A stretch of DNA of 64,000 bases from Polymyxa betae A26-41 (Eukaryota > Protista > Endomyxa: Phytomyxea), in the NCBI GenBank assembly GCA_003693705.1, contig RBZT01000564.1:1-64000 (forward strand), written 5' to 3'. Shown here piece after piece: positions 1-64,000 of the stretch. Each line of letters opens with the position of its first letter. Positions within the stretch are counted from its first letter, which is position 1. Under the pieces are notes generated by a model. It saw nothing but the letters and a program-made list of their open reading frames with translations. It did not search any database and was not told where the DNA came from. Made by a program: the position numbers and the translations under genes.

Positions 1-833
1 CTTTGATCGTGATCCAGTCGTTAAGGTTAGACTGCTGCTTGAAAATCAAATTTAGCAGAGAGATTCAAACCCATTACCAATAAATTATCATCTCGGTCGT
101 CCCTGCTTCTTAAAGAACGATTGATTGAGCGGACAATCGATCGTTCCTCGACCTTGTTCAAGAGCTGCATGGTTATCTTTCGCCGAATAAAGGCCGACAG
201 GCGAAGATGCTGGAGCTCTTCAGCGTTTGTCGGATCATGACCTGTATGCATCTGAATGTAACGAGCAGGCACTTGGCCATCCGGGAGCGTAATGGCGAAT
301 ATGCGAGAAGAGCAAGCTTGCTCTAATTTACATGATGCTTTGCTTCGAGAAGGTCGTGCGTTATTATTGGATTTATCTCCGAGAGTGTACTGTTTTTGTT
401 CAGAAGAAGTCTCACATGATCGCCTGCAGACGAACGTCTGGTAGAATTTCCCTGTTTCTTTGATGAATCTGGAATTCAACGAGGCATATTGCGCGTTGAA
501 GCGATCAAGCAAAGAGTCCTTCCACTCTTTGAAGGAATCATGATCAGGAAAATGATGGCACTCTTCTTCAATAGGAGATTCAGGATGTTCCTGTATGAAA
601 AATGATTACATTGCCGTGATAAAACTGCTGTCACTGTCGTTGATTCAAACCTGGAGAATGTGGCTTTGCAGCAAAATGAATGTTGAGATCATTTCTTCGC
701 AAAATGGGCAACTGAATTTCGCCACTTGCAATCTTGCATCAGTAGCAAGACATCGAGAACGATGCCTATTTAACGAAACCTTATTCTTCATAGCTTTGCT
801 GCACAGGGTGCAGATGAATTTCTCTTGCGACAC
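1..833 (-). mobile_element. 5' part of a Mutator/MULE-like transposase gene (two C2H2-type Zn fingers plus WRKY/GCM1-like DNA-binding domain); runs off the window edge
   Basis: ATG at 833. Exon 1 contains CTLC..HRSRC and CPFC..H. After an intron at ~591-650, EHPESPIEEECHHFPDHDSFKEWK joins ORF 27..512 with FVCRRS..KASCKLEQACSSRI..YIQMHTGH..HLRLS, a pattern typical of MULE N-termini. The DDE core and TIRs are not visible. Confidence 0.55.
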
Positions 834-1756
834 TGAATGAACCGTTTCAAGATGCCGATCGAGGTTAAACCGTTTGGCAAACGTCTTGCCGCACGACTAC
901 GGACAAGTCGTTGTCCACGACATGATAGACGAATATGAAGAAAACAAGCGTGGAGAGAGCGAACGACGAAAGCAAGGAGCAGCAGTCGCGAGAGAAGGGA
1001 TTCTTTTGTTAGCTGTAAGAAACCTAAGAGAAGACGTAACCCATACAGTAAGTCTCACTCGCAGAGCGCAGTTTTTATTTTTACAGTTTTGGAATTTGTG
1101 CGCTCGGCGCTTCGCTGGATTTAGCTAGACGCCAGCTTCCGGCGGTCTTGACTTGAAACCCTTATGTTACCATTTGCGTAGTATCGCAATGTGGTTTAAA
1201 TAGTGCGCAGTGTCGCAGTATTTATTACTTCATTAGGAGAAAATATAAGTTGATACAGCTCTGCTCGAAGATATAATGCAGATCACAAATCAAACTTCCC
1301 CAAGCCAGACCATCCGGGACGGATTTCCTGTGCCTCTGGTTTATAGCCATAGCACCCACTTGCAGAGTTTCAATAGAGCAACCATCACAAGATTACATGA
1401 GCCAATAGCATTCGAGCATTGCATAGACCTGATGAAGAATGGTTCATAGACAGAGAATCTATCTGCGTCTATCAATGATCACGTAAAGTGTCCTGTAAGA
1501 GTAGATGTGGTCATGGGGTCGTATGGACACCACACCTCAGTACAGGGCGGGCGGCGAGCCCGCGAGGCATCTTTTGAATCTGGCGCGAAGCTTTTTGCGG
1601 TGATTTGCGAAGGGCGAAAAATCCAGACAAAAAGCTGCGCAGTGAACATGAACAAGTTGCGTGAAAATTCTCCAAGATGATGCGCAATTTCAAAGCGATT
1701 TTTTGGCAATTGTGGCAGCTGGCAGCGGCGAGCTCAAGTTCGGGCCGGGCGCCGCC

Positions 1757-4236
1757 ATGAAGAAAATGGTCGGGGTGCTGTAGGAACCTGTTATCGTCGT
1801 CGCTAATTTGCATAATGGCTGCAGAAACCGGCTCGTCCGCGGGATGGACGCTCCGTCCCATTGAACCCATTCGATGAGCAGAAACGGAAATTAGAAGAAA
1901 AGAAAAAGGTTCTTCTTAGGTTTTTTGCATTGATTTTCAATCGGCATTTTAGCTGCTTCTGGAAATTGTTTCGTCTACGAATTTTCTTAAGCTTTTTATG
2001 CTTGTTTCCAGCCGATTCTCACTGCTTGTTCGGGCAGAGAGAGGCGGAAGAAGAGGCTGCCATCTACGCCAGCTTCGTGTCGTCGTTTGACGGCGATGAA
2101 TCTGCCGCCGGCAAGCGTTTCGTTCGTGCCGGTGAGAAGAGGCCGGCGCCTACGACGTCCTCAGCGCCGCCGTCGTCCTCGGGCCTGGCGTCGATTTTCA
2201 ATCCATCGGCAGCACCATCGGCGCCGAGAAAGAAAAAGACGAAAAACATCGACCTGTTCTTGGAAGAGCTGAAACGGTACGTGGGTTCGCGATCATGCTG
2301 GCTCGCCCATACTGAAACGCACCCATCAGCGAAGCCAAACACGACAAAATCGAGAACCCATCACGAGCACCTTCGTATCCCTGTCAGGTGTTGAGAGGTG
2401 CATCAAGGATTTCTGACAAAAATGAAAACATCGTTTTCCTAAAAGTGGTTGTTTGAAGGATCTTATGCGGGCGATGGCGATCTGCAATCCACGAACCTTT
2501 ACGTCGGGAACCTGGCACCGACGGTACGACCCGCTGCTTTCGTTTCTGTCTGGGCAACCTCGATACTGATCCGGGTGGTGCCGGCCCGCAGGTGAACGAG
2601 ACCAGGCTGCTGGTGGAGTTTGGGAAATTCGGGCCGATCGGCTCTGTCAAGGTTGGCGTTTTTTGTTCGCTGCAAATCTTCATTTTTTTTTCTCAGTTTA
2701 CTTTTTTTGGAAACGTTCATGGCGCTGATTGCCGTTGTAGGTAATGTGGCCGAGGTCGTCGGAAGAGCTGTCACGAACTGCCAGCAAATGTGGTTTCGTT
2801 TCGTTCATGCGTCGCGAAGACGCTGCCGACGCTCTTCGCGAGCTGCAAGGTGAATTCTCCCTTTTGCTCAATTCGCGCTTCTCCTCCAATTTGTCGATTG
2901 TATTCAGGATTCGAGATGGATGGGCAGCCACTTCGAATGAACTGGGGCAAGGCCGTACCGACCCCGGCCGAAGCCCTGCCGATGCCGACGGCGATCGGGG
3001 CGGTCCCGGCTCCGAACCCGAACCTCGACCTGACCTTCACAGTCTCCAAAGAACAATGCAAAGTTGTGGTCGTCCTCCCCGCAGATAAGGTTCTGAGAAC
3101 GAAAATCGACTTGGCCGCCGAATTCACGGCCAAGCATGGCGTTCAATTCGAGGTACAGTACAACGGCGCTTGCAGTCCCTCGTGCTAAGCTGCCTGGACA
3201 GCGGGCGCTGATGGAAGACCAACCCGATTGGGATTTCTTATTCGATCGCGCCTCCGCTGACCATATTTATTATCGATGGAGAGTGTATTCCCTATCGCAA
3301 GGTGAGTCCTTCAATCAATAGTTTTGCAAAAAGAAATTCGAAAAATCTCGTTTCGTTTTCTATTTTTCGGAATTTTTGAGAAAAACGGTTTTGTCGATAG
3401 CCACGAGCTGACTGCCGTCAGGTGATTCGTTGACGAGCTGGAGGACAGCGCCTTTCACCATAACCTGTCACGGGCCGCTCTGGGTAGCACCGCCGTTGCC
3501 GGGCACCGAGGCCGCCGCCATCGGCATCAAGAACCGATCCGGCCTGCCCGACCCCGCCCGGCTCAAGCTCATGGACCTGCTAGACGGATTATCAACTGGT
3601 ACTTCCGTACCCTGCGGGCTAGCAAGCCGCTGATGATTTGTGTCAGACAGGAGGAAGATCTGCTACGCGATGGGATTTGCCATGGATAACGCTGATTTTT
3701 CGGCGGAGATCGTCTCAGAGATCGATTCGTATTTTCAAAAGTAGCGGATTAATTGATGGGTCTGTTTGGGATGCTGATGAAGTCGTAGGGGCGTCATCAC
3801 TGAGATCGTCCCGAAGGTCGTTGCCCTGCTTTATCTTGTCTCCGATATCCTGCACAATTCGTCGTCAGCTACTGTCCGGAACGCCTGGAATTTCCGCAAC
3901 CAGTTCCAAACGCATCTACTCAGCATATTCGAGCGTTTACATCAGGTCTGAAACTGAGTGCTTCGGATCTCGGATCGGCTGATTGCTGATTAGGTCTATT
4001 TCAACATCGACGGGCGGTTAAGCGCAGAGAACATGAAAGAGAAGGTCGTGCGAGTACTTCGTGTTTGGAGGTCGTGGTCCGTCTATCCGAGCGACTTCAT
4101 GACCGAGCTTGAGGATAAGTTCAGCGGGAAACAGGAGACGAAGAAATCTGCGGAAAACGCCCCCGAACAGATTGACGAGGAAATCGACGGGCAGGCGCTC
4201 TCTGACGAAGATATCGATGGCGTCCCGCTGTTTTAA
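1757..4236 (+). CDS. U2SURP: U2 snRNP-associated SURP motif-containing protein (SR140-like: RRM + SURP + CID), multi-exon
   Basis: N-terminal AAIYASFVSSF and IDLFLEELK. RRM STNLYVGNLAP..CGFVSFMRREDA..LRMNWGK. SURP IDLAAEFTAKHGVQFE..HIYYRWRVYS. CID LLYLVSDILHNS..KVVRVLRVWRSWSVYP. Acidic tail DIDGVPL. Confidence 0.9.
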
Positions 4237-4305
4237 CCTATCTCGGGCAGCCAGCCTCTATAAATCCATATTATTCATTCTTTGATTAACAGGCGGGATC
4301 TAGAG

Positions 4306-5947
4306 CTATCTGGAACGTTGGCTCTGGTGCGGACCCTTCCTGAAATAGATGACCAGGACCGAGATGTTGTCCGAGCTGCCTTCGGCATAGGCCGTGCTGG
4401 CAAGGTGCTTGGCCGCCTCCATCGGGTGCTCGCCATGTTTCTGTCTGAATGCCCGCACCAGCCGTACAGCCTCTTCGTTGGAGATTACGTCCCAGACCCC
4501 GTCGCATCCGATAATGACAAATTCGTCGTCTTCAATCAGCGCCATCTGTGAAGACTGTTAATTATAACGCTTAGAATGGCCTCTTTCATACCTGTTGTAT
4601 CTCCGGTGTGTTAATCACGAGTCGGGTCGCCTTCATCTCCAAGTCGCCGATGCTTCTAGAGATTGCCAAGCCACCTAAAACCCCCATAAGAACAATGGTT
4701 CTTAGATTGCTGTGAGCAAAACTATCACCTGGATAGACCCGATAGGGTGGTAATGCTGGACCAGCGAAAGCGCAGCATGCCATCAACGCTTGCGACCAGC
4801 AATCGTTGGTCTTCTGCGTGCAGATAACGCCTGAGCTGGACACTTTCGGGGCGGTTCGGCCAACGTAACCGCCAAGCGACATGATGCGGACGCGTTCGTC
4901 CTTGCGATTCGGTTTATGATCGGACGAGAGAGGCACGCAGCGACCTATAGGCCGCTCTTTAGACGGAGATCAGGACGCATTCGATATTCGAAGACCATTC
5001 CGACACAAAACCGCTCGAGAATCGCCGACATTCGCAACGATCATCTTGTCGTCGACGATGTAGACGACGATGGCTGTCGAACCGGAACTATCACTGAATC
5101 CCTTCTCTCTAAACAAAAGCGTCAGCCTGCTTATCACCGTAGAAGCTGCCCTTACCGAACTAGTTTGCAGAACGTCTCGTCCGTTTTAACGATGGAATCG
5201 CTCAATGCAACGGCGCTCTTCTCGCGAAACTGCTCGTGGTCGACCAGATTCTGCTGGACCATCTTCGAGCAGTAATCAGCACACCATTGGCCGCCGTGTC
5301 CATCATAGATCGCGAACAGGCTCCGATGCGTCCGATCATGCAACGGGCCTTGCTGCGAGGCCAACCTATAGAGCTTCGATCAGCTGCGGCGACGACGAAG
5401 ACGGCCCCGCCCTTACCGATTCAGCTCGGGATGCTGTAATTGGGTGTGATAGTCCTCCATAGTCGGGCGTCGCCCTTGCATTCCAAAGTAGCCTACGATT
5501 TATGTTACAACCGTGTTCACAATGACGCGATGACCCCGGAAAATGGCGCGTCGCCAAAAATACGCTTGCAAGTCAAAGCACAAAGACAGAGCCGAGTCAA
5601 ACGAAACACTGGAGGAAGACGCGTCATGATGACGCGGAAACAGTGGGATAATCACCTGACTGTAACGTAATGCTGATTGTCTCTTTCGATCGGCTGCTGC
5701 AGGACCTCTCTGTCGTTGGCAAAGTGATTGGGATCTGAACAGAGACGGGAGCGAGGGAGACCCTGGGCGATGGCTTCTCGGTTGCAGGCGGGCTCGTTTC
5801 GTCCTTGGCGGTGACCTCGGGGACGGGCTCGGGTCCCGGCACAGTCATGGGGGCGCCGCCGGGCACCGCTGGTTTCGCATCGACTTTGCCGGCGTCGCCA
5901 GGGCCGGCGTCCGACTCGACTTTGCTTGGCAGATCCGGCAGGTCCAT
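4306..5947 (-). CDS. PP2C/PPM family protein phosphatase with Pro-rich N-terminal extension, multi-exon
   Basis: Motifs GRRPTMED, FAIYDGHGG, VANVGDSR, LSSDHKP..ERVRI, GGLAISRSIGD, IIGCDGVWDV and GSSDNISV. Confidence 0.93.
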
Positions 5948-6047
5948 TGCTTAGTCCATATCTCGACCAAGTACGAAGACGATCGTAAGAAAAATCTGCA
6001 AATGCTTTATAGAGCACAAATCACACTGTTCGTTCTGGAAGGAATTC

Positions 6048-7257
6048 TCACTCGGATATTCGCACCACGACGCGTCCAGTGACAGACTGGTCTTCCAATT
6101 CATCGAACACGTCGTTAATCTCATCCAGCGAGCGCTCAGCGATTTTGCACTTGACTACTCCAAGATTGGCTAAACGTAGAGTCTCGTGCAAATCCAATCT
6201 TGTGCCGACGATGGAACCGATGATCTTCTTCCCTCGCGTAATGAGCTCGAAGAGATCGAGGCCTAGTTCGCCAGCCGGCAACGAAATCGCAACGCAGGTA
6301 CCGCCAGGCTTCAAAACTGCCAGGGCGTCTTTGTACGTAGCCGAATCAGGCGAGCATACCAGGACGCTCGTGGGCCCTTCTTTGTCGCAGAGATCGCGCA
6401 CCTTCATAATCATATGTTCGGAGCCGCTGGCGTCTATCGTAACGTCGGCTCCCATATTCTTAATCTCTTCGAGGCGTTCGCGACCTTTGTCGATCGCGCA
6501 GACCTATTAGCCATCTTATCAACTACCATCCACACAAAAGGGTTCTTCAGACCCTCAAACCGAAGTAATGCGCGAATTGAACGGCGAGGTGCCCTAGGCC
6601 TCCAGCGGCACCGAAGATGGCGACCCATTGGCCAGCGTACGCGCCACATTGTTTAACAGCTTTATAGGCAGTGACACCTGCACACAACATCGTCGCTGCC
6701 TGTAAGCTATCCAAGTGCACTGGGATCTTGGTGAGGCAATTTGCATCGATCGCCACGTATTCGGCGTGCGTCCCGTTCACTCCTAATCCGATCGGCAGGA
6801 TATTCCGGCAAAGATTGTCGCTAAGGTGATTGGCTCAGTCATAGCTGACGGTGTCAATATGGCTGTACCATCCAGAAAGACAGAGGTCGCAGCTGCCACA
6901 AACCCCATTGGTCCATGGGATGCCGACACGTTCGTTCAGACGGAATCGACCCAACCTTGAGGCAGTCTCGCCGATTTTCACGATCGTGCCGATGCCTTCG
7001 TGGCCTGTAATGATGGGGACGGTGGCCTGGTTGGACCAATCGCCGTGCGCCACGTGAACATCTGCAAATGGTTTCTAACGTGATTGAGGCGAAGAGCACG
7101 ACTGACCTGTATGGTCAACTCCACTCAGCTGGAGCTTGACCAAGATTTGATTGGGGTCAATTTCGGGGGCTTTATAATCGGAAACTATATCGAGAGGCGC
7201 GCCGACCTTATTTAGAACGGCCGCCCGCATCGTTTTCGGAACCTCTTGCGGTTGCAT
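6048..7257 (-). CDS. Zn-dependent medium-chain alcohol dehydrogenase (AdhP/ADH1-like), multi-exon
   Basis: GHEGIG, structural Zn motif CGSCDLCLSG, CAGVTAYKA, GAAGGLGHLAVQFA, GSIVGTRLDL, GRVVV. Confidence 0.93.
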
Positions 7258-7653
7258 CCTTCAATGTTTGTCGAGACGAAATCCAATCGTTTCTACACAA
7301 AATAGTTGACTGTCACTGGTCGCTTCACTCTCGGAGGCGGCGTTCATTCAACCCATTGGCAGCATACGGCAGCAATCCTTATGAATTTCAAACAGCGCTC
7401 ACTGCTTGGCTGGTAGGAAAGTTCTTTGGAAATTTAACAGGCAATGGCTATCTATCTGTCGTGATGAACTGCAAGCGCCTTGATGCTAAACCGTTCAGCG
7501 CTGCAACATTCGAGTTGAATACTTTTGTCATTGAAACCTTGGAAAAAGTAGGTTTTATTGGACAATGCGGATTTCGATTAAATCAGATCGGATAAATACA
7601 ACGATGATCAGCAGATCAATGCAAGTAAAAAGCAAAATTGAAGAAATTGTTTG

Positions 7654-9059
<1,406 letters not shown>

Positions 9060-9603
9060 GGGTAGCTAGGTGCGACGATGACGGGACTCAGGCAAGTAAT
9101 CAGCCAGTTGGTGTTCGGCGCCCGACAACAACCATTGACCGCGATGGCGGCGTACGTGTCTGTCAGCCGCCGTTTAGCAAGCCGATAAACTTGCGCGCAA
9201 CCGCCCTGCTCGACCATTTGTAACGTTAAACGTTACGAGATACGACCAGCGACGCGGCCTTCCTCTATTTTGGGACTCAAAACTTTCTCGGTTTCTCCGA
9301 CCCGATCAGAGTCTGTCACTGCGTTGTGGTATGGTTGTTGTCGTTGCGAAAGTGACATCAGAATGGACGAACTCGGCGGAAGTTGCAGGTTCCATAGTTG
9401 TAAAGATGACGAGAGCCGAGTCCGGTCTCCGGGCCCCTGACCGTTATGGATTCTGTGTTCGCCTCTGGCACCATATAAAATTGTTTTCGAAGCTCCAATA
9501 AGTTGACATAGAGCCGTTCGCTGACTTCAACTTTCCATCTTTGTTGCAAAATGTGATTGTATGATACTTGCTGGACAGTACCAACTGAGATCTATTGTAT
9601 AAT

Positions 9604-10143
9604 ATGATGAGATCTGGCTTGTTTCTAGCCATCATATCGCTGTATTCAGTTGCCCTCTCTAGGACGCTAGAATCCTGCAGCAGTCAAGGCCAGCCGATTG
9701 CCTGCCGGGTCGCGCTCGCTGATCCGGACGGCCGACCCGATGTCGAGTCCTTACTGGGCTTCGCCCTGACCGACTACGTCCCGCCGAACTCCTTCATCTG
9801 CGCTCTGAACGCCACCCAAATCGAGTCTGTTCGAGCCATACCGGCCGTGCAGTCTGTGAACGTCATCCCGAGGGCCAGTATCGCGGGCCACCTCGCACGC
9901 GACGACCTGCTGGCGAAGATCTCGGTCATGCTCGGGCAGAATCCTTTTCGCAACCAGACCCAAACCGTCGAGCGTTTAAGCCGTGCTCTGAACATGACGA
10001 ATAGCTCAGTTAAAGCAATCGGCAGCGGCCGTATCATCATAGAAGTCGATCAGAGATGGGTGGCCAATGCTACAGCGATTCTCGCCGACCAATGCGAGGT
10101 CGTGTACGTGGAAATAACGCCAACGGCGAAAATTATCGATTAG
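9604..10143 (+). CDS. Secreted ~179-aa protein resembling a stand-alone Kp43/Tag-type subtilase prodomain
   Basis: Intronless ORF with a signal-like N-terminus (MMRSGLFLAIISLYSVALS). LTDYVPPNSFI..VRAIPAVQSV and ILADQCEVVYVEITPTAKIID resemble Kp43-type S8 propeptides. No catalytic domain follows. Confidence 0.6.
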   Translation: MMRSGLFLAIISLYSVALSRTLESCSSQGQPIACRVALADPDGRPDVESLLGFALTDYVPPNSFICALNATQIESVRAIPAVQSVNVIPRASIAGHLARDDLLAKISVMLGQNPFRNQTQTVERLSRALNMTNSSVKAIGSGRIIIEVDQRWVANATAILADQCEVVYVEITPTAKIID

Positions 10144-10436
10144 AGAAATTCGGTTTGTTTTCAAAATGAGCCAGCCCTGTTGAATCCAGTTCTCCATTGG
10201 TGCTACTTTAAATGCGTATTTAGTATTGTTTGGCGCAAATAAAAATACGTCATTGATGTAATTTTGCCGCTAACAAAATTGTTCGCACAAATTCCTCCAA
10301 TAGCTACGCAGTTTTGCACACTGCGAACTTCCGCCCAAAATAATTGCGCCGTCGACCCGTCGCCCCCATGGACATGGGTTTCCTGGCCTGTCGCTGTCGA
10401 GTTGATCAGAAGTGATTGTTATCTCTTTCTAATACT

Positions 10437-13400
10437 ATGCGACCGGTTCGCCTATTCGCTCTGGTCGTCGTCGTGCTTGTGTCGGCCTTGGGCGTCCAGG
10501 CCTGCCATCGCGACAGCTGTCGTTATAGTCGTCTGAAATGCAGAAACGGCGGGTTCGTGGACCCTGCCGACTGCCTGCCGAACATCGAACGAGGCTGTGG
10601 CAGAGAAGCATGGAACAGGACAGCTGTCTGCCATTGCCCTCCTGGATATTATGGCACCGAATGCCAGCTATCCAGCAATCGCAATTGTCCAGAAGGTCAC
10701 GTCTACAGCTATTTCGGCGTCAGCAAACAGGGCCCAGTCGAATCCGAATGCTTCCTCAACTATTTTAGTGCTCTAGGTATCCATAACTTCTTATTTGTTG
10801 CTGATTTCTCTTCATGCAACCTTTTCACGCTTTGTTGTAACGATCTTGCGGTCTGGACAACGCCCTGCCTTCAGTTTCTTTTTTATCTTTCAGTCGGTTT
10901 GTTCTCTGATTCCATGCAGATAAGCCACCGATATTCCTCCGTCATCACCGAATTCAAATACACGCCGACGTCAAGGCCGGGGTTGCGAAAGTCGCGCTTT
11001 TCTCCCGCAGTGGATCAACTCAGGATTGGGCGCTTGGTAAATGCACCAAGGTGCTGTAGCTGGATTCCTTTGAAACCTCTTCACCAACATTCGCTATAGA
11101 CGATTGAGATGTTCACGTTCATCGCCTCTAATTGTCAGACCCGTTCCCGGACGATCGACGGCAAGCGACAAATCGTCATGAGTTGCACGAACAAGGAAAT
11201 CTTCAGCTGTCTGGACGCTGATCGCCGCCACGACCGTGAGAACTGCCCTGAGTATGTCTCGCCTCTGTTTCTCTGCCGTTGCCTGATCTGAATCGTCATA
11301 CAGACTAGCTGTGAAAGGGTTCCAGTTATGGAAACAGGATCAGTCGAAGCCGATCGATATCATCTTCACACCGAGCGCCGTCCAGGGCGAGTACGGCCTA
11401 GAGCTGTCTCTCGAGAACTTGCCCATGATCAATTCGATGACCCTGTCCGGGACGTGTAACGCCGGGCAGTGCATCCCGATGTACTCTTCTCCTGCCGACG
11501 TCGACCTGAGTTCGTTTGAAGTCGAGACGGTCGCGGACCAGCGCAGCTCGGCGTCGTTCGTTGGCGCATTACTGGCGCTGGCGTTCACCGGCGGCCTCGT
11601 CCTGGCCTTGGCCGCGGCCGTCGTTCATGTCACGGCCGAGGCGCATCGCCCGATCAAGGACGTTTTCGATCGGTCGGCGTCGTCGTCGTCGGCGTCGCTG
11701 AGTGCGGCAGGTGACCGCCCGGTCAATGCGGGCTTGCAACGACCGCGTCGCGGCATCTTCTGGGACTCGCTGTCGTTCGTGCTGCGCGGTCCGGCATGGA
11801 CGGCGTGGCTTGGGGGACGCACCCAGCGCCAGATCTTGCAGCCGTCCACGGTGAAACTGATCGGACCCGAGCTAGTCGCCCTCGTGGGTCGATCCGGCTG
11901 TGGGAAATCAACCCTGCTCGACTTGCTAGCCGGTATGACGCCTTTCTCATTTCTTTGCATTTCTGCTGTGTATCTGGCTTTCGATGTGAAATCGTCTTGG
12001 TTCTGAATGCTTTAATAGGCGTCTATAAATCTGGCTCGATTTATGGCGATCGCGGTTTGATCGGTCGCAATACGTCGGTCGGCTACGTGACCCAGAACGA
12101 TGTCTTGCTGCCGGCTTTGACCGTCTGGGAGACAGTCGAGTTCGCGGCCCGGGCCCGCAGCCCGCGCTCGATATCGTCCTCAACGCTGCGCTGGAAGGTC
12201 GCCGCCGTACTTGCCGATCTGGGCCTAGAGAACCAGGCTGGGTCCATGGTCTCAGCGCTTTCTGGTGGTGAAATGCGGCGTCTGGCTCTGGCTTCCGACC
12301 TCATTTGTGCGGTAATACCGGTCCCGCCTCGTAATCAACCACGATGGTCTAATTGTTGTCAACAGCCGGATATTCTCCTGCTGGACGAGCCGACGACCGG
12401 TCTGGATAGCACAAATGCCGCCCTGATCGTGAACGTCCTGCGGAAGCACGTGGTCTTGCACGGCAAGCTGGTCGTCATGACCATCCATCAGCCGGCTCGC
12501 GAGCTGTTCCAGCTGTTCGACCGCGTTCTGCTGATGGGCCCCGGAGGTCGCATCGTTTTCAACGGCAGCCCCTCCAGCGCCATCGAATACATTACGCATC
12601 ATATCAAACGAGTATGCAAATCTTCTCTGACTTTAGCGCTTGGTTTGCTGACGATGATTTATGTTAGGAGCTACCGCCTGGCGCGAATCCGTTCGAGTTC
12701 ATTTTGGAGGCGCTGGACGACGGCGACAATGTCGATATGATGTTCGGCGAGTTCTCATCAAAAGAAGCCGAGACAGCAGCTTGTCTCAGCCTGCTCGAAC
12801 CGCTCACCGAAAAACCGCAAACACCGTCTCTGCCCTTCTTCCATCAGGTACTTCCCCTCGCACATCTATTTTCATCGCCAACGATTCCTTGAGTTTCTTA
12901 AATGATCATCTTGCTCATTTTTCTCGACTTACATTTTGCAGTTGCTTATCATTGATGGTCCCTCTTTAGATCGGAATCTTGTGTCAACGTTCGTTCCGCA
13001 ATTCGGCTCGATCGTCAAAACACTTGGCTCTGTACTACGTGGTCACGATAGTGGTGGCCCTGTTCCTGGGGTTGTCGTTTCTGCATCTGGGTCCGAACCT
13101 ATCTGGAGCACAATCGCGTCTGGGTTTCTTCAGCTGTTCGTCGCTGTTCCTGTCGTTAATATCGCTGGCCTCGCTCGATATGATGATTCATGAGCGTATC
13201 ATCCAGCGCAAGGAGACGCCGCGCTGCTACTCGCCCGCCGCCTATATCGTTGCCAAGCTTATCGCCGATGTCGTCCCGTACCGCATCATACCGGCACTCC
13301 TCTATGCCGCCATCACATACGGCATGGTCGGGCTGCAACCTGGCATGTCCCAGTTTCTCATGTTCTCGCTGGTCATTGTTCTCATTTCGGTCGCGGCCGG

Positions 13401-13824
13401 GGCCAGTACGATGCTGATCTCGTTGCTGACGTCCCGGTTCCGAACCGCAAACATGGCTGCTGTCCTCTACTACCTGTTCAATTTCTGCCTGGGGTCGTCG
13501 CTGATTTCCCGCCTGAATGCCGGCGTGCTGGCCCAGCTTCGGTATCTGGCGGTGTTCAACTACGCCACGGAAGCGCTCTGTGCCATTGAGTTCAAGGGTC
13601 TTACGATCACGGTTGTGAACACGCTCACTGGCAATGAGCCGTTCCCGATCGACGGTGGCCAGTTCCTGTTGCAGACCGGGATGCGTGTCGAGAACCTCGC
13701 CGCAGATGTGCTGGCCCTGTTCGGCTGCATTATGGTGCTATACGCCGGGTCATTGCTGGCTGTGTACGTCGATCGGCGCAAGACTCGGCGGCATCAGGTC
13801 TGGATCGACCCAAACGATCTATGA
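10437..13824 (+). CDS. ABCG half-transporter with signal peptide and Cys-rich EGF-like ectodomain (ADP1-like), copy A
   Basis: Signal MRPVRLFALVVVVLVSALGVQA; EGF-like CRNGG..CHCPPGYYGTEC; one TM; Walker A GRSGCGKST; signature LSGGEMRR; Walker B LLLDEPTTGLDS; H-loop TIHQP; C-terminal ABC2 membrane domain. Confidence 0.9.
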
Positions 13825-14691
13825 GGCGCTGTGATCATTGCTGTTATATATTGATTTGGTATAAGATACGAGGACGCGCATAGCGTCGTAGAGCTAGTAA
13901 ATAAATCCATGATATTAATCTGGAAGTGCCATTTTGTTCCTTAAACGCACTAATATCTCAAAGAGCATAGAAGTTTAATGTAGATTGGTATATCCTTCAA
14001 AGCTTGCATATGCAAATATCTAGAATCTGGGATCGTGTTTATCTCGATGACAAGGAGCGATTGAGAAGTCAAATGTCAGCATAATCGCTATTGACAGAAC
14101 CAATCGGGTTCAGTCTAGTGTATGAGATTGTGAGTTTTCGTCGCGATGATATTGTATAGTAAACGCAGGACTGACTTCGCAGTCTCCCCTGTGAACTTAA
14201 ACTCTCTGACTAAAGAGACTGAAGTCAGAAGAACAGCAAGAGCAGACAATCGTCATAAGCACAGCGAATATGCCAAGCAGCCAGGGCAGGTAATCGATGG
14301 TGCCGTTATCATAACAATAGGACCACATTGTCTCGTTCCCGAAGACGATAACGCTGTCGACGGTCAACTTACCACAAAACTATCCGGGTGGCAGATCTCG
14401 ATACAGCGCTGCGATGGGATCTGGCTATTGGAACCATGGCACCAATGACTGGCCGTCCAAGGAAATGCCATTCCAGGACTCGATCAATCATACAAGGACA
14501 AGATTTGCGCAGTGGCGCAGTTTTCGCTTCCCCAATGTTGGACAGATCGACGACGGTCACCACAAGCCTGTCTCCGCTATCATTATCTCAACCCGCTTCA
14601 GATTCCCAAATCCCCATTTCCATCGCTCCTGCCAAAGTGTCGCTCGGGCAGCGTCTTGGAATCTGGGCGTGGTTGCCCGTATCGCTGCAAC

Positions 14692-17690
14692 ATGCTGGTC
14701 ATCGTCGTCCATCTCCTGCTGTTGCTCGATGCGGTTCGAGCCGCCTCCCTAAAAGAGTCGCCGAAATTTTCTCTCTATACTCTCTATCGTCAATTGAATC
14801 GCGTCCTACAGATGCGTCGCAGGCCGACTAAAATGCCGAAACGGCGGCTCGGTTATTCCCGCCCAGTGCCAGACTTATGTCTCTCCTGACGACGTCCTCC
14901 CCATGGAGTGCGATTGCCCAAATGATTTTCAAGGTTGGCACTCTGCTTAGCATTAGGGCATTGCTCATAAATTTTAGGCATTAACTGTCAGATCCCGAAG
15001 TCCACCGCCGGATGCCCAGAAGGGTACTATTTCGATGGGAATGCGCTGACCACGAAAGGCAAGCAGACGTTCGAATGCTCGATCAACCAGTATGGGAACG
15101 CGAACCAATCACGATGGTTTTCGTTCTTGTTGCCGAGAGGCGCAAACGTTACCGACGATGTCGTCCGGCTGGCAGGCCATTCGGTGCATCTCAGTTCGGA
15201 TTGGTCGCGGAAAGAGATTGAGATCTCGATCCAGTCCCGAATCGAGCGCCGATTCTTCCGCAGCAACGTCTTCAACCTGTTCCGCAAGAAGCTGGGCCCG
15301 GTCGAAGAGATCGTGCGATGCACCGGCAAGGGCTGCGTCCTGGATGGTGATACTGCCCGATGCCCGACGTTCACATGCAGTTCGACGCACAAGGACTTCC
15401 CCGGCTTCGCCCGGACGCTGGCGAAAATGAATTCGGCCACGATCCGATTTGATAGGGACACGGTCGATGTCGCCGGCTTCCTGCTCTTCGATTCTTGCAA
15501 ATTCGGGACTTGCGTGCCAGTATACCCGCCCGGGTCGAGCGCCGTCGCCGGCTCCGTTCTGGCTCCGATTTTCGCTTCTGTTCTGCTGCTAGTTCTGGTC
15601 GTGATCGTCTTCATCATGCATCGCGAAACCCTTCGGCCGCCGTCGGCGATTGTCAGCAAGAAGACAAAATACGGGACCAAGCGGCAAACGACGAATTTCA
15701 CGATTCCGATCGGGCTCGTATGGCACGATCTGAGCTACTCATTACCGGCGAAACGATCTCTATTTCGCAGGCGCTGTACACCTGGAGACACCATTCTGAA
15801 GAACGCCTCCGGGTTGGTTCGACCCGGTGAGATGGTCGCTATCATCGGCCCTTCCGGAGCCGGGAAATCCACTCTGCTGGATCTTTTAGGCGGGCTCAAC
15901 AAAAAAGTAAGACGCACTTTTTGCCAAAAATTTTTGCTGATGAAATCGCTTGCAGGGGACCCTCGTCGGCGACATCAGCCTGACCGGCGCTTATAGCAGC
16001 AAGTATCCCCGGAGCCATCTGCTTTCGTACGTGGTCCAGTCCGACCAGTTCCTTGGCATCATGACGGTCTGGGAGACGCTTTATTTCAGCGCCCTGACAC
16101 GCCTTCCGCGCATCCTTCCCGAAGCCGAGATCCTCGAACGAGTCGTCGAGACCCTTGATATGGTTGGCCTCAGGCATGTGGCGACATCAACCGTCGGGAC
16201 GCCGGAATCCGGCGGTATCAGCGGTGGAGAGCGCCGACGCCTGGCTGTTGGAGGTTCGTCTTGTTGTTAGAGCGCTTTACCATAGTGTGCTGAATCAGCT
16301 GTTAGTGGAACTGATAGCGGAACCTCGTGTGATGTTATTAGACGAGGTCACATCCGGGCTGGATTCTTACTATGCATCGTCGATATTGAGCTTGCTACGA
16401 GAGATTGCCACAAAGACCGGAATGGCGATTGTCTTGACCATCCATCAGCCTCCAGCTGCGACTTTCTCTCTCTTCGATCGCATTTTGCTGATGGCGACCG
16501 GCGGCAAAACCGTTTTTCAAGGTAGCCTTGCGATTCTTTGTGAGCGATCGAACTAAAGGTGGTCTGTAGGCGTTCCCAAAGACGCGCTCGAATTCGTGCA
16601 GAACAATCGTCTGGCGTTGACACCGTGTTTAGACGGCTGCAATCCGTTCGAATATCTTGTCTCGTCGCTGAGCAGCTCGGCGATCGACAATGCAGCTGAG
16701 GCGTACCGAAAATCAGCCGAGTTCGAGGCCATGTCGAGCGAGATCGCTTCGTTAATGGACCCTGAGGATATCGCTGGCGGCGACAAATACGAACCGCTCC
16801 ACGGTAGCGTCCAGCAACGGAAGCGGCTCACGTTCTTCCAACAGACTTCTGTCCTAACGATGCGCTCGTTCCGAGTAATTGCCCGAGATCCAGGTTTGCT
16901 CATTCTATACAATTTCCTAACGTTGGCCGTGGCATTGTTCGCCGGCTTCACGTTCATGAATCTGGATCTGAGCGTCAGCGGGATCCAGAACCGGACCGGT
17001 TATGTGTTCTGCGCGATTCTGGTCGGCGCCCTGCTCTCGATGACGTCGGTCGATTCGTTTGTGATCGATCGTATTCTGTTTGAGAAGGAAAGCCGCGCCG
17101 GTTGCTATGGTGTCTTGCCGTACTTCCTCGCCAAGCTATCCGTCGACCTGGTCCCGTTCCGGATTACGCCGGCGCTGATCTTCTCCTGCGTCACCTACTA
17201 CTGGGTGGGCTTCCAGCGCGATTTCCTGCATTTCGCCGTCTTCACATCCGTCCTGGTTCTGAGCAATGCCGTCGCCGGCGCCTCGGTCTTCGCCATATCG
17301 ACTACGTTTGCCGATGTGAAATCCGCGAATCTGATCGGGGTCACATATTTTATGTTTAATATTGTTTTCGGCGGGCCGTTGCTGTCACAAGCGCAACGTC
17401 AAAGTTCCAGTGCCGTGCTATCGTTATGCTCGTTCTTCTATTACGCTTTCGAAACAATGGTGTCCAATGAGATAATGGGGTTGCCTTTTTTTCTGAAGAT
17501 ATCCGATCTATTGCAAGACAAACGATTCAGGAATTCGGGGAAGGACACGTCGGGCGAGGAGATGCTTAGGACGCTGTCATGGAACCCGAACAATCGTCTG
17601 ATGAACGTCTACGTCCTGTGCGGGATGCTAGGCGGGCTCTATGCGGTAGCCTTAATCATTCTGAAGTTCTCACAGCGCAAGACCAGATAG
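14692..17690 (+). CDS. ABCG half-transporter with signal peptide and EGF-like ectodomain (ADP1-like), copy B
   Basis: Signal MLVIVVHLLLLLDAVRA. After the intron, CVAGRLKCRNGG..CDCPNDFQGINC. GPSGAGKST, ISGGERRR, LLDEVTSGLDS, TIHQP, then the ABC2 TM domain ending at TAG 17690. Confidence 0.9.
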
Positions 17691-18013
17691 CAAGGCGACA
17701 GACTGCCTATCCTATATAAACTTATACAATCTGTATACATATCGTGTTTTAACATTGTTTCGCCACATCATATTTTGCCCTGCCCTGGTGCGTAGATTAT
17801 CCCCCGGATTTGATAATTCAAGAATAGGAAATATTCAATGCTCTGGCTTTTCTGCAGAGATGTGTAATTCTATGGTTGGCTGCTTATGTTAAAGTGTCCC
17901 CGAAGTTTATCCATCTCTGTATTCCCGGTTACGAGGCGTTGCTGGTACAAGGGAGATTCTCCTGATAGATCTTGAAGCTGCATGCGTGTCGTCATTGTGA
18001 TGATGGGCTTGGA

Positions 18014-18774
18014 TCATTCCCAAATCGACCGAGGCCGAAGGTCGGTATATTCTGCGAAACAGCTCGGGGAATCTATGCACGGACGAACGAACCGGCGCGC
18101 GGCAATTCGGACAGGATCGCGACCCGAACGGATTCGTCAGCCACTACAGCAAAACGACATCGGATCGTTGTCAAATCACTAAAGAATGACGAAAGCGTGC
18201 TCTTACAGGTTCAAGACACATTCTGTGGAAGACGTGGCCGCACCCCAACACCTACAGTATCACGTTACCGACCATGTCATTCCCACTGATGATCTGACTG
18301 AGCTCGAGCTCACGGCGACTGAGAAACCAGTCGTCCTCTCATGCACACTCATTCTTCAGTGGATGGGGACCTCCAAAGGGTGATCCTTCATTAACCCATC
18401 TTACCTGCTGGTCATTGTTGTCGTCCTCAACCATGTCGATGCAGATCGAGCAGATCGGGGAGGCGGCATCTTTCGGTCGGCCAATGGAGGCAGGCAGGAC
18501 GATACCGCTGACCGATCCGAAACGAATCGGGCTGGGGATTATGGGGAACGGCTGGCCCATAAACTGCATCTCGTGATCATCCGATATCTCCTCATCATCC
18601 GTTGTTATCTCGTTATAGAACAACTGCAAATGGTAAGAGACGGTCATTAGTCTGTGCATCACCTACATATTCATTGTCTGGTTCTGCTGAAGTCGTCTCG
18701 GAGGGCTCGCTTGTCGTCTCCGATAATGGCTCTGACATAACCTCCCGCTTATATTCCGCTCCCAATCTATACAT
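18014..18774 (-). CDS. RING-H2 zinc-finger protein (putative E3 ligase), 4 exons; start uncertain
   Basis: Splicing gives CSICIDMVEDDNNDQQ|VLGCGHVFHRMCLEP|WLTNPFGSRSCPNCRAPV, a complete C3H2C3 RING. All introns are GT-AG. The N-terminus is acidic. Confidence 0.85.
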
Positions 18775-19158
18775 TATTTCTGAGTGGAAGAGTACTGGGC
18801 AGAGCAATCGCCTACTTAGATTGAGATCAAGATTTTGTTTCCGCAGCCAACGTCCTGCATACTGGAATTAACAGTGTCAATCTCGAAAGTTCTCGAATCT
18901 CACTCATCCCGCCCCATTGTTCGTGTTTCGTGCAAAAACTAGCCTTCTGTGTCCCAAATCGTGCAATCTTTTTCTCATGTATTACTTTTCTGGAAAATGT
19001 CATCTACGATAAGCCGTGTCAATCTCAAGCCCTGTGTTGCCCAAATAGTGCAAACTGTTTCTCTATGCCACATATGTGGATATTATCTCGTACGATGACC
19101 GTACCCAACTAACTCTAGAATGAACACTGCAACTTAACGTGTGGAACATTTCTAGACA

Positions 19159-22100
19159 ATGACCCGCATTCGTATTCGGTTCGGTCCTGGATCCAAAGTC
19201 TGAATTCACTATGTTATGTTTCTGGCTACTAAACATTGTTCCAGAAAGAGGAAATAAAAAATAAAACTGCAGCCGGTGTATCGCTCATTCGCGATTCTGG
19301 ACATAGAAAAGGCGGCCGTCTAGCAGATGTGATTTCTCGCCATCTTCACGGGAATAAAGCTGAAGATGACTTTAACGACACTCCTCGCTCGCGCCTTCAT
19401 CAACAAATTCAGTTTTTGAGGTCGCTCATAGTCCGAATTCTTTTCTGTCTCGATCATGTTGGCCTCGATCGGGTTAAAGAAGAGTTTGAGTGCCATCCCA
19501 ATCAAGAATTGTCCATAGTTCAGGTTGGCAAATTTACGATGGTTTGATATTTTTTCTAACGATCTAGGAAGTTTGTCAGTTTGATGGTTCGAATCACATG
19601 TGAATCCGACAATCAGTTGCTCTCTTCTGAGGTCGACGAAAATGATATCGCTCAGGCGTTAGCGGAACTGTTCGACACCATGGATTTGAATGGTTCGACC
19701 TCAATTCGGTTTCAGTCACTAGAATACATCGTGAGACATGGGTTTCCAGGGAATAATACCATCGAATTCGCCGAATTTCTGGAGACTTGTATTCATTGGG
19801 GATTGTCATCCGGAGGCGGGATTGAGTCGCTCCAGATCTTGGACGATCCAATACCACCGTTTTTTTCTGGCCCTCATTCCCGAATTGATCCTCGAGCGAC
19901 AAAAAAGTTTCTCATTTATCTTGACATTCTGGACAAGGTGCTGATTTTCGAACCAATTGCAAGAAAACTGTTGATCATGGTATGATCAATATCCATCTTA
20001 AATGTCGCTATAAAGCGTTTAACTTGTTAGCTTGCTGGAATAGGATCCCGATTATTTGAAGGTGACGCGAACTATGATAATCGGCGAGAAGACTGCAACC
20101 GCTGTGGACTATATCCATGGAGATTCTGAAGGAATAGCTCATCGCTTAACTGCTGTTGCTTTCTTACGACAAATTGTCTTGTATGAGGGACTGCTAGCTG
20201 GAAGGTAGTCTACTGCCGACGGCGGAATGTCTCTTTTGTTATCTAACCGAAGTCGGCTTGCAGATTTTCTGAACATCGCCGCATTCCTATCCGAGTAAAG
20301 CTGTCGTGCTTGCGATGGATGCAACATGCAAATCTGTTGCTCGGTGGAGGATGCAATGGAAGTCTATTTGCTTGGGATCTCGAAGGTCGCCTGGTTCAAG
20401 TCATCAAAGGCCATCGCGGCGGCATATTATCAATGATCATCGTTCCAAGGTCCCATAAGGTTACACTCATTTAAGTTTCATTTTGTCCTTCATCGACCTT
20501 TGAGTGTCGGAAACTCAGTGGACTGAATTTTAGGTTCTCACGGGAAGTACCGACCGAACAATACGCCTGCGAGATTTACAGTTCATTGGTCGTACTGAGA
20601 AGTTCACCTACACGGGCCATACTGGGGCGGTTACTTGCCTAGCGCTGAATAACGATCGAACTGAGTTCGTCAGTGGATCGAGCACTGGAGAGCTATTCGT
20701 CTGGAATTTGATCGATTCTCATGTTCTACACACGTAATCCTGTCTTGGGGGTCATGATTTCGATATTAATTTCGGAACAGAATTTCAGGTCATTCCCGCT
20801 CTATCGCATTTGCCGCCTTTGTAAACAATTCGCCGGAATTTATCACAGCAGATGAGACAGGTTGGACGAAAAATCATTTCGGGACGAGATTGTTCATTTT
20901 CGTAGGGCATTATCGTATTTGGGACAGTCGATTGGCGTTCTCCAATGTGGAAACAATTCAAGTGGGATCTATGGGCTTTAACCATAGTGGGTCCACAATA
21001 TGCACCAAACGCGACACAAGAATCATCATGCCATCTGACTTCGGTAAGGTCGTTGAGAGTTGAGTTTTTATCTTGTGCGACCAGTTGGTTTAGAGCTACA
21101 CACTTTGATGTTAGACCCGTTATCAAAAATTCATTTCTGTTGAAGATGTCTTCAGCTGGGATCAGCCAACGCAGCGAAATGAAAGGCGGCGCAAGCGAGG
21201 AATCACCTATCATATGAAAGAAACCCTGATCTTCGGTGAATATCTAGAGTCGCCATGCCTGTTTGTTACAGCCACGAATCGCACCAGTAGGCTTCCATTC
21301 TCTATTAAATGTATAACCTTTCGCTTACTTAATGTCCTAGTCCGGTTTTGGAACGCCTTAACTGGGTGCCTTAAAGAGCAATATGATAATATTATGGACG
21401 ATTCTGATATTGCGGCTATTTGCTTCGACGTAACCTCAAGAAAAATGATCATTGGAGACCACCGCGGACGAATACACATTTTTAATGCCATGTCTGGTGC
21501 GGGTGCCTCAGAAATTGTCTTACGATGATTTGATCAATTGGCTTTCAATAGGTGGACTTATGAAGCGACTCATTCCTCACCACAGTGAAATCTTGAGTCT
21601 CAAATATGTAGTCACTCAAACGTACGTTTTTCCACCACGAACTATTTTGTTTTTTTAATTTCAAGGCAGAGATCGTCTTGTGATCTCTTTAAGCAGAGAT
21701 GGCCACCTACGTTCATATGACGAAGCGCCCATTCAAAGTTGTCCAGTTCGGCTTGATTTTCGCCTGGACGCCATCGGATTCCATGAGGCGACCGTGCTGT
21801 CGGCATCATCGATACTGGCAATGGTATTTATAGCAATTTCTGTTATTCAGTAGTGACTGTTCAGTAGGCAGCTGTCGGAGACCAGGTTGGCCGTGTATCT
21901 GTTTGGAACCTGTTGACTAACCGTATATCAGATACCTTTCTTGGAGCAGGTACGCTTAGTCTGGCAAAGAGGTATTGCGGCAATTCAGCTGTGTTATAGG
22001 CTCCGTTTCTGCTTTAGAATTCATTGGAAGCTACCCTCTTCTAGCGGTTGCCAATGGGACGCCTGTGATCTCGCTCTATGGACTGGAACCATTGGTCCAA

Positions 22101-23451
22101 CATGGCAGCTGTTTGTTAACCATCGACAACTTGGCAGCGGATATCTTGACAGCGGTTTTCGTGAATGATCATCATCTATTGTATGTAACTGATGCTGCTG
22201 GATTTATCAGCGGGTTTGATATAAGCGTGCTGATGGATCAATATCGAATCCATTCTGTCACAAGATACGATCAAACTGGGTTTGCCAAGCGCTTTCTCGC
22301 TGAAACATGGCTGAAAATGAGCAATAGTTCCGAGATTGTGGAAAAGACGGATCGCAAGCGCACTGCCCGGATAATGACAATTAAGCAGTTAATCAACCGA
22401 GCTCAGACAACTGCTGTTCACGGTGTACCCAGAACTGTATGTACGTTCTCGATTGATGATACATTCTTATTGTGCCTCTCACAACAGGTAAAATTTCAAG
22501 CAGATTCAAATGCTATCACCAGTATTGGGGTAGTATCAGACCCTCATTCTTTGTTTGTGTTGTCGTTTGGCCCGCATCTAACAATCTGGGCCATGAATGG
22601 CAATCGTCTCGGAACTCTAGGGACTTTAGACATATGTCGCCGATCCAAACAGCGACATGATTGGAAATTTCAGGTAAGGTGCAAAAGTGACAAATTTGAA
22701 TTACTCAGTTATATGTATTCAATGACTTATGCAGTCATGCTTCTTGTCGTTAAAATCGCATTTTATCTTTTCAGGTGAATACCGGAAAGAGATTACACCG
22801 GGCTGATGCTGTTGCTCGCGAAGTTCTGCAGTCTGTAGTCATTCAACAGCAATCGCAGGCCGCATCACCTGGTAACAAACCGACTTTTTGTAGCATCTAA
22901 CTGCAATTATTGACGAAGACACTTCGTAGACTTGTACCGAGACAGGGACCGAATTGAAGACAACCTGCATTGGCGAACATTTATTACTCAGCGCTCGAGA
23001 TCGGATACCAACATAAACGCATCCAATTACGGTACATCAAGCCAACCGTTTCCCAGGGTAAACGCGGCTGCCATACCAGTTTGCTTTCTGATGAAATGTG
23101 CAGTCTAATGGCGCAGGCTTTTTGAAAGCATCCATATTCCACAAAGACGGCGAAGCTTTAACACTAGAACAGCGTCAAGAGGTCCGAAAGAGGAGGAAGA
23201 ACGCCGGGATCGATGCAGGAATGTTCAGTCAAGAGTGGAGAAAAATGTCGATAGGTTCAGGAGTGTGGCGTCAAGCATCACTAGATCGGCATGAATGGAG
23301 AAAGACGTCGCTGGACCACCACACAGATAGCAAGTCGGCCAGCAGGAGATCGAGCTTATCCACATCAAGATCAGAGATTCAACTACTGAATCCTGATAGG
23401 GCTAGAGGAGGAACCCTAGGGTTATCGCTCTCAAGAGCAGCGTTAAACTGA
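19159..23451 (+). CDS. EF-hand plus WD40-repeat protein (WDR49/WDR64/EFCAB8-like, possibly flagellar), many exons; start uncertain
   Basis: EF-hand LAELFDTMDLNG|NNTIEFAEFLE. WD motifs GSLFAWD, TGSTDRTIRL, YTGHTGAVTCLA..FVSGSSTGELFVWN, VRFWNALTG, IIGDHRGRIHIFN. Confidence 0.75.
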
Positions 23452-23563
23452 TCAAGCAAAATGTGCAATGGCCGGACAATAGCCATTACCAATGGAATTG
23501 CATGTTCAGTTATGTTTTGTCGTGCTGAGATTCCAACAAGAAAGCAAGTGACCAGTTTCTGTG

Positions 23564-24363
23564 CTATCTTACCCATTTAATATATACAATGACGAAAATA
23601 ATGCCGACCAGAACGGCCGCGACTGATTTCCAAGCACGACTGAGCCATTCCTGAATCTGCTCGATCTGAGTGGTATAATGACGATTGACATCAATTTTCG
23701 ATCGTACAGCAGCATTCTGTAAAATCTTAAAAAAACGCTTTAAAGCAGGGCTCTAAGCATTGCACCTTTTGCTGCGCGTCAAGAATCGCTTCTCTCTGCT
23801 GGTGTAGGCTCGAAACCAGAGCTTCCGAGAGATCGATATTAACCATAGTGTTCTGCGATGCTCGAAGCAAAGATTCGTTCTCATTGACTTCGTCTGGTCC
23901 AAACTCAATTACGAAGCTCGACAGAAAAGCAGAGATTTCCCAACCGACCCTGGGCACGATTGATGATTTTTTCACAATAATCGCTGGCATCGCGCAAGCT
24001 GGCCCATAAACGATCCAACTCCAGACGGCTCTGGTTAATCGTATCCACCATTTCTTTATCGGATTCAAAATGCTCGCGTTCTGCTTCCAGCCTCTGAAAC
24101 TGGACCCAACGTCAACCGGTGACCTCACACAAAGAAAAAAATCTACCAATTGCTCGGTATCTTTGAATAAAATATGGATCTGATCCAGAGCTGTTTGCCG
24201 TTCTTCAACTAAGACGAAGATTAGCATCAAGGAGAGAAGTCATCAGGTTCAGAGACGAACCATTCAGGGTGTTCTGAGCCTGTTCGAGGCGGGCCTCCAG
24301 GAAAGGTAGCGTCTGCTGTACGTCCTGATGCAGGGCGTCGGCGACATACCTTGGGAAGGTCAT
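23564..24363 (-). CDS. Qb-type SNARE (Vti1/membrin-like) with C-terminal TM anchor
   Basis: The spliced product has a helical N-domain, a SNARE heptad (SEALVSSLHQQREAILDAQQK..) and the tail AWKSVAAVLVGIIFVIVYIKWVR*. Confidence 0.7.
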
Positions 24364-24858
24364 GGCCGGGCCGATCCGGAAAAAATTAATACCGAAATGG
24401 TGATGACCGCTGATCGATTGCTTGATCACCATAAAACAAGTCGCGCAATGCCTGTTCCTCCGAAAGCATCGAATTCTGCCATCAAATCTTATAATGAGTG
24501 GGCTTTTCGGGCCACATTTTTATCAGCAAATAACTATATAAATGCGATGTTTATGGAGCGAGCGCAGATTGGGCTGATGGGGTGAGTTTATAGCGACCCC
24601 ACCAGCCCTCGACCTACTAATGTTGTCATTGGGACGATTCCATGACAGGGGTGGATTGGGCTGATGGGGTGCTCTGTTGGCGTCCCCATTGTGTGGACGC
24701 AGCCTCTTGGCCTCATTGTGGCTATTGTTGAGAGACCCGTCCCCATGGTCATTCAGAATTCGCATCTGTGACTATCACGATGACATCTCTGTCCTACTGA
24801 AGCTGCTGAGACCAGCCTTCCTGTCTTTGTCGTCTCAGATCTGCATCTGTTGCCAGCC

Positions 24859-27603
24859 ATGGCCACAACCGACCTGGCCAGCGTCGATTGGGTCAAGCGC
24901 TCCGTCCAACGCGTCCTGGACCAGCTCAACTGGAAGTACCTGGCGGAGGAAGACGTCGGCGCCCGCGAGATCGTCTGCATCTTTGGGGCCGGCGATCTTG
25001 GCAACTGGGTCCTTATTAACCGAATCTTGGCCCCGAAAGGCGTCCTACTGATCATGGCGACCTGCCAGGAGAACGTCCCTGTAAACCAGCGCCAGGCCGC
25101 TATCGAATTCGTAACGCGAGCCAACTTTGGCATTCTAAACGGCTTCTTCGATATGGATTTGACCGATGGCGACCTTCGTTTTTCGTCGCGCGTCGAATAC
25201 GGCTTGATGGTCGACGCCGCCCAGTTCGAGGTGAATTTCCGCCAGACGTTCCAAATCGTTCATGGGACGTTCAGCAAATATTTGCCAGCCGTCGTTGGAG
25301 TCACGAAGAAAGCCATGACCGGGCGGCAGGCCGTCGAACTCATCGAAGGCGGCGCTAATATGCTGCCGAACGCCAGCCAGACTCCACTGCTGGCGACCGT
25401 TGCCCGGCATCTGTCGGCGACCAGCACGAACTATGTTTCGCATTCTGAGAAGGGCATTATTCGAATGCCGTGTACGATTAGCGGCACCACCTACCATCTA
25501 CGAATTAAGGCGATGGAGGACACCCAGCATCTCTACGTGTTCTGCAATTACCCGCGAACCGGCGGTAAAGTCCCGCTGGCCTTTATCGAGCCAATCACTG
25601 AGTACATCACGCGGGCGAACTGGGCTCTGCCGTTCGGCTATTTCGATATGGATTTGGAAGATGGCGAGCTTCGGTTCGTAATCTGGCTTCCTGTACATGG
25701 CGTCCCGGTGCTGGTCATACAGACCCACTTTGTTCGGGCTCTGATTGTTTCTGCTATAAGTGCGTCTGGACTCATTTTCTGCTGCATGGTTTTTTATCTT
25801 GTCGTTAGCGTCGTTTGTGAAGTATCTGCCCGGGATCGATGCGATTATTTCGGGGCAGCAGACGAGCGCCGAGAAAGCGATCAGTGCTGTCGAGAACGAG
25901 CTGAATCACGAACTCGGCAGCGAGAGCATCGCTCGCATCATGGACGCCGGTCTCGCCAGCAGCGACGACGAGGATCAGGATACGGGCGCTCGAGTCCGGC
26001 TGAATCTCGCCAAGCACACGCTGGAGAACGATTCGGTCGATTTCACCGAATCAATCAAAGGCAACCGGAAACTGGACGACGACGATGCCACCAGAAATCG
26101 TAACTTTCATCACGTAGTCGCTTCGATGTAAATTCATCAGACTGAATAGGTGTTTGTGTCAAGACGCTCTATAATGCCGACGGCTCGGGGACCGGAGCTC
26201 TGGAATTTATCGGCAATAAAGGCGGGTCTGAGCCTTGGACGAATCCGGTCGAGGCCGGCCAGGTTCTGGTATCGTCATCGTCACAGCCGGTCGGCGCGAC
26301 CGGCGAAATCGCTGATGTTGTCGGGCAGAATCTGTCCAAGCTTTATGTGACGTCGCCAACGCAGCAGCCATGGGTCGTCATCGATCTGCGGCAATGCTCG
26401 CTGCGGCCGACCCATTACCGACTCTGCCATCACACGCTAAACGATTCGGATGCGTTGCGGTCCTGGCAGCTGCAGGCGTCCAACGACGGACGCAGCTGGG
26501 TCGTACTCGACGAACAGGTCGGCAATCGGAGTCTGTCGGCGAAGTCGCCCAAGAGCACCTGGGCGATCGCTCAAAGCCTGCCGCCGGTGTCGTATTGCAT
26601 GTTCCGGCTGTTGATGACCGGCCCCAATTCCAGCCATCGTATGCAGCTGGCCATCACGAATATGGAGCTGTTCGGCTATTTAACAGTCTGTTTCCCCGTT
26701 GAGCCGCATTTAATCGATCTCTCCAATAACGTCGGTAGCGATGAAGGCGTCGTCAAGCCTCAGCTGAACGTCCCGGTTAGCGATATCGAATGCGACTGGC
26801 TATCGGGCTCTCATATAGGAAGCGGAATTCACGGCGATGTGTTTCGGGGCATGTACAATGGCGTCGCTGTTGCTTTGAAACGCATCTCTTACCGATATTG
26901 GTTGAGAGACCAGATAAGTCATATTCGGGCGTCTCTCGAGGAGAATTTTGTCAATCTGAGTTCAGTGAAATCACCCGAGCTGGTTCGCGTTCTTGGCTTA
27001 TGCGATGACAGTCGCCAGCAAGCGTTTATCATCATATGTCAGCTGGTATCGACATCAAACTCGCTGCTTCTGCCTCAATCGACACCTATGAAGAGCCGCT
27101 TGGCTCTGGCAGCACAGGCAGCGAACGCTGTAGCCACATTACATCAGCGGGGTCTGGCTCATGGCTCGTTACATCTGGGCAACGTGCTGATCTCATATGA
27201 TAACTCCAATCTGTTTATCTGCGATATGGGCTTGTCATCCTGCCTATCTCCGGTTTTGGTTGGTCGTCCTGTGCAGATTGATATCGGATTTACTGCTCCA
27301 GAGTCGATTCATTCCAGCATCTTAACAAAACCCGCTCAAGCTGATAAAGTTGCTGCTGATCTATACAGCCTCGGGATGATTATCTACGTGTTGACAGCTG
27401 GAAAGCTGCCGTTTGACGATGTAACGGATATGGCAGCTCCAACTCTACTGACGAAAATCGCAGTCGGTCTACGACCGAACCTTCCCAGCTCATTACCCGA
27501 GTCGTTATCGACATTACTGAAGTCTTTATGGGATCCAAGTGCTGCCAATAGGCCAGATGCCAATTTAGTTGTTCAGGCTCTCAACAAAATTACTGTCAGA
27601 TGA
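24859..27603 (+). CDS. ~881-aa fusion protein: YbjN-like x2, discoidin/galactose-binding-like domain, TKL-like pseudokinase
   Basis: Introns 25760-25808 and 26100-26149 join three ORF pieces in frame. Two repeats of VP..EFVTRANFGILNGFFDMDLTDGDLRF / EYITRANWALPFGYFDMDLEDGELRF. Then WTNPVEAGQV..WVVIDL..LRSWQLQASNDGRSW. Kinase motifs GSGIHGDV, VALK, HGSLHLGN, DMG, APE. Confidence 0.82.
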
Positions 27604-27747
27604 GATATAGAATAAATATTCAGTATAGTGATTAAAACTCTAACAATTTATTAAGAAAAAGCTGTCTAATGGCTTGTGCAACCAGATTTTCACCGAAAGT
27701 TCTGGGAGGAAATCATCGACGCGTGCCATAACATCGAATTTGTTTTG

Positions 27748-28329
27748 ATGATGCGAACTTTGCTGGATGTGCCGCCAATCCATCGGCAGTCGGTTGGTCC
27801 TAATGCTATTTACCGTCGCCGAAAGACACCAATGCCTGGCGATATCAAGCTGCAAATCTCGGACGAGGCTCAAGACGATGCCAGGCCGGTTCTCGACACC
27901 AACGGTCAAGTCCTATTTGTCGGCTGCTCACCAAATGCCGGCCGCCGACAAATGGTCGTCCGACGTCCCACAATTCGGCTGAATCGTGAAGCCGGCCCGA
28001 TCATCCGCCTGACTCCTGATGGAGGACCGACAACGTTAATGACGCCTCGACGTAATACAGGGATGCCAACGGCGGCTCCATTGCCGAACATAGTCAACAG
28101 ATACCTCGGCGGAAAGCATCTGCAGCCGGATCCCAACCCGATGATGGCGAATCCAGCGATGATGAACCCGACCATTACGATCTCAGGACCGACACGGGCG
28201 GCGCCGACGCCCTGCATGGTGTCTGGTTGCGAGAATCCGGCCTCAGGCAATGATTTATGCACGTTGCATTATCAAAGAGCGCTGAGAATTCAAGCGCAGA
28301 TCAATCAACCGATTAACGACAGATCATAA
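27748..28329 (+). CDS. Hypothetical Pro/Arg-rich protein with C-terminal Cx4Cx9Cx2H zinc-finger-like motif
   Basis: Open frame 27676-28329 with first ATG at 27748. Contains CMVSGCENPASGNDLCTLHYQR. Confidence 0.5.
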   Translation: MMRTLLDVPPIHRQSVGPNAIYRRRKTPMPGDIKLQISDEAQDDARPVLDTNGQVLFVGCSPNAGRRQMVVRRPTIRLNREAGPIIRLTPDGGPTTLMTPRRNTGMPTAAPLPNIVNRYLGGKHLQPDPNPMMANPAMMNPTITISGPTRAAPTPCMVSGCENPASGNDLCTLHYQRALRIQAQINQPINDRS

Positions 28330-28977
28330 ATAGTTTCCGACTGTCTTCTCGAAAATGAAAAGAATAAATCTGTCGCCATTTAAGCAACCTTCTATAAGAA
28401 GGAATCCATATTCGATAGTCCGTCATCACAGACTGGCCGCAGGCTGCTATCCACCACACCGCCTTCTCCCAAAACAAGCTCCATGAGTGACGAGAATGAA
28501 CTTGAGTAATAGATGTATGTAAAGAAAAAGGCAATTGAGTTATGAAGCAAAAAAAACTACAGGACTATCCGCTGCCGTCCGTATAAAATACAAGTTAGGA
28601 AAGAAAGTCGCGGAAATGTCGCGTAGAACCGCCTATATAACTTCGGACAGAATCAGGACGCAGTTTGTATTTCTCATATTTCTGTTTCTGTAATTCTATT
28701 TATCTCCTCGAGATCTATCGATTTACAGAGAGAAACTCATGAACAACCTAAATACGCCACCCCTGATACAAATTGCCGTCCTTCCTACCAAGCTGTTCCT
28801 TCCAGGTGTCTTGAGCTGTACCCGCAAATTATCGTCAACTTTCACACTGAAATCCAAATTGAGCACGCAGATTATCTGCGCGGTATTGAGGGGGGAGACT
28901 ATTCCGGACTTTTACGCGCCGTTTTGAAAAGTGTGCGTCAACTCCAAACCGCTTTTGACAGCCACAGAGAAGGGGTT

Positions 28978-29061
28978 CACCCATACAAATCACATGGCAT
29001 AATCCTATTCATACAAATAACATGGCATAATCNNGATTATGCCATGTTATTTGTATGGGTG
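28978..29061. repeat. Inverted repeat built from a 28-bp tandem unit, centred on an NN gap (29033-29034)
   Basis: cacccatacaaatcacatggcataatcctatt catacaaataacatggcataatc NN gattatgccatgttatttgtatgggtg. The right arm is the reverse complement of the left unit. Confidence 0.85.
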
Positions 29062-29237
29062 TGCTCCTCCTATATCATTAGTGGGCGTCCTTGAAAGATC
29101 ACCGATTAAACAATTGTTGCCTGCAGCAGTGACACGGCCTTAGCAATGGAAATATCTTCGATTTCCGTACAAGGGGACCCGAATCCGATCAATCCTACTA
29201 AACACGAACAACGGGGAATTGGGCCGGCTCATCTGGC

Positions 29238-30734
29238 ATGGGTTCGGCCACGCCGCCACAAAACAACACCACCCTGGTCGTACTCGTATTCTATCTGTTC
29301 CTCCAGATTACTTCGATTTTTCTCGTGATAAGGAGGCATAGTTCACAAGCACTGAAGTGTCGAGATCCAGTACTACTGGTAATTACCGACACGGACGATG
29401 TTTTCCCAGCATTGTTTGACCGTCGGTTCAGGTCGCCGCCACAGTCTCTCAGACTATATTCACGTCGCTGAGGACGCTGGCCTCCGCCTTCAACATTACA
29501 GACTGCATAGCCCAGAACGTTATCGGTACAGAAATGCGACTCCGAACGGGCATCTCTGATGAAATTCTCCAGATGTATTCTGGCTGGCGTTCATGCCGTT
29601 ATTGGCCGGTTGCCTCTGGCAGCTCTGGATTGCGTCGTTGACGGAATCGGAGCGAATCGCCGGTTCACCGAAAGCGATCTGGAAGGCGGTCGCCATCACG
29701 ACCGCCATTCTCATTCTAGTTCGAGTCCCTGCCAGAGTAGCTTCGAGCTGCAACGACCTGCCCGGGATTCGCATCTTCGACATGATGCTCTGCATCATCT
29801 GGGTCGTGATTCTCGGCTGCATCATCATCCGAGTATGCCACGCCGACGTCGGATTTGGCGTCGTCAACGAATGCATCGCATTGCTTCTGATTCTCGTGCT
29901 ATGGATTGTCATCCTGATCTCAGTCATGCTGTCTCAAACAGCATTCGAGCGCATCTTCAGCGTCATGCCGCCGGAGTACTGCCTCTTGCTGGCCAGCTTC
30001 CTAGTCAGTCTGGTGACGGTCTGGTATCCGGTCGTACTGACCTACGTCACGGAAACGGGGACGATGCATCGTCCCGTCCGGAGCGGTACTACTACTCGGA
30101 TGATTGGGCGAAGCACGCATTCGGCACAGAAGACGAGCTTGAATGAGGAATCCGACCTGCAGCAGATTCTGGATGATGCCGTTGGAATGGATCTGTTCCA
30201 TATGTATCTTACCAGAGAGCTTTCCGTAGAGAACCTCATGTGCTATATGCAGCTGTTGAGGTTAGAGAAGCAGCCCGGCACTGATCTGAATGCCGATTTC
30301 AACATGATTTACGAGAACTATGTGAAATCAGGAAGCCCCAACGAGGTCAATATCTCGTCGAAGCTGAAGGTCAGATCGATACAGCCTGGTCGCAATATTC
30401 AACTAAGTTTTCAATAGAAACGATTCGGCGATCTGGCGGCGACGAAAGCAGAGAGCGCCATCTCGATCGATGGCGTCACCGCTGACGCGGTGGCGACCGA
30501 AAAAGTGGCATTGCTGAGGCGGCTGAAACGAGGTTTGAATGGAAGACGCCCGCTGCAGGCCGTTCTGATGGGTGAACAGATGCGTTTCGCTTGATGGAAT
30601 GCGATTCGTATGTGAGGTTCAAGACGTCTGCGGTCTACGGCGAGATGATCCGGTTGGGATACCTGCCTGGGCCGGAATTTCAGCACAATTATCACCAAAG
30701 ACAAAGCATATTTGTCAGGACGAATCAGGTCTAG
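29238..30734 (+). CDS. 7TM-RGS protein (seven-TM receptor-like domain fused to a regulator of G-protein signalling domain)
   Basis: Seven hydrophobic segments after splicing, then the RGS box LQQILDDAVGMDLFHMYLTRELSVENL..IYENYVKSGSPNEVNIS..LMECDSYVRFKTS. Confidence 0.87.
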
Positions 30735-31215
30735 ATGGGGCATAGGATTTCATGTATTCCGAGTTCAATTGCAGCATTGGAAGATAGCTGCTAGTTGGCT
30801 GACGCCAGATATTCATTATAACAGTTAAAATCCACAAAAATTTTAGAAAAAAAACGATAAGGACACCAACTGTTTCGATATAGACAGCTAACATCGAGAA
30901 GAGGCTCAATCGACCCGCGATAGTTTGCAGAAAACTCCATTGACAACCTCGTCACTTGTTCAAAGCAGCAAATCTCATCGCCGTGGCATATTGCCAGACG
31001 GCGCCAACCATCGTCGCCTCTCCGCCTTCACAACCGACGCTCTCTCTTTGCCTCTCTTTCAGCAATGAGACGAAATGAAGAGTTCGAGTAACTTTCAGCA
31101 TGTAACGTGCAATAAGTCCGTGGCGGCACCCATGGGAGGCCGCCGCCCTACCCACATGGTCAGCACTCTTCCTGCCTCTCTCTCCCTCTCTCTATCGCCC
31201 TCATTGTCGTTAACA

Positions 31216-32826
31216 ATGCAGCCAACCATCATCGTCTTGAAATCGGGGTCGGATGTGTCCCAGGGCCGACCACAGCTCATCTCCAACATCAACGCCGTCC
31301 AGGCCGTCGTCGACATCCTCGGCAGCACGCTGGGCCCGCGTGGCATGGACAAGCTGATTCACTCCAAGGAGCATGGCGTCACGATCAGTAACGATGGAGC
31401 GACGATTATTAAGCTGCTGGATATCGTTCATCCGGCCGCGAAGACGCTCGTCGATGTCGCCAGATCGCAGGATGCGGAAGTCGGCGATGGGACGACGTCG
31501 GTCTGCTTGTTGTCGGCCGCTTTGCTAAAGCAAGCGAAGCCGTTCGTTGAGGACGGCGTCCACCCACAGATTCTGATTCGCGGCTATCGCCAGGCGCTGA
31601 ATCTGTGCCTGAAGAAGATCAAAGAGATCGCCGTCGAGTTCCGTGGCGAATCCGGCGAGCAGCGCGACATTCTCGAGCGCTGTGCAGCGACTTCGTTGAA
31701 TTCCAAGCTGATCAGCGATTATAAGGCGTTTTTCGCGCCGATCGTCGTCGACGCCTGTCTGACGCTCGACCAGAACCTGCTGGATTTGGATCTGATCGGC
31801 ATCAAGAAGGTGCCGGGCGGCAGTGTCACCGATTGCATGCTGATCAAGGGCGTCGCCTTCAAGAAGACGTTCTCGTACGCCGGTTTCGAACAGCAGCCGA
31901 AAAAGTTCATCGACGCCAAGATCGTCGTCCTGAACGTCGAGCTCGAGCTGAAATCGGAGAAGGAGAACGCCGAGGTCCGCATCACGAACCCGGATCAGTA
32001 CCAATCGATTGTCGACGCCGAATGGAGGATCATCTACGAGAAGCTCGAGAAGATCGTCGCTTCGGGCGCCAACGTTATCCTGTCGCGTCTGCCGATCGGC
32101 GATCTGGCGACACAGTACTTCGCCGATCGCAACCTTCATTGCAGCGGTCGTGTCCCCGATGCCGATCTGAAGCGCGTCTGCCAGGCGACCGGCGCCAAGC
32201 TGCAGACTTCGCTCCAGGACCTGTCGAAGGATATCCTGGGCCATTGCGATTTGTTCGAAGAACGTCAGGTCGGTGGCGAACGATACAACGTTTTCACCGG
32301 GTGCCCGACGGCGAAGACCGCCACCATTATTTTACGTGGTGGCGCCGAGCAGTTTATCGCTGAAACGGAAAGATCGCTGCATGATGCCATCATGATCGTG
32401 AAGCGAACCCTGCAGCACAAGATGGTCGTCGGCGGCGCCGGCGCGATTGAAATGCATCTGTCTCGCTGTCTGCGTGAACACTCATCGACGATCAAAGACA
32501 AACAGCAGCTGGTGATGTTCGCATTCGCGCGCGCTCTGGAATGCATCCCGAGGCAGCTGACGAAGAACGCCGGTTTCGATGCGACCGATGTGCTGTCGGA
32601 GCTGAGGGCAGCTCATGCTCAGGGTAAATGCTGGCGCGGCGTCAACGTCGACGTTCAGGGCACGCTGGACGCGTTCGAAGAATTCATCTGGGAACCGGCT
32701 TTGGTGAAGCAGAACGCATTAGCAGCCGCCACCGAGGCTGCTTGCGTCATTCTATCAGTCGATGAGACCGTCCGCACGCCCAAGAGCGAAGGTCTCCCGA
32801 ATCAGGGCGGTCCTCAGATGAAATAA
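31216..32826 (+). CDS. CCT7: T-complex protein 1 subunit eta (CCT-eta), intronless
   Basis: [40 protein letters not shown], and the eta-type [16 protein letters not shown] and [16 protein letters not shown]. Confidence 0.96.
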
Positions 32827-33051
32827 TCTTCTTAGCTATACACAGTTCGATTAAATTGTCGTTTCCTTTTTTTCAGCATCTTTGGAGTAGTTGTGTCTTC
32901 AGTTTTAGGTTTAGTTTCGTCATTCGAATCATCGTGGTTTTGTCATCAAATGGTGTGTTGCTTTGTAAGGTCAAGAGCGGTTTCGGAGTCCGTGCGAGGG
33001 CTGCACCGTGATCATTTCCAGTCCGTCCTTCTCCCACATCCAGCAAACACC

Positions 33052-34083
33052 ATGGCCAGCAACGCCGCTCGTTCCATGGCCGGACCCGGATCTAGCCTGG
33101 CCCGTCTGGCGGCCACGGCCGTCGCCGGCGGTGCTCTCGCGTACGGCGCCTATAACTCGCTATTCACGGTCGAGGGTGGTCACCGGGCCGTCATGTACAA
33201 TCGTATCGTCGGTGTTAAGGAGGCCGTCTACCCTGAAGGGACGCATTTCATGGTGCCCTGGTTCGAGCAACCCACCATCTTCGACGTTCGAACCAAACCG
33301 AAGAAGATCTCGTCGCCGACCGGAACGAAAGATATGCAGATGGTGCAGATCTCGCTGCGGTCGGTTTTCTCGTTTCGCGTTTATCGCCCGCATTGATCGA
33401 ATGAGCTCAGGGTTCTGTACAAGCCGGACGTGTCGGCGCTCCCCAAGATTTTCCAGCGATTCGGGGCCGATTACGACGAACGCATTCTGCCGTCGATCGC
33501 CAACGAGACGCTGAAGGCGATCATCGCCCAGTACAACGCCGCCCAGCTCATCACCAAACGTGAAGAAGTGTCGCGAGAGATCCGCAACCATCTGCAGAAA
33601 CGCGCCAAGGTTCGCAGTCGCGAGTCGTACTCGCCTTTCGCGGGGTCGTGCTGACCCCGTCCGCGTGTTTAGGATTTCTACATTCTGCTGGACGATGTGT
33701 CGATTACGCATCTGAGCTTCGGCTCCGAGTACACGGCGGCGGTCGAATCGAAGCAGGTTGCGCAGCAGGAGGCGGAACGAGCCAAGTTCATTGTCGAGCG
33801 CGCCCTGCAGGACAAACGATCGACGATCATCCACGCGCAGGGTGAAGCGCAGAGCGCCGAGATGATCGGGCGGGCGCTGTCTGCCAACCCCGGTTTCGTT
33901 GAGCTTCGTCGTATGGAGGCTGCCAGAAAGATCTCGTCGTCGTTGGCGGCGTCGCCGAACAAGGTGTACCTGTCGGCGAACTCGCTGCTGTTGAATCTGG
34001 GCGAGGAGCCGTCGTCGCAGTCGACATCGGCGATCGGCAAGACGCAGACGATCATGGCGACCTCGCCTGCAGAAGCTTCATAA
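33052..34083 (+). CDS. PHB2: Prohibitin-2 (SPFH domain), 3 exons
   Basis: [71 protein letters not shown]. Confidence 0.92.
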
Positions 34084-34640
34084 TCTGTAGATTACGTTCG
34101 AGTAAAAAACAGTGTATTGTCTCAGTTAGCAGCTCCCTATAAAACGATAACAAGCAAGATTAAAGGCTTAATAGCAAGACTTTCTATCAAAAATTATTTC
34201 AGGTTGTCAAATTCTTTGAGAGCTTTTTTTCTCTGTTTAATTTTGAAAACGTTTGTTACTCTTCTCTCTTAGAGCAATTTATTGATATTTTTTCCAAATC
34301 TTGTCAGAAGGAAAGATAAGAGAGAAGCAGAAAGCAGTCGATAGTATTAACAGGTCGGATGTTGAGAGCTCCGGTAGGCGGTGATGTGTCTGTTAGACGC
34401 TCTCCGACATCTTCAGACGGCCTTCAATCAGGCTACAGTACAAAAAGCATTGCTGACGATGTTCTCGAACAGCGAGTATCATTTCCGCGCACAGATTCGA
34501 GACTAATGCGCGGTCAAGTTAGAATCTAAAGTCGCGCATTTGTTGTTTCCGACAGACGCAGTAATTAATCCCGCTTTGCGCACTTTCTGTCCCTGAGCGG
34601 GCGAGGCCTGATTGAAGCTCCATTTCCATCATTGCCAGCT

Positions 34641-36166
34641 ATGATCGGCGATCTCATCGTCACCATCACCCTATTGGTGGCGCTCTCTGTAGTCACCCTA
34701 GCAGCCGCCATCCTGCTCGTCATCAAATTCGGACATCCCGATGACAAAAACGAAGCGCTCTGGCCGAAAACCGTCGTCATCCTGTCCCTGTATCTGGCCG
34801 CCGCCGCCGTCTTCGTCTTCCCATTAGATGTGTCAGCGACGGCCGATCCCAGGCTGAGATCGGTCATGTCGATCATTTGGTATGCGATCTTTGCGAGCGT
34901 GGCTTTACTGCTGCTGCTGGTCGTTCCTATTTCCATCTCGGTCTATGAAGACGCTGATGGTCATGCCTCGAAGAGCAAATTCGTCTCTGTGCTGTTTGGT
35001 CTCTTCCCGTTATTCCTGATAGGAATTCTCTCTGCCTGTTTATATCCCTTTTTCAGCAGCTATACGCTGTCGGCACAAGACGCTGAAAAAGTGACCGGGT
35101 CGTTCGACGCCGCCACGAAGACGACCATCGACTTCCTGCTGTTCGCCGTTGCCGTTCTGTCCATGATCGGCTGGGCCGCCTTCGCCTTGTTCGTTCCGAT
35201 CGGCCTGGTCGTGCTTCCGATGGATCTGATTAACGCCTTCGTGACGCGTCCGAAACCCATGACCGTCTCAGATTACAGCCGAGAAAAGGTTCAGATCGGT
35301 AATTTCGTCATTTCGTCACGTTTGTCGATATTTGAATGGGCGACGTTAGGTAGGAAAGCGACGCAGCTGCTGTCGCTAGCGAAAGACGAGCAGCAAAGCC
35401 GCGATCAGAATGGATTCCGCAAATCGAAGCTCTCCCGAGCCGAGCGGAAAGCGCAGGTCGCCCTCGAGATCGAAACATACGAGCTCAAGAAGCGACAGGC
35501 TTACCTTGAAGAGGCGTACGCTGGCAAACACCTTCGTTCTGCTTTCAGTCTAACAATGCTTTCAGGTATGCCCTTCGAGGCGGAAACCCGCTCTGGTATT
35601 TCTTCCAGCTGATTCTGGGAATCGTTTTGATGTTGATTACGGCGTCCTGGATTGTCCATACGACGATTTTCGTCCTATTCGGGGTCTCAACGGGCTTAAA
35701 TAGCGTTCTTTCTGGTCTGCAATCGTTCCCTGTAGGGAGCATCGTGTATTTTGCTGTACATGCGCTGTATCTATTAGCGGCTGCCGTCAAGGGAGCCTTT
35801 CGCTTCTCTCTCGGTTCGAGACAGTTGTCAATATACCCGATGGAGATCGGGAATACCTTGATGAACGCGTTCCTTGTGAACATCTGGCTGATTTTGGCGC
35901 TCGTGTTCCCTTTGATCCAGTTCTGTGCGATCTCGTTTAAGGAATACGCAAGCAGGACGGTCATCGATGGGATTGCGCTTCGCATCAACAATCTGCCGTT
36001 GTTCAAGAGCTTCGTCTTTTTCGACAATATTTACATCTACGTGATGGGCGGGATCATGTTCCTCACGCTTCTGATGACTTTGGCATGTCCAAGGAATACC
36101 ACCCATCAGCTTAGAAACCGGTTAAGGAACCGTATTGAGCTAAGGTCCGACATAGAATTAAGATAA
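34641..36166 (+). CDS. LMBR1-like multi-pass membrane protein
   Basis: HPDDKNEALWPKTVVILSL, FPLDVS, GLVVLPMDLINAFVTRPKP, IYPMEIGNTLMNAFLVN. Confidence 0.88.
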
Positions 36167-36363
36167 ACCATATCTGAAAGGCTGCTTCACCTCTGGAAGG
36201 AACTGATTTCATCAGCTTGCCTCAGTATTGGCTCATCAGGTTGCCAGATGATGGCTGGGTTCCTATCCTCGATGAACTTCAAGCTATGTATTCGAATAGA
36301 CCGAGGCTGTACATGACAGCCTCCTAAAACAATGGGCGAAATCTTGTTCATCAATACCTTGTA

Positions 36364-36859
36364 TTATTTGGTAGTTTTCGGCTCACTTTCACTGGCTTTG
36401 CCTTTCCATTTGAAATTCGTCGCGTACGATTTCGGTTGTTTCTTCTTCAGATGAGGTTCCTGGACTCTGTACTTAATTCCGTGATTATCAGCGAACTGGA
36501 TCGCGCTGTCTTTTGTGTCGAATTTGATTCGAATAGATTGGAATGGGTCTCTAGACGAACTCCAGCCCTGTAGCCATCTGTTTATAGCAATCTCATCATC
36601 GAAGTGGAGAACCGACCGTCAATGGATTATTCCATCGCATCAAGGGTTCGAATTTTAAGAGCCACACAGATTGCTCCGTTCGTTTCGCTTGCTGCATAAC
36701 GGATGGAGCCGGAGCGACAATAATGGCTTCTCGGTTAGCGAGAGCTTCTGAGGCAGAAATGCCTGCTTGAAGAGCCAGAAACTCCTGTGGCGTCTTGGTT
36801 GACGACGCGGCCGACCCGGAGAATACTCGAACCCGACGAAGGGCGGCTGTCAGTATCAT
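36364..36859 (-). CDS. NDUFS4: Complex I 18-kDa subunit (NDUFS4-like), 2 exons
   Basis: Mitochondrial-type presequence. APAPSVMQQ..RWNNPLT|GWSSSRDP..IKFDTKDSAIQFADNHG..KSYATNF. Confidence 0.9.
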
Positions 36860-36998
36860 GGGAATAGAAACTCCAATCGTATGACGATAATCACCCCAAC
36901 CGAGAAATCAAAAAACTCTGGAAAAGGCACAAAATTTTTAGATTAAGTTTGTGCGTGAGTCCCCTAAGTACGCACCATGCCCAGATCGGTTATTTGTT

Positions 36999-37214
36999 AT
37001 GTCCCATAATGAGCAGCTTGAGGAGCGAGAGTATCTGAAGACCTTCGGCAAGGATGTAGAAGCAACCTTCTCGGCCTTTTGGCTAAGATCAAGTGTAGTA
37101 TCTGTTCTAGAACTCGTGACAAAGTTCTTGTCTCCACTGGGGACACTGTTCACGATTATTTTTGTCGCCAGATTATTGAGGCTCTGGCTTGCCATCCTCG
37201 ATGATCGCACGTGA
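36999..37214 (+). CDS. Possible small (71-aa) single-TM protein
   Basis: MSHNEQLEEREYLK..LGTLFTIIFVARLLRLWLAIL. No family recognised. Confidence 0.3.
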   Translation: MSHNEQLEEREYLKTFGKDVEATFSAFWLRSSVVSVLELVTKFLSPLGTLFTIIFVARLLRLWLAILDDRT

Positions 37215-37415
37215 CCTCTGTGCGTTGCACTACAGCAGAGCGTCGCGGGTGCTGGTTGCACCAGCAGCACCAATAAAATTAAAACGAAATTGATCATTGC
37301 TAATTTCTTGTTTATTTAAAACATATATGCTCGAAATTCTGTAGATGTTCGCAGCTCTGTGCTATGATGATCAGTGCAACTATTCAAACACTCCTGGACC
37401 AAGTTGAAGTGAAGC

Positions 37416-40400
37416 TTACAACTTGCAGTTTCTCAATTCGTGCTTCGATACAGAAAACCTAAACAATTTACTAAGTAAAGGGAACAACTGGACAACGAAA
37501 ACTTCTAAATACTTGTGAACAGAATCAGGACCATCAGCGATACGAAGTGATCGGATTCCAGCCCTATTCCACGAAGATTAAACATGCAATATCAAGCTTT
37601 GCTCGTTCATTCAAACCAGAATTTTGGTAATGGAGAATCGGGCCCAACTCCTTCGGCTCCATGAACTTGAATTGCACGGTCAAGAACAGATAAGACAGCC
37701 TGAATGCAATGAAAATGATATACTTGAAGCCAATGTTGTATAAGTAGTATTACTCTTGGAACTGCAATTTTCACAATCGATAAAGCATGTCGAGCGTAAC
37801 GGTTTCCATGCGAATCGATAATTGCAGCTGTGTTCATAGCTAGAGCTCTGCATTGATCTAATTGTACGCGGCTACAGAAAACAGGTAATAAAGTGTCATG
37901 GAAACCGTTTTTGAATTTACCACTCAGCGATATCGTCAAGAATGACATCGTTGTTGAAGAATTTCTTATTAAAAGTGGATCTGCCTAAAGCGCCCTCTGT
38001 GATTAACTATACAGCATATTGCGAAATGCAAGAGACAGACATTTAGCCCGTTTACACAGAAGCTGAAGGGCGACTTCTCCAACACCTAATGCTCGCATGC
38101 AGTGATGGATTCTTCCGGGTCCGAGTCGAGCCTATCAGTAGAAAGTCAAAGACTTGATTCTAAAGTTCTGGTGAAAAACCTGAGCCATAGCAAATCCTTC
38201 TCCACGCTTGCCCAGAATGTTTGACAGAGGGACTCGAACATTGATCAAGCGAACTTCCGCATGCCCTAAGAACACAGAGTTTAATTTGCGATAACATTTC
38301 AAAAGAGATGTTGAACCTTCAGGGGCGTCATCGTAACCGAAGACTGTTAAGTGCCTTTGGATAATAACGCCAGGAGAGTCCACAGGTACCAAAATCATAG
38401 ATTGCTGTTTGAAAGGCGTCTTGCTTTCAGGATCGGTTTTTCCCATAACAATCATTATTTTACAATTGGGATGCATTGCGCCAGATGTCCACCATTTGCG
38501 GCCATTGATCACCCAATAATCGCCATCCTGAATCGTTCCATCAATTGGCCCACAGTTATCGCAGCATTACCTGCCTAATAGAGCATTGAATCTGGTTGGC
38601 ATCACTTGAAGCTACAAAGCGTTCTGTCATTGCGAAGCAGCTTCTAATCGAGCCGTCCAGTAATGGCATAAGCCATTTGCACTTTTGTTCTTTAGTTCCA
38701 TAACGAGCCAGCAACTCCATATTTCCAGTATCAGGTGCACTACAGTTGCAGGCCTAAAATAACGTTTTAAACCAATTAATCAAAGTTCAAATAGATTACA
38801 AACCTCAGGCGCTAAGAATATTGACGTCCCCATAATTTCACACAAAGGGGCATATTCTAAATTTGTTAATGGTTTGTGATGGAATCCCTCGAGCTCTATC
38901 GGGAAAGAAAGAAACAGGTTAAATAAGCCGCGCTGCTTAGCAGCAGATTTTAAAGACTCCATCACAGGAGGGATCTCCCAGCGATTTCTGTTAGAATTCT
39001 GCGGCAGAATAACATTCATTTGTTGTGTTTGATGGATCCCAAATGAAGCGAGACTGGGTACCTGTTGCTTAAAATATATTTGCTCTGAAGGATAAATGAC
39101 CGACTCCATGAAATCTAACAGTCGAGAGCGAACTTCGAAAAACCGGCTAGAAAATTGCATTCGGAAGGGTTCGAGCTGTAGTGAAAGCTTCCTCTCATCG
39201 AAATTGTCATTATACTTTACTAACTGTAAGCCGATCCCTGCAAGGACTGGGCATAGCTTGCCAATCTCCAGCGCCCTCTTGGAAGATGCGTTTCCTAACA
39301 GAGCACGTTTCATGACCCTGTCGAGAATTAGTTATGTAAGCGTGGTAGGTGAAAACGTTGTCCATACCCTTGACAGATAGCAGCAATTCTGAAACAAGCC
39401 AATGCCATTAAAGGTTGGATCTGCTTCGGGTTCGCAGGTCGGCCAGCAATCCTTGAGTATGCTAACCGAAGATCAGCCTCTTTTGGTATACCTGACTCCA
39501 TTTTTCCTAGGACACATTAGGAACAATTCAAGACAAACGCACCCCTACCTTCCAATGAAGCGATCCCAGGAATGTCTGGAAGATGGTACATTAGACAGAA
39601 ATAGGCTAGATCGCAAAATGGATCCCCAATTGTCGAAAGTTCCCAGTCTAGAACGGCAACGATCCTTGCTTGGTTGTCAGTACCACCTTAAGCAACGTTT
39701 GAAACTCCAAAACCTATCTTCCGTTGGATGAACAATGCAGTTATCTATTCGGAAATCTCCTAATCGTCTTTGTGAGGAGACATGATGATAGAGTTTGTGA
39801 GACCGACCGTGAACGAGCGAGCATTGAGAATAAGGAATCTCTTCTGGCAATGATTGCTCTAAGGACTTCAGTAACGCATCCATCTCTGGAACGTCAGATG
39901 TCTTGCTTGAGGCATACTGAATATCGGGTTAGATTCGATGATCGATGGCTACCAATTTTGCAACCTGACGAGCCCAAGTTTGCAGCTGCCGACGAGCATA
40001 TTGCTGCGGTTTGCCTCCAAAATGGTTGAAATACGTACTGAAATCAAACGAATGAATAGCAGCCAGAACGCGAACGGCATCACTGTAGATCGCAAAGCGA
40101 GAATCAGCCTACATCGGCTTAGAATTTGAAGTCTGCAGATGGAGCGTTACCTTTAATCCAGGTAGAGAAGGATCCTGAAAGATTCGGCCTGCAACGTATT
40201 CCATCACAAAAAACGGAGAGCCGATAACCGATCCGTCCATGCATAAATGGATCATAGTTGGCACAGGGACATCGGAATAACTTGAGCAATTTGAATATGT
40301 TGGCAGGGTATGATACTGCCTACCTTTTCAAGACCCTCATTACAGCAAATTCTCTTTCTATGGCATGTGCTGACGGCAGCAATCGGCCAAAAGGCTTTCT

Positions 40401-40610
40401 GCGAAGGACGACGCGATAACCACCAACGTTCAACATGTATGTTGGATTGCTTCCAAAATGAGTACTGATCATTTCCCATCAAAAAACACACCTTTGCCCG
40501 TGGGGAAACTTTCCAACCGACACCGGCCTGGCCTTAGGTATGACGCCTTGGGCTGTCAGGTATGGAACCAGCCGATCCAAAGAGATATCGACGCCAGTAG
40601 TTATTGCCAT
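37416..40610 (-). CDS. ACAD10/ACAD11 (IBR3-like): APH-like phosphotransferase domain plus acyl-CoA dehydrogenase, C-terminal PTS1-like -CKL; many exons
   Basis: [77 protein letters not shown]. Ends HELRNCKL*. Confidence 0.9.
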
Positions 40611-40786
40611 TGTGATTAGCTATAACTTTCTTTAGCCAAATGACTATCGGGAGAACCCCTTCATCAGATTTGACCCCAAAATGTAACACGCTGTTCTCTT
40701 CATAAGAAGGTACCGTTATGTTACAAATTGGGATGTTGGGGCTGACTTTGGGGTTACAGTGACAGAGCATCTTCGTGTATCATCTC

Positions 40787-41892
40787 ATGTCGACATCATT
40801 GCTGAGGCCAACGACCGATGAAGAGGCAAGCGATAATGGGGAGCTGGTTAGAAGAATTGACATGGGCCGCCGCAGGCTGGGAAAGTCAGAGAGTTCCGGT
40901 CAAGCCAGCTGTTTGCAGCGATGGCAGACGAGTTCAAGGATTCGGTCCTTATGCGAGAGGCACATGATGATGATCGTCTAATGTAATGTATCTTGAGCTG
41001 GATTTTGATTTCTGATAGACGACATCGATTTAGTGACGATGTTTACGTGCTAGAAACCTTAATCCGGAACAAGCATTGAAGATGTTTCGCGAGATGTTAC
41101 AATGGAGACAAAGCTTTGGCACAGACGATGCATTATCATGGAAATTTCCATTGATCCATAGGTGATGCAAATACCCAATACCTAAATGTTTGGTGTTTTA
41201 TATGTTTATCAGGATTAAAGAGCTCTACCCTCATGGCTATCACAAGTTTTCGAAATGTGGTATACCAGTATATATCGCCAGAGTTGGAATATTAAATACA
41301 GCCGAGCTTATGAGCATATCTAACGTCCCGGAATTGATTCGTCTTCATGTCCAATCAAGAGAATACGCCCGATCTGTTTTGTAAATGACTAAAACCAATT
41401 CTATATCACATTGCTGATGTAACTGTAGGTTTCCCCGAGCATCGCAACGGTCGAATCAGCTCATTGATCAACAAATCACGATTCTTGATATGAATGGCAT
41501 GTCTCTGTCACAATGCTCCAGGTTAGTCTACCAATATATCCAGGTAGACCGCATTGCTTAAGTTTATCTGCTGCCGTTTACATTCTTGCAGGAGACATCT
41601 GTTATCGACCAAAACTATTACCCAGAGATCCTTGCCCGGATGCTCATCATCAATGCCCCTATGTTATTCTCAGTAATCTGGAAAGTTGTGAAGCCTTGGA
41701 TTGAGGAGCGAGTCCAGAAAAAGGTCAATATTGATGTTTTTGCAAACCATTATCTGGTAAAGCGTTGACTATTGGTGCAGATTTTCATAACCAGTCAAAA
41801 AAAATGAATCTGAACTTCTGGATCTGATAGACGCTGACCAATTGCCAGACTTTTTAGGCGGAACTGACACTTCTTTTCTGACGACAGAGTAA
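40787..41892 (+). CDS. Sec14/CRAL-TRIO lipid-binding protein; as assembled it has two apparent +1 frameshifts
   Basis: RCLRARNLNPEQALKMFREMLQWR, YPHGYHKFSKCGIPVYI, ILDMNGMS, DQNYYPEILARMLIINAP, LLDLIDADQLPDFLGG. There is an extra base near 41036 and in the A8 run at ~41797-41804. Confidence 0.85.
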
Positions 41893-42308
41893 ACTGGAGT
41901 TGCAACAAGATGATCGCAACGATTAACCGCATTTTAGGGAGGAGTTGGAAATCAGGAACTTAGCTACCGTACTTTGCTAAAGTTTGTACCCGCCACTTGT
42001 AAATGGATTTGGTCCATGTAAATGACAACGCCAGACGATTATGAGTCCAGCCAGCCATAAATGAGATATCACTATAAAAATCATACAGAGGAATGGATGC
42101 CTTTTGGTACGGTAGGCTGAAATTATACAGAAAGGACGTAACGTTGAATGGCTATCAGTGTTGCCCATACAGGCGTTACCGTAGGTATCATAGGGCTCAT
42201 GGCTGCTCCTGCTGGTCTCAACTGACTAGTGACCTTACTGATCGCCTATAGAGAGACCTGAGGCCTGCGTTCCCTGCCAAATGATTTTATACTGAGTTGT
42301 CCTACTGG

Positions 42309-43761
42309 ATGGACGATGAGCAGCTCGACGAAGGCGCCGTGCCGCATGTGCGACCATCCGAAACCATTCGGATCAGGGAATCCCATGCGAAAGACGTTAT
42401 TGAGAAGGGTTTACTGTCGCTAACTCGCATCGAATCGCTTGTTAAGCACCTTAGCTTGACATTATTGGATTTTTCTGTCAATCTGAAGACGATCTGCTTT
42501 GAGGAAGAGCAGCGCTCGAGGGCGGCTATGCTTGATCTGGCGCCGGGAGCGTCGGAGCTCTGGACCGTCTTGCAGTCCTTAACGATGCTGCTTTCAGTAT
42601 CGCAAGAAAAGACTGCAGGCGAGTTAGTTGACGATTTTCTGAAACCTCTTGAAGAGATGCATATTCGCTTGGATGAGTCGAGAAGATGTCTCGAACTCTT
42701 AAAGCGTAATAGAAAGTTCGACGTTTTGGTTATTGAAACCCACGTTGAGAAGGAGAAGAAAGCATGCCTAAAAGCAATGAAATCGCTTCAGGTGCGTGGT
42801 TTATTCATTCTATGATTTCACTAAGCAAGTGTGCTCACAGAGCTCTGTAAAAGCATTGGTGGCATCGACGAATAGCTCTGGAATTTTCTCCAAAATGTCG
42901 CGTCGTCGATATGAGCGAGCAGTGAAGAAGAAGGTCCTCGAGGTTCAAGAGCTATTCCGGAAGTATCAAAATACGATCAATGGTTACAATCGGCAATTCG
43001 AGGAGTACGAACGCACGATTCAGACCCCTTTGCTCAACAGCATCCATATGCTAGAGGGCAAACGTCTTGAACTGCTGAAGCATTGCACAATCAATCTGGA
43101 AATATACTTATCCACCATAACGACTCCTGAGCAAGCCACCTCGATTCTGATGAAGAACGCGCTCGATTCCATCAACGAAGCAAAAGAGATGTCAACGACA
43201 CCTTCAACTCTTACCCAACACAAGCTTCAGTTTGTCTACGATTTACCTTGCTCTCCGGAGGCCTTCGATCATCATACATGGCCTGGAAGTTCAGGATTGG
43301 TTTGGTACAAGGGAAGCGTGCAAGAAGCCAGCATCAGAAAAAACAGCATCGATCGCAGGGGCACGATGCCTGATTTACGGACAGATTCTAGAAACGTTTG
43401 GGCTATCTCTCAAAGCGGCGATTCCGATCATGAATTCGATGATAATCTCAAGACCATTGAAGAAGATAATGTCGAACCTAAACCAACAGTAGCCACATTT
43501 TCGCTTGTCAAGCCGAAGCCCATTGGTCACTGGCATGAAGGTGAAATATCTGCCAAGTCACATTCAATTTGGCACGCAAACGGTCCAGGCTTTAGGAAAG
43601 AATCCGATCCTCCTGGTAAAGTCACCTTGTTCAAACAATCAACAAGCTCAAAGGTTATTAGCACACCTGCAGTCAGTGATATCACTAATGACCTATCTCA
43701 TTTAACTCTAAGCCGTCCTGCTCTGCAAAGACCAAGGCAGCGACACCGTACTGCCAAATAA
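42309..43761 (+). CDS. F-BAR/FCH-like helical protein with disordered C-terminus, 2 exons
   Basis: Long helices with SELWTVLQ..ELVDDFLKPLEEM and YQNTINGYN..PLLNSIHMLEGKRLELLK, resembling F-BAR domains. Confidence 0.55.
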
Positions 43762-43901
43762 ATAACCTTCAACAATGTTTATACACACAAACCTAGGATT
43801 TAAACTTCTTTTCATTAATTAAGATACACCAAAGGACATCGTTATTTACTGGCAGACAATCAATCATTGATTAAATTTATTGGAATCTACTGGTAGGTGA
43901 A

Positions 43902-45065
43902 TCAAGCAGCAATAACGTCTTCTTCAGCCTTGGCTTTCTTTAACAAAGCAGAGTCGGTCACTTCTTCACGACCACGCTTCTTGTTGTGTTTGCCCTGACG
44001 GCTGCCGACCTTCTTATTAAAAGGCAAAGCAGCACGAGCAGCGGTTTCAGCATGGACCTTCGCCCAATATTTCTCGTGTTCTTCAGCAGCCAAGACGCTG
44101 GCCTCCAGAACGTTCTCTCCAATTTTGACATTGCCTTCAGCGACTTTGTCAACGACTTGTTTGGCAACCTCAGCCGAGGCAAATCGGATCGTAGCGAACT
44201 TCGAATCGCCATAGAAGTCAACATACTTGACCTGTCCCAATTCGGAGAAGATCGCTTTCAGATCATTCTTGGTCACTCCTTCAAGGTTGCCGGTGACACG
44301 GACAAGACGGCCAATCTCACGCTGGACATTGTCCTCTTTGGCAGGTTCATCAGGGGTGGCTGCGGCGCCACCAGTTGAACCCTTCTTGCCCTTTCGCAGA
44401 GTCTGGCTCCATTCCTTCCATTCGGCCATGGTCAGAGCGTACATCGGCTTGGGCTTAGCCTCAGATTCCTTCTCGGCTTCAGCGGACATGCTCTCCTCAG
44501 CTTCAGTCTGCTTGTTCTCTTCAGCTTCAGTCGGCTTGTTGTCTTCAGCTTCAGGCGTAGCCTCAGTAGAGGGCTTCCTTGGGATGGCAGCAACCAACTT
44601 AGCGACAGCTTCTGGGGTCGTGAATTCGACGAAAGCGAATCCGCGGTGGCCACGTTCTGATTCGTTTTTGTGTTTTGGGATACGAACCAAGGTGACGTCC
44701 CCGAACTGTGAAAGGTAAGCCTTCAGCGACTCGATAGTGGCATCAGCTGGGATTCGGTTTAGATAGGCAGTGCAAGCCTTCACCTGGTCATTAGATACAG
44801 CAGTGTCGACGAAGGGAGTCACACGGGAGATGGCGTCCCGGCTTTCGTTCAATTTGAGAAACTGGGATTCATTGGCGATGGCATCCGCTACAACATTGGC
44901 TTCGGTAGTGAGTGTTTTCAGACGGTTGAAAGTCAGAAAGACGCTGACGGGAATGAAGCCATCGGTATGTTCTTTCAGCTTCTCCTGCATAAATTTGTCA
45001 CGACGCAGGTTGGCATCGCTGAAATAGAATTCGATCTGGCGGGCGACCTTGGCAGCGTTGTCCAT
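43902..45065 (-). CDS. La/SSB-family RNA-binding protein (La motif + RRM1 + RRM2), intronless
   Basis: RQIEFYFSDANLRRDKFM..FNRLKTLT, RGFAFVEF, second RRM VKYVDF..ATIRF..EKYWAKV, and a basic tail. Confidence 0.92.
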   Translation of the reverse strand: MDNAAKVARQIEFYFSDANLRRDKFMQEKLKEHTDGFIPVSVFLTFNRLKTLTTEANVVADAIANESQFLKLNESRDAISRVTPFVDTAVSNDQVKACTAYLNRIPADATIESLKAYLSQFGDVTLVRIPKHKNESERGHRGFAFVEFTTPEAVAKLVAAIPRKPSTEATPEAEDNKPTEAEENKQTEAEESMSAEAEKESEAKPKPMYALTMAEWKEWSQTLRKGKKGSTGGAAATPDEPAKEDNVQREIGRLVRVTGNLEGVTKNDLKAIFSELGQVKYVDFYGDSKFATIRFASAEVAKQVVDKVAEGNVKIGENVLEASVLAAEEHEKYWAKVHAETAARAALPFNKKVGSRQGKHNKKRGREEVTDSALLKKAKAEEDVIAA

Positions 45066-45206
45066 TTTTTCTACCAAATAGATTCTGATCGGACCTAGCC
45101 AATCAAGCAGAATCGAGGGCCAAAATACACAAGCTCCGAGATTAATTTTACGGAGTCCGCCACGGTGGTAATGAGAGAATTTTTTTCAAATTTTCCAGTT
45201 TTATTC

Positions 45207-46259
45207 TCATTTTTTATCGTCAATTCCAAAAAGCTCGCTTTTAAACTTGTGTAAGATCGATAACATTCTAAGTTTTCGCTCATAACATCTTCGCGATTCA
45301 GGGGACGTTTGTCGTGAAGTTTGTTTCTGACGATGCCGCTGGCGTCGTTTTCGTTCAGTCAACTGCTCGCGAGCTGCATCCATTTGTGAGAGAAGTTGTT
45401 CCATTTGTTTATAGGCTTTGACGCTTGGCTCCTGAGAAAGCGATTTCATGAGGTTCGTAACAGAATCCGTGATCGTTTCGATCGAATCTTTCAGTATCGA
45501 CCACAGTTGTTCTTGCTTCGATGTATCGCCGGGTCCATTACATTGTGAACTTAGTGCATTCTGAACGCTAGCTGTCAGATTAAAAGTCTCTTTCGCCACG
45601 TTCGCCAAAAACGGGACTTTGTGATCCGAATATGCCGAGCGCAGCCGATCGGGAATTGTTTGTTTTCTCCTCTCTGCGTTCACTTTGTTTTTTTCAAGTG
45701 CGTTTGAATGATAGCTCTTCTTCGGCTGCGAATGTTTGTGCTTTACGCTTGTATTCTCCTCCTTCCTGCTTGAAGCTAGATGGCGCAATGCTTTGTTTTC
45801 TTTACATAAAAAGGCAAGCTCATCTTTCGTTTGCTTTAGGCTTTTGGAAAGTTCGTTCCGTTCTGCTAGACTATCAGCAAGTTCTTTCCGAAGATCATTG
45901 CATTCGTTTTTGTACTGCTCTGACTTTCTCTCTACGTTGCTGTATTCAGCACTCATTGATTCTATTTTTTTCTGAAGAACCTCTTGTTCGACTCTATAAG
46001 TTTTAAGGTCCAATTCATACGACGCTTTCATATCTTCAACTTCCTTCGTCGCAATCTGGTGTGCGTCAATTGATCTATCAAACGCTCGGTCACGTTCGCT
46101 TTCGAGCTGCTCCAAACGAGCCTGAAGCGTCCTCAGAGCGCATATCGCCACTACGAACACAACCATTCAGGAACCAGCTGCAATGGCACTCGCAATAGAA
46201 CTACCTTTAGAGCTTCCATAGCGAGGGCTGGCCTCACCAGGCGTCAGCTGATTCCTCAT
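45207..46259 (-). CDS. CEP57-like centriolar coiled-coil protein, 2 exons
   Basis: AICALRTLQARLEQLESER resembles the Cep57 N-terminal motif. KVPFLANVAKETFNLTASVQNALS and MEQLLSQMDAAREQL resemble the middle and microtubule-binding motifs. Confidence 0.6.
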
Positions 46260-46606
46260 GCCTCGAGTTATCGACGGTACTCGAAATGATCATGCCGCCC
46301 ATAGGCTAGTGCATGCATAGTAAACGAATGTTGTATTGCCTAATGAGGACCGTAATGGGATTGGGAAAGAGAGATCCAGAGACTACAGTAGCGCAAACGT
46401 TGAAAGAGTTCGATGGTGTAGTAATAATGAGAGGCGGCGCGGGCTCCTTCGTGGCTCACTGACCACTGACCAACTCCTTGATCACATTTCAAGATTTGCT
46501 CTTCATCTCAATCGACAAAGAGCTCTGCAGCTACGACGGTGTCGTCCCACTTCCGTCTCCGCGCGATAGGCGATAGAGTTCGATCGAATCAAATTCGTCG
46601 TCCATC

Positions 46607-48722
46607 ATGGAGAGTCCCCAGCCTGGCCAGACGTTCTTTCGCGGGAAAATGGTTCTGATCAATTGCAATATGGTTGCCTCGAATTAAACGCTGTAGAGCA
46701 AAGTGCTTCGTCTGTCGATTCGCGATCTGCCCAGCTTCGCTGCGAAATCGCCTGCCACTATGTCCATCCTGAGAGTAACTCCAAAGCATTCCACCGCGAC
46801 ACAACAAACTATCGAATATGTGAAAGGGCTGCTTTTGCATTCGTCGCAAGCGCTAACTCAGAACCAACAAGTTATCAAGTCGGCAACAAACTATTCCTAC
46901 TTCTCTATGCTTTCATTAAATATCGCCGATAGAGGCTTGCTGTCGGAGAGGAATCGTCTACAAAAAGAAAGGGATGGCAGACCAACTGTTGAAGAGTTCC
47001 AGTTTTTACAAGAACAGTTGGATGCTCAACGTCAGCTGTCTCGCATGGATCGGGTTCAGATAAAGCAACTCCAGGCCCTTTCAGGTGCCCTGCATAGAAT
47101 GCATCCTTGCCGATGTTTAACGATGTAACATTTAGAACAACAAGATCATGCACTATCGCAAGCTGAATTACGCTTCCATGAAGTCAACCAGACAAAACAT
47201 GAACTGTCAAATAAAGTTCGGTGTCTGAGCATTGCTCAGTCCGAGCATAATGTCAAATTAACGGTTGGTTCAAACATAAACAGTGTTGTTTCAATTCTGA
47301 TCTTTTCAAAGGCTTTAGAGAAACAAATACAGTTGTCGAAAGAGGAGATAATGAGGCTGAACGAAGAGCTAAGGAGTAAAGCAGACGATTTACAAAACTG
47401 CCACAACAAGGTAGGCTGCAATCTGCACAATCAGCAGACATGCTGACATTGATTTCTGCAGTTGCAAGTGTCGGTTGCTGCGCAAAACGAACTGAAAAAT
47501 AAGGTCCTTTCTTCATTGTCGGCGAATGTCCTCCAAGAGGATACCGAGGAGATTGGTACTCTGACCGATGAACGGGGAAGGGATCTAAATGGTGAATCTA
47601 GATTGTGCATCGTTGCTGAAGTCGCTCTATGTTCATGCATCCAACAATGAAGAGGACGCCCCCGGTTCAAACCTGCCTAGCTGCGAGGAGATGGCCGAGA
47701 AAATACGAGTTGCTTTGAACCATTATCAAGAAATGGTAACGCAATTCAATAACGTGTGACTTAATCAACAATTTGATTTCGCATTTCTTACAGCGGAACT
47801 GCTCGGTTAAATCGTTCCAAAGTTGTATTAAAAGGTTGTGTTCACATATTCCAAATGATCTTACTGAAGACCGAGACGACACTACAGCATTAGTTGGCGC
47901 TCTAGAGAACTATCTGGTTGATGTGAAAGTATTCACCACGCGACTGCATTCTCAATGTTTATGGCTAAGGTTTCTTATTTTAGAAACAGAAGATATCTGC
48001 GAAATCTCTGAGGTGTTTAGAAGAAGAATGCTGTCAGCTCCGTCTCCAGGTTCTGATTTTGTCGGTAGTCCATGAGCGGTTATTGATCTGTTGGATATTA
48101 GGTAGAATCTGATAAGAACAAATTGAAAGAATTCACAGCCAACCTCAAATCATCGGAACAGCTGGTGGCGTCTCTACAAAGAGAGGTTTGTCATGAACTC
48201 GATTACTGAGCTGTCAGTAATTAGTCTCTAGCTGAGGATAACCCAATCAGAGCGTCTTGCAAACCTTGCTGAACTAGAGAAGCTGCGCTCTCGTTGCGCT
48301 TCTTTACAGCTCGAAGTATTGATATGCTTAGTTGCTTTTTCAAATACCTAAAGTCGTTTACATCAGTTGGAAAAATCACCAACTTTTGCCGGTGAAGAAA
48401 AATGCCATGAATGTCTTTCTAGAAAAGAGACTTTCAGTTCTCTGGAAAAGCAACTGTATTTATTATCACAAGAATTCACAAGTCTCCAAGTAAAATAACA
48501 AAACTCGTTTCACAACAGAATTAACGTTCACGTGCTCAGAGGGAAATGGTGGAGATGCGGTCAAAATCTTCTGACCATGTCTCAGTGATAAAGGAAAAAG
48601 ATGTATGCATTAAAAGGCTTCAGGAAGAAATCAGATTGCTATCGGCTGCGGGGCTCCAGAAAAGATCCGAGGCTCAAAAAGAAAACTTGTTAAACAATCG
48701 CATACCTTTATCACGTATATAA
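46607..48722 (+). CDS. Uncharacterised coiled-coil protein, many short exons
   Basis: E/K/Q/L-rich exons separated by ~50-nt GT-AG introns (e.g. QFLQEQLDAQRQL, LSKEEIMRLNEELRSK, IKRLQEEIRLL). Confidence 0.6.
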
Positions 48723-49191
48723 ATAACATTCTGATTACACAAACGCCATTACTTTCAATAAAGCCCTAGCAGCAGCATATCATCGTTTAATTGGGATTGG
48801 ATAAAACCGAAAATCCCATAACCAATAGCGAACATCAACAGCTTCTGAATGCTGGCTAGAAAAAATTCACTTTATACATCAGTTGGATGGAAACTTTCGG
48901 ATTTTATGTCTCTGAGCTCTATATTGGCTCTCGTCATATCATCAGAAAGACTCATGTTTTTAATATCTGGTCAGACCGAAGAGACCAGTGTGAACTGGCC
49001 GTCATGGATCACACAGGATTGGACGGCATAAAAGTGTCTATGACGCGATCCGGTTCGCTGAGTTTCACGGGATCAAGTGAAGAGCCCACTGAAGAGTCAC
49101 CTGTCGAATTTGGACGCCACAAACTTAAGGGAAGGAGCAAAGATTCTTGGGAGAGACCCATATACAGGTTGTTGAGTCAATGGGGCACGTT

Positions 49192-51315
49192 TTATATGGG
49201 AGGTTTTCTATGAAATCGCCTATCGCCAATAGTTTCTAGCCCGTTGTTTATGAGCCCGGTTAGGCGGTCGCGGATCGCTTGCGCTCGCTTGAAATCGTGG
49301 AACTCTTTTGGAAACCTGTTGCCCAGCCAGATATAAATATCCGTCAGAGAGCTCAATAGTTCACTAGAATCATGGTCAACAATCCCCAAGGCATCATGTC
49401 ATACTGCATACAGATTAGAAAGCGAGAGATGATCCCGGCGGGTTCCATCAAGCACAGCTTCTGCTCTAGAATGGAAAAGTAAACCGGAGCGATGCGTCTC
49501 ACAAAAATCTTTCGCCAGAGCCATCAGATGCCTCATTTCTTGGCGGCATCGCACAGAAACCGGCGCCATCGAGAAGGTATGTCGTTGCGATAACGTTAAT
49601 GGCAATCTAAAAACCAGTCTTATTAAGCTGTTGTATTGAAAGGTGTGTTTACCCTTGAAGCGCCTCAGCAATGAATGCTTGATCATCTATGACGTCCGAC
49701 ATGAAATATAGCCCATCCAATGTCGAATGGCGCTGGAATTGTCGCAGAACTTGAAAAACATTATGCCGATTTTGCTGGTTAAGACGCATTCATGTTACCT
49801 TCGTGATATTGCATGTAAGGTTTCGCATCACAGAACCTCTGAATGGCGTCAAACTCTGGGGAAAGACTCGCTTGATAGATCGGGTCGGGCTTTAGCAGCA
49901 GTGCCTGTTTGAGATATTCGGCATCGAATCGTGGCCTATTGCTTGCCATTAAGCAAGTCACAGCACCATGCGGATATTGCGAGTTAAATCGGCCCGCTCG
50001 GCCGCCGATCTGCAGAATCTCGCTGCGAGTTAATCGCCTGACCTCCTTCCCGTCGAATTTCTGCAGACTTTCGTTAGCTGTCGCCGTCCGTTGCATTTTG
50101 CTGACCTTAATCGTACTGAAGATCACTCGTTTGATACTGAGATTTAGCCCCATTCCAATCGCATCGCTGGCTATCAAAATATCATACCCTGAATCAGGAT
50201 CATTGAACAGCGCTGCCTGCGACTGTCTGGTAGCCGGTGGCAGATTCCCGTAAATCACACACACTTTCCGCCCCGTCATTCGCTCAACTTGCGCCTTCTG
50301 AACATCTCGTCAATTAAAAACTCAATAAAGTCCCTAACTCCTACCAAGCTGAGAATATCGTTTCTTGAGAAGGCTATCAGACAATCGCCGGGCGATAGTT
50401 CTTTCAGAGATCGAATCGGCGTGACAAAGCGCAGCTCGCCTGAAACGGAGGTCTTAGCTAAACCCGATATGGCTCGCCCATCGAACCTAATCGCTCGTGC
50501 TTCACAACCGACAACGAATCATTATTCACATCGCAGATCTCTTCGATCAGCTCGATCGCCGATTCGTCGCCGCATAAGTACACCTTTCCAAAAATGAGTC
50601 CCATAGCACGCATGACGAGAATGCAGACCGTTTGGGCTGGTACGCCCAGTAGCGCTCGGGTCCAAGCGTGGCCACGATTCAAGTCGCCGATCATCTGGAT
50701 CTCGTCGATGACGGCGCAGTCGATGGGTTGAGCGACGTTCGTCATCTCCACCGTTGATGAGCGGTGCTGGGCGCCGTCGACCTCTATGATTTCCTGGCCG
50801 GTTACCAAGTCGCATGCGACCCTATTGTGATTGAGGCGGGCGTGCACCTCCCAGGCTAACAGACGAAGTGGACCGGCATAAGAGCCGGATGTCGACGCCT
50901 CCAATTGCTTCAAAGCCTGATGGAAATAATAAATATAGAAATCCCGTTCAAAAAGGAGTTATTGTACATTGTGGGTTTTGCCTGAATTCGTAGGGCCACA
51001 ACGCAGGATGATATCCCGTTTCATGGAGCGGGCTAACGGATACCATTGCGAAGGCGATCGAAGGTCGGTCAGGTCGAGGACGTCCTGATCTTTGCCAAAC
51101 TGTTTCGCGAAGCTGATGAAGGCCGACACCACCGCCGCTTCGTCATCGAAGTCGAGGTCGCGGCCGCAGCAGAAGAGCTGGGTGAGATGGCGGAAAGCGC
51201 GCCGATTTAGGTGCAGCTGCTGGCGGACCAGCTGACGAACCTGCTGTGAACGCAGCAGATAATGAATGTCGTCCAGATTCGGTCTGGCTGATGAAAGCGC
51301 CCTCTTGAAATGCAT
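49192..51315 (-). CDS. SUV3: Mitochondrial ATP-dependent RNA helicase SUV3
   Basis: [90 protein letters not shown]. Confidence 0.95.
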
Positions 51316-51610
51316 GCTGGAGACGAGGTGACCGTCGTCACTCTACAAGTTTCGTTACAGGGCCTGGACTGGAAGCGATTATACCAGCCGCACTAGACCG
51401 CGTGAAACACGGTTTGCTCAGTCGCAATTTCCAAACCGACTGAGCCGAACCAGGTTTCGTCGCCTGCTCCAGTTTAGCCCGATATTCGGACGACTGATCA
51501 TGAGTGTTCCAGAAACCCTATCCAGTGTTCCAGCAACACTATCTCCAGTGGACGCGGCGTCAAAGTCAAAATTGATTGCTTTTTATTTAAGATGGAGTGT
51601 TTTTTCAGAA

Positions 51611-54600
51611 TCATTGTGTGAGAGAGTTGTCGTCGACAAAGGCCTGGTTGTCGTCTGCGACAGTCTCGTCGTTGACGGCTTCAACCGCGATGTCGGTGGA
51701 GGCGTCGGCAGCCATGTCGTTGGGGACGTCAGCAGCCATGTCGTCGGCGGCGTCAGCAGCCATATCACTGGCGGCTTCGGCAGCCGTGTCGTTGGGGACG
51801 TCAGCAGCCATATCACTGGCGGCTTCGGCAGCCATGTCGTTGGGGGCGTCAGCAGCCATATCACTGGCTGCTTCAGCAGCCATGTCGTTGGCAGCCTCGG
51901 CAGCGCTGTCATTGAAGGCTTCGGCAAGAATGTCGTTGGCGGCGTCGGCTTCGATCCGCGATTGGCCCTGATACTCGGGAACTGGCAGCTGCTCGGCCAG
52001 GCTGGGAATGGGAGCTTCACCAAGGTGTTCGGTCGAGAGTTGTTCAGTCTTGCTGGGCACAGGCGCTTCTCCAATATGCTCCAAGATCGGCTGGGTGTCA
52101 TCGTCGGCGTACAACGAATGATGATAGGCGGTTATTGAAGGTAGATAGCCAGCAATGGCGTCGAACCACGATGACTGCTCAGGAGCGGTTTGTATGAGGA
52201 CAGTCTGCTTGGAATCCGAGCTGGTTGGCGAAACTTGAGGCCGATGTCCTGCTGCTTTTAGAGAAGCATTTACTGGAGCTCCAGCCTCCATGATTGAAGG
52301 TCGTTCAGGTTCATATCGTGCCATCTCGTGCTTCTCTTCAAAGCTGGATCCCGCGTTGTTCACCTTTCTTTCGTTAAGCTCGCGGTTTGTCTTGTCGTCC
52401 TTAAAAGCTGCTTTCGATTTCTTTTTGTGAGAATTGCGCTTGCCTTCGTTAGACTTAGCGTTCACCTTGCCTTCTTTCATCTTGCTTTCTTTTGAGTCCG
52501 TGTGCGCCTTCTCTTCGGGAAGAACAATGTTCTGAAGGGGCTTTTCGCTTGAGTTCCCTGTCTCATAAGCTTCTGAGGACATGATTTTCACATCAGGCTT
52601 TTCGAAATGCTGCATGATCAGCATAGAGTTCTTCATGGTCAGCATTGCGTCATCACCAGGATTTACACTGTCAGTGACGTTCTGACCCTGAAGCTGGTTG
52701 AGTTCCGTCCAAGGCTGAGCGTCCTCTGTGATTTTAGAGGGGACTTTATCCTCTGAACTGGTGTAGTTTTCTGGAGAGTTTTCTGGAGACAGCAATGAGG
52801 GTATCGGAGCGCCAAACAATATCTCATCGTCTTCTGGATGGTTAAGAAGCGTCTTTTTGCCGTCTTCTGTCTTTGGTGACTTGACTTCTTCAGAAGGTAT
52901 TCTGCTCGACGCCTTTTTTTCAGAAGATTCTGCAGTATAGTCTTGGCTTGACTTCGATATATTTCCAGGTTTGTCCAGAGAGCTGTTGAAGGTTTTGTCA
53001 AGCTGGTCATCTGTGGCGTTCGACGCATTCCAGAGCATTGCGATGTTCTTGAAGTCAGGCTTCTTAATAGATATCTTATCGTTGACCATGTTCTTGGTTG
53101 GCTTTGAATTTTGCTCTAGGGAACTTTTGCCGGTCGAAGCAGTCCTGTTATTGGTCCCAGAGAGCGGTACCGATTGATTTAACGGCAAGGAAGTGTTCGC
53201 AACTGCTTGGCGAGGAGTCTCGCTCAATACAGTGCTATTAGTTGCTTGCAGTTGAGTTGCGTTATTAGGAATCGGCCGTGGAGTTTCCAGAGGAGCTGAA
53301 GTTGCTAAGTTATTGTTAGCTATTGGCAACTGGGAAATATTTGCAGTCGCAGGACGAGCGATCGTCGAAGAATCTAAGGCCGATGCGTTACTCATGGGCG
53401 TCAGAGTTTGGGACGCATTAGCAACAACTGGACGTGAAGCTGCAGATTGCGCTGTGGCCGATACGTTGCCTGCAGATGAAATTGTCGCCGATATGTTGCC
53501 TGCAGATGGAGCTGTGGCCGATATGTTGCCTGCAGATGGAGCTGTCGCCGTTTTGTTGCCTGCAGATGGAGCTGTCGCCGTTTTGTTGCCTGCAGATGGA
53601 GCTGTGGCCGTTATGTTACCTGAAGATGGAGCTGTCCCCGAAACGTTGCTGCTAATTGCTTGCAATTGAGGAGCATAACTAGGTGTTGGCCGAGGGATCT
53701 CCACCGGGACCATAGTTGATACGGTATTGCTCAACGTTGGTGCTTGAGTGGCATTTACAGCGATTGGGCGAGAAGATGGAGCCACAGATGATACGTTATT
53801 GTTCGATATTGGCATCCATTGAGGAGTTGCCGAGTTAACGGCATTGCTGAAATTCACCCGAGGAACTGCCACTGATGCTGAACCATTCGTCGCGTTAGCA
53901 GTCTTGTTGGCGTTCACGGGAGAAGAGGCAATTGACGAACTAGCATTGCTGTGAGGTAGCATGGTGATATCTAAAGAAATGGTTAGTATCAATATCGTTA
54001 TTGCAATCTGATGAGCCTTACTGCTGTTGTCATTCTTGCCACCTGAAAGGATTTTTTTGGCCAATTCTCTGTCTTCAGGATTATTGCTACTCTCCATTCT
54101 TTTCAGTAGCTCATCGCGGTCGTGAGGTCCAAGTTGGTTTATCGCTTGTAAACGCTGACCGTTTTTGTCGCCACCTTGCTCGTTATGCTTCATGATTACA
54201 GCCGCCAGATTTCGGTCTGCGCTGTTGTTGCTCTTTTGCATGGCCGCAAGGATTTGAGGTTGTTTATCTTCCGGTATTGATTTGATCAGGTTTAGCTTTT
54301 CGTTCATATGGCGAACGAGCGCACGATCTGATCCAGAAATCATATTGCAGACATACCTGTCCAATGCTGATTCGCTTGTGGACATTGCTATTAGAGTCTG
54401 GGCTCTTTGCTTTGGTGTCATCGAGTTCAGTAACTCCAGTGTTTTCTTCATATGCTCGTTGACCTGAGATTGCTCTGAATCCGATAGCTTTATAGGAGCT
54501 GGTGTTGGCGTCGTTGTCGAATTTGTCCTGTTCTGAAAGGCAGGTTTCGGATTGACGACAACATTAAGTTCTGTGACACCGGCTTCACATATGGCGATAA

Positions 54601-54643
54601 TTAATATCAGCAGTGACAATGTTATCTTGCCAATGCCGGTCAT
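51611..54643 (-). CDS. Large secreted low-complexity repeat protein (~1000 aa; mucin-like or effector candidate)
   Basis: Signal-like MTGIGKITLSLLILIIAICEA, three helical repeats, an S/T/N/P-rich region, a Lys-rich block and acidic Ala/Asp repeats. Probable in-frame intron at 53971-54021. Confidence 0.8.
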   Translation of the reverse strand: MTGIGKITLSLLILIIAICEAGVTELNVVVNPKPAFQNRTNSTTTPTPAPIKLSDSEQSQVNEHMKKTLELLNSMTPKQRAQTLIAMSTSESALDRYVCNMISGSDRALVRHMNEKLNLIKSIPEDKQPQILAAMQKSNNSADRNLAAVIMKHNEQGGDKNGQRLQAINQLGPHDRDELLKRMESSNNPEDRELAKKILSGGKNDNSSKAHQIAITILILTISLDITMLPHSNASSSIASSPVNANKTANATNGSASVAVPRVNFSNAVNSATPQWMPISNNNVSSVAPSSRPIAVNATQAPTLSNTVSTMVPVEIPRPTPSYAPQLQAISSNVSGTAPSSGNITATAPSAGNKTATAPSAGNKTATAPSAGNISATAPSAGNISATISSAGNVSATAQSAASRPVVANASQTLTPMSNASALDSSTIARPATANISQLPIANNNLATSAPLETPRPIPNNATQLQATNSTVLSETPRQAVANTSLPLNQSVPLSGTNNRTASTGKSSLEQNSKPTKNMVNDKISIKKPDFKNIAMLWNASNATDDQLDKTFNSSLDKPGNISKSSQDYTAESSEKKASSRIPSEEVKSPKTEDGKKTLLNHPEDDEILFGAPIPSLLSPENSPENYTSSEDKVPSKITEDAQPWTELNQLQGQNVTDSVNPGDDAMLTMKNSMLIMQHFEKPDVKIMSSEAYETGNSSEKPLQNIVLPEEKAHTDSKESKMKEGKVNAKSNEGKRNSHKKKSKAAFKDDKTNRELNERKVNNAGSSFEEKHEMARYEPERPSIMEAGAPVNASLKAAGHRPQVSPTSSDSKQTVLIQTAPEQSSWFDAIAGYLPSITAYHHSLYADDDTQPILEHIGEAPVPSKTEQLSTEHLGEAPIPSLAEQLPVPEYQGQSRIEADAANDILAEAFNDSAAEAANDMAAEAASDMAADAPNDMAAEAASDMAADVPNDTAAEAASDMAADAADDMAADVPNDMAADASTDIAVEAVNDETVADDNQAFVDDNSLTQ
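51690..51950 (-). repeat. Coding tandem repeat, 24-bp unit (DMAAEAAS / DMAADAPN-type), about 10 copies
   Basis: Recurrent gcagccat(g/a)tc(g/a)..; alternating units form a 48-bp higher-order repeat. Confidence 0.9.
53441..53650 (-). repeat. Coding tandem repeat, 30-bp unit (TAPSAGNxS/TA), about 7 copies
   Basis: tgcagatggagctgt(g/c)gccg(a/t)t(a/t)tgttgcc recurs with a 30-bp period. Confidence 0.92.
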
Positions 54644-54861
54644 GGTTCGATCGTTTATACCGAGGAACGAAATTAATGTTAATATTACTTCGCGGTGGTT
54701 CGGGATCAAACTTGAAATAATGTAATAGCTTACCTGATGATGAGTTGGCGTTGATTCACATATAGACATTGACTCATCAAACAACGACCAGCTTAAATAT
54801 TTTTTAGAAAAAATATATCTGTTGATCTACAGTTTTTTACCAGTTTTATTATTACTTCTCT

Positions 54862-57800
54862 TCAGATGTCTTCGAATGCAGCACTCCTGATAGTTCCTCC
54901 AACTGCAGTTGATGCACAGACTGGGAACCATATTATGATTGTGCATATGAATACATATATGTAGAGCCATGTGGCAACGCCACTGGCGTACAATGCCGCA
55001 AATGCACCCAACGTTATTGATATAATCACCATGTATTCTTTGAAATACTTCCCCTGAAATTTGTCTTTGAGATAGCAAAGGACGGGAGTAGATATGAAAG
55101 CGATTGGCAAAACGACATTCAGAAGATCTGTATCGGAAAAGTCCACGAATGGTAGACCCAGCAGTTGATGAAATGCAAGCAAAAATAACGAATTCATAGC
55201 TCCAACAACAATACAGGTAGGGAGCGCCACCGAGTGATGTAGTTGGAAGTAACAATCAACCATGAAAAACAATAAAGCACCGGCGCTACAGCCATTCAGA
55301 TAAGAGAAGATCCCGGACACCGCTCCAAACAAGACAACATCTATGTTGTCCATTGCAGTAATACTTTGAACCTGTTAAAGGTTTTCGCGGACAGATAGCG
55401 CTGAGCTACACCCATCGTCAAAGAGAATGTGATAAATATGCCGATGGTTGCAAGAATAATAAGATCATGGTCGAAAACACCATCGACGAGGAAATAGGAG
55501 AACACGTCGCCCATGATAGCTCCAACTGTTCCCAGTATGGCCAAACTCCAGTCTATAGGCTGCCCCATGATGCCGTTAATAACTGCAGCCATACATAAGG
55601 CCGATATCTGCGACCAACTGTGAATTAGAAAGCGACGCCCCAACGAGATTGAAATTATCATGACCGAACCTGACCGAAGTTTGAAGCGTATCGAACACGA
55701 AGCTCTTCAGCCTGCGATTCGAGATTAAGAGTGGTCAAGGTCATCCCGAAACCGAAAGGCGTCCAAGACGAGACAACGGCGTCGCAGGCAGCAGTGACAG
55801 CGATAATGGGGTTCTTCAGGATTGAGTTCCATATCTAGAGAGGCAGCATTACTAACAGCAGATTTCGATTTCGAACTGCTCACCGAGGTAGGATCGATAA
55901 AGAATGTGATGCAAATGGCGGAGAGCGCAAGCAACAGAGCAGTCAATATGAGCGGCGAGCGACGCATCAGTCGCAGAACGGACGATGATGCTTTCGCGAT
56001 CCACAGGGACGTCGTTTGGGAGTCTTTTTTCGATTGGAACTATGCAGATCCTTGAAGATGGTTTGACGGACATCTATAGGAACGAATTTCAGCAGATCTT
56101 GCGTCTGTGGGAATTCGCGGGCGATATCTCTCAAGCCGCTCTTGACAACGCCGAAGTACCCTACGATCAGCATTCAGAAGAGGCGTTGAATCTGAGCAAA
56201 ATCAGACCGTAGATGTTAACAATGATGACCATAGCAATCAGAGTATAACCCAATGATAACTAGTTACAGATTAGCGCGAAGACGCTGACAGAAATGATCG
56301 AAACGAACCCGATCAGCAGCTAGTTGAGCTCGATCAAGGGTCAGCAGCTGGGAGAAATAACGGGCGACGTTGCCAGTAAAAGCGTTATCAATCTTAAACG
56401 CCAGATTGAAATCGTCGGATTGCAGCTGTTGCTGTAGGAAAGCGTCGCGTGTTGCAAAACCGGGAACGAAATTCGGACCCGATCGGATTTCTATAAGAAA
56501 CTTAAACACCATCGGAAGAGCAGCAAAATGAAACACCAACTTTGAATTCCGGTGTCGAAATCGTTAATCAATTGGGGTATAAGTCGAACCAATTCTGCAA
56601 TTAACGCTTGGCGACCATTTCGGGCCAGTCCATTCGAGAACGTGCGGCAATCCGGGGCAGCTGCGGCGATGTCCGGAATGAGACAGACGTCGCCGAACTC
56701 CCACTCGAAGTGCCCATTGCCCGAGTTTAAACAGCCTGGATAGTAGTCGTCACCGAGAACGCCGCCAAAGATCAGCGATCTTCGATGTTCTTCCGACAGT
56801 GCCACGTCGGTGATGACAGCAGCATGCTTCGAGGCCGTTGTGTTGGTGGCATTGCGCGAAAGCAGCATATCCGCCGATACGAGCAGCAGCTCTCGTGTAT
56901 TGAACAGCGCTCGTCGTAAAAGCGATCCCGAACGCCATCCGTATTGGAAGCGAGCCGGTAAGGGCGCCCTTGCGTCCGCCTACAAACACGTTTAGAGACA
57001 GATGAGCACTAACCCTAAAACCCTAACCTGACTGAGAATTCCAACATGTCTGTAAGTGAAAAAGATGACATAGAGAATGATGAGCTGGCCGAATTTGACC
57101 AGATAGCGCAACAGGCGCCGAGTTTTAAACTTGGATGTTTTGCGGATCTGGCTTTCGATGCGTTTCAGACCTTTCTGCTTGGCCGAATCGGTGTTCTTCT
57201 CTTTGGCGACCGTGTTGAAAATGTTGAACGAGGCTTCGGTTCGAGCATCACCTTCAATCGATGACGATTCGGTTTCAGTCTTTTGCAGGATCGAGATGCG
57301 GTCGTTGTATGGTGTGATGATGTTGTTGACCGATGCATTCGGAACATGGAATACTGTAATCATGGCAAGATCGTTACGCAGCTGGACGCCGATAATCGTC
57401 GCCCGAACCGCATACATGAACAGGAATATAGCGGCGGCGATTTGCAGAACGAGATCAGCTAGGTCTGAGAGCAGGATGAGTCGGTTCTGCTCTTTGGCGG
57501 CGTCCGTCCCGAATCCGGCCAGCTTGTTGCTGACTTCGGTCAGACTTTGAACGTTGTCGATGATATAACGCAGCGCGTTTGCATCAATTTGATCGAGTTG
57601 GTCAACCGGGACCGAGCTGATCTCCTTCGCAAGCTGATGATACATCTCGATTGCATTCAGGGTCGTCATATCGAATGTGCAGCTTGTATTGATGGATTCC
57701 GTACAGAAGATGACTGTGTACGTATCGGCGAGTGTCGTCATGATGATCGAATCCCAGCCAAGTCTGCCTGCAAGCAGACTATCTCGGCAAGCACCGGCAA

Positions 57801-60800
57801 TGGAAGCAAATTTTTGGACCGTGGCGAAATGCTTCTTGACCAAGGAATGGTCGGGATCCGAGATTAAGCCTCTGGAGATAAGATCGACGGCACGAATCGA
57901 ATCCGCTAGGCGTAGAACATCGATTCCAAACTCGCCCGAATAGTTCGCTGTCCCGATATCGGCCATGAAACTCGTCACGATGCGGTCGGCGACGAAGACC
58001 TGTCCCAGCGACAGGATCGCCAACATGAGAAAGACGGAGATGAATGCCCGATGCAGCCACTTCATCAGGACGAGCTCGAGCCGTTTTTGAACGGCGTCGT
58101 TGTTCGTATCGTTGCCGCCGGCCGCGCTTGACGTCGCGTTCGACGTGCGAGTCGGATGCTTTGGAATTCTCCGATAACGATATCGGGATGTCCTCTAAGA
58201 TAACTCCAGGTTTGCGGGAAGACGATCTCGCATCGTCCATGGTTTGCTTCCCCAAAATATCAATCCGGACGGTCACAGCAATTTCGTCGTCCAGTAAAGT
58301 CCAGGTCTGAAATCTACACAAGATGTGTCAAAGCAGTTCTGAATTTACAAAAGGACGGGTATAACCTTAATGCCATCTGGAATTTGACTCCGTCTTTTAC
58401 CAATGACATGAGACGGATATAGTCCGGATTGGAGGCGATTGCTTTCCGATACGCTGCATGCTGCGCTTCGATATCAGGAATTATGTCCTGGATGTGAATG
58501 TTGTGCAAATCGACGCGATCCTTCTCAATGCCGAACTGCAATGACACCGTTTGCGAGATAGCTGTGACGACGCCAGCTCGATCAAAAATGATAATAAGCG
58601 AATCGGGATTGGTGGATTCAATGACGCCAATGAAGCAGAGTGTGCTGAGATCTTTCACGAACGCCTTCACAAAAATATTGACGTCTTGAATGTAACCGTT
58701 CTGGTGCAGAATGACGAGGTTGCTCTTGCCGTCAATTAACCTCTGGACGCCCTGCTGTAGGTTGCGCAAAAGCATTCCATCGTGGTTCGATGCGAACGGC
58801 TCTGGCATGATAATCCTGACCAGATTTCAAATCCAGTACGTCCGGGAGCGCTTGGCGCCTACCTGCAGTTCTTGCCGACTAGTACCGACGTTGAGAATCC
58901 CAATAGCTGAGCTGCCCGTGAATTGCAATCAATGATAACGCCAAAATTTCGCATATTCCCACTAATTAGGACAACCGCAGCTATCGGTGGAATTTAGTGA
59001 CTTCAAGAGGAATTTAGCAAGCTTGTTACCTCGATCATCGAAAAGTAGGTCCTTGAAAACGGAAGTCTGTTTCATTTTCGCCTTTGCTTGTTGCATTTCT
59101 TTCGCTCTCTCCAGCAGACGGTCGCCAGATCGGAAGTCTCTCAGAATCGTCAATACAAACCCACTAAATCGGAGCACATGAGCGAACCCAAAACTCAAAA
59201 AAAGATTACAGTAACTGTAAGATTGCAGAGCAGTCACCGAATCATCAGAAATACTGATAGCCTTGGCGTAATTGGAATAGGCGGTTTTGGATTCGTTGCT
59301 GATTTGGACAGCTAGCTCCCTCATTCTGTCATCATCGGGTTTCGATTTCAGAGCTTCAGTCCAGAAATCGATCGTGGCTTGAACAATCCTCAGATCCAAG
59401 TTTTGTGCTCGCTCCAGGAGATCGCGCTGAGTATTATACTGTATAATCTCACTGTTCGATTCCGATTCGAAGATTCGGTCTTCAATAGTCCTTTGAATAC
59501 GATATAAAAGAAATCGCTCGTCAGCTTTCGGATTTAGGACAGAGACCTGATCCAAGTACATATAGGCAAGGAAATAGATGCGAGCGATGTCAATTTGGAA
59601 AGTTGCCGCAGCCAGCAATAAATGGATCGAATCTGGGAATCGAGTCAGCGACGTGACAATGATAGACTTGCATTCGTGAAAGTCCATCATTTCAGCATGA
59701 TGGTCTCCTTTCTGTGGCTTATCACCAGCATTCAGTTCAATGACAACGTCTTCTTTGTCATCGAGATCCTCGCAATCAACTTTTGCTCGAACTTGTTGCT
59801 TAAGCAATGCAGTTTTCATTGCGGTCTGATCTACGTCTTGCAGAGCAATTCGAAACCGAATTTGGACCTCCCAAGGGTTGTTTAGTTCCGTAATTGGTAC
59901 AGCTCGAAGGTGCTCGAAACGACCTTGAATGATGAGATACGATGATAGAACCACGACTGGAATTCCACCAAGAAACATGAATACGGCTCCTCCGCTAGAA
60001 TCGTTGTTGTAAACGGATGCTACAATGGCGCTCAGACTCGCCCAGGAGAATATCCAAGATAGCGCCGCTTGATAGTGCATCATGCGGTAATCATAATAAG
60101 GCAGGTACATCGTGATCAGATAAGACACCGATACCGACAATGCAAACGCCGAAATGCTCAACAGTAAGGCGTTCGTCGTACAAACCGAGATTATTACAAG
60201 CAGTATCTGAATTTCAATCAGAAAGGCCAAACAAAACCCTCTCAAAAATCATACTTTGCAAAACGCATAAAACACATCAATCCGGGACTGAGCCCGCGCG
60301 GAAACCGACTTCGATAACGGATTCATATCGAATACGGCACTGATATAGCAAATGCTGACGAACACAGTTGGCAACAATGCCAGAAACCCAAGAAACTGAT
60401 TCAAAGCATTACTGCTCAGGATCTGCTGGAACAAAACGCGAATGATAGGCACGAAGCCAACCGAGACCATCAGGTTTGCTAGGACGGAATAGAGCTCCAT
60501 TATCACAGGAATCTGATTGTTTTGTTTTATCAACCATGCTATAGCGACACCTCCGCCTGCAATTACACAGAGGTTATTTAGGCCGTCAACGTGAGAAATT
60601 CCAATGCTAGATGGGAAGGAATGATCAATTAAGAATTTGACATACCTAGGAGAAGACCTATCAGTGATAATGCGATCTGAAAAGCGGATTGCAGAAGTCC
60701 TACTGAGTCCAGTACAGATTCTGAGAATAACGAACAGAACGAAATTACTGGCTGAGCATGAACTTGGCTCCAAGGAATCAATGCAGATGATCCGTTTAAA

Positions 60801-60991
60801 GCAAATAAAATGCCGATAATTTGTATGGTTTGAATCACAGAGCTCAGCTGCGATAAATAGCGCGTCGAACTTTGAATCGAATTCAGCGAGAAAAGGATCT
60901 TGAACAGCCCTTCAGTGATCTCATGATACGACTGCTGTATATAAGTGGCTATCGACTCATTATTTGTATCATTGATTAGGCCATCCGACAT
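54862..60991 (-). CDS. TmcB/TmcC-like multi-TM PAS-domain protein with C-terminal TauE/SafE-like transporter domain, copy 1 (two apparent 1-nt deletions)
   Basis: N-terminal TM block (FDMNPLSKSVSARAQSRID, YLPYY), helical region, PAS domain (GVIIDCNSRAAQLLGFS..IIMPEPFASNHDGML), two TM-loop-TM modules, then a multi-TM tail IDWSLAILGTVGAIMG..GAVSGIFSYLNGCSAG..VALPTCIVVGAMNS. Confidence 0.78.
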
Positions 60992-61749
60992 GGTCAGATC
61001 CGGGTCGGCGTTTCCAGCTATTGTGACCTAATGCAAATGAGTAAATGACGATGCAGATAGGCAGATGATGACCGTTTCTAACGTTGAGCTGGCTCTGCAT
61101 CTATGACCGGTTCGACTGTCGGGTGGTAGTCACATTTGCAAAACCAGTCTGAAGATCACCCGACGACGCCTGGTGGCGACTGGCAATGAAGGCAGGAGCA
61201 ATTCGCCGGGCAAGAACTGGAATGCTTGGCAAATATCCATTCAGCATGAGCTACCTACACCAAGTGGTACGAGCCAGAAAGGGGGTCCAGACGCCGACGA
61301 CGACTTTGCTTCAAGCCTTTTGTGAGGAAATGAAGGCCACATCGGATCATTGAAATGGGAGATAGACATCTCCCTTTTAAGAAAGACCCACTTGCGTATT
61401 ATGTTTCAGCAGGTATCAAATGCACGATCGTTAGGAGAACAAATTCCAGGAAATTGACACTTGAAGATAGTCATGAGAGATGGTAACAGAAAGAAATCGG
61501 CCCCAAGACGAGTAACACTCGAAGGCTAGTCTTTCTACAACTACATATCCTATATTGTTAGTCTTTCACCAGTTAGGTGATAAGAGACAGCATCGAATGC
61601 AAGTTCATACGTACCACATTGACGGTCCTGTCCTGTTTCTGTATTCATTACATTTAAATTATACAGGCATGCTTTGCCTTGACGATCACGGTTTTCTCTT
61701 GAGTAATCATTTTTACAACAGTCCTTCATTTGACAGTCAACTACATTTT

Positions 61750-64000
61750 TTATACGTCTTCAAAAGCAGCGCTTCTGATGGTGCCACCAACTGCAGTTGA
61801 CGCGCAGACTGGGAGCCAGAGTACGAGTGCACATATAAATACATAAATATAGATCCATGTGCCGACACCTCTAGCTGACGCCGCTATAAACACACCGAAT
61901 GCAATCGAGATAATCACCATATATTCTTTGAAATACCTTCCCTGCGATCTGACGCTGAAATAGCAAAGCACAGGGGTTGATATGAAAACGATTGGAAGAA
62001 TAACATTCAGCAAATCTGTATCCGAAAAATCTACGTACGGTATGTCCAGCAACTGATGGAATCCAAGTAAGAACAGGGAATTCACAGCTCCTACTAATAT
62101 AGAGGTGGGAAGAGCGATTGAAAAGTGCAGCTGGAAATAACAGTCGACCATAAAGAAAAACAAAGCGCCACAGCTAGAGCCGTTAAGGTACGAGAAAGCC
62201 CCAGACAAAGCTCCAAATAACAGAACATCAACATGATCCATGCCAGTGATATTTTGAACCTTTTTAAACATTTTCGCAGAAAGATAACGTTGTGCTATGC
62301 CCATCGTTAACGAATATGTAATAAATAGGGCGAAAGTAACAAGATTAACAAGATCTCTGTCGAAGACACCATCGACCAAAAAATAGGAAAAGATATTGCC
62401 CAAGATGGACCCTATTGTTCCAAACAGAGCCATATTCCACTCTATGGGTTGTCCGAGAATTCCATTCATCAAAGTAGCCATGCATAGAGCAGTCATCTGA
62501 ATCAATATACGTGAGAACACGGAAGCTAAATAAACTACAGCTATGAACATACCTGACCAAAATGTGTAGCAAGTGCGACCCTGACCTCTTCAGCAGTCGT
62601 ATCGAAGTTGATGTTGGTCAAAATGAACCCAAAACCGAAAGGAGTCCAAGATGAGATTATAGAATCACATGCAGCACCAAAGGCAGCCAAAGGATTTGAG
62701 GTCAATGATTTCCAAATCTAGCAGACAGCATCAGTAATTGCAGTTAAAATTCCGAAGGTCCTAACCGATGACGGATCCGTAAAGAATGTTAGGCAAATTG
62801 CTGAAATTCCAAGGAACAAAGCAGTCGATAAGAGTGGTGATCGTCGCAGCTGGCGCAAAACAGCTAATGGGGCCTTGCTAAGTAATGAGATAGACCTAGT
62901 TGACCGGTCGTCATTTTTGGACTTCTTGTGTAAGTCTTTCGAAATCATTTCGCGGATCTCTACTGGAACGAACTTCAGCAGGTCTTGGGTTTGTGTGAAC
63001 TCACGAGCAATATCTCTTAAAGCGCTCATTACTACACCAAGATAACCTATAATGAGCAATTCAGCACGAAATGTTCGGGTGCTCATTTGAAGAGATTCCA
63101 GACCGTATATATTGATGATGATAACCATGGCAATCAAAGTGTAGCCTAAATCTAACTGCCCACAGATCAGACAGTGCGGTGCTAGTCAAATCGTAAGCTC
63201 ACCCGTTCGACCGCTAGTTGAGCTCGGTCAACTGTGAGAAGGTGAGCGAAATAGCGAGCGGTGTTTCCATTGAAGTTGTTGTCGATTTTCAACGCCAGAT
63301 TCAAGTCATGAGATTGGAGTTGCGCCCTTAGGAAGTCATTTCGTGCTTGAATACCGGGAGCGAAACTCGGATCCGATCGAATATCTAAAATGCGATTGAA
63401 AGTGGCAACCAAACTAAAGATTGACTACCGACTTTTGATTAAGGAATCCATATCCGTAATGATTTGCGGTATCAGACGAACTAATTCTGCTAAAAGCGCT
63501 TGCCGACCGTTGCGAGCAAGCCCATTAGAAAACGTCCCGCAATCCGGTGCAGCAGTAGCCACATCCGGAATGAAGCAGACATCGGAAAACTCCAGTTCAA
63601 AATGGCCATTGCCTGCAGTTAAATAGCCTGGATAGTAATCGCCGCCCAAGTCACCGCCGAAGATTAACGCTCTTCGCTGAATTTCAGACATGGCAATATC
63701 AGCGTCGATGGAGGCATGAAGACCGGCTGTGTTGTTAACAGCATCATGCGAAAGTAGCATGTCTGCAGATACGAGTAGCAATTCCCGAGTATTAAATAGA
63801 GCTCGCCGCAATAAGGCTGCAGATCGCCACCCAAATTGAAAGCGAACTGGTAAGGGTGCTCTGGAGTGAGCCTGAAAACTTATAAGTGAAGCATGGAAAA
63901 TTATACTTTGGATCACCACCTGACTCAAAATGCCGACATGTCTGTACGTGAAGAAGAACGTGTAAAGGACGACAAGTTGACCGAATTTCAGGAAGTAGCG
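61750..64000 (-). CDS. Tandem paralog (copy 2, 3' part only) of the TmcB-like/TauE-like fusion gene
   Basis: Collinear with 54862-57120, with the same intron positions and shared peptides TFSNGLARNGRQAL, LRDIAREF.QTQDLLKFVP, SSWTPFGFG and STAVGGTIRSAAFED. The frame is intact after splicing. Confidence 0.85.

What the first reader, a model, noticed from the sequence alone, without database searches (positions are those of the whole stretch)
24859..27603. Bacterial-type YbjN tandem domains fused to a discoidin-like domain and a pseudokinase
Seen: two ~150-aa repeats sharing VP..EF/YITRAN..G.FDMDL.DG.LRF and KYLP. Canonical 49- and 50-nt introns join them in frame to a HECTD1-like discoidin/galactose-binding domain and a kinase fold. 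The kinase keeps VALK Lys, catalytic-loop Asn, D(M)G and APE, but HRD is HGS, so the catalytic Asp is absent. No signal peptide or TM is evident. Knowledge: YbjN (PF10722) is a mainly bacterial domain with a type III secretion chaperone-like fold, a fold that typically dimerises and binds client proteins. Inference: a horizontally acquired single-chain pseudo-dimer wired to a pseudokinase switch, possibly an intracellular sensor or decoy for protein ligands. None of the ORF-track fragments shows this architecture.
Basis: partly seen in the sequence, partly recalled or inferred. Interest (0 to 1): 0.8.

Follow-up and report, generated by a model that had tools for sequence, protein, structure and literature searches.

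The report
Tandem YbjN domains fused to pseudokinase
A root-parasitic protist (almost certainly Polymyxa betae) has a real three-exon gene joining two copies of a mostly bacterial chaperone-like domain (YbjN) to a sugar-binding-type beta-sandwich and a catalytically crippled protein kinase; this architecture is conserved in its relatives and I found no description of it in the literature.

Summary
Window 24859-27603 (+) is one 881-codon gene of three exons with two GT-AG introns (49 and 50 nt). A GC-rich ortholog has introns at the same positions and phase, and a third ortholog lacks intron 1 and reads straight across that junction.

The gene encodes, in order:
- two YbjN / type III-chaperone-fold domains (AF2 pLDDT 90; Z 13-14.5 to DR_1245, YbjN and AmyR);
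- an acidic linker;
- a galactose-binding-like (discoidin/CBM32/DOC/SUN-type) beta-sandwich;
- a divergent TKL-like kinase whose HRD is HGS.

The catalytic loop is degenerate in all three orthologs, so the pseudokinase state is old. The YbjN pair is the best-conserved part: 77% identity, against about 40% for the kinase.

Two other environmental eukaryotic genes carry YbjNx2 followed by an apparently active TKL kinase, one behind a PH domain and one behind a myristoylation-type start.

"Horizontally acquired" is only partly supported. The nearest other relatives are about 150-aa YbjN proteins at 25-35% identity, bacterial where checked. The gene is vertically inherited in this lineage, and the tree cannot resolve donor or timing.

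A sensor/scaffold function is inferred, not shown. It is a new variant of a known kind, of moderate interest.

The parts
24859..25759 (+). Exon 1 (300 codons plus the first base of a split codon): start codon and both YbjN repeats up to the last helix of repeat 2
   Evidence: The N-terminus is colinear with orthologs P0001 and P0002.
24886..25362 (+). YbjN repeat 1 (aa 10-168)
   Evidence: Pfam PF10722 at 1.5e-7, 32.1 bits, above the cut-off of 22. Custom profile 5.6e-34. In the AF2 model it aligns to DR_1245 (Z 14.5), E. coli YbjN (Z 13.1) and AmyR (Z 13.1).
25378..25759 (+). YbjN repeat 2, exon-1 part (aa 174-300). Its C-terminal helix and the KYLP motif continue in exon 2, to about 25912
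   Evidence: BLASTP against repeat 1 at 2e-11. Custom profile 5.9e-23. Same order of helices and strands as repeat 1 in the model. Pfam alone does not detect it.
25760..25808 (+). Intron 1, 49 nt, GT..AG, phase 1
   Evidence: Sequence. The ortholog L006 has a 48-nt GT..AG intron at the same codon position. Ortholog P0002 has no intron here and reads colinearly across the junction.
25809..26099 (+). Exon 2: end of repeat 2 (KYLP at 25820-25831), then an acidic, low-complexity linker (20 D+E in 96 aa)
   Evidence: Colinear with P0002 and L006.
26100..26149 (+). Intron 2, 50 nt, GT..AG, phase 1
   Evidence: Sequence. L006 has a GTAAGT..TTTCAG intron at the same position and phase. 26100 is the only in-phase GT donor before the exon-2 frame stops at 26129-26131 (read).
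26150..27603 (+). Exon 3: beta-sandwich domain, short linker, kinase domain and stop codon
   Evidence: The frame is open only from 26146, and the first in-frame ATG is codon 150 (26599), inside the beta-sandwich, so this exon cannot encode its domain on its own.
26158..26682 (+). Galactose-binding-like (discoidin/CBM32/DOC/SUN-type) beta-sandwich
   Evidence: phmmer against PDB hits the GH92 CBM32-like domain at 1e-5. The family profile scores 4e-14. The AF2 model has pLDDT 78.9 and pTM 0.80. Foldseek gives probability 1.0 to CBM32, APC10, SUN2 and muskelin. There are 7 paralogous copies in the genome. 8 of 11 family members hit F5_F8_type_C and 5 of 11 hit Sad1_UNC.
26806..27579 (+). Protein kinase fold, TKL-like, predicted pseudokinase
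   Evidence: PF07714 at 2.3e-23 and PF00069 at 9.7e-23. The nearest solved relative is DLK/MAP3K12 at 6.5e-14.
27160..27183 (+). Catalytic loop HGSLHLGN in place of HRDLKxxN: catalytic Asp replaced by Ser, loop Lys by His, Asn kept
   Evidence: Alignment to DLK. Orthologs have HGALHPGN and HGALFPGS. Coordinates.
26818..26880 (+). G-loop GSGIHG (26818-26835) and VALK lysine motif (26869-26880), both retained
27223..27303 (+). DMG (27223-27231, for DFG) and APE (27295-27303)

Best explanation
This is one genuine, vertically inherited plasmodiophorid gene encoding an 881-aa cytosolic signalling or scaffold protein.

Shown:
- Two YbjN / type III-secretion-chaperone-fold domains in tandem, an acidic linker, a galactose-binding-like beta-sandwich, and a divergent TKL-type kinase domain.
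- The kinase keeps the nucleotide-binding residues (G-loop, VAIK Lys, catalytic-loop Asn, DxG Asp) but lacks the catalytic Asp of HRD.
- The three orthologs share the domain order and a degenerate catalytic loop.
- The YbjN pair is the most conserved part.

Inferred:
- The two YbjN domains pack as an intramolecular pseudo-dimer that binds an extended peptide or a partner protein, as YbjN proteins and T3SS chaperones do as homodimers.
- This module was originally the regulatory or recruiting domain of an active TKL kinase. That state is still seen in two other eukaryotic genes with PH- or myristoyl-type N-termini.
- In the plasmodiophorid line the kinase lost catalysis and now acts as a non-catalytic, possibly still nucleotide-binding, switch or scaffold.
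- The inserted beta-sandwich adds a second protein- or glycan-binding surface of the kind that this genome uses in giant RCC1/SPRY/UBA proteins.
- The YbjN module probably came from bacteria, before the three sampled relatives diverged and possibly once for all kinase-linked eukaryotic copies.
For: Gene model:
- Canonical introns, a single in-phase donor, and no start codon for the exon-3 domain.
- Intron positions and phases are conserved in L006. Intron 1 is absent in P0002, which reads colinearly across it.
- The whole gene is colinear with L006.

Domains.

Orthologs with the same domain order.

Catalytic loop is HGS / HGA / HGA in the three orthologs. The third ortholog has also lost the G-loop, Lys, Asn and DFG.

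Conservation against L006: YbjN pair 77%, beta-sandwich 51%, kinase 43% and 36% for its two pieces.

YbjNx2 plus active kinase (HMDLKPDN, DFG) in P0008 and in P0005/L026. A PH half-domain lies upstream of P0008.

Origin of the YbjN module:
- The nearest non-orthologous relatives are about 150-aa YbjN proteins at 25-35% identity, bacterial where context or cluster taxa could be checked.
- Holding all 11 kinase-linked eukaryotic YbjN domains as one clade is not rejected: p-AU 0.55, lnL 3.4 better than the free tree.

The shared repeat motif maps to the helix-loop-strand that forms the AmyR dimer interface (PMC5398634; secondary structure).
Against: - No transcript evidence was available, so splicing rests on sequence and comparison.
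- No binding, nucleotide-binding or activity data exist.
- The window kinase is not specifically close to the P0008 kinase (31 bits). The two fusions could therefore be independent.
- In the tree, the two repeats of P0008 and of P0005 pair within each protein rather than repeat by repeat. That pattern suggests separate duplications or concerted evolution.
- The backbone of the YbjN tree is unresolved, so origin and direction of transfer are not shown.
- GC3 drops from about 0.7 to about 0.5 at the start of the kinase domain. This is unexplained.
Confidence: 0.6

Rival explanations
1. The kinase domain is an atypical but active kinase that compensates for the missing HRD Asp. The protein would then be a YbjN-regulated enzyme rather than a scaffold.
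For: The G-loop, VAIK Lys, catalytic-loop Asn, DxG Asp and APE are all retained in the window protein and in L006. The related YbjNx2-kinase genes look active.
Against: The catalytic Asp is Ser, Ala and Ala in the three orthologs, and the loop Lys is His, His and Phe. The third ortholog has lost nearly every catalytic motif while keeping the gene. The kinase evolves about twice as fast as the YbjN pair.
Confidence: 0.2
2. The three exons belong to separate genes (a YbjN gene and a discoidin-kinase gene), and the fusion is an artefact of reading introns into the sequence.
For: No transcript data were available. Prokaryote-style gene callers split the orthologous loci into several genes.
Against: Exon 3 has no in-frame ATG before codon 150, in the middle of its first domain. 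Exon 2 carries the C-terminal helix of repeat 2, which is contiguous in the intron-less ortholog P0002. Both introns are conserved in position and phase in L006.
Confidence: 0.05
3. The YbjN part is a recent bacterial transfer into this genome, or bacterial contamination of a draft assembly binned from mixed DNA.
For: The assembly was binned from mixed root DNA (PMC6328671). The closest large protein clusters are bacterial YbjN.
Against: The YbjN exon carries a spliceosomal intron and is joined to eukaryotic domains. It is 77% and 56% identical to orthologs in two other eukaryotic genomes with the same architecture and partly the same neighbours. No bacterial hit exceeds about 35% identity.
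Confidence: 0.03
4. The YbjN-kinase fusion arose independently in plasmodiophorids and in the P0005/P0008 lineage. In plasmodiophorids the tandem YbjN gene (like the stand-alone paralog on contig C882) was fused late to an already degenerate discoidin-pseudokinase gene.
For: The kinases are not specifically related. Their nearest solved relatives differ: DLK against RIPK1. Repeats pair within proteins in P0005 and P0008. There is a GC3 step at the kinase boundary. A stand-alone tandem YbjN gene exists in the same genome.
Against: The tandem modules of all five proteins align colinearly, including the segment between the repeats. One clade for all kinase-linked YbjN domains is not rejected. Both kinases belong to the TKL group by nearest solved relatives.
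Confidence: 0.3

Closest known systems
YbjN family (PF10722): E. coli YbjN (6VU7), Erwinia AmyR (5FR7), Deinococcus DR_1245 (4H5B)
   Same: Same fold: Z 13-14.5 at rmsd 2.7-3.9 A over 130-136 residues for repeat 1. Pfam match above the cut-off. Same conserved helix-loop-strand motif, which forms the dimer interface in AmyR.
   Different: The known proteins are about 150-aa stand-alone bacterial proteins that form homodimers. Here two diverged copies sit in one eukaryotic chain, interrupted by an intron and followed by eukaryotic signalling domains.
Class I type III secretion chaperones (CesT, SicP, ExsC, SycE) and the two-copy 'TY-Chap2' chaperones of bacterial conflict systems (PMC9503650)
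   Same: Same alpha-beta fold (Z 9-12.8). The known proteins wrap extended client peptides around a dimer. TY-Chap2 is likewise two copies in one chain.
   Different: No secretion system or conflict-system context, and no detectable sequence similarity. The organism is a eukaryote.
TKL-group kinases (DLK/MAP3K12) and pseudokinases that keep nucleotide-binding residues but lack the catalytic Asp (HER3 is the textbook case, from my own knowledge)
   Same: Kinase fold, with DLK the nearest solved relative at 6.5e-14. G-loop, Lys, Asn, DxG and APE are kept, and the HRD Asp is replaced.
   Different: The N-terminal architecture (YbjNx2 plus beta-sandwich) is unlike any described TKL or pseudokinase that I could find. 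Only 25% identity to the nearest kinase in its own genome.
Intracellular galactose-binding-like modules: APC10/DOC, SUN domain, muskelin discoidin, and the HECTD1/HERC-type domains (the last from my own knowledge)
   Same: Beta-sandwich fold at Foldseek probability 1.0. Paralogs in this genome sit in giant RCC1, SPRY, UBA and RanBP-finger proteins and hit Pfam Sad1_UNC and F5_F8_type_C.
   Different: The sequence is closest to a bacterial CBM32-like domain in PDB. The fold search does not separate CBM32, DOC, SUN and discoidin. No ligand-binding residues were assessed.
Environmental eukaryotic proteins P0008 (PH-YbjNx2-kinase) and P0005/L026 (Myr-type start-YbjNx2-kinase)
   Same: A tandem YbjN module directly upstream of a TKL-type kinase in one gene, aligning colinearly with the window protein across the tandem module.
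   Different: They have intact HxDLKPDN and DFG motifs, membrane-targeting N-termini and no beta-sandwich. They are only 22-24% identical over the YbjN pair. Their organisms are unknown.

Membership tests
YbjN (Pfam PF10722) | Match to the family profile above the curated cut-off | tested here: met
   Repeat 1 scores 32.1 bits against a cut-off of 22, E 1.5e-7. Repeat 2 alone does not reach Pfam. It scores 5.9e-23 against a profile of 70 single-domain relatives and 2e-11 against repeat 1.
YbjN (Pfam PF10722) | Type III-chaperone-like alpha-beta fold | tested here: met
   The AF2 model has pLDDT 90.3. VIA-align gives Z 14.5, 13.1 and 13.1 to DR_1245, YbjN and AmyR for residues 1-153. Repeat 2 has the same order of secondary-structure elements but was not searched on its own.
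YbjN (Pfam PF10722) | Dimer formed through the conserved helix and following strand | not testable with these tools
   The motif is present in both repeats and the two-domain model has pTM 0.70.
Protein kinase superfamily (PF00069/PF07714) | Profile match above the cut-off over the whole domain | tested here: met
   83.3 and 81.3 bits over profile positions 4-259.
Catalytically competent protein kinase | VAIK Lys, HRD Asp and DFG Asp all present | tested here: not met
   The Lys (VALK) and the DxG Asp (DMG) are present. The HRD Asp is Ser (HGS) in the alignment to DLK. It is Ala in both orthologs.
Pseudokinase (sequence definition) | Kinase fold lacking at least one of the three catalytic residues, conserved as such | tested here: met
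   Absence of activity itself was not tested.
TKL kinase group | Closest to TKL kinases in a kinome-wide classification | tested here: inconclusive
   The best solved relatives are DLK (55 bits), then LCK/ABL (about 50) and TNNI3K and KSR (about 46-48). No kinome phylogeny was made.
F5/8 type C / galactose-binding-like superfamily | Profile match above the cut-off | tested here: inconclusive
   The window copy scores 17.9 bits against a cut-off of 28.2. 8 of 11 family members match, the best at 6.3e-10. The family profile against the PDB GH92 CBM32-like domain scores 4.3e-14.
F5/8 type C / galactose-binding-like superfamily | Beta-sandwich (jelly-roll) fold | tested here: met
   The model has pLDDT 78.9 and pTM 0.80. 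Foldseek gives probability 1.0 and TM 0.55-0.77 to CBM32, APC10, SUN2 and muskelin.
   No HECTD1 sequence was available through the tools. The only evidence is indirect: Sad1_UNC hits in 5 of 11 family members and paralogs in RCC1, SPRY and UBA giants.

The most novel reading that the evidence does not exclude
Tandem YbjN domains define a previously unrecognised, rare eukaryotic kinase family (membrane anchor - YbjNx2 - TKL kinase). In it a chaperone-fold pseudo-dimer of bacterial origin acts as the peptide-sensing regulatory domain. In plasmodiophorid plant parasites the family became a pseudokinase scaffold with an added DOC/discoidin-like substrate-binding module. If so, it gives the first direct handle on what the very common but functionally obscure YbjN fold senses.
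Probability: 0.3. Interest if true: 0.7.

Novelty: new variant of a known kind. Interest (0 to 1): 0.55.

Why it matters
YbjN is the most widespread member of the type III-chaperone clan in bacteria, yet its function is obscure (PMC13466201). Finding it as a conserved single-chain pair wired to kinases in eukaryotes links the fold to a readable output: kinase regulation or scaffolding. That suggests concrete experiments to identify its clients.

For plasmodiophorids, which are obligate root parasites and virus vectors of crops, it adds a lineage-conserved signalling protein with no counterpart in the host.

It is also a clean example of a mostly prokaryotic domain being domesticated, acquiring introns and being recombined with eukaryotic modules.

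Tried and rejected
- **Joined protein.** The spliced 881-aa protein was never searched or folded.
- **Pfam YbjN on the whole genome** gave no match at genome-wide E-values. Protein and profile searches then found the paralog.
- **Word search on the beta-sandwich** (residues 1-182 of exon 3) returned nothing, although the whole-exon search had found P0151 and P0152. I treat this as a limit of the tool.
- **Cluster look-up** gave no names or taxa for any relative.
- **The protein atlas** returned only bacterial YbjN clusters or generic kinases. No large YbjN-kinase cluster exists there.
- **The metagenome scan** found only YbjN relatives at 23-39% identity, nearly all single-domain in length, and no further eukaryotic loci.
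- **AU test on the 97-row tree** did not finish in about 1150 s. A 43-row set under LG+G4 was used instead.
- **Complex prediction** (repeat 1 against repeat 2) was unavailable.
- **Weak full-length structural matches** to Arp2/3 ARPC2 and Mediator MED14 (rmsd 12-17 A) were rejected as not meaningful.
- **Contamination or recent HGT** was rejected (see rival explanations).
Full report
**Gene model**

The ATG at 24859 is the first after in-frame stops. It opens a frame that encodes 300 residues up to 25758. A GT at 25760 and an AG at 25807-25808 bound a 49-nt intron. A GT at 26100 and an AG at 26148-26149 bound a 50-nt intron. Both introns are phase 1. Spliced, the CDS is 2646 nt, or 881 codons plus stop. 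I did not build, search or fold the joined protein; every analysis was done exon by exon, by reference.

Three features of the sequence argue for one gene:
- Exon 2 begins with the C-terminal helix and the KYLP motif of the second repeat. In the intron-less ortholog P0002 this is contiguous with the rest of that repeat.
- The exon-3 frame is open only from 26146, and its first in-frame ATG is codon 150, inside the first domain it encodes.
- 26100 is the only in-phase GT donor before the exon-2 frame stops (read).

Comparative evidence is stronger still:
- A GC-rich ortholog (L006, 64% GC) is colinear with the window from 24870 to 27603.
- L006 has GT..AG introns at exactly the same two codon positions and phase.
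- A third ortholog (L004/L005, 43% GC) lacks intron 1 and reads straight through the junction.
- Short introns fit the group: Plasmodiophora brassicae averages 60 bp (PMC4471660).

No transcript data were available.

**Organism**

The assembly has 27,085,814 bases in 1001 contigs. The published Polymyxa betae draft has 1,001 contigs and 27,085,946 bp (PMC6328671). The window is therefore almost certainly from P. betae, a plasmodiophorid (Rhizaria). That assembly was binned from mixed DNA. Contamination is excluded here by the introns, the eukaryotic domains and the conserved orthologs.

**YbjN repeats**

- Repeat 1 passes Pfam PF10722 (32.1 bits, cut-off 22).
- Repeat 2 does not reach Pfam alone. 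It matches repeat 1 at 2e-11.
- Against a profile built from 70 single-domain relatives, the repeats score 5.6e-34 and 5.9e-23.
- An AF2 model of exon 1 (57-row alignment) has pLDDT 90.3 and pTM 0.70, with the same alpha-beta3-alpha-beta2-alpha order twice.
- Residues 1-153 align to DR_1245 (Z 14.5), E. coli YbjN (Z 13.1) and AmyR (Z 13.1). Type III chaperones follow at Z 9-12.8.
- The motif shared by the repeats (..TRAN..G.FDMDL.DG.LRF) lies on the helix-loop-strand that forms the dimer interface in AmyR (PMC5398634). Together with pTM 0.70 this makes an intramolecular pseudo-dimer plausible.

**Linker**

The rest of exon 2 is acidic and low in complexity, with 20 D+E in 96 residues.

**Beta-sandwich**

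The first 180 or so residues of exon 3 match a CBM32-like domain of a GH92 mannosidase (1e-5). There are seven paralogous copies in the same genome. They sit in very large proteins with RCC1, SPRY, UBA, RanBP-finger and jacalin domains, and those copies hit Pfam Sad1_UNC and F5_F8_type_C.

A profile of the family scores 4.3e-14 against PDB. The AF2 model (pLDDT 78.9, pTM 0.80) matches CBM32 modules, APC10/DOC, SUN2 and the muskelin discoidin domain at probability 1.0. So the domain is a galactose-binding-like beta-sandwich. The fold search does not separate CBM32, DOC, SUN and discoidin.

**Kinase**

Pfam gives 2e-23, and the nearest solved relative is DLK/MAP3K12. In that alignment the G-loop (GSGIHG), VALK, the catalytic-loop Asn, DMG and APE are kept. 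HRDLK is HGSLH, so the catalytic Asp is Ser.

| Locus | G-loop | VAIK | Catalytic loop | DFG |
|---|---|---|---|---|
| Window | kept (GSGIHG) | VALK | HGSLHLGN | DMG |
| L006 | kept | VALK | HGALHPGN | DMQ |
| L005 | lost | lost | HGALFPGS | lost |

The loss of catalysis therefore predates the split of these three taxa. The domain has stayed an open frame while evolving fast. Its closest paralog in the genome is only 25% identical.

**Conservation**

Against L006, the YbjN pair is 77% identical, the beta-sandwich 51%, and the two kinase pieces 43% and 36%. The 'bacterial-type' module is thus the most constrained part.

There is no TM segment or signal-like N-terminus.

**Relatives and origin**

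An exhaustive profile-free search of 1.84 billion representatives found 733 proteins at E<=1e-3, 19 at E<=1e-10 and 3 at E<=1e-30. The closest are the orthologs and their fragments (P0001-P0004, P0006).

Next come P0005 and P0008. Both have two YbjN domains followed by a kinase with intact HMDLKPDN and DFG.
- P0008's kinase is closest to RIPK1. An upstream half PH domain is split from it by an intron.
- P0005 starts with MGNSSSK, a myristoylation-type motif.

Of the rest, the 150 best hits that are listed are mostly about 150-aa proteins at 25-35% identity. Where context or taxa could be checked they are bacterial:
- cluster taxa;
- an antitoxin neighbour;
- two adjacent YbjN genes on a bacterial contig.

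The metagenome scan added no further eukaryotic loci. The P. betae genome has one other YbjN locus, a stand-alone tandem gene on contig C882.

In a tree of 97 domains, the plasmodiophorid repeat-1 copies form a clade, and so do the repeat-2 copies (SH-aLRT 99 each). The duplication is therefore older than these taxa. The backbone is unresolved. In a 43-row set, holding all 11 kinase-linked eukaryotic domains together gave a slightly better likelihood than the free tree (p-AU 0.55). One origin is therefore compatible with the data but not shown.

I found no paper describing a YbjN-kinase fusion or eukaryotic YbjN proteins. A 2026 review calls the clan predominantly prokaryotic and YbjN understudied (PMC13466201).

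**Interpretation**

The architecture and the pseudokinase call are well supported. A recent or private horizontal transfer is not supported. The gene is vertically inherited in this lineage, and a simpler YbjNx2-active-kinase architecture exists in other eukaryotes.

The most economical reading has three steps:
1. A YbjN module of probable bacterial origin became the regulatory, client-binding domain of a TKL kinase.
2. In plasmodiophorids the kinase became a non-catalytic switch or scaffold.
3. A protein- or glycan-binding beta-sandwich was inserted.

An independent fusion in the two groups remains a serious alternative.

**Not done**

- The joined protein was not searched or folded.
- No kinase structure was predicted.

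Noticed in passing
window 26752-27600 versus 24859-26751: Third-position GC drops from 0.66-0.86 over the YbjN, linker and beta-sandwich coding parts to 0.42-0.58 over the kinase domain, within one exon. Possible causes are relaxed codon selection or a different history of the kinase part.
   Followed up: partly
G000:C882:66221-67420 (L009:4231-5415): A second YbjN gene in the same genome: a stand-alone tandem of two YbjN-like domains with no kinase downstream. It is probably the locus of earlier notes s1-696139, s1-665233 and s1-665299.
   Followed up: partly
L008:135-3041 (P0008) and L026:36-2606 (P0005): Two environmental eukaryotic genes with YbjNx2 followed by an apparently active TKL kinase. 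One sits behind a PH domain split by an intron; the other starts with the myristoylation-type motif MGNSSSK. Their organisms are unknown.
   Followed up: partly
G000:C824:216000-236000 (L022, L023); also C846 and C941: A cluster of giant ORFs (1486, 2687, 705 and 524 aa open frames) combines the same beta-sandwich module with RCC1 repeats, SPRY, UBA and jacalin domains. These are HERC-like architectures.
   Followed up: partly
L029:4956-5966: A bacterial metagenome contig with two adjacent, separate YbjN genes (180 and 151 aa). This is the kind of gene pair whose fusion would give a tandem protein.
   Followed up: no
window 27676-28329: The ORF directly downstream of the gene has no Pfam match. 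The ortholog locus L006 also has an unannotated ORF in that position.
   Followed up: no
window 33151-34010 and L005:7276-8021: A Band_7 gene lies a few kb downstream of the YbjN-pseudokinase gene in both the window and the third ortholog's contig. This is partial conserved synteny.
   Followed up: no

Follow-up and report, generated by a model that had tools for sequence, protein, structure and literature searches.

The explanation that best accounts for our data, to which we assign a probability of about 60%, is that Polymyxa betae carries a lineage-restricted plasmodiophorid family of multi-pass membrane proteins of ~2000 amino acids in which a TmcB-type receptor is fused to a TauE/TSUP domain. 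The sequences support the fusion as one reading frame in three paralogues of the genome, i.e. copies 1 and 2 on contig C409 and a gene on C271, and in two outside sequences (P0001 and P0004).

Organization of the tandem genes and the junction exon

C409 carries two minus-strand genes arranged head to tail, copy 2 (68345-61750) and copy 1 (60991-54862). The window, the whole stretch of 64,000 nucleotides that was analysed, takes in 61750-64000 of copy 2; the remainder of this gene, with its start at C409:68345, lies outside. The features are as follows.

61750..62496, minus strand: copy 2 exon 12; TauE-like helices 3-8, conserved C-terminal tail and stop codon (gene model)
62553..62717, minus strand: copy 2 exon 11; TauE-like second helix region with degenerate first glycine-rich motif
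62766..63155, minus strand: copy 2 exon 10, the junction exon; juxtamembrane DLLKFVP motif and linker between the last TmcB-type TM helix and the first TauE-like helix
63203..63871, minus strand: copy 2 exons 9 (63203-63384) and 8 (63433-63871); second loop domain between two TM helices
63920..64000, minus strand: copy 2 exon 7, 3' end; the exon extends to C409:65660, beyond the window
54862..55607, minus strand: copy 1 exon 12; TauE-like helices 3-8 and tail, with the frame broken near 55377, where 1 nt is deleted
55670..55834, minus strand: copy 1 exon 11 (gene model)
55884..56259, minus strand: copy 1 exon 10, the junction exon; two frame shifts (-9/-1 nt at 56182/56173 and net -4 nt at 56040-56012)
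57028..58313, minus strand: copy 1 exon 7; closing part of the second PAS unit followed by TM-loop-TM module 1, with a 455-nt deletion
58366..58980, minus strand: copy 1 exons 5 (58863-58980) and 6 (58366-58815); tandem PAS-like units
59164..59214, minus strand: copy 1 intron 3; donor lost, 51 nt, in frame and stop-free
59215..60206, minus strand: copy 1 exon 3; TPR_TmcB domain, preceded by the final helices of the N-terminal TM block
60255..60991, minus strand: copy 1 exons 1 (60646-60991) and 2 (60255-60556); N-terminal multi-TM block, start codon at 60991

The spliced model of copy 2 has 12 exons separated by 11 GT-AG introns, which measure 44-95 nt (47-53 nt in eight cases), and yields a CDS of 6009 nt (2002 codons) with no internal stop. 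Phase, stops and hydropathy were examined on the joined CDS, and database and fold searches were run exon by exon. A preliminary description of this DNA had read copy 2 as continuous from a TmcB-like TM region into a multi-TM domain. The model bears this out and places the junction inside exon 10, where an uninterrupted frame connects the last TM helix of TmcB type, by way of the ..EFTQTQDLLKFVP.. motif and ~45 amino acids of linker, with the first TM helix of the TauE-like part. Because this exon carries both sides, the junction does not depend on splicing. The following exon 11 is flanked by GT-AG introns of 48 and 56 nt, both of which are kept in copy 1, and by manual reading it resembles the matching region of P0001 (MAFFT placed this short exon elsewhere). 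The second loop domain, encoded by exons 8-9 and for which no Pfam match was found, presumably lies outside the membrane.

Copy 1 is collinear with copy 2, as had been proposed: all 11 introns occupy the same positions and 8 of the 12 exons are equal in length. The C-terminal tail, STAVGGTIRSAAFED[I/V], is indeed identical between the copies at 15 of 16 residues, with 9 of its 48 nucleotides differing. Comparison of the two copies gave dN/dS values of 0.06-0.22, at saturated dS, supporting the earlier suggestion of purifying selection, which acted over most of their divergence.

The C-terminal domain is TauE-like

None of the fused sequences reached the gathering threshold (32.6 bits) of Pfam PF01925 (TauE/SafE, TSUP, TC 2.A.102): copy 1 scored 17.7, copy 2 23.6 (profile positions 38-236), C271 22.5, P0001 27.6 and P0004 29.5 bits, the scores of the window copies being lowered because the domain is split over exons. 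A library-wide phmmer search matched eight PF01925-positive proteins (E 2e-11 to 2.5e-4), and hhalign of the family alignment against PF01925-positive proteins gave 99.9% probability (E 2.3e-35) over 264 columns. The AF2 model of copy 2 exon 12, which covers helices 3-8 only, reached a pLDDT of 85.4 and a pTM of 0.82. When this model was used in an Atlas fold search, the only match was a cluster that is 100% PF01925 (TM 0.70/0.70 over 203 residues, rmsd 2.7), a match that depends in part on the sequence result, since bona fide TauE proteins were among those aligned for AF2. P0004 matched TauE clusters in the Atlas independently, and a search for a solved TauE structure for comparison found none. 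Thus, of the proposal that the appended domain is TauE/SafE-like, homology and fold stood up to the profile and fold checks, and a score above the Pfam cut-off was not obtained. Together, the profile alignment and the predicted fold show the C-terminal domain to be a divergent TauE/TSUP module, homologous to TauE and with a predicted TauE fold. It shares with the TauE/SafE family the order of helices and the fold, over ~264 homologous columns. Unlike known members, which stand alone and measure ~250-400 amino acids, it forms the C-terminal eighth of a 2000-amino acid receptor, and it differs from them further in its sub-threshold Pfam score and in its loss of conserved charged residues.

The second-half glycine-rich motif (G..GG..S.L.G.G) and P-T-S...N-S are kept in the family. 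The window copies and P0001 have lost R-D-F, the D of S-G-x-D and E-K; C271 has lost the same residues except R. All of these are invariant or nearly so in the closest canonical PF01925-positive relatives and are largely kept in the fused P0004. This loss of residues, most of which the more distant P0004 retains, would fit a non-transporting role just as well. Like the sub-threshold Pfam scores, it could mean that the fusion is real and its TauE-like part does not transport, being a degenerate permease retained as a scaffold in the membrane, for oligomerisation, or as a 'dead transporter' that senses by binding a ligand. We consider a non-transporting module rather unlikely, though a serious contender: the lost charged residues are not established as transport residues of TauE, dN/dS over the module is 0.08-0.22, the glycine-rich and P-T-S...N-S motifs persist, and the fold of exon 12 was modelled with confidence.

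Other TauE-related sequences came up in the searches. P0003, from Cymbomonas, is a tandem TauE-TauE protein, and the stand-alone TauE of the same genome (C439) belongs to a different subfamily. A TauE match on C348 was treated as a false positive; it reads as a multi-pass membrane protein that we take to be ceramidase-like.

The receptor part carries TPR_TmcB and PAS-like units

The TmcB assignment held when examined against Pfam. Exon 3 of copy 1 scored 44.6 bits against Pfam PF25474 (TPR_TmcB; cut-off 27 bits), and in a six-frame search the two C409 copies scored 35.1 and 32.1 bits and C271 64.2 bits. The genome has at least seven TPR_TmcB loci (six gene positions) with an N-terminal TM block and PAS units, the features that they have in common with the TmcB family of protists (tiny macrocysts protein B). 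Among the seven loci, a TauE match adjoins only the two C409 copies and C271. The literature on TmcB is almost nil, amounting to one full-text mention of 'tiny macrocysts'. The preliminary description had TmcB proteins otherwise ending after the last TM helix or in a cyclase domain; the cyclase ending found no support here, since a cyclase domain is absent from the genes of all TPR_TmcB loci in the genome. We also considered the DLLK..P motif as a remnant of a cyclase-transducer element, an idea that gained no support, as the motif profile matched no cyclase in the PDB and the TPR_TmcB genes have none. The same profile matched the PstA coupling helix non-significantly (E 0.06).

Hydropathy of copy 2 and the PAS matches indicate a multi-TM membrane protein in which PAS units follow the TPR domain and precede the later TM helices. 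A 47-nt intron interrupts the first PAS-like unit, the FixL-like one (copy 1 exons 5-6). Pfam PAS matches were weak in exon 5 of copy 1 and reached 21.6 bits, against a cut-off of 22.6, in the paralogue C375. The family PAS profile matched the FixL haem-PAS 1d06_A with an E value of 4.2e-7, covering the ..MPEP....HDG.L.R.. stretch. Taken with the hydropathy of the paralogous copy 2, on which the N-terminal TM block of copy 1 is partly based, these matches agree with the earlier reading of a TM block and a PAS domain in copy 1 and support the PAS assignment, with a first unit that is FixL-like at the level of its profile. An AF2 model of the PAS region from a five-sequence alignment was unusable (pLDDT 33.5). 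All six intact paralogue sequences examined (C409 copies 1 and 2, C271, C375, C613 and C482) have a His aligned to that of the FixL HDG motif, which is presumably the haem ligand; the position that we take to be the distal Arg of FixL is not kept. The likeness to the haem-binding PAS of FixL (1d06, 1dp6, 1xj2) thus consists of the profile match and the aligned His, with haem binding here putative, and FixL differs in having a histidine-kinase output, which is absent here.

Copy 1 is probably a young pseudogene

Alignment of the copies revealed several lesions in copy 1. Exon 7 has a frame-shifting 455-nt deletion at 58170-58156 that removes the low-complexity linker, exon 10 has a 1-nt deletion at 56173 and a net 4-nt deletion at 56040-56012, and the TauE exon has a 1-nt deletion at 55377. 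In addition, TT replaces GT at the donor of intron 3 (59214) after a 5-nt insertion. Given that the assembly is Illumina at 225x, the indels are unlikely to be artefacts. Exon 3 carries a gene-conversion tract of ~800 nt (59272-60068), which shares 95-98% identity with copy 2. With its frame broken by four indels and one donor lost, copy 1 is unable as assembled to encode a full protein and is most likely a young pseudogene still exchanging sequence with copy 2 via gene conversion. Copy 2 and the C271 gene are, judged by their sequences, the intact members of the family.

The downstream exons of copy 1 remain open and conserved, and GT..AG pairs of 46, 47 and 50 nt would restore the frame at 58204-58159, 56207-56161 and 56040-55991, as if the gene were functional through extra short introns absent from copy 2, or through frameshifting at the A-rich run near 56030. 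We give a functional copy 1 little chance. Chance alone provides 6-11 GT..AG pairs per lesion that would restore the frame, so that such introns carry no weight; the 22 shared introns all finish in YAG, but AAG closes two of the three best candidates; the introns would excise residues that are coding in copy 2; and they would repair neither the 1-nt deletion at 55377 nor the donor lost at 59214.

The fusion recurs and is rare

In C271, the motif, the linker and TauE helices 1-6 lie inside a single ORF of 477 amino acids, with the TPR_TmcB domain 3 kb upstream on the same strand. The junction is equally open in two fragments from elsewhere, P0001 (37% identity) and P0004 (27-29%, the lower figure being that of MAFFT). 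In C271 and P0001 the linker that leads from the motif to the first TauE helix is free of Met, so the permease part is unable to start alone there. Two adjacent genes that only seem joined, a TmcB-like receptor and a small TauE permease, are thus hardly credible: the linkers of copies 1 and 2 do each contain a Met, but copy 2 has both sides of the junction in one exon, C271, P0001 and P0004 each have them in one ORF at 25-37% identity, the variable linkers stay open, and a promoter or terminator has no room.

The fused family is very rare, with 17 matches among 1.8 billion database representatives. We found the TmcB-TauE architecture in no full-length database protein and no description of it in a literature search, consistent with its having been put forward as undescribed. 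In a word-index search P0001 matched only itself and the 816-amino acid ORF of C271 matched nothing; a JGI metagenome scan gave no match, and an Atlas feature search with the C271 ORF gave no usable one.

Proposed architecture and mechanism

According to the fused-receptor reading that we prefer, the protein would begin with a block of ~7-8 TM helices, followed by a TPR_TmcB domain in the cytosol, two PAS-like units, of which the first is similar to the haem pocket of FixL, and a low-complexity linker. Two successive modules, each predicted to comprise a TM helix, a large loop, a TM helix and a juxtamembrane helix, would come next. A short variable linker would join the second juxtamembrane helix (..EF.Q.QDLLK..P..) to the 8-TM-type TauE/TSUP domain, and the conserved tail would come last.

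That the TauE module is the output or the partner of the receptor we propose tentatively, at somewhat less than even odds. Conformational changes of the loops and PAS units might act through the juxtamembrane helix to gate a small-anion pathway in the TauE module; alternatively, occupancy of that pathway might be reported back to the receptor. The protein would then be a regulated permease or transceptor with altered chemistry, as it lacks several charged residues that its nearest canonical relatives have. The coupling of a sensor to an anion or sulfur-compound permease, i.e. a 'transceptor' function as the preliminary description had it, is conjectural. In its most explicit form, a FixL-like PAS, possibly sensing haem or redox, and the two presumably extracellular loop domains would directly control the TSUP/TauE anion pathway within one polypeptide; we regard such a receptor-gated permease as distinctly unlikely.

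In transceptors and transporter-like sensors such as Pho84, Gap1, Mep2 and Snf3/Rgt2 of yeast, the transporter signals itself or has only a tail. The concept is alike, as a transporter fold is physically tied to signalling. Here, in contrast, a whole multi-domain receptor would precede the permease fold, and there is no homology to any of these proteins.

Significance

TauE/TSUP permeases are widespread and poorly understood, with few substrates known, and Polymyxa betae is an obligate root endoparasite and the vector of a major sugar-beet virus. The present value of the fusion is that of a testable lead, an architecture at the sequence level. It would offer a natural handle on both poorly known families, and under it the juxtamembrane helix of TmcB would be expected to communicate with a permease fold. 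The results also raise the possibility of FixL-like haem binding by PAS domains of the TmcB type. If true, a receptor-gated permease would be a new class of built-in transceptor, confined to plasmodiophorids and a few unsampled protists, and it may tie the oxygen or redox state of the host root to the export of sulfur anions.

A single reading frame joins the receptor and the permease-like domain

Two paralogues lie head-to-tail on the minus strand of C409 (contig RBZT01000564.1), and their gene models were obtained by extending the contig beyond the window and then aligning the two copies to each other:

C409:68345-61750, minus strand: copy 2 gene, 12 exons and 11 GT-AG introns
60991-54862, minus strand: copy 1 gene, aligned to copy 2

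The coding sequence of copy 2 is free of internal stops over its 6009 nt (2002 codons). All 11 intron positions are common to both copies and exon length is equal in 8 of 12. The joined copy 2 model was examined by phase and stop checks and by hydropathy only, every search being carried out on single exons. Copy 2 introns measure 44-95 nt, 8 of the 11 being 47-53 nt. The introns of both copies are very short (44-62 nt, with a single larger one of 89/95 nt), as exemplified by copy 2 intron 7 (C409:63872-63919) and copy 1 intron 3 (59164-59214). As some introns are stop-free and in frame, their retention is invisible at the ORF level. Directly downstream of copy 1, a 1057-aa ORF (51611-54784, minus strand) carrying many N-glycosylation sequons and short repeats probably encodes a secreted or surface protein unrelated to the fusion.

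Mapping of the copy 2 junction placed it wholly within a single exon (62766-63155), where one frame leads from the final TmcB-type TM helix, by way of the ..EFTQTQDLLKFVP.. motif and some 45 aa of linker, to the TM helix that opens the C-terminal domain. The preliminary description had claimed a one-frame fusion of a TmcB-like PAS sensor to a TauE/SafE-like transporter; given that the copy 2 frame is unbroken across the junction inside one exon, this observation was right, and less splicing is required than was supposed. The same junction was found in three further places. In the third, diverged paralogue (contig C271), the motif, a ~75-aa linker and six TauE-like helices form a single 477-aa ORF, with the final TauE-like helices on the following exon and, on that strand, a TPR_TmcB domain 3 kb upstream. 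The other two are P0001, a UniParc fragment of 304 aa with 37% identity, and P0004, a 314-aa ORF from two ENA metagenome contigs with 29% identity by phmmer and 27% in the MAFFT alignment. An Arp2 ORF, 91% identical to Plasmodiophora brassicae Arp2, adjoins the C271 paralogue.

The junction linkers vary in length and sequence yet are open in every case, and in C271 and P0001 no Met occurs from the motif to the first TauE helix. With the junction lying in a single exon in copy 2 and in a single ORF in C271, it is therefore very unlikely that receptor and permease are two separate genes. The architecture unites a TmcB-like PAS receptor and a divergent TauE permease fold in a real domain fusion, represented by two intact genes and one decaying gene in this genome and by at least two other sequences.

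The C-terminal domain is a divergent TauE/TSUP module

Pfam TauE scores were 17.7 bits in copy 1, 23.6 in copy 2, 22.5 in C271, 27.6 in P0001 and 29.5 in P0004, all below the 32.6 cut-off. Comparison by hhalign of the fusion-family alignment with the PF01925-positive phmmer matches gave 99.9% probability (E 2.3e-35, 264 columns). Exon 12, which encodes TauE-like helices 3-8 and the C-terminal tail, was modelled by AF2 from an alignment of 21 sequences (pLDDT 85.4, pTM 0.82), and the sole match in the Atlas fold search was a 100% PF01925 cluster (TM 0.70/0.70, 203 residues, rmsd 2.7); a search of the PDB for a comparable structure returned none. P0004 was placed independently in TauE clusters. 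From the homology, the fold match and the sub-cut-off Pfam scores we concluded that the domain is a divergent TauE/TSUP module, in agreement with its initial assignment.

The alignment shows that the second-half glycine-rich motif and the P-T-S...N-S motif are retained. Both window copies and P0001 have lost the R-D-F, S-G-x-D and E-K positions that are fully or almost fully conserved among the closest canonical proteins; C271 has lost them except for the R, and P0004 mostly keeps them. The loss may mean either altered or abolished transport. The stand-alone TauE gene of this genome (C439:72489-73592, 54 bits) is of the GIGGG type that characterises TauE-like proteins of plants. Its subfamily is not that of the fused module, indicating that the module was not recently copied from it. 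Among long proteins, the module's nearest relative is P0003 (KAK3232867.1), an 876-aa tandem TauE-TauE protein of the green alga Cymbomonas tetramitiformis.

The fusion appears to be rare

Copy 2 exon 12 served as the query for an exhaustive phmmer search of 1.84 billion representatives, which yielded only 17 proteins at E<=0.001, none of them a long fused protein. P0001 and P0004 are fused fragments and P0002 is a 56-aa tail fragment; the other matches that were Pfam-scanned (8) were all PF01925-positive. This apparent rarity derives from one search seeded with a divergent exon, which fusions with another TauE subfamily may have escaped. Word-index and metagenome searches were blank. Literature searches found no earlier description of the TmcB-TauE architecture, as first supposed, and TmcB itself is almost absent there.

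Selection on the two copies and decay of copy 1

Comparison of the two copies gave dN/dS of 0.06-0.22, TauE exons included, with dS saturated at ~1-2. The reported near-identity of the C-terminal tail held: 15 of 16 residues are the same, although 9 of 48 nucleotides differ. The tail is also present in the environmental fragment P0002. Copy 1 carries the following lesions:

exon 7, 58156-58170, minus strand: 455-nt frame-shifting deletion, low-complexity linker lost
junction exon, minus strand: 1-nt deletion and net 4-nt deletion
TauE exon, minus strand: 1-nt deletion
intron 3, minus strand: donor lost

The assembly (1001 contigs, 27.09 Mb) matches the published Polymyxa betae draft genome of 1,001 contigs, 27,085,946 bp and GC 45.1%, sequenced by Illumina at 225x (PMC6328671), and given this coverage the indels are probably real. 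Frame-restoring GT..AG pairs exist at every lesion, but each lesion has 6-11 of them by chance, and the best candidates for such rescue introns mostly end in AAG, not YAG. Copy 1 is most plausibly a pseudogene of recent origin. A tract of ~800 nt (59272-60068 in copy 1, C409:66617-67416 in copy 2) is 95-98% identical whereas the copies are elsewhere ~70% identical, which points to recent gene conversion within the TPR_TmcB exon of an otherwise decaying copy.

The receptor part and its possible function

TPR_TmcB scored 44.6 bits, over the Pfam cut-off, and occurs at seven loci (six gene positions) in the genome. The first Pfam scan missed the PAS domain because a 47-nt intron divides it. Exon 5 on its own gave four weak PAS-family matches, and a paralogue carrying the N-terminal PAS half through the His motif in one exon scored 21.6 bits, just under the cut-off of 22.6. 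When the region was searched as a profile, it matched the FixL haem-PAS 1d06_A (E 4.2e-7), the ..MPEP....HDG.L.R.. stretch included, which supports the PAS domain seen at first reading. In every TmcB-like paralogue the first PAS unit has the FixL-like ..PEP....H.....NL..G.. pattern, its His invariant; the unit lies at:

58368-58814 and 58865-58978: copy 1
L012:5086-5790: the same unit
C375, C613 and C482: paralogues on other contigs

The His aligned to that of the FixL HDG, which we take to be the FixL haem ligand, is present in all six intact paralogue sequences examined. A second PAS-like unit follows the first; AF2 modelling of the PAS region reached a pLDDT of only 33.5. After the PAS units come two consecutive modules of TM, loop, TM and juxtamembrane helix, and TauE is fused to the second juxtamembrane helix. 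In copy 2 a Ser/Asp/Lys-rich low-complexity linker of ~150 aa (C409:65047-65516) joins the PAS units to the first of these modules. A decayed TmcB-like PAS fragment, with six in-frame stops and 51% identity to the C271 gene, lies at a contig end (C919:371-832, L015).

The fused module could serve as a non-transporting scaffold or sensor, a role that we consider only somewhat less probable than regulated transport. Judged from sequence, the fusion would tentatively be a regulated permease or transceptor (probability roughly 35-40%), and the TmcB-like family may be haem-based sensors.
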